Below, one piece after another: positions 1 to 64,000 of a stretch of 64,000 nucleotides of DNA (its first letter is position 1; the number at the start of each line of letters is the position of its first letter). A program made the translations under genes and the position numbers. The notes under the pieces were generated by a model. That model worked only from the letters and a program-made list of their open reading frames with translations. It did no database searches and was not told the origin of the DNA. The stretch is from Octopus sinensis (Eukaryota): NCBI RefSeq assembly GCF_006345805.1, contig NC_043006.1:16120001-16184000 (forward strand), in the 5' to 3' direction.

Positions 1-85
1 TTTGAATTTTAAGCAAACTTCATTTCATGACTTTCATCGTCCTATAATGATTCAAGCTTTTGATTTTCTTATATCATTCTAGATG

Positions 86-254
86 ATTTCGTCTGTCGTT
101 ATGTTCTGAGTTCAACTTCCGCCGAGGTCGACTTTGCCTTTCATCCTTTCGGGGTCGATAAATAAAGTACCAGTTTTGCAACTGGGGTCATTGTGATTCC
201 TTTGTCCTTGTTTGTCCCCTCTATGTTTAGCCCCTTGTGGGCAGTAAAGAAATA
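86..254 (+). mobile_element. SINE family C, 5'-truncated copy
   Basis: Body motif gttctgagttcaa..ccgccgaggtcgactttgcctttcatcctttcggggtcgataaa and tail ctatgtttagccccttgtgggcagtaaagaaata match the copy at 20528-20762. Confidence 0.85.
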
Positions 255-1327
255 TATATTATTCTAGATGATTTGCCGGCTTTGTGTTCAAATTTCAACA
301 TGCTTCTATACCATTTTATACATTTCATCTCCATACCAACTGTTAATATATAATTTTGCTCAAAAATCTATTAAATTCTAAACGTTTAAAATATTCATCC
401 TTATGGTCATCGTCTTGTTTTATTCTTATTTGTTTCAGAAATTTTGTTTCCCTGCATATCGTTATTTTAAACGATGTAAAGCTTCCATTTAATTAAATGT
501 AAAACGAAAGTTCTTAACAGACTTAAACATGTATTATTCTTCAACAAGAAAAGCAGAAATGAAATTTTTCTCTCATATTTTACAATGTAGAATTTAAAGA
601 GGTTTTACTCTTGCACTGTCTTAATTCTAAGAATTGGGTTAGTTAGAATTGGTTTTTCAATGGTTTTCTGAATAATCTGAACAGAAAAGATTAATTCAAT
701 GCTCCTGCTCGTCTTTGAAGTAAGCTTAAAAACGCGAAATCAAAATATTTGCATTTTTAATATTTTATAGATACAGAAAATGAATGTCTTAAAGTTGTAT
801 TGTGTAAGTGGTAAGCCAAGCCCGTAGTTTGATTTCGATTCTCGATTTATGCAATGTTATTTAACTTTTTGGTTTCTCTAATAGCTTTCATAAAGGTAAG
901 ACATTCACAATTTGTATATTTATCTCCTTTAATATTTTATGTTCCATGGCAATTCTGCTAGTATACTTACCGTCCTTTATTATACTAGTTCATTGACTGC
1001 CTCTAGGATGCCGTGTTTTGCGGTACACCAGATTCTTCATTCTCGTGTTCCAAATAAGTATTTTTACACACCCCAATATATCAAGTTACACCTTCCCATT
1101 GCTGATAGTCTACCATAAAATTTCCACTCCAGTAACCACATTCGAGGTCCCTTCGTCATTCTTATCCAATACATGATGCAGCTAAGTTACCCTTATTCTC
1201 AGCATTACCATTATTTCCTTCTGTTTTGTTCTTCTCAGTATTTCTATTTATTCAATCCTTAAATGTACTATATTCTACGTAAGTATATTCCTAGAATACA
1301 TTGTTTTATTTTCATTGCTTTTATATA

Positions 1328-2560
1328 TTGGGTTATCCCATAAGTAATGCGTTTTATTTTTCACTTCTTTTATTTTTCAAAATTAAGATAAACAATTTTT
1401 TTTTAATCTAAAATATATACTTCTTCATTTTCTACAATGCTCTTCCATCTATCTGGGAGACTTGCAAGGCCCTTCTTCCAAAATTCACTTGTCTGTTACG
1501 AAAAGTACTCGTCCAGTACTGTTCTGACCTCGTCTACAGAATTCATATTTTTCCGTCCAAATGATTTTGAAGACTGGGGAATAAATGATAATCAGATGAA
1601 GCTATGTCCGGCAAATATGGTAGGTGGGGTATCGTTTCCCATTAAAACTGCTCCAGCCATTCGAATTTACCCTCGCTGTGTGTGGCCGAACATTATCCTG
1701 ATGGAAGAATGCCTTTCGTCTTGAAACCAAAGATGGTCGTTGTTCTTCAAGCGCTGACTTAAGCCGCTCAAGCTGCTCGCAGTAAATCTCATTTGTTATC
1801 GTTTGGCTTGAGTTTAAACCTTTCAATTTGAGGTGGCTGGAGACCTTCTTTAGATTGGGGTGCTGGTGTTTCTCTTTTCCCTACTCACTATCCTCGGCGC
1901 TAGACATTTTTAAAGAGAACCCAGTCCTCGTTACCAGCACTATTCGATCAAAAAAAGGTGCATTTGTGAGACATATGAAAGAAGATCACATATTCGCTCT
2001 CTGCACGCGATTAGATTCGGAAAGTTTGTGAGGAAACCATTCATCCAATTTACTGACTTTTCTAATGGCGCGCAAGTGTCGATGAATGGCTGAATGAATA
2101 AATCCAAGCTTCTCTTCTAGTTCCCCAACAGTTACGATGGGATTTTGTTCCACCAGGGTTTGCAGGACGGACTCGTCGAGCTCTACAGATCTTCCAGGAC
2201 GGGGCTCGTCTTCTAGGCTGTAGTTTCCGGCTCGGAATTTCTGAAACCACCGTTGACACTGGCTAACGCTTATTGTCCGATTCCCATATACTGCATTAAT
2301 ATTCCTCGCACTTTCCGTTGCGTTGTTGCCTTTATTGAACTCATAAAGCAAAATGTGCCGAATATGCTTCTTTGTCACTTTCATTATAGCTTTGAAAAAT
2401 TAACTGTTAAAATCGAACTGCTCTCTTCAAAAATAGAATAAGGACAAGGTAAAATTACTACCTACTTTTATAGCATGTTGATGCAAGTAGTTTATCCCGT
2501 CCCCCTCCAATATTTAGCTTATGCAATTTAAAAAACCGCATTATTTAAGGGATGACCCAA
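1328..2560 (-). mobile_element. Full-length but decayed mariner (DD34D) transposon
   Basis: Imperfect ~28-bp TIRs (ttgggttatcccataagtaatgcg / ccgcattatttaagggatgacccaa), each flanked by TA. Transposase pieces: IRHILLYEF..QRWFQKFRAG..LEDEPRPGR (HTH, ORF 1986-2384) and YCEQLERL..FHQDNVRPH (ORF 1602-1826). Confidence 0.93.
1400..2384 (-). pseudogene. Mariner transposase pseudogene with frameshifts and stops
   Basis: The N-terminal HTH and the catalytic HQDN-RPH segment lie in different frames. The C-terminal boundary is approximate. Confidence 0.88.
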
Positions 2561-3775
2561 TATTTTTGCAATGTTTCGTTGCTACTGAGAAGAAAAGATA
2601 AATATATCGAACAGTACACAATTTAGTTTTCATACTGATATTTTTTTAGTTTCTAAATGTTACCGAGTCTACCAAATGTTTCACAGGTACATGACCATTG
2701 TACATATAACACAAGTGTTCCAGGATTCTAAACCCTTAACGGCAAGAGACTACAAGCTGATTTCGGTGATCGGTGGATTAAATTCTGCTTCATCTTTTCA
2801 TTAGGGTTCTTGAATAAAACATCACTTCTTTTCCTTCTTCAAAAATATGCGACGATTATACCCTTTCAAAAAGAAACAAGGAACGGCACGAAAAGATAAA
2901 ATGAAGACATGGTTTGCTATTTCCATATATTGTAAACAAGGACCGCGTTTTTGGTTTTGCTAATTTTTGTTGGATTAGCTCACTGAACGAAGAAACTAAG
3001 TCGTAAAATAATTGATCAGATTCATTATTCTTAGTCTAGGAAACTAAATTAGAAGACATCCATAAATTGGAGTCAGTCCACGCTCGTTATTTTGAATTTA
3101 TTTTCAAATGGAAGATCGATTTTTCTTGGAGATTTATTTACAGCAAATTTAGATGGCTGATATTTAAATTACCAGTAATATCTATGACCTATCGTTAATC
3201 AATGTCATCGCATTTGTTATAGAATTTTTTCTATTTGTTGTGGGTTTTTTTTTGTTGTTGATATTATTATTATACGGAAATTTACCCCGATAACCTAGCA
3301 TTATTTCTAACTCATTTATTTCTTATTTCCAATGTTCACAATTTAATTGGTATAATCTTGGGTTAGTCAGATTATATGAAGCATCCTGTGGCTTTTGACA
3401 GACTTCACAGAATGCTGACAGGAAAGAAAATATATCTTGGTATTTAAGCTATTCAAAAGAAAGACTAATGTATTTTTAGAATTCTTCAAATCTCTATGAC
3501 GTCCCATTAGAAAATTTTCTGTTGCCACTTGTTTTAATGACACTATGAAAAGTGATTGATAACAGTGTTAGTCGATCACCATACAAAACACTATGATTTG
3601 TTTACGTTCGATGACATTTTAGATTCAAAACCACACGAAATGGGGTTTGCTTTCATCATTCGGGGTTGATAAAAAAATTTCCAAAGTAGAGCGGCAGATT
3701 ACAGACTGGCTGAGGTACGTTGCGATATATATCCCTAACCCTTGCGCTCTGAGTGGAGAGATGTGTACTATTTTC

Positions 3776-4156
3776 CTCTTTTTATTTGTTTCAGTCATTA
3801 GACTGCAGCCGTTGTGGGGCACCGTCAAGGATTATAGTCGAATGAATGGATCCCAGTACATATTTTATCGGTGTCTTTTGCAGAACACCTAAGTAACGGG
3901 GACGTAAACACACCAGCATCGGTTGTCAAGAGATGGTGGAGGCCGAACACGGACACAAACACACAAAGACATACACACACACACACACACACACATACAC
4001 ACACACACACATATGTATATAGCTTCTTCCAATTCCCATCAACCAAATCCACCCGCAAGGATTTGGTCGGCCCGAGGCCATAGTAGAAAACACTTGCCTA
4101 AGGTTCCACGCAGCGGAACTTAACCCAAAATCACGTGATTGGGAAGCAAGCTTCTT
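3776..4156 (-). mobile_element. SINE family A (tRNA head, CORE-like body, internal (CA)/(TA) microsatellite), diverged
   Basis: Homologous along its length to the copies at 8813-9258 and 38286-38700. Confidence 0.85.
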
Positions 4157-4530
4157 CGTAATGTTGATAGTTGATGTATCCTGAAAACAATAATAAGAAA
4201 TTTACGAGAATGGATATGAACTAATAAGAAACTGATTAGTTAGATAGATTTTAGCTTACTAATGGGCATACATTAAACACGTTTAATAAAAGACCTTAGT
4301 GACACTCTCAGATATTGCGATGGGAAAATAACAATCACCATCTGCAATCCTTATGGAAAATTTCTGAGATATTTCTTTGAAATTAACCACAAATATAGCA
4401 TTTCTTCTGTACTGTAAATGTTCAAAGTCAAGTATTGAAATAACACAAAGATTCAATATCCCAATTATATAGTTTGTGCATAGGTTTAAAAATTTTCTCT
4501 TTCTCTCTCTCACACACGCGCACGCACGCA

Positions 4531-4573
<43 letters not shown>

Positions 4574-4719
4574 ACACACGTCCATTTCATATAGATGTAC
4601 ATACATCTTTCACTTTCTTTCTCTGTCCTTTTCGCTTTCTCTTTTTTCAATTTCTGCTCCCTTCAAATATTTTTTTACGGATACAACTACTTACAAAAAT
4701 AGGGATTAAAGTATAATTT

Positions 4720-5719
4720 CTTTCTATGTTCATAATTTTTTGTTTATAATATTGAAAAAATATGCCACCAAAGAAAAGAGTAATCTCTCCAGAAACAAGT
4801 ACAAAGCAAAGCGGATTGTAGAAAACCGAAGGCTAGTCTGAAGAGAGAAGCGAGATGAGATTTTCTCAAGATCACCAAATGCATGTTGCAGCACTTAATG
4901 CTGAATCATTAATCAATGTTTTAATGATTAGACAAAGGTCCAATAGGATAGCTCTCAGAAACAGACTACGTACAAATTTGTTCTTCACAACTCCTGAAGC
5001 TGTTTTCAGATATGATCTATTCCGTTCTTATAAAAATAATAACTCTGTCCAAATTCGTGCGCTAAACACAAATTGTCGTTTCTGTTGAGCTTTAAAATTT
5101 TCAAATGAAACAAATGGTATGTGCTGCTCAGCTCTACCGTTCCATCTCAACCTCTTATGGATCTTCTAGAGGGCACTTCCATTCAGTCAAAACATTTTCT
5201 GAACACTATCAGACATTACAACTCTGCATTTCAAATTACATCGTTTGGTGCATGTAAGAAGATAGATAAACATGAGTTTAGCCGATATCAAAGTTCAAGG
5301 GCAAGTCTATCACCTCATTGGTTCCCTATTGTCCAAAAATGAACAATCACAGTTCCTCCAAATTTACTTTATGAATGATGTAGGAGACCAAACCTGAAGG
5401 AGGTGTTAAAATTTCAAATGATGGATCGTGTTAGACACAGCGCCGACTACTACAAAAGAGAATATATCTAGTGACATCTTTTCGGTGCATTTAAAAATCA
5501 CATAACTCCCCATCCCCGTTTTCCATGACAAATTAGGGCCTGAAATACTTCAAACAGACGCATAGCATGTTGCTTAGTCGAATTAGCCCATCATTTACTC
5601 CACAAAAGCTTTGTTGTCAATGCTATACTTTCCCATATCACCTATTTCAACATAACTGTAATATATTATATACAAACTATGCCATTTTAACCCCGAGCAA
5701 CGCCGGGTATCTCTGCTAG
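4720..5719 (+). mobile_element. Internally deleted Helitron (Rep-helicase N-terminal remnant plus 3' terminus)
   Basis: Translation fragments TIRHYNSAFQITSFGA, (I)KVQGQVYHLIGSLL and QFLQIYF are typical of Helitron RepHel. The 3' end has the hairpin cccgagcaacgccggg followed by CTAG|T at 5716-5720. The 5' end is not defined. Confidence 0.85.
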
Positions 5720-6639
5720 TGTATATATATATATATATATAACTTCACATAAAATACACACACACACACACAGATTGAGAATTATGTTTGCGTGTACGTG
5801 AGTGTTATGTTTTATATTTAAATCTACCTACACCAGTTTAAATCTACCTACACACCATGAGAGAGAAAGAATCACTGGTACAAAAGAGGAGGAGAAAAGA
5901 AGTATGCGTGTGTTGTATGTGTGTGTGTGCGTGTGCATGTGTGTGTGTATATTAATATGTATTTACTTATATACTTTTTAAGTATTATTTTATTTTATTT
6001 TATTTTAAGGTAATAAGTATTTTTCTTTTGAAAATTAGTATTCATTCCATCATGTTGTACAAGCACCAAGAAATTTAATAAATGTCAAACTATAATTATT
6101 GCATATATGCCAACTTCCCTGAAATTCCTAATCGTGGCAAAAATATCCTTTCAAAATTCCTCTTCGTGTAACGAGTAACACACCAGTACACATTATATTC
6201 ATAGAATTCTCATATGTTTTGTTAATTATCAGCACCTATCTCTCACATAATTGTTATGCATTCAGTTTGTGAACGATAGCACATTTTTATTTTCTGTTTT
6301 TGGTTATAGTCTAAATGATATATTTTAGCTATATTCATTACCATGGAGTAAAATTTGACAAAATTTACACAAAATGTTTTGTTTCTTCTTTTATCCGACC
6401 TATCAAATCAGCAATCACAGTGTATCATGTCTGTGTATATTTTGTATTCGTGACTATGCGTGCTGTGTGTCTGTGTATGCGTATGAACATTGTCTGTTGA
6501 TATATGTGCATCTTAAACTATTGAACGATACAAAACCCACTGAACAAATTAAGGTATATTCAAGATATATTTCAAGACTTCATTAAAACTAATATGTTAC
6601 GTAGTTCGTAAATATATACATACATATTTACGAACTACG

Positions 6640-6790
<151 letters not shown>

Positions 6791-7324
6791 CATACATAAT
6801 GATTTTTGTATTGGCGGGTGCTTCAAACCAACTACAATCAATCAAAAGTGATTTTGGAGACACACTTTTGTGTTGTAAAATATGAAAGTAAATCAAGTGC
6901 ACAAGAAAGTTCTTGGAGGATCTATTTGCTTTTACAATAAACATTAACGACTCGAGAAGAGAGTTTAATATTCGCTTTGGAACCTTTAGCTAAATGGTTG
7001 CTCACTTGACGATTGTTACAATTACAGTATTTGCTTTTATCCCATTATTACATCAGCCATTTAACATCTCACACACAGCTTTGAAAAATTATTAGGAATG
7101 AGCAAAATATGTTACATAAAATTCTTTAGATACTTCAGAGGAAACTACTTACAGTTACATTCATACTTTTTTTTTGTCTTTTATTCTATGTAAGGACGCT
7201 TGTTGTTTTGTTATTTAGTAGAAGAGACGTTAATTAAACCTTATCAAGTGACATTAGGCAGGTTCTCAATCTATTGGCCCTGGAAGAATTAAACTGAAAG
7301 TTAACCCCATAAGATTCAGGCTCG

Positions 7325-7500
7325 GAAAGGCGGCGAGCAAGCTGAATCGTTAAGGCATCGGTAAAATGCTGTGCAGCATTCGTTCAGGCTCTCTCTTTCC
7401 TTCGTGGCCGATAGAATAAAATACCAGTCAAGCACTAAGGTCTATAGTATTGACTGCTATTCTTCCTCTTAAAATTGCTAGCCTTATGTCTAAAGAAGAA
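7325..7500 (+). mobile_element. Degenerate SINE family C copy
   Basis: ggcggcgagc..gaatcgttaaggcatcggtaaaatgct head and aataaaataccag body. Confidence 0.6.
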
Positions 7501-8044
7501 CCCTAGATCTAACCTCGGAATGTTTAATGGAAGAAACTAAAACACTAAATAGCGTATACTTCAACGTCCCATTTGTGCATCCGGGTACTTGAGAGCCAGC
7601 AAGGAGACACTCTATGGTGGTTCTATCTTCTGGAAATATCAGCTAAGCTTCTGTCAGATAATACTCTGGCATCACTTTAAAACATAAAAGGCAAGCTGGA
7701 TAATTTTATTCTAAATTAAGTCTGAAAACTATAACCGGCGGTCATATCTAGATCACCTTCAATCATAAGTTTGTTTGATTAGCTCTGACCTGAAATTAAA
7801 CAGTAACAATTCGTTTCCTTATATATGAAACGATTATTCATTTCATACAAAAGCCTAACGAAGAAAATGCATCAGAAACTCAGAGAAGATATATATAGCA
7901 TGTCTTTATTCTACGAGAAATTCTTAGATTTGCAATGCATATTGAAATAGCTGCAGTTGGAATTAAAAGACATGATTAGTTTTGCCAATTTACTGCTACA
8001 GATCTGTTCAACAGAACAGAAACTTTTATATGATTATTTGTACA

Positions 8045-8200
8045 CCGTCGTGGCTATGTAGGTAAGAAGTTTGTTTCACAATCTCGTGATTTCAAGTTCA
8101 GTCCCACTTCGCTGTATCTTGGATAAATGTCTTCTTCCATAGCTCCTGGCCATCAAATGTCTTGTGAGTGAAATTAGTAGACGAAAATTATGTGGAACCC
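8045..8200 (+). mobile_element. Degenerate SINE family A head
   Basis: gtggctatgtaggtaagaagttt..ttcagtcccact..cttggataaatgtcttc. Confidence 0.7.
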
Positions 8201-8276
8201 GACACACACACATATATACATACTGATATATATATCAGTATGTATATATGTATGTATATATATATATATATTATAT

Positions 8277-8325
<49 letters not shown>

Positions 8326-8475
8326 AAAATCCAGGGAAATAATTACAAGGTAGCTCAATGTTGCTTAAGTGTCCCAGGATTTAATTCTGGGATAGTAAGT
8401 CGTATTTAGTAGAAAATAGGAAAATTGAATGAGACGAACACTCGGGATGTTGTAAAACCATTTATATGTTGAAGT

Positions 8476-8560
8476 CTTCTACATACGTTTCCAGGGATGC
8501 ACTCCAAAAATGTCCGACAGGATAAATTATGGTCAGCAATGTATCAATCTTATCAGGAAG
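8476..8560 (-). ncRNA. Degenerate minimal (type I) hammerhead-like motif in a putative Penelope-like remnant
   Basis: Minus strand reads cttc-CTGATAA-[long stem II]-GAAAC-gtat-GTA-gaag. Stem I is cttc/gaag; the core differs from CUGANGA by one base. Confidence 0.45.
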
Positions 8561-8629
8561 GATATAAATAACAAAATCATCAAACAAGGATTTTCTATTT
8601 CTGTTAACATGTCTGTCTGATAAGTTTGT

Positions 8630-8684
<55 letters not shown>

Positions 8685-8812
8685 ATATATATATTTGTTC
8701 GACTAATTCCTTGTAAGCAGTGCCCCTGCATAACGGCAGCCCCATGACTGAAGCATATCAAGCAAAAATTAGATACTTTTGGGTCACTATACACATTACC
8801 TTTTCTGCATTA

Positions 8813-9037
8813 GTTACTCTTTTACTTGTTTCAGTCATTTGACTGCGGCTATGCTGAAGCACCGCCTTTAGTCGAGCAACTCGACCCCGGGACTTATTCT
8901 TTTTGTAAGCCCAGTACTTATTCTATCGGTCTCTTTTTGCTGAACCGCTAAGTGACGGGGACGTAAACACACCAGCATCGGTTGTCAAGCAATGCTAGGG
9001 GAACAAACACAGACACACAAACACACACACATCACAC

Positions 9038-9092
<55 letters not shown>

Positions 9093-9258
9093 TACGACAG
9101 GCTTCTTTCAGTTTCCGTCTACCAAATCCACTCACAAGGCATTGGTCGGCCCGGGGCTATAGCAGAAGACACTTGCCCAAGATGCCACGCAGTGAGACTG
9201 AACCCGGAACCATGTGGTTGGTTAGCAAGCTATTTACCACACAGCCACTCCTGCGCCT
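8813..9258 (-). mobile_element. SINE family A, full length
   Basis: Minus strand: tRNA-like head ggcgcaggagtggctgtgtggt..ggttccgggttcag, CORE-like cttgggcaagt, internal (TA)n(TG)n, tail ..cagtcaaatgactgaaacaagtaaaaga. Confidence 0.92.
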
Positions 9259-10287
9259 GTAATAACATCATAAGTAACCCACCAAATATTAATTTAATAT
9301 CTGAGAAATTAGATAACAAACCAAACCTCTTCAAATTTTTGATTACTTCAAAAATTAAATAAATTACACAAAGAGAGTATTTCATTAGAATATGAGTTAG
9401 TTTGTGAGTATCAAGTACATATGTCTATCAAACAGGATTTTGAAAATATTCTCTAGTTAGACTGTCTGTGATGCTAATCTCCACGGTTGTCAGTGCTTAA
9501 AGTAAGAAATATCTATATATATATATATTCTTTTATAAATCTATTCCCGTCACTCACAACAAACATCCTATGACAAGTATTTTGTTTATTTTGCTTTTCC
9601 GTTATATTTATAGATTTTCTGGATTATGTTTTTCTTTCTTTTTCTTTTTTATTTATTCATGTTTTAGGGATAATCTTGGAGTTAACGCAGAGCGCATTTA
9701 TGCATCCATAAAACTAAATATGAATGCAAACGCAAACGATATAGCAAAAAGAATTTCAAATATGAAAAACAATGAATAATGAAATGGAAGAATATCAAAA
9801 GATAGCATCGATTACCCCACATTTTAAATGTTATTCGTGTCTACATAAACACTTTTCTCCTAAAATACCTAAACGCTTTCATGACTGGAAGGATATCATA
9901 ACTATAAAATACGATGGACAAGCGAGCATAATGAAAATGAAGACAAGAAGTAGGAAAAACAAAGTGATTCATAATAGTTGTAGAATGTGATCAACGAACC
10001 ATAACATCTAATCGGCCGCTTTCTCAATCTCGTTCATGGTTCCAATATTTTCTCTTTCCTCGGTAACCTTATACAATTTTCTCTCTCTTTTGCTCTCCCT
10101 CAATACATCTGTATTATGTATAAACATACATGCATATATACATACATATATATTCAGCGTTTATACCTCCTGACATACATATAGTTCTCATCCTGGCACA
10201 AATAACTGCTTGTTAGAAATTAATACACTTCAAAAAATACTGTATTTGCTAAACTCTTGCAAGAAAAGGGTGAATTCGCTGACGTCC

Positions 10288-10496
10288 TCTTTACTCTTTT
10301 ACTTTTTTACTCTTTTACTTGTTTCAGTCATTTGACTGCGGCCATGCTGGAGCACCGCCTTTAGTCGAGAAAATCGACCCCGGGACTTATTCTTTGTAAG
10401 CCCAGTACTTATTCTATCGGTCTCTTTTGCCGAACCGCTAAGTGACAGGGACGTAAACACACCAGCATCGGTTGTCAAGCAATGCTAGGGGGACAA

Positions 10497-10531
<35 letters not shown>

Positions 10532-10692
10532 CATATATACGACAGGCTTCTTTCAGTTTCCGTCTACCAAATCCACTTACAAGGCATTGGTCGGCCCGGG
10601 GCTATAGCAGAAGACACTTGCCCAAGATGCCACGCAGTGGGACTGAATCCGGAACCATGTGGCTGGTTAGCAAGCTACTTACCACACTGCCA
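10288..10692 (-). mobile_element. SINE family A, near full length
   Basis: Near-identical to 8813-9258, with a (gtaaaaga)n tail. Confidence 0.92.
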
Positions 10693-10949
10693 CTATATAA
10701 AGCAGAAGTACAGAGCGATTGGTAATTAATAAATGAATCACAAATAGACTCACACATAATATAATACACTTATGTAGATATAAATACAAACTGACCAGGA
10801 ATATACCTACTGGCACACACTCACTCATACACGCGTGCGCGCACAAATTCTTGGCATACACTTCCTCATAGTTAAAACGGATGTGAGCTAACGAAGGTTA
10901 TTTTCTAACTCTTATTCTCTTGTCTTGCACTTAAGATTATACACACATT

Positions 10950-11140
10950 GCAACACAAAGAGAAAACACAACAACGCGAGGACGTGGAACAAGTATAGTG
11001 TTGTTAGACACTCAGGAAAGGAAAGAAAGAAGAAGGATTTAACGTTTCAAGCGGAGCTCTTCGTCAGAAACATAGAGAAAGGAAAGATCCAAGGAAGGGA
11101 AGACGGAGAAAAAAAATCGCCAACGATACACACACGGTCA
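10950..11140 (-). mobile_element. ~190-bp dispersed repeat carrying a hammerhead motif (putative Penelope pLTR fragment)
   Basis: Second copy at 38065-38262 and an older opposite-strand copy near 46520-46690. Confidence 0.7.
11037..11071 (-). ncRNA. Minimal type I hammerhead ribozyme motif
   Basis: Minus strand reads gttt-CTGACGA-a-GAGC-tcc-GCTT-GAAAC-GTT-aaat: intact core, stem II, palindromic stem III (ACGT) and an NUH site. Confidence 0.6.
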
Positions 11141-11156
11141 CATACATACATACATA

Positions 11157-11192
<36 letters not shown>

Positions 11193-11218
11193 TGTGTTTG
11201 TATGTACGTATATATAGT

Positions 11219-11500
11219 GGAGGTGCATGTCGCGGTGGTTAGAGTGTAAGGTTCACAATCATATGGTAGTGAGTTCGATTCTCGGGCCGGGCTGTGTATT
11301 GTGTTCCTGAGCGAGAGACACTTTATTTCATGTTGCTCTAGGTCACTCAGCTGTAGAAATGAGTTACCTTTCCCGTGGCGTGGAGAGAGGAGGCTAGTAT
11401 GCATGGACGACAGCTGGTCTTCCACTAACAACCCTACCCAGATTAGTGTCCGGAGGGCAACTTTCTATGTGCAATCCCATGGTCATAAAGGGTGGTCATT
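11219..11500 (+). mobile_element. SINE family D (tRNA-derived head, different body)
   Basis: A-box-like gcggtggttagag, B-box gagttcgattc, then cactcagctgtagaaatgagt typical of SINE central domains. Confidence 0.6.
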
Positions 11501-11588
11501 CATGTGTGTGTATATATATATATATATATAATATATTATAATATAATATAAATAACATATAAATATATGCATATAACATACATATATG

Positions 11589-11652
<64 letters not shown>

Positions 11653-12133
11653 CCATTAAGAGTCAGTAGGTATAAGAGATGATATATTTATTTAACCAGT
11701 TGGTATCCTCTGGTTTACAGCCGTTTCGCAGCCTTCTTCGTGTATTAATAATAATTTCTGTATAGAGCAAAATAACAAAATTATGCTTTCATGTTTCTGT
11801 TATTATGCATAGTATGCATTATACAGCACTATTGCATTTTCACAAATCAGTGCAAATGAAGATCGCTCATCAAATCATCAGAACATCAAAGTTAAGCCGT
11901 TGGTGTGACTATGATGTTCTGGTTTCCTGATCAGTTAGGTTCCTTTATTTGCATTGATTTGTGACTATACAACTGTATCGTAAAATGCATTATAATGCAA
12001 ACGAGTAAACAAAATTTTATTTCACAGTGAAGTTATTACTACATGAAGGAGGCTACGAAGCGGCCGTAATCTTAAGAATGTCAAGTGATTAAATAAATAT
12101 ATTCATCTCTCATACTTCCTGACCTTTTATGGT
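11653..12133. repeat. Diverged ~480-bp inverted repeat (fold-back element) next to (TA)n
   Basis: Left accattaagagtcagtaggtataagagatgatatatttatttaa pairs with right ttaaataaatatattcatctctcatacttcctgaccttttatggt. Pairing continues inward to agaacatca/tgatgttct. Confidence 0.8.
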
Positions 12134-12505
12134 TTATTTACTCCTTATGAAGTAACGAAATTGATCAGATCTTCTGGATTTCAGCTGCCTAGATTACTAT
12201 CAGATCTGCTGATAGCCTTATCCGTTAGAGAGGCTTTCTGTGAGAGAGACACGATTCTCTGAATCTACATCGAAACTACAAATTAGGTCATAAGACATAA
12301 AATATTTTATATAAGATAGTATAAAGATATATACACGGAGAGAAGACTCTTGACATGACTTCTTACGTACTGAAAAGGGCAGTTAATATCATGGTTTAGG
12401 TTTTTAAGTGCCCTTTTCAGCAAGTAAGAAGTCCTATCAAGGGTCTTCTCTCCGTGTGTATATCTTTATACACTCTTATACTCTTATACACACACACATA
12501 CACAC

Positions 12506-12559
<54 letters not shown>

Positions 12560-13509
12560 TATATATATATATATATATACACGCAAAGGTGACAGTGACT
12601 TCGATGGTTCGGCTTGATTTCCTTCGTCTACTAAAACGTTTTGAACAATCCTTTAGTTTAGCGTTAAATCGTTTTGGATGTAAATTGACATATAAAAATC
12701 TGCGTGTGTGCACGCGCGTATGCGTGTAGAATAAAATGCAACTGCATTTTTTTTTATTTATGAGATCAAAGCGAACTCTCTGGATGTTGATAAATAAGTA
12801 TAATAAATATACCGCATATTTCAACGATTCTAAAACTTTTCAACTGTATTCGGGAAAACGTTATTATTAAAATTAACAGATTTTGGAAGCACAACTGTAA
12901 GAAGGTATTTTATCAACGAGAATATCTGAATTTTGGAAATAGTATAAGAATTAATCAGAATATTCTATTTCTAATACACATTTCTTTATCCCAAATTTCA
13001 TTTGCTTCTTTTTTTCATATTACGCATGAGGACAGTTATATCTGGAAAATACACAGGTAAGTAAATTTTGAATGAAAGCAAGCTATTTCAGTTGAAAACA
13101 TGAATATTTAGTTAACTGTTATTGATTTGAAACAAAACTTTCTACCTAAAGACTTCTTTGTAGTAAGATGTTTTAAATCTTATTTTATACATTTTCCTAT
13201 TTGTTATTGAACAAGAAAAGCAAACGACTTTACTGACTTAAATGTGTAAATCTCTATCAATAAAATAAACACCAATGCATATTTTAGGAAACAAGGAAAG
13301 AAATCGAAATACCAGCAATATATTCTGTTGGAAACTTGGATACTTTCCTATTTCCAGACACCCGTCTCCATTCTTTTACATTTTTTCTGCTGCTGTTTCG
13401 TAATGTACGAAATGAAATGAGAGAAGAAATATAAAGAAAATAAATAATCATTTGAAATATTGCATTCCTCATTGTCTCAGAGAGATTTATATAGTAGCAG
13501 CACGATAAA

Positions 13510-13767
13510 GTGATGGTTTGTTGCCAACTTAATATGGAAGTCCCAGGAAACGGAAGAATGCCGCTGCTATTTAGCCCTAGGAAACACCGTTTCCAGTTGG
13601 CCATGTGACACAAGCATACTGTCCTTATCTCCCTTGTTTGAAGGCATAAGAACACACAGTACGCTTGTGTCACATGGCCAACTGGAAACGGTGTTTCCTG
13701 GGGCTAAATAGCAGTAACATTCTTCCTTTTCCTGGGACTGCCACATGAGGTTGGCAAAAACCATCAC
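13510..13767. repeat. Long hairpin / MITE-like inverted repeat with ~112-bp arms
   Basis: Arms 13510-13622 and 13656-13767. The 37-bp block aggaaacaccgtttccagttggccatgtgacacaagc is perfectly complemented. Confidence 0.9.
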
Positions 13768-13944
13768 AACTTAATATTTGCTCTTTGGATAATACGAGAA
13801 ACTTTAAAAGAGGTTAAACAAATACATCTACATTAATGACTATATTACCTGCCAATCTAAACTTTAAATTAATGGAAATTACTTTATAAACAATCCATAT
13901 GAGGTGCTACACAGAGCATTCGTTTGGATTTACAGTATTTATCC

Positions 13945-14188
13945 TTTTATTCTTTTATTTGTTTCAGTCATTTGACTGCAGTCATGCTGGAGCACCACCT
14001 TGAAGGGTTTTAGTCGAAGAAATCGACGCTAGGACATCTTTGTAAGTTTAGTACTTATTCTATCGGAGACTTTTGCCGGAACACTAAGTTACGGGGATGT
14101 AAACTCACCAACACCAGTTGTCAAACAGTGATGGGGGACAAACACAGTAACAAACACACACACACGCATATATATATATATATATATA

Positions 14189-14251
<63 letters not shown>

Positions 14252-14410
14252 GCTGGGTTTCTTTCAGTTTTCGTCTATCAAATCCACTCACAAGGCTTTG
14301 ATCGGCCCGGGGCTATAGCAGAAGACACTTGCCCAAGGTGCCGCGCAGTGGGCCTGAACCTGGAACCATGTGAGTAGGAAGCAAGCTTCTTACCACACAG
14401 CCACGCCTGC
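13945..14410 (-). mobile_element. SINE family A
   Basis: Same head, body and tail, with an expanded internal (TA)n. Confidence 0.9.
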
Positions 14411-15128
14411 ATCTATATTTACATTATCTTAACATTGTTTCACCTTATTGATATTATATCACTATAGAATATATCTATACATTTCATAGCCAAATCTTTG
14501 TGTTACAATGAATTTGAGCATTACAGCTATACAACGTGTTCGTAGTGAAAGAGGGTATCTTGTTGGAATTGCCTTCAGCAACTGTGTACCCTCCTTAACT
14601 ATCCACGAATACATTACTTAAAAAACTACAAATGTTAAGAGTTAAAGTAAACTGAATGAAGCAATTTTCATATTTAACTCTTTTCTTGGCACCAAGATTA
14701 AACATTATATTACGATTGCGCTAACAGTGTTTTGTTTTTAGATTACAATAAACTATAATTGTTATTTCCGCTCTGGGTATACGTTAATGTATGAAATATA
14801 CATTCAGCCGAAAACAAGGTAATTTTTTCTGTAAATCCTTACAAATTTTGATCTATGCTTCGTCAAAAGTAGTGTATATGCTTTTACTAATAGATGAAGT
14901 GCACCCGGTGTGAACTGCGTCTGCAACTTTATTATAGTTCAGGTTTAGATCCTTTTTACTTTCACTGTGGTTGTCTTTGGGGAAAAGTATTAACCTCACA
15001 ACCCTTCCAGTTCTTCTTCATATTACATGTAAACCATTTTGTTTGTGAAAGAAAATACATTGATGATATTGTCTATTTAAAGATAATGAAATCATAATCA
15101 ATTCCAGTTAACCTAAAAGGATACTTAC

Positions 15129-15146
15129 TGCACCATGTGAGATCAT
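15129..15146 (-). CDS. Candidate 18-nt micro-exon of an unidentified gene
   Basis: Minus strand cttttacttag|ATGATCTCACATGGTGCA|gtaagta has a consensus donor and acceptor. Splice signals are the only support. Confidence 0.25.
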
Positions 15147-15627
15147 CTAAGTAAAAGTATATCAAGATTTCAAGGATGATGGGATTATGGGATTTTAATT
15201 GTAGTGAAAGAACAAAGCAAACATCGATTAAGACCAGCGAAGCCTTCTATTTGCATAGAAAGAAAAACGAGGGAGAGAGGAGGTAAGAAATGGGGAGAGA
15301 AAATGTAATAAGTGAGGAGAGAGATGAAAGCGCAATTAACATGAGCAATCAATACAATGTACACGAGTTGTTAATACAAGCTTCGTGATAAATGAATCCA
15401 TAAATGGATCCGTATTGGCTGCTTGTATTTCCAATAGTTCTAAACACATAACGCTACTCATTTAACCCTAATTGAATTTGAAATATTCAATGATATTGTA
15501 TGTCTAAAAGTTTAGTTTAATCTTGAGAAGAAAGTAGTTTCTTACACATGAAAACACTGTGACAGGCCATTTACAGAATGGTCATAATCAGTTACTCTTT
15601 CATTAATTTCTAACGAAAGCGGAATGT

Positions 15628-15676
<49 letters not shown>

Positions 15677-15721
15677 ACACACACACATACATACACATAT
15701 AATACATACACAAAATACATG

Positions 15722-16105
15722 GATGGAAGCACTCCGTCGGTTACGACGACGAGGGTTCCAGTTGATCCGATCAACGGAACAGCCCTCGCTTTGAAATTAA
15801 CGTGTAAGTGGCTGAGCACTCCACAGACACGTGACACCTTAACGTAGTTCTCGGGGATATTCAGCGTGACACAGAGAGTGACAAGGCCGGCCCTTTGAAA
15901 TACTGGTACAACAGAAACAGGAAGTAAGAGTGAGAGAAAGTTGTGGTGAAAGAGTACAGCAGGGATCACCACCATCCCCTGCCGGAGCCTCGTGGAGCTC
16001 TAGGTGTTTTCGCTCAATAAACACTCACAACGCCCGGTCTGGGAATCGAAACCGCGATCCTACGACCGCGAATCCGCTGCCCTAACCACTGGGCCATTGC
16101 GCCTC
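15722..16105 (-). mobile_element. SINE family B (tRNA-derived), full length
   Basis: Minus strand head gaggcgcaatggcccagtggttagggcagcgg..ggtttcgattccc (A/B boxes) and tail taaccgacggagtgcttcca. Near-identical copy at 25218-25602. Confidence 0.9.
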
Positions 16106-16664
16106 ACATATACATACATACACACTGGAAAATATATAAATATAGAAACGGATATGCATATTAACATTTAGTAGCAATATTGCTGCACAGAGTCGAAAGT
16201 CTTATTGGTACATCTCTTGATGCACGCCTAGTCGTACACGTATGCTCGTTCAATACTTAGTGAAATATTGAACGAGTGCTGCCTAAGTCGATGCAGGTTT
16301 GTCAAGGTGGCTGACTGAGGTAGTTAACTTGGTAGCGAGAGCATTTTCAAATGTATGGTGGCATGTTAGTTACTCTGGAAGAATTTCACCGTCGTTCATA
16401 ACTAATTGTATACTTCTTTAGTTGATGTTCATAACCCACTGTATACTCCTTTGGTTGATGTTTTCACACCTTATATTTTTACACTTTTCACGCATGAACA
16501 TTTACTAACTGACTTTGCGCAGTAGTTTGTTTATTTATTTCCTTCTTGTCTCAAATTCTACTCATATTATTTGCGTCATTTTTACCAACACACACACACA
16601 CACTCTTTCACACAGACACACACAAATACATGTATAATATATATAATATATATAATGTATATAT

Positions 16665-16782
16665 GTATGCATGTAAGTATATATGTATGCATGCATGTAT
16701 GTATGTATGTATGTATGTATGTATGTATGTATGTATGTATGTATGTATGTATGTATGAATGTATGTATGTATGTATGTATGT
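16665..16782. repeat. (ATGT)n microsatellite
   Basis: Read directly from the sequence. Confidence 0.95.
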
Positions 16783-17535
16783 AAGTTCTAAAGGATGTTA
16801 CAGTAAAGGTAGCATACGAAATATCAAGTAGTGCTCAGTTAAGTCCGAAATTCAAACTTGAAGATCCTTCGAGGTAGGTAGCGCTGAAGTGGAAAGTCGG
16901 CTACAAAAACGATCTTCGTCGAGCGGGTAAGGAAGTAGAAACGACAGATAAATAAAAGTAAGCGGGCATGGAATGTATTTAGATAGAGGATTGCGTATTT
17001 GTATACACAGCATTTTATGTGAATACAGTCCTCACGCCTACTTTTTCTTATCTGTCATTCATGCTTTTATATATATATATATATAAGATGTTCGTTCCTT
17101 TGTCGGGGGGGCATTCTTTGGTGCTTGCTATAATGTAATCAAATTTGGATTTAATTTGAGACTAAATAATAGCCGATCGAATAAAAGCAAAGTAACATAC
17201 GTAGGTGTGTAATTGGATAAAAAAAAAATAACGGCAAAATCTCTATAAAACCATATTCCCTACAGTCTTAGAAATAGAAAAACACGTTGGATAGTTTGAT
17301 ACTAGATATACACCATTGATAAGAACAAAAGACGAGAAGCTCGTGACTTGTATGCTTTTCGTCCTACGCCAGTTCGACCTGGGACTGAAGAACAACCAAA
17401 CTACTTTACAGTAATGCATACATTCTGCTAGAAAAAGAAAACAAATACTGGTGATTTCCTTGAGAGTTCTCAGGTTTATAGTTGAGATCATATAGGATGC
17501 TGCAGTTTCCCTGCCTTTTACATGTTTATTTGCAA

Positions 17536-17927
17536 CTAGCAGTATCGCCCGGCGTTGCTCGGGTTTGTAAGGGAAATAACTATATAAGCATTTTTAGAGA
17601 GTTATAGCCCAAAAATAGCAAAAAATACATTAAAAATGGAAAAAAAATTATGGTAAATTTTTTTAATCGTTGATTCATCGTAGACATTTTTAGAGAGTTA
17701 CTTCCCTTATATAATAGCGAAAAAATGCATTAAAAGGGAAAAAATGATGGTATTTTTTTTTTAAATCGTAGATTCATCGTAGACGCGCGCTAATACCCAG
17801 AAGGGCTCGATATGAATCACGACTATAAGATACCCGGTTTTGGTTAAACTGCACCGCAAAATGTGGCAGTAGTTAGGAATCTAAATCGTAGGAGACAGAC
17901 ACACATCTTCTCTTCTATATATAAAGA
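17536..17927 (-). mobile_element. Non-autonomous Helitron (392 bp)
   Basis: Minus strand starts A|TCTTTATATATAG and ends with the hairpin cccgagcaacgccggg plus CTAG|T. It is inserted between A and T without a TSD, carries an internal ~95-bp direct duplication, and has a second copy at 59515-59910. Confidence 0.92.
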
Positions 17928-18142
17928 TTTCAAAAACAGAACTGAGTCATATTAACCAAAGAGGAGAGTCAATCTAATAGATACCATGTAATTTATTTTT
18001 AAATGCTGCACTGAAACTCGACAGATTTGAACTCAGAACTAACGATTCGCAAACTCAGTATCACATTCCCATTGCAATTTCTTCTCTGATAAAAAGTGTT
18101 TTCGTATCACAAAGATTTTAATAGCTGAGAAGGAGAGAGAGA

Positions 18143-18177
<35 letters not shown>

Positions 18178-19129
18178 GGAGAGAGAGAGAGAGAGACGGG
18201 GGAAGAGAGAAGTGACAATAGTTGATTCAATTCTAAGCAGTAGTGTAATATAAATATTGGTTTAGATGAACGGACCATAGTTCAGAAGATTTGATCGTAA
18301 TTTAAAAGAATCGAGTATAAAAAGGCAGTTGTTTAAAACTCATTAATGGTATTAAAATCTCATTAATAGGTACCATGCTTTATATCCATTCCACCTGACT
18401 AGAATACCTTAAATTTTTTTGAATCTAATATGTGCGAAAATGCAATAAAGAATTTATGGTGCAAAAGTCTGGATATTTATTTTGTCACACAAGATACAAA
18501 ACAAATTAATCGTCTTTACAACGGCAGCAGTGGATGTTAACAGCGCATGCGTTATAATGTTTTGCTAATTAAAATCTACCTAATAATAGCTTTGTTGGAG
18601 AAAATAAAATATCAAAGTTTCAAAGTATGGGTTTTTACTGTCCTGCTTCTGTTTTACAGTGAACATTTCCGTTTAAACTTAAAATGATAGAGAAAAAAGA
18701 TACGCTTAAAGTATAATTTTCTTCCGTTTTCGATGTAAAGTTTATCAGAGAAGAAAACAAATCTGGCAAATTATCTTTGAGATTGATATTTTTCATAGAG
18801 ATTTCAGTGGTATTTAATTGCATATCACGCTGTCCTTTCTCCTGCACGTTCTAATTTAACTTTAACTCCTTAATAGAGAAATCGTTAATTATAAGTCAAT
18901 TTGAAAGAAATACATTTTAAAAGACAGCCACAACCACTCCAAAAAAGAAAAAAAAAAAAAAAAACAGAGAAGATATGCAAATGTGTTTTATGATAAACAT
19001 GTTCTTTCATTCTGTTCACTGATCATATATGTTGGGTGGGTGTGTATGTGTGTGGAGTTTCTTTGTGTGAGCGGTACCAGAAGCAGTAAGATGCATCCAA
19101 GGCGTGGTTACTGGACTTGAAAACTGCTC

Positions 19130-19245
19130 AATCGCATGCACACACACACACATACACACACACACGCATACATACATACATACATACATAAATACATACA
19201 TGCATACATACATGTATATAGATATATGTATGTATATATATATAT

Positions 19246-19289
<44 letters not shown>

Positions 19290-19459
19290 AGATATAGATA
19301 TATAGTATATAGATAGATAGATATAGATATATAGATAGATAGATAGATAGAGATAGATTAGAATAGAATAGATAGATAGATATATATATAGATAGATATA
19401 TATATATATATATAGATATATGTAATTATATATAGTATGTATATATAAATATATATAAA

Positions 19460-19497
<38 letters not shown>

Positions 19498-19600
19498 ATG
19501 CCCAACATGGATACATATATATATATGTCAAATCATGTATATATATATATATAATATGTCCAAATATATACTATATATATAGTATATATATATATATCAT
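19130..19600. repeat. Compound (CA)/(TACA)/(TA)/(GATA) microsatellite block
   Basis: Read directly from the sequence. Confidence 0.9.
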
Positions 19601-19969
19601 ATGCCAACTCATGTACGTGTGTGCGTTTGCATATAACTATGTATCTGCGTATGTATGTGTGCACCTATATAAATTTTATGCACTTGCAGTAAACATATGG
19701 CAACAGCAGGTTGACATTTTCATTGTCAAGAGAAACAAACAACTACACTGAATTCAATCAATAAACGCATAAAAGCATTGTTGCTTTTAATAGAGATTCG
19801 TGTATAACTTTCAAATCTTCCCTGAATCCGCCTCGTATGTGAAGCATTAACGCATATTAATTTCTGAGAGCGTGCATGTACGTATGTATGTATGCAAGTA
19901 CCTTTGTATTCATTTATGTATGTATTTATATATAATGTACATACTACTTACCTTAGCATGTATGTATGT

Positions 19970-20495
19970 CAGTATTCAGTTTTATTCAAGATTCCATGCC
20001 AATAGAGAAAGAGCCAGTTTCTAACCTAGATCCAAGGCTCCTTCATTGGAATTTCAATATCAACAGAATTGTTGTATGCATATATGTATATACGCAGATT
20101 TGCATGTTTTGTTTAATATTTTTATTTTCATGCATATAGTTGCATATCTAGACATGCTCATATACACTTAAATGATAAACTTCTGAAAAGTTTCACAGAT
20201 TTTTACAGTTCCAGTGATGGCTTGAATCTGTAGTCTTCGAATAAGCTTCATCCTTTCTGGTTGTGAGAAGCCTAATTTCTCAAGATTGGTATTTAGGCAT
20301 TGTGTTACATATCCCAATGTCCTAATAGTTACATGTATAAATCTGAACTTGTAATCTGGATAGAGTAACCACAGATTTCTCAATAGTTCGGCATAGATAT
20401 TGTCTTTTTCGCTGATGCTTAACTTTATGTTAACATCCGCTGGGCAGCTGATTTTCACAACTGTACACTACTCTATCCCAAATCATTATATCAGA
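19970..20495 (-). mobile_element. 3' end of an RLE-type non-LTR retrotransposon (R4/Dong-like)
   Basis: ORF 20168-20458 (ISCPADVNI..EKDNIYAEL..FIHVTIRTLG..QIQAITGTVKI) resembles the C-terminal restriction-like endonuclease region. The 3' UTR ends aataaaa followed by (catac)n. Confidence 0.7.
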
Positions 20496-20527
20496 TGTGT
20501 GAATGTGTGTGTGCGTATACATGTATG

Positions 20528-20762
20528 AAGGCGGCGAGCTGGCAGAAACGTTATCACGGCGGGCGAAATGCTTAGCGGTATTTCGTCTGCCGTTACGTTG
20601 TGAGTTCAAATTCCGCCGAGGTCGACTTTGCCTTTCATCCTTTCGGGGTCGATAAATTAAGTACCAGTTACGAACTGGGGTCGATGTAATCGACTTAATA
20701 CCTATGTCTGTCCTTGTTTGTTCCCTCTGTGTTTAGCCCCTTGTGGGTAATAAAGAAATAGG
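20528..20762 (+). mobile_element. SINE family C, full-length monomer
   Basis: Head ggcggcgagctggcagaaacgttatcacggc..gagttcaaattcc, body gtcgactttgcctttcatcctttcggggtcgataaa, tail gtgtttagccccttgtgggtaataaagaaata. Confidence 0.92.
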
Positions 20763-21164
20763 TATACATGTATGACTGAAAATGTGCAAAATAGTCCATT
20801 GAGAAACTGCGCTGTGTTTCGAACGAGAGATATGAGGTGTCTTTAAAGATTTTTTTGGAACAGAAATATCAGTAAGAATCTTCTCTTAAATCTATTAAGT
20901 CTTCTTTCTAGAACTTTTCTAAATTTTCTTTTATTTCTTGAAAATCTTGCTACCACTAATTTCACCAAACTGTTCGCGTACCACACCAATATGCACTGGC
21001 GCATTTGACGGTTAAACATTCAGCACTTGATGGGGTTCGTTTGGTTTATCAAAAATAGCAACAAAATCTCCCTCAAATTACACCACCTGTCTTTTTCACA
21101 ATGTATGGAGCTGTGTGTGTGTAATGTTCTAGTTGATGGTGGGTGGGTGGGTGTTCCTTGTATT

Positions 21165-21580
21165 TTGCATAAACTGGAAGGACTGGTACCAAACTTTTGA
21201 ATAAAGAGCTATACCAGACCGCGAACAGGACGTCACTGTGTTGTCCCCATTGTGTCAACTGCTTAATCTCGGGCAAGGACGAAGTACTGCAATAGCTTGG
21301 GTTTAAAGGGCCTACAGCTGTTTAACTGTCTGCCGAATCATCTGAGGAACCTCCATGGAGTGGATGTAGACGTTTTCAAATGTGAACTTGACCTCTGGCT
21401 CACCGAGATCCCGGATAAACCAATATCTCAGCAAGAAACTCAAAAGAGGGCTGTAGCATCGAACTCCATCCTTCACCAGAAGCCGCTCCGACAAAGGTGG
21501 AAAGTGGAAAGATGATTACAATGGCGGTGCTCCAGCATGGCCACAGTCATTGGACTGAAACACATAAAAGAATAAAAGAA
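21165..21580 (+). mobile_element. 3' fragment of a CR1/L2-like LINE
   Basis: LEGLVPNF..RTGRHCVVP..GLQLFNCLPNHLRNLHGVDVDVFKCELDLWL is homologous to ORF 52557-53249. The tail is ggcggtgctccagcatggccacagtcattggactgaaac. Confidence 0.88.
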
Positions 21581-21584
21581 TACG

Positions 21585-21975
21585 GCTGCTGATGGCTCGT
21601 TGGATCTCCTGGCTTAGGTCGGCCTTCATATTTTCTAGATAAATCAGTAAAGAGTTGCCTCTTTGGTTGCCACTTCGTTAGATGATTCATTGTTCATGGT
21701 TATATTATTTTGTTGCGGTTTTCCCATAGTTCCGTCTTTGTTGCTTGGTTTAGAAGGTGAAGTGTGGTTGTATTTTATTTTTGTTGTTGTTGTAGCATCC
21801 TCTGTTGCTGTTTATTCTTATTTTTCATTCGTTTTGTACCCTTCAGATGATGGTAGATGCATTTTAGATTCAGACACATCCTTAGTGATGCAGAATTTTG
21901 ACACAGTTTAGAATGAAAGAAGGTGCATCCGTTGCTTTTTTGCATCCATATTTAGGATCAGGGCTATGGACTCTA
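21585..21975 (-). pseudogene. Probable LINE ORF1 remnant with a Cys/His zinc-finger-like motif
   Basis: Minus strand PDPKYGCKK / CTFFHSKLCQNSASLRMCLNLKCIYHHLKGTK (frameshifted), followed by N/K/T-rich sequence. Recalled similarity to ORF1 of invertebrate CR1/L2-type LINEs. Confidence 0.5.
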
Positions 21976-21992
21976 TGTATACACGTGTGTGT

Positions 21993-22072
<80 letters not shown>

Positions 22073-22393
22073 TGTGTGTGTGTGTATGCGCATCTGAGTC
22101 TTTCTGGTTGTATTTTTTACTCTTCGCTGGGCAAGCGATTTTTCGTTTAAGACCCCGGAACTTATGCGGTTCGGCAAAAGAACCGATAGAATATATATAT
22201 ATCAAACTTAAAATAAGTGCTGAGGGCCGACTTTTTCGACAAACCCTAAGGGTGTGTTCAAGAATGGGCACAGTCCAATAACTGAAACAATTGTAATCGT
22301 GAAATAGTTGTAAGATTGGTGATAAAAGTGCATTAGGAACAACTGTGTAGTTTTAGGCAAAACTTTACTAGACATAGTATTTATTACAGAACT

Positions 22394-22775
22394 CTTTGTT
22401 TCAGTCATTTGACTGCGGCCATGCTGGAGCACCGCCTTTAGTCGAGTAAATCGACCCCAGGACTTATTCTTTGTTTGCTTAGTACTTATTCTATTGGTCT
22501 CTTTTTTTGAACCACTAAGTTATGGGGACGCAAACACACCAGCATCGGTTGTCAAGCGATGTTGGGGGGGACAAAAACACACACACATATATATATATAC
22601 ATACATATATACGACGTGCTTCTTTCAGTTTCCGTCTACCAAATCCACTCGCAAGGCTTTAATCGGCCCGAGGCTATAATAGAAGACACTTTCCCAAGGT
22701 GACACGCAGTGGGACTCAACCCGAAACCATGTGGTTGGTAAGCAAGCTAATTACCACACAGTCACTCCAGCGCCT
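22394..22775 (-). mobile_element. SINE family A
   Basis: Homologous to the other copies. Confidence 0.9.
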
Positions 22776-22925
22776 AACGAAGATCAGATATTTTCTCTGC
22801 CTGTGGAAAATGAGGTCGATCGTGTGTATTAGTAAAGACTGATAATCTAAGAAGATTGATCATTTTTCCCAGGTAAATGCCTAAGGAAAGTTTGGCGTAG
22901 TACCATTCCATATCAGGTAACTTAC

Positions 22926-23003
22926 CTTTTGCCTCATATTATTTGGAGACAAAGTAATTGGAAGAGGTGGCACAGAGGTTTTCTGATTTACTTGAGCGGA
23001 GAG
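22926..23003 (-). CDS. Candidate internal exon, 78 nt, phase 0-0 (LSAQVNQKTSVPPLPITLSPNNMRQK)
   Basis: Acceptor ggttttccattttgtag, donor AAG|gtaagt, open frame, unique sequence. Confidence 0.45.
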
Positions 23004-23039
23004 CTACAAAATGGAAAACCACAAAGAAGTCATCCCAGA

Positions 23040-23405
23040 TATTTGCTCCGACTCTTTAAATTTCGAGTTCAAATCTCGCCGAGGTGAACCTTGCTTTCCA
23101 TCCTTTCGGGGCTAATAAAATAATGGTCAATGTAATAAAATAACCAGCTCACATAAAAATATTGCTGGCCTTGTGCCACAATTGTGAAACAGTAAAGCTA
23201 AGAGCTGGCAAACTTGTTAGAGCGTTGGAAAAAAAATTTAATTTGCAGTAATTGTTCCGGTTCTTTATGTTCTGATTTCAAATCCCGCCAAGGTAAATTT
23301 TTGCCTTTCATCCTTCGTTGATCAAAAAAATAAAATACCAGGGTCGAAGGCGTCAGATAATCCCCACCTCACAAAATTAAGGCCTTATGCGTAAATTAGA
23401 AATTG
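23040..23405 (+). mobile_element. Two degenerate SINE family C copies with the alternative tail
   Basis: gagttcaaatctcgccgagg..cctttcgggg body and ggccttgtgcc-type tail. Confidence 0.65.
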
Positions 23406-23477
23406 TATGTAGTAGTAGTAGTAGTAGTAGTAGTAGAGGAGGGCTGATAGTGGCGGTCGCAGTGGTAGTAGAGGTAA

Positions 23478-24416
23478 AGGCGGCGGGCTGGCAGAAACGT
23501 TAGGACGCCGGGCGAAACGCTAAGCGGTTTTTCGTCTGCGTTACGTTCTGAGTTCAAATTCCGCCGAGATCGACTATGCCTTTCATCCTTTCAGGGTCAA
23601 TTAAATAATCGACTTACTCCGTTTGTCTGTCCTTGTTTGTCCTCTCTGTGTTTAGCCCCTTGTGGGTAGTAAAGAAATAGGTATTTCGTCTGCCGCTACG
23701 TTCTGAGTTCAAATTCTGCCGAGGTCGACTTTGCCTTTCATCCTTTCGGGGTCGATTAAATAAGTACCAGTTACGCACTGGGGTCGATATAATCGACTTA
23801 ATCTGTTTGTCTGTCCTTGTTTGTCCCTTCTGTGTTTAGCCCCTTGTGGGTAGTAAAGAAATAGGTATTTCGTCTGCCGCTACGTTCTGAGTTCAAATTC
23901 TGCCGAGGTCGACTTTGCCTTTCATCCTTTCGGGGTCGATTAAATAAGTACCAGTTACGCACTGGGGTCGATATAATCGACTTAATCTGTTTGTCTGTCC
24001 TTGTTTGTCCCTTCTGTGTTTAGCCCCTTGTGGTTAGTAAAGAAATAGGTATTTCGTCTGCCGCTACGTTCTGAGTTCAAATTCTGCCGAGGTCGACTTT
24101 GCCTTTCATCCTTTCGGGGTCGATTAAATAAGTACCAGTTACGCACTGGGGTCGATATAATCGACTTAATCTGTTTGTCTGTCCTTGTTTGTCCCTTCTG
24201 TGTTTAGCCCCTTGTGGGTAGTAAAGAAATAGGTATTTCGTCTGCCGCTACGTTCTGAGTTCAAATTCTGCCGAGGTCGACTTTGCCTTTCATCCTTTCG
24301 GGGTCGATTAAATAAGTACCAGTTACGCACTGGGGTCGATATAATCGATTTAATCTGTTTGTCTGTCCTTGTTTGTCCCTTCTGTGTTTAGCCCCTTGTC
24401 GGTAGTAAAGAAATAG

Positions 24417-24417
<1 letters not shown>
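23478..24417 (+). repeat. SINE family C tandem multimer: head unit plus four 184-bp head-less units, flanked by (TAG)n
   Basis: Units start with gtatttcgtctg at 23681, 23865, 24049 and 24233 and are near-identical. Confidence 0.95.
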
Positions 24418-24468
<51 letters not shown>

Positions 24469-25217
24469 AAGCAACAGCAGAAACTGTCGTAATGTTTGAT
24501 GTAATTTACTGTTGCTTTCGTGGCTCGCCTGCTTGTTTACTTTTCCGGGGGTTTTTTTTTTAATTCTTTCAATTTAGTAATAAATAATGCAGTGTTTGAA
24601 AATGCCAAAAATCAAACATTCTTTTTAATTAAATGTCTATTCCTGGAAAATTCATCTACGGATAGATTAAAATCATTCGTAATAATAATTTCTTATATAT
24701 TTCTTTTTTATATATCCTTCATTATTTTCCATCATTTCATTTCCAAACTTCTTTTTTTTTTTGTTTTATTCATTATTGATTATCTTATACCTCTGATATA
24801 TTTATTTTTTAATAAATTTACATACTATAACCATAAAAAGAATCAAATTATAGTTCTTATTTTATATATATATATATATATTAAAAGGTAAATATTTTCT
24901 ATGTCTCACTGCTTATAAATTATTGTTTTATATAACTATTTATGCTTATAGAAAACCAACATAAAGTTAGTCATTTTGATGAAACTGTTTCTATCATTTT
25001 TTTTTTCAATAAAATGTTTGTGGAAATGTTAGAAGAGAATTGCTTTCCATATCAGCAAATTTAAGTTTCGAACGAGGACTGTAACTATATGAAATCATTT
25101 TCAGTATGAAGTAGGAAATTCCGACTAACAATAAAGCTCCAGTTTAGGATTCGGATGGCTATAAGATAACAGAAGTATATATAGTTAGGTAGAGATATAT
25201 TACTAGAGATATATGAT

Positions 25218-25602
25218 ATGGAAGCACTCCGTCGGTTACGACGATGAGGGTTCCGGTTGATCCAGATCAATGGAACAGCCTGCTCGTGAAATTAACGTGT
25301 AAGTGGCTGAGCACTCCACAGACACGTGCACCCTTAACGTAGTTCTCGGGGATATTCAGCGTGACACAGAGAGTGACAAGGCCGGCCCCTTGAAATACAG
25401 GTACAACAGAAACAGGAAGTAAGAGTGAGAGAAAGTTGTGGTGAAAGAGTACAGCAGGGATCACCACCATCCCCTGCCGGAGCCTCGTGGAGCTTTAGGT
25501 GTTTTCGCTCAATAAACACTCACAACGCCCGGTCTGGGAATCGAAACCGCGATCCTATGACCGCGAGTCTGCTGCCCTAACCACTGGGCCATTGCGCCTC
25601 CA
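25218..25602 (-). mobile_element. SINE family B, full length
   Basis: Near-identical to 15722-16105. Confidence 0.9.
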
Positions 25603-25740
25603 TTGATATATGATATATGATATACATGGTTTGATAAATAATTATGTTTAAGCAGAATATACTCTACTTATATTGTTCTTCTTGTTCATACGCTCCAATA
25701 TGTGTATGTAAACAGTGATGATTGTCAAGGGAATACTTAC

Positions 25741-25775
25741 CAATCTACATCCAGGGATACGAGTTCGCATCTTCT
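25741..25775 (-). CDS. Candidate 35-nt exon
   Basis: Minus strand catcttgtctgcag|AGAAGATGCGAACTCGTATCCCTGGATGTAGATTG|gtaagta. The phase 1-0 reading (KMRTRIPGCRL) is compatible with the exon at 22926-23003. Confidence 0.35.
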
Positions 25776-26002
25776 CTGCAGACAAGATGCGTACAACTCG
25801 ATATTAAGTAAATGATACGACGTGTATCATGCAAAATTATCCATCAGCAACACTGGGGGAAAATAAGCGAGGATTTCGATGGTTCGCAGAGCTATTGCTT
25901 TGGCCTTAACTTTTCCTATCATCCTTTCGGGATCGATAAAATAAAGTACCAGTCAAATACTGATATCAAATTAATCGAATTCTTTTTCCGGTAAAATTTA
26001 TA

Positions 26003-26472
26003 AGCGCAGACGTGGCTGCGTGGTAAGGACCAAAGTCTTTTGGGTGGATATTGTAGATGTACACTAAAAGAAGCGCGTCGTATATACATATATATGTGTG
26101 TGTGTTCTTGTTTCTTTGCGTTTATCCCTACTATTGCTTGACAACCGGTACTGGTTTGTTTACGTCGCCGTATTCCTGCGATTCGGCAAACGAGACGGAT
26201 GGAATAAGTATTAGGTTTTAAAAAATAAGTATAAAAGTTAATGTGTTCGAACTAAACCGTGCAAGGCCGTACTCCATCCTGGCCGATGGATAATTTGACA
26301 ACCGGTACTGGTTTGTTTACGTCGCCGTAATCCAGCGATTCGGCAAAAGAGACGGATGGAATAAGTATTAGGTTTTAAAAAATAAGTATAAAAGTTAATG
26401 TGTTCGAACTAAACCGTGCAAGGCCGTACTCCATCCAGGCCGAAGTCCCATGACTGAAACAAGTAAAAGATA
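26003..26472 (+). mobile_element. Old SINE family A copy with an internal 157-bp tandem duplication
   Basis: ttgacaaccggtactggtttgtttacgtcgccgt occurs at 26138 and again at 26295. Confidence 0.8.
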
Positions 26473-26697
26473 AAAGGTTTTGATGTATGCTTGCAATGAA
26501 ATACTAAAATAAAGTGTGAGGCATAGAATTTGTAAAGCGTTAATAGTTTTATGTATGCATGTCATTATAAGATTTTGCACGAGTTCAGTTGCATATTATT
26601 GCTCAGGATTGCAATGTATAAGTGAAAGTATGATATTGGTTGAGTGCATAAATGTACATCTACGAATTTGTGTTTGTATAATATTTGTACATTTATT

Positions 26698-53690: not shown

Positions 53691-53840
53691 CAAAAAAATT
53701 TCGGGCACAATCGACGATTTCTTTATAGGTTTAGATTTCTTGAAATTGATTGGAAATACAGTATTTTGCGATCCTTTATTAATAAAAACCATTGCTGAAC
53801 TCATTGTTTCAATTATTTTTGTAGACTGCTTGGTGGCTTG
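53691..53840 (-). CDS. Candidate 150-nt exon (QATKQSTKIIETMSSAMVFINKGSQNTVFPINFKKSKPIKKSSIVPEIFL)
   Basis: Branch point and acceptor ctaattccaccttgtag, open frame, weak donor TTG|gtcatt. Confidence 0.25.
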
Positions 53841-54269
53841 CTACAAGGTGGAATTAGATTTCAGATTTAAAATAATGAAGCACTCATTTGGAAAATTTGG
53901 TACCCGAGGGATAATTAAAGTTTTATTTCAGTGGAGACAGTTTGGTGATGATGATGATGATGATGATGATTACAAGGAAGATGAATGTGGTAGTAGTAGT
54001 AGTAGTAGTAGTAGTAGTAAGTAGTAGTAGTAACGAAGTGTTAACTGAGGTGAGAAACGGAGAGAGATGTAAGGAAAAAAGTAGTATGATAATGTAATTA
54101 GATTCGTATATATATAGAGATAGATTTTGTTTGTTTAAATTACGAGTAAGAAATCTTTGTAAAGTTAATTGGTTATTCCGAACTGTTATTCACAGAAAAC
54201 TAAAAGAAAAACTGGTTAGAAATTAATTTAAAAGAAGCCTGTCATTCCCAAAACGTAAAGTAGGCACAC

Positions 54270-54311
<42 letters not shown>

Positions 54312-54523
54312 GTGTGTGTGTGTGTGTGTGTGTATATACATATAAACATATATATATACATATATATACATACATATTTGCACATACGTATATAGGCATC
54401 AATATAGATGAATAGACACATAGACAAACAAACACAGATAGATAGATAGATAGATATATAGATAGATAGATTTAAATACAGTCAAATACATACATACGCA
54501 CATGTATATAAAGATTAAGATGT

Positions 54524-54573
<50 letters not shown>

Positions 54574-54629
54574 GTATATTCATATGTGTGTGTATGTAAA
54601 TATACATATATATATGTACATATATATAT

Positions 54630-54980
54630 AAACAATTGCAGCGTAGGAGGTGTTTATAAGCCATTTAAGAAACACACAAAAAACCGTTAGATTCACTTCA
54701 ACATTTAAAATTATTTTGTCAAAATATTTTCGTCGCTTTGAGACCGCGACCTGTTCACTGACAAAGCTTCACTGAGATGCAGCACGGAATTTTGTCAGTG
54801 AACAGGTCGCTGTCTCAAAGCGACGAAAATATTTTGACTAATTAAATTTAAATGTTGAAGTGAATCTAACGGTTTTTGTGTGTTTCATAAATGGCTTATA
54901 AACACCTTCTACGCTGCAATTGTTTCGTTTGAGCACACGATCTCAGATCAAGTCACTCGCTATGCAAGTACATCTCCGTA
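54630..54980. repeat. Fold-back element: ~135-bp arms (54630-54765 / 54791-54925) plus a ~55-bp unique tail, embedded in (TA)n
   Basis: aaacaattgcagcgtaggaggtgtttataagccattt..gacctgttcactgacaaa and its reverse complement. Confidence 0.92.
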
Positions 54981-55000
54981 ATACATATAAATATAAATAA

Positions 55001-55031
<31 letters not shown>

Positions 55032-55109
55032 CATACATACATACATACATGCATACATACATGCATACATACATACATACATACATACATACATACATAC
55101 ATACATACA

Positions 55110-55140
<31 letters not shown>

Positions 55141-55514
55141 GCGAATATTAGCTAAGAGATATACCACAGAGTAGCCAGTAACATGTATTTGAAAAAATAC
55201 TGGTACATTAAATACCATACACCATAAATTCTCCATATATTAAAATTATCTCTGCCTGGTTGATGTGTCATAATTACCAAATGACAATTTAAGCCACCTG
55301 CATATGAGAAGGGGAGATAATATCCAGAATCCAGAATTTTTTAAAGTTGACATGTCAATAAGCGTTATGTCCCGTATTTTGACGACGTATTTCGTCTTCT
55401 CTGTGGGACTGGCCCGAACAGCGTACGTCGCTAACTATTTCTTTATTTGGCACATAAGTCTTAATACAGAGGGGGACGGCACAAGGACAGACAGAACACC
55501 ACAGTGGGGACAAA

Positions 55515-55821
55515 ATTGTTCGTTCCTTCTCGAGTCATTCCTGGCTCATATGGGCCGGATTCCCGGTTTCCTTGGCGTATAGCTTCCCCACTTGGACGGG
55601 ACGCCGGTCCGTCGCAAGTGAGCTGCAAGATGCAGGAGGAAAGAGTGAGAGAAAGTTGTGACGGAAATAGTCAGCAGAAGTTCGCCATTACCTTCTGTCG
55701 GAGCCGCATGGAGCTTAGGTGTTTCGCTCATAAACACACATATCGCCCGGTCTGAGATTCGAACCCATCGATCCCTCGACCGCGAGTCCGCTGCTCTAAC
55801 CACTAGGCCATGTGCCTCCAC
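55515..55821 (-). mobile_element. SINE family B variant with a different 3' half
   Basis: Head gaggcacatggcctagtggttagagcagcggactcgcgg and the shared gagtgagagaaagttgtg, followed by an unrelated tail. Confidence 0.75.
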
Positions 55822-55999
55822 ATTGGGGACAAAATACATAAAATGAATGAATGAGAGATGGATAATAATTAAATGAAGATGTAGTGGCTGCTTGAACCCC
55901 ACTCTCAAGCAGCACCGTTAACTGTTTTAATACAAAGCTTTTATATCATTTTTCTTTCTTTTTCCTCCTTTTTATCCTTTTAGTATCGTATGTGTAGCC

Positions 56000-57300
56000 T
56001 TTAAAAATTTTGAAAGCTTATTCACATTTTACCTTTTTACATATGGCAACAAGTCGTCGTAATCTATCACTGGCGGTAGGTCGTCAAACTCTTTCCTCAC
56101 TCTCACTGGGACCACCTTGTCTCCAAAACATTCCTTCAATCTTTCGTATCTCTCTCTCTCTGTCCATCACCTTGGAACCCGCATCCTCAGGCCAACGGTC
56201 CATTAGTAATTCAACTCCTATCACCGACCTAAACTTGGCGATTTTTCCTTCTATATCTGTGTCCTCTGTATATGTTACCATATGACATTCGCTCTTTCCA
56301 TGTCTTTTGACCGTTCGTTCCCGCGGCGGAATTTGGTTGTCTGTGATGGTTTCCCCTTCTTTTTCCTTCGTTGTTGGTGCTGTTGGAGATTCATGTAGTG
56401 AAAACGTGTACATTCTATTTCACCCTCCCTTTCCCTCCTTCTTGGACCCCTCGGAGGCGAGTTCACCAGCTTCCCCCTTCCGCCAGCCACCTCCGTAAAT
56501 GCTTCTTCCATTTTCGTGCATTTTTCATTTTCCAGGTCCACCACCTCGTCACCCTGCTCTTGTTGGCTTTCCTCATTTTTATTTTCTCTCTGGGGACACT
56601 TTATTCTAATATGTCCCTTTTCATCGCATTGTTAGCAAGTTGGTGGCCTTCCTTGTACCACCACTCTCAATCTTATGTCCTCTAGTAGTATTATTTCTTC
56701 GGCAATTTAATTTAGATCTTATTGGATAAGTATTTCTAGACCGTATCCCCATCAATTTAATTTCTTAGTCCTTGTCACCTTTAGAATGTTGGCGTCTTCC
56801 TCAGTTTTGTGCTTTACGGCAACTACAGGCCACACTTCTTTTATTTCTGATGGTATTCTACCTATTCTCGCTCTGGTGACCCTTTTGCCGCAGTAGGTAG
56901 GAAAGAGTACCCATTTTTCTGTCTTCAGCGTCACAGTTGAGTGATTTAATGCCTCCTGTTCGTTGGCAAATCTCACCTCCACAGTGCCGTATTTTCTGCC
57001 TCTTGTATAGAATGTTGTCAGGTGCTTAATTTCTTTCAGACATTCTTCAATTGCTTCTTCCGTAACTATCTATATTTTCTTTGTGGTTGTCGATAGAGTT
57101 TTGTACACCACTGTTCTTTTCTTGGTACTTTTTGTCCCCTTTTGTGGAAGGGTTAGCTTTAAACAGGATCCCTCCTTCTGAATCAGTTTTTAGTGTTCCT
57201 TCAGCTTCTTCTATTCAATTTTTATTTTTCACACTTCTAGCGAATCTGCACCTTTCCCAGCGGCTGAAGGCAAACACAGAATTTAACAGGCCTGCAACAG
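56000..57300 (-). pseudogene. Decayed LINE ORF1-like region
   Basis: VEVRFANEQEAL..FPTYCGKRVTRARIGRIPSEIKE followed by low-complexity E/K/R-rich frames. Recalled similarity to L1/Tx1 ORF1. Confidence 0.45.
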
Positions 57301-57473
57301 TATTTAACAAATTCAACAAAACATGGTCCACCCGCGCGGAGAGAACCTTCAACAAAGATACAGCACAGTATAACACGACTAACGTCAACCGGAATCAAAA
57401 ATGATTCAACACTCACAAAAATACCTGGCCAACTGACATTATTGACTGTGTCAGTCCACTATTTATTAGGAGT

Positions 57474-58916
57474 TATAGGCGTTATATATCTTTCTACAAT
57501 TTGAATAATTTTAATGCGCAATTAATTCAAATGATTAGAAATTGTCGGCAAAATAAGTTTAAGGCCGTACCAAGATTATGCAAATTAATAAACCAAATTG
57601 GTGGCCATATGACTGGTCGTACTGCACTGTTTTGTTGAATTTTCGAACATTGTTACTAATTAATTCACTATGGGAAAGCGTTGAAGTATCAGCCCAGTTA
57701 CTTGACCAAATACCGTGTTGTTTCATCAGCAAAATATGTCCTTCATGAACATTAGCAAGCAATTAGGATGCAGCAAAAAGGCTTGTGTTCACGTATGGAA
57801 GCTTTACCAAGCCACTGGATAATACAAAGATCGGCAAAGAACGGGCGTTCCGAGAGAAACAACAGTAGAGATGGATCGGCGAAATCATAGGCTCTCTGAA
57901 GGTAACCGAATGCAAACAACAGTGAACATTTGCAAGCTATTGTCTGACGAAACTGACATCATCTTTACACCATAAACTGTCAGAAACCACCTAAAAGTAT
58001 CTAAGCCGTTCGGCCGGATCGCTCGAAAGAAGCCGATAATTTCTGAGACGAACCGGCGAAAGCAGATCAAGTTTGAATGGACGACCGAAAACTGGTCAAA
58101 AGTTCTCTGGTGCGACGAATCCCACTTCTGCATCTCTGGATCAGACAAAAAGACGTATGTTAGACGCCGTCCAACTGAAGAATTCCATCTTAAGTGTGTC
58201 AAAAAACGACGCAAGCGGGAGCGGAGGAATAATGGTGTGGATCACTTTCAGCAGCTTAGGTGTTGGTTCAATTGTTAAGGTCGATGGCAGGCTGAACAGC
58301 GTAGGCTATCTGCAATTAGTAAATGAAAATATACTGCCACATTTAGATAATCAGCTGCCACCGGAATCTTATTTTCCAGCGGGAGAATTGCCCCGTTCAT
58401 AAGGCTAGGAAAGTCTTGCAATATTCTGAGCGCAATAATATGATGGTTACTGAGTGGCCTCCGCAGAGCCGGGATTTGAATTCGATAGAAAATTTATGGA
58501 ATTATGTTTCAAAAAGAGTTCATGCTGAAAATACCAACAAATTTGTCCCAATTTGTGCTCATTTGTCGAACTCCATGTCCCGCAGTTGTAAGGCAGTAAT
58601 TTAAAATAATGGCTCTGGAACTAGTTACTAATAATACATTTTTGTTCGTTGATCATTTATGCCTTAAATTTTCAGTTTAAACAAAATAACCTTGGTACGG
58701 TCTTAAACTTATTTTGCCGACAATTTCTAATCATTTGAATAAATTGCGCATTAAAGTTATTCGAATTGTAGAAAGATACATAACGCCTATATCATTCGAA
58801 AGAGAAAAAAATTCTACATAAACTATAAAAAGTAAAATAATTTTATACAGTTTTGTGAAAAATGAATTAATGAATAGAAACTGTCATCGTCGGTCTTAAA
58901 TTTATTTTGGGCAGTG
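57474..58916 (+). mobile_element. Tc1-like (DD34E) transposon with long IR/DR termini; left end truncated
   Basis: ARKKPIIS, WSKVLWCDES, GGIMVW and WPPQSRDLNSIENLW in broken frames. The right TIR ends cagtg|TA and carries two copies of cggtcttaaa.ttattttg; its inverted partner is at 57474-57580. Confidence 0.92.
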
Positions 58917-59514
58917 TATTTACAAACACCGGGAAATTACTTAACACAAAGTGTCGTGTCGCTTTGTAAGCAGCCGGCTTAAACTTTCTTAAGAACTTGC
59001 ATAAAGCTCAAAGAAAAACATGTACGAGTACGTATGTATGTATGTGTATGTATGTGCACACATCCGCACAGACACACGCGCGCGCATACACACACATACA
59101 CACACACACACACACATATATATATAATGCAATATAATACAATATATATATGAATTATTTTTCTTAAGTATTTATTTGATGTTGTAAAATAAATGCTACC
59201 ATCGTCTTTGCGCGCCTTCCGGGATCAAATTACATCAATTTACATTTTTCTTACAAACCACAGAGTGTCAATGACCGATTTGTAGATAAAGAAATGAATT
59301 GATTTTTATCAAAACAACAAAAGAATGAAATAAAAATAAGTAAAACAGTGTGTATTCAGGAATATATTTATGAGTGTATTTGTTTGTATGTGTTATGTAT
59401 GTAATTGTATTCATACATTGATGAGTTTGTATGTATATATGTATATCAATAAGAAATTAACAGAATGAGACCAAAATCTAAGGTTGTGAAAGATTTCAAA
59501 ACATTTATAAATCA

Positions 59515-59910
59515 CTAGCAGTATCGCCCGGCGTTGCTCGGGTTTGTAAGGGAAATAACTATATAAGCATTTTAGAGAGTTACTTCCCTTATATAATAGC
59601 AAAAAAATGCATTAAAAATGGAAAAAAAATTACGGTAATTTTTTTTTTAAATCGTTGACTCATCGTAGACATTTTTAGAGAGTTACTTCCCTAACATAAT
59701 AGCGAAAAAATGCATTAAAAGGGAAAAAATTATGGTAATTTTTTTTTTAAATCGTAGACTCATCGTAGACGCGTGCTAATACCCAGAAGGGCTCGATATG
59801 AATCAGGACTATACCCGGTTTTGGTTAAACTGCACCGCAAAATGTGGGAGTAGTTAGGAATCTAAATCGTAGGAGACAGACACCACACAACTTCAGTTTT
59901 ATATATATAT
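59515..59910 (-). mobile_element. Non-autonomous Helitron, second copy
   Basis: Near-identical to 17536-17927, with hairpin and CTAG at 59515. Confidence 0.9.
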
Positions 59911-59911
59911 A

Positions 59912-60379
59912 TTACTGCGGAAACATATTGCCATGAAATTGCCAAAATGAATGAAAAACTGCTACTCCCCCGTCCCAGATTGGTCAACATGAGAGGACCA
60001 ATCATTCTTTATACCAATGCTCAACTACACATTTCACTAATGACGCTCCAGAAGTTGAGGGAGTTTGGCTGCAAAGTTCTTCTCCACACAGCTTATTCCC
60101 CAGACCTTTCTCCTACTTACTATCACTTTTTCAAGCAGCTTGATGGTTTGCTGCGAAGGAAGAAGTTCAAAGATCAAACTGTTGCTGAAAGTGCGTTCAA
60201 AGAGTTCATCGGGTCCAGAACTCCAGATTTTTATGCTACCGGAATAAACAAACGTCTAACTCATTGGCAAAAATGTACCGATTGTAGTGGCACTTTGATG
60301 AATAAAATCTCCGCATTGTTGAAATATATTGTGATGAATTTCATGTTTCAAAACGATGCTTACTTTTTACTCAGCCTGA
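59912..60379 (+). mobile_element. 3' half of a mariner (DD34D)
   Basis: ITAETYCHEI..LVNMRGPIILYTNAQLH..AYSPDLSPTYYHFF..FYATGINKRLTHWQKC; TIR-like end ctcagcctga|ta. Confidence 0.85.
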
Positions 60380-60451
60380 TATGTATCTCTGTGTGTGTGC
60401 GTGTGTGTGTGTGTGTGCGTGTTTGCGTGTGTGCTTGTCCGTGTGTGTATG

Positions 60452-60491
<40 letters not shown>

Positions 60492-60881
60492 TACTCTTTT
60501 ACTCTCTCTTTTACTTGTTTCAGTCATTTGACTGCAGCCATGCTGGAGCACCGCCTTTTAGTCAAGCAACTCGACCCCAGTACTTATTCTATCAGTCTCT
60601 TTTTGCCGAACCGCTAAGTAACGGGGACGTAAACACACCAGCATCGGTTGTCAAGCAATGCTAGGGGAACAAACACAGACACACAAACACACACACACAC
60701 ATACATATATATATTCATATATATATATATACATATATACGACAGGCTTCTTTCAGTTTCCGTCTACCAAATCCACTCACAAGGCATTGGTCGGCCCGGG
60801 GCTATAGCAGAAGACACTTGCCCAAGATGTCACGCAGTGGTTGGTTAGCAAGCTACTTACCACACAGCCACTCCTGCGCCT
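60492..60881 (-). mobile_element. SINE family A with a small deletion in the head
   Basis: Homologous to the other copies. Confidence 0.92.
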
Positions 60882-61331
60882 GTGTATTCTCTAAAAGTTT
60901 CCAATGTGTAAATACGTGATTGTTCGGTTTGATGCAACTGAAGATCGACGTTTTGGTTTGAAATTCAATTAACGTAGTAGAAATGTAGAAAAAATGTCTA
61001 AAAGCTTTCACTAGTACAAAACACTGGTGTAACAGGGAAGAGAAAAGCACCAAAATAACTTTGTCAGATTTTATTTATTTATCTATTGGCTTATTTATTT
61101 TATTATTTATTTGCTAATTTATTCGGTTTTGCTTTGCATATCACTTTTTTTCTGTTGAGATAGAGATAAATAAAAGACGAATAAGTTTCTTATAAAATAA
61201 ACAATAATTGAAGACTAGTGAAAAGTTAAAACACTTGATTCTTGTCTAAAAAGTTGTACGGGACTATACGAGGTTGATGCTTCCATACTTTGATTCATAG
61301 TATTGATATATTTAAATACATGCTTAGATAT

Positions 61332-61745
61332 ACTCTCTTTTACTCTTTTACTCTTTTACTTGTTTCAGTCATTTGACTGCGGCCATGCTGGAGCACCACC
61401 TTTAGTCGAGCAAATAGACCCCGGGACTTATTCTTTGTAAGCCCAGTACTTATTCTATCGCCTCTTTTGCCGAACCGCTAAGTGACGGGGACGTAAACAC
61501 ACCAGCATCGGCTGTCAAGCAATGCTAGGGGGACAAACACAGACACACAAACACACACACATACATATATATACATATATACGACAGGCTTCTTTCAGTT
61601 TCTGTCTACCAAATCCACTCACAAGGCATTGGTCGGCCCGGGGCTATAGCAGAAGACACTTGCCCAAGATGCCACGCAGTGGGACTGAACCCGGAACCAT
61701 GTGGTTGGTTAGCAAGCTACTTACCACACAGCCACTCCTGCGCCT
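61332..61745 (-). mobile_element. SINE family A, full length
   Basis: Homologous to the other copies. Confidence 0.93.
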
Positions 61746-61924
61746 ATGTTCAGTAAAATGTAAGAGTGGATGGAAATAAGTCAGGTCCAGCCTTTCAAGT
61801 ATTTACTAAACAGTTCGTTGAAAGCAAATGACATTTTTAAATACATGTTTATTAAAGTTTAAAATATCATGCAACTCATCTGAAATCTGGTATAAGCTAC
61901 GTAGTTAAAAATTTAATATTTTCC

Positions 61925-62090
61925 AGGCTTAGGAGTGGGTGTGTGGTAAGTAGCTTGCTTACGAACCACATAGTTCCGGGTTCAGTCCCACTGCGTGGCA
62001 CCTTTGGCAAGTGTCTTCAACTATGGTCTAGGACCGACCAAAGCCTCGTGAGTGGATTTGGAAGACGGAAACTGAAAGAAGCCCGTCGTA

Positions 62091-62129
<39 letters not shown>

Positions 62130-62144
62130 TTTTTGTGTGTGTGT

Positions 62145-62181
<37 letters not shown>

Positions 62182-62390
62182 TTGTGTGTCTGTGTTATCC
62201 CCCAACGTCGCTTGACAACCGATGCTGGTGTGTCTACGTCCCCGTAACTTAGCGGTTCGGCAAAAGAAACTGATAGAATAAGTACTAGGCTTATATAGAA
62301 TAAGTCCTGGGATCGATTTGTTCGACTAAAGACGGTGCTCCAGCATGGCCAAAGTCAAATGACTGAAACAAATAAAAGAATAAAAGAGTA
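61925..62390 (+). mobile_element. SINE family A, full length
   Basis: Homologous to the other copies. Confidence 0.9.
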
Positions 62391-62599
62391 AGTGTGTGGG
62401 GGTGCTTGCGTGTGTGGGGGTGCGTGCATGTGTGTCTGTGTATGAATATGTGTGTATTTAATACTTTGCTATTTTTAAAGTCATAACAATGCAACTTATG
62501 CGAAATAATAAAAGTCAACGATTTGTACTTTTAACTTATATTTCAATATTTCGGGGTGAGAATCCCTTTTTCAGGAAATCTACTTCTTCATCGCAAGAA

Positions 62600-63307
62600 A
62601 GTGAAGCCACGTTTAGGACATAAGATGGAGCAACGAATGGGTCAAGGGTGCCTGGGTGGTAGAAGTAAGAGACCATCTAACACCGAAGAACAGAAGCCTT
62701 TATAGAGACGATAATTAAAAGAAAACAAAGTGGGAACAAACATAACTGTGACTCAAGGGCTAGAGTGTAACTGGTAATGACTAAATGCAAATTAGTTGAA
62801 TGGCCCTTCTGTGAATGCGATCCGAGATATGTGCGCGTAACAGCAACGTCATTCCATTTGTAGGCGCAGTACTCCATCAAATTCTTACTTTGATCCTTAT
62901 AGAGTGTCAAAAGTTGTTGGGGGGATGAAATATTTTCTGATCCTAAAGGACACTGTCCTGGCTATACTAACGATGTGCTTCACCAGGCGAGTTCCTCGAT
63001 GATAGTAAGACTTAGCATTTGGAACGGCTGTACCGCTTATGTTTCGAGATGGGAATACGATGAGTATTTTTTTCTTGACATGGGAAGCGCTTGAGTTGGT
63101 TTTTTTTTATTGATGACCTGAAGTTGAATGGGAAAATGTTCGTGTGGCCGAATTGAAGGAGATTCTCAAAGCTTATCTAATCTGCATGTGGATGGTACAT
63201 ATTTGTGGGGTGGATGTTAGGGAGCATTGAAGGATCGTGTCGCCTGAATCGTATAAGAGTGGGCTTTATTAGATATTTTAGCAAGTAGATCATTGATGTA
63301 TAGAAGG

Positions 63308-63368
<61 letters not shown>

Positions 63369-63960
63369 AACAAAACCAAACTCTAGGGAACACCAGAGTC
63401 GCTTATGAATATGTCAAATAGAGCTCCATTAAAACATACCCCGATTGTGCGATCGGTTACGAAGCTGCCGGTTTAAAAGATGGAAGACGTTTTCACAGGA
63501 GATTTGCATGCCAGACACGATGGAAACTTTTGTTAATGTCTACAGCAACATCATTACTCACACCCAACTTCTCTCAAATGAAAGCTCACTGGTGAGTTGT
63601 ATAAGAGAGTGGGTTGCCAGTGGAGCTGGCTCTGTGGAAGCCGAACAAATGGTTATTGAAAAGATAGATGCGTTCAAGGTTTGATTGAGAATGTCATTGC
63701 TAGTGGCTACCGTCATTATCTTTGAAATGTTAGAGGTAAGAGAAATAGAACAATGGTTGGCTGGTTCAGAGATGTTGCCTTTTCTTTTAGATTGGGACAA
63801 AATGAAGTTTGCTTCCAAATTTCAAGGTTTATCTCCGTAGAAAGTGCGAGATTAAAGGGTTTGGTAAGCATAGGTGCAAGTTCTGGAGCACTATTTTTAA
63901 GTGTAATGGAAGGGATATTGTCAGAACCGATGATCTTATTTTTTCGATACAACTAAAAAT
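62600..63960 (-). pseudogene. Heavily decayed LINE reverse transcriptase (Jockey/CR1/L2 group), interrupted by (GA)n
   Basis: GSDNIPSITLKNSAPELAPMLTKPFNLAL, EPANHCSISLTSNISKIM and TLYKDQ..MEYCAYKW are recognisable RT and post-RT motifs. Confidence 0.8.
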
Positions 63961-64000
63961 ATTTCTGCACCTTCCCTGTGTGTAAGCAGGGGCAAGTGAA

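Follow-up and report, generated by a model that had tools for sequence, protein, structure and literature searches.

How does a short interspersed element come to stand in tandem, without its head, and with the same junction between one unit and the next? The question is raised by an array in a 64,000-nucleotide stretch of an Octopus sinensis contig (NC_043006.1, positions 16,120,001 to 16,184,000; hereafter the window). At 23479-24416 a head-bearing SINE unit is followed by four 184-bp units, and the array is flanked on both sides by (GTA)n, a repeat that prevents the exact TSD from being fixed. The initial annotation described this arrangement correctly: units 2-5 are 98.4-100% identical, with unit 3 as the reference, and the head with unit 1 matches the family consensus at 83%. 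It also held that independent recurrence of one fixed breakpoint requires a dedicated mechanism, and in this we judge it right. The junction is present in 24,240 exact copies across the 2.72-Gb genome, where the reversed control has none. We propose that the 184-bp units are probably head-less copies of a tRNA-type SINE that arose by self-targeted insertion at GGTA together with local duplication.

Table. Features of the window that bear on the tandem SINE units
Positions	Strand	Feature	Basis
20515..20775	+	Family A monomer (20530-20761) with a perfect 14-bp TSD starting GTAT	
23409..23436	+	(GTA)9 microsatellite, forming the upstream side of the target region that contains GGTA	sequence
23479..23680	+	Family A head and unit 1, with a deletion of about 30 bp; A-box-like and B-box-like motifs (labels presumed); degenerate hairpin at 23510-23538	
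23681..23864	+	Unit 2, consensus positions 49-232, joined at the GGTA/TTTCG site (cut at the slash)	
23865..24048	+	Unit 3	
24049..24232	+	Unit 4	
24233..24416	+	Unit 5; three private C-to-T changes (85, 172, 196) common to units 2-5	
24417..24468	+	(GTA)17 microsatellite, continuing the tail as G/GTAG (tail end at the slash)	
26700..27550	+	Chain of an A unit, an A/B mosaic unit joined at position 48, a family B copy joined at position 15, and another B	
32504..33770	-	5'-truncated LINE piece in (ATCT)n, last 42 nt like the A tail; candidate relative of the partner LINE	sequence
47328..47742	-	A-A dimer in a single 18-bp TSD (1 mismatch); 5' halves with common variants, 3' halves differ	
48475..48975	+	Chain opening with a diverged head (1-14) and a deleted A unit, then joined at position 48 to a further A unit and at position 15 to the body of an old SINE	
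49317..49786	-	A-A dimer (49339-49765) in a perfect 20-bp TSD	

The units belong to a family of 232 bp, here called family A, which is short, high-copy, non-coding and flanked by TSDs with a median of about 16 bp. ARAGORN and Rfam found no tRNA in the SINE sequence; its head carries motifs that we take to be A-box-like and B-box-like by the pol III consensus, and the element presumably resembles octopus OK/OR SINEs or Meta-domain SINEs. Family B is an older sister SINE, identical to family A over positions 1-164 save at five sites and bearing a different tail. A 25-mer from the head has 19,035 exact matches genome-wide and a 24-mer from the tail 54,934, with no control matches. The junction at position 48 is dominant, as had been claimed, but it is not the sole one, since a second junction, at position 15, occurs 1,907 times genome-wide. 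The relative depth of the A tail and the shared head, summed over contigs on locus L053, is about 0.12 in a more distant organism, E, and 0.7-0.76 in organism B, a weak hint that family A expanded after the split from organism E.

Multi-unit chains are common in DNA that was not picked for them. In 864 kb of such DNA (the window and 80 further stretches, 20 of these adjoining the window), runs of A tails comprise 49 single units, nine A-A, six A-B, three A-A-A and one five-unit run, the array of the window, so that 19 of the 68 are multi-unit. Position-48 joins account for 25 of the 87 A tails in this DNA, above the 20% in one target class that serves as a criterion for a Tx1-mobilised target-specific SINE. 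In a sample of 312 distinct A tails, which is enriched for junctions, re-entry is at 49 in 180, at 16 in 14 and elsewhere in 16, and the remaining 102 run into other DNA. Most loci of the analysis were chosen by exact patterns on contig C1. Within the window, the four further junctions that were initially listed as the same (26937/8, 47510/1, 48631/2 and 49520/1) do fall at the same position, but are letter-exact at 48631/2 only; 26937/8 has an extra AAATAG, and 47510/1 and 49520/1 have substitutions. The window holds other tandems too: a 157-bp repeat in two copies, 97% identical, lies within another repeat at 26138-26443, and related two-copy tandems of 99-100 bp at 17589-17784 and 59570-59770 are probably one dispersed repeat family. 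Elsewhere, the head forms tandem arrays by itself, with a period of about 65-67 bp (positions 1-63 plus AA) and up to seven or more copies (L114-L122, L130 and L133; C7:15322785, C18:40399009 and C3430:1377-2073 in the genome).

Insertions into unique DNA indicate what the element targets. The main tail variant of family A, T219, inserts at GGT(A) sites: the TSD copy on the upstream side, DNA that was there before the insertion, starts with GGTA at 16 and with GGT at 22 of 42 sites (a count that leaves out loci picked for the antisense site), against a GGTA background of 0.25%. For the C219 tail type, the upstream copy starts with AGAA at 5 of 12 sites. Within the head, GGTA stands at position 48 and AGAA at position 15, and the tail allele predicts the join site, with T219 tails at 48 in 210 cases and at 15 in two, and C219 tails at 48 in five and at 15 in 16. 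Because two tail alleles map to two sites of one head, these data suggest that where a LINE enzyme inserts can be decided in part by a passenger RNA that codes for nothing.

Some insertions into the SINE itself leave visible products. The pattern of a self-insertion (the site, 0-14 bases and a new head) has 110 exact matches genome-wide. Among 24 such loci read by eye, six have the old head, a duplication, a full new copy and a position-48 chain, ten have an A tail upstream, and for at least three an RNA-to-RNA jump is the better reading. L045, a locus not chosen for visible products, also has a duplication of 20 bp, with letters private to it. The antisense GGTAC site within the SINE has 352 insertions; of 20 such loci, 10 show a TSD and an uninterrupted host, and eight were left unparsed. 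Use of the sense site exceeds that of the antisense site 35-70-fold, as measured with an antisense pattern that covers one of two alleles, and since a four-base motif cannot explain this excess, we infer a role for homology. Where bases past the tail would be RNA-derived, 7 of 11 left-right mismatches favour continuation, a weak trace. It counts against self-insertion that visible products are few next to junctions (110 and 24,240 exact matches, with patterns of unequal stringency).

Chains that mix the two families have a polarity and an age structure. An A tail leads into a B-type start in 3,238 exact matches, and the reverse, a B tail into position 48, in two; an A unit is joined at 48 of B for 11 of 30 B tails by eye and for 15 of 71 by a strict regular expression. 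The terminal B is the more diverged partner (0.092 vs 0.052; B higher in 34 and A in nine of 45 chains), a difference replicated 16 to 2 in 20 new chains and amounting to about twice the divergence of the adjacent A unit (44 vs 6 pairs). Terminal B units are near B monomers in divergence (0.086-0.091 vs 0.098-0.100, with the monomer class narrowed to leave out older families) and have no common master haplotype, 0.3% of pairs being less than 4% apart, while the A units of these chains are as young as A monomers. The outer duplications of A-B chains are B-aged: TSD mismatch is 79/773 (47/57 chains), or 10.2%, compared with 44/739 (45/62), or 6.0%, for A monomers (p=0.0025) and 53/392 (23/26), or 13.5%, for B monomers (p=0.20). 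The TSD threshold is passed by 7-15% of shuffled pairs, and the mismatch of B-type TSDs may be too high, since these run a few bases into the tail.

The heads of these chains tell a different story from their outer duplications. In seamless A-B chains, head divergence is 0.092, nearer to A (0.065) than to B (0.138), its excess over the chain's own body is not significant (p=0.13), and 34 of 45 heads carry A-type bases at 61/63. With heads that are mostly new, either overwriting of the resident head has to be usual or the chain has to have formed at the RNA level. Locus by locus, the correlation between head divergence and B age fell from 0.38 to 0.14 and did not replicate, and that between TSD and B age, at first 0.45, came to -0.15 when 17 new loci were taken (0.13 on pooling); we use neither as support. 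It also counts against self-insertion that the two units of A-A pairs differ little in age (0.037 vs 0.045; non-CpG p=0.12). When empty-site alleles were sought at window positions 22200-27700 and at L053 in contigs of four runs each, the result was a repeat pile-up, and none of the contigs listed bridges a chain.

In the course of events that we favour, insertion occurs at GGT(A) sites in unique DNA and also at GGTATTTCG (position 48) of older SINE copies, which for a minority of events is seen directly in products that read as old head, 13-25-bp duplication, full new copy and old body. In most events the cDNA, matching the old head, would instead anneal there and leave no visible duplication, giving a product that reads head-unit-unit and whose head would often then be overwritten by new sequence. 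The large site excess would come from homology, the 3' end of the RNA running past the tail into GUAUUUC, and each new junction could serve again as a target. Near-identical runs such as units 2-5 would then likely come from slippage or unequal exchange that inherits the junction. Seamless 5' joins, with duplications in a minority, have a precedent in R2 (PMC3774820), though overwriting does not appear in the passages on these joins. A bolder extension is possible, though we hold it with some doubt: the SINE RNA may have gained its 3' end by read-through from an earlier self-insertion, and this end may guide the borrowed LINE enzyme to the element's own-head site, in a homing loop that is programmed by RNA and reinforces itself. 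Such a loop would overwrite the heads of resident copies, would have invaded a fifth to a third of older family B, and would start satellite-like arrays at loci numbering tens of thousands.

Growth of the arrays fits duplication at the DNA level. A fixed breakpoint had been taken to argue against unequal crossing-over, an argument that fails for expansion: duplications of an existing dimer inherit its junction, so that arrays expand with one junction throughout, and long arrays carry the signatures of such duplication. Distances between adjacent A-A units are bimodal, and 45 of 127 adjacent pairs have at least two rare alleles in common, compared with 1.5% of random pairs. This sharing rises with array length; pairs in two-unit chains are mostly unrelated, with at least two such alleles in 7 of 42 and fewer in the other 35. 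Hybrid middle units mix their neighbours, with breakpoints inside the unit, at L073 and L197, and variants alternate in the long arrays L178, L025 and L203, all of which fits slippage or unequal exchange. Tandem partial-SINE units with a longer terminal unit, which is how SINE-derived satellites are defined, reach four or more units in the window array and at L025, L178, L203, L207 and L209. In the window array, units 2-5 likely arose by local DNA duplication. Their three-change haplotype, with two of the changes at CpG, has 14 genome matches, four of which are the array itself; the ten others differ by 4-12 additional mismatches, so that none stands out as the source. Within the array it is unit 1 that has suffered most damage, though the self-insertion model makes it the younger, which counts against that model; either of the first two insertions may have been the earlier.

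Formation at the RNA level is the core of an alternative that we consider unlikely, if still live: in a homology-guided template switch within one reverse transcription, the enzyme would pause at the head hairpin and jump to the 3' end of another or the same SINE RNA ending in GUAUUUCGUC, and the whole chain would insert once. This agrees with the mostly new heads of A-B chains, with the lying of whole chains within one TSD, with a strong hairpin at positions 30-60 (13-bp stem, -16.5 kcal/mol, z -3.2), with a mild cluster of family A 5' truncations at 65-69 (6 of 38 starts beyond position 20) and with the occurrence of end-to-end jumps onto fragments ending at 61-68. It is at odds with outer TSDs that are older in A-B chains than in equally young A monomers and with terminal units that are old, unclustered and drawn from B or older families, and that SINE DNA in the genome is a target is shown by the preference for GGTA and by the insertions at the antisense site. 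A purely structure-guided jump, as initially suggested, is insufficient, since B has the same head yet hardly ever joins by its tail at 48; what survives of that suggestion is the version guided by homology. Of the hairpins invoked at the re-entry point, the one in the head is real, but the one that the tail was said to complete at the junction is weak, with 5 bp and a z of -1.4 (20 of 200 shuffles equally good; wider context z +0.2). As a cause of the joins we rejected the latter, which is no better than shuffles, given also that B-tail-to-48 joins number only two.

Copying from multimers is a quite unlikely account of the whole, and probably a minor contributor. Multimeric loci would be transcribed through and would reinsert as whole multimers from few masters, which the lack of a T4 (TTTT) run in the family A consensus would permit and to which the uniformity of some young arrays inside one TSD (L210, L246) and the differences of subfamily alleles by position would correspond. 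The positional differences follow equally from the coupling of tail and site, and the terminal B units, old, unclustered and twice as diverged as their partners, speak against the multimeric master copy that was one of the original proposals. That one or few ancient dimers spread and unequal crossing-over did all the rest is highly improbable: the DNA-level duplication signatures of long arrays speak for it, but it cannot yield chains of mixed family whose old terminal units are private, nor the visible products with a TSD, nor two sites that each go with one allele. We give hardly any credence to the remaining proposal, a 184-nt circular RNA copied rolling-circle style as in retrozymes. The unit size lies within the retrozyme range of 170-400 nt (PMC7229834) and long arrays are near-identical, but the circularised unit has no CUGANGA hammerhead core on either strand and Rfam gave no matches to E 10. 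Moreover, 146 of 168 chains begin with a head that the circle lacks and three start at the junction, the two units of a dimer are mostly unrelated to each other, other families form the ends of chains, with thousands of junctions leading into B-type sequence, and higher-order alternation does not fit a single circle.

The 5' ends of the element have peculiarities of their own. The truncations at 65-69 (L105, L250, L257, L263, L268 and L062) lie just below the head hairpin. At L112, L126 and L134, a full copy is directly preceded by a fused SINE fragment that ends at 61-68, and downstream there is no junction to match; these are better read as RNA-to-RNA jumps of the reverse transcriptase at the RNA 5' end than as insertions.

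The closest known systems, each similar in part, are SINEU/Tx1-Mar, the arrays of the blood clam, the satellites of squamates and the 5' joins of R2. SINEU-3/Tx1-Mar of crocodilians, as described in PMC4494074, likewise has a preferred site in an abundant repeat and tandem copies by sequential insertion; its target is a Mariner element and its copies sandwich a TSD, whereas the octopus target is the SINE's own head and the joins are mostly seamless and head-less. For R2 with 28S-homologous RNA 5' ends, annealing of cDNA to the target was proposed, with uniform 5' junctions and 13-28-nt duplications in a minority (PMC3774820), similar to what we see; R2, however, is autonomous and targets rDNA, and its homology comes from ribozyme cleavage, whereas here it exists because element and target are of the same family. 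The TSD1-(SINE)n-TSD1 arrays of the blood clam (PMC11481361) have, like ours, a first unit with a head, later units cut at one head position and one outer TSD, but they involve about 3% of SINEs and reach 15 units, and unequal recombination between TSDs was suggested for them, as against the higher share of multi-unit A runs, mixed families and evidence of targeted insertion in the octopus. SINE-derived satellites of squamates (PMC10702118) also have tandem partial units with one longer terminal unit and homogeneity that rises with length; their short loci are variable, their long arrays subtelomeric and their origin left between recombination and same-locus insertion, whereas in the octopus one junction dominates even dimers and the loci lie scattered. 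Metazoan non-LTR retrozymes (PMC7229834) are small tandem repeats of similar unit size; the octopus units differ in having no hammerhead and in having a 5' tRNA-type head, a LINE-like tail and TSDs.

In the literature searched we found no description of SINE self-targeting in octopus, and a search by term of a 2026 annotation of octopus repeats gave nothing on SINEs in nested or tandem order. Self-insertion gives a concrete and testable path by which an interspersed SINE could turn into tandem arrays like those of a satellite; PMC10702118 calls this link poorly evidenced. Nested chains also distort copy counts and age estimates, as units of one chain differ two-fold in age.

The enzyme would be borrowed from a LINE. 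The last 42 nt of family A are 79-84% identical to the 3' end of an RT-encoding element, and L216, a sister copy of the LINE piece at 32504-33770, matches RVT_1 (E 1.8e-20). A search by pattern for the partner LINE returned four short copies only. Non-SINE elements that share the tail occur at position 15 and in (ATCT)n, with none at position 48 among the loci examined; those with an A-like tail joined at SINE position 15 are at L274 and L309. The elements at L309 and L274 (minus strand, upstream of the SINE) exceed 1.1-1.4 kb, their 5' ends lying outside the stretches covered, and have an ORF1-like frame, with a weak zinc-knuckle match (E 0.026). Besides the piece in the table, 5'-truncated LINE copies in (ATCT)n with the last 42 nt in common with SINE A lie in the window at 36732-37000 and 51393-51800 (minus strand) and at L216 and L381-L383.
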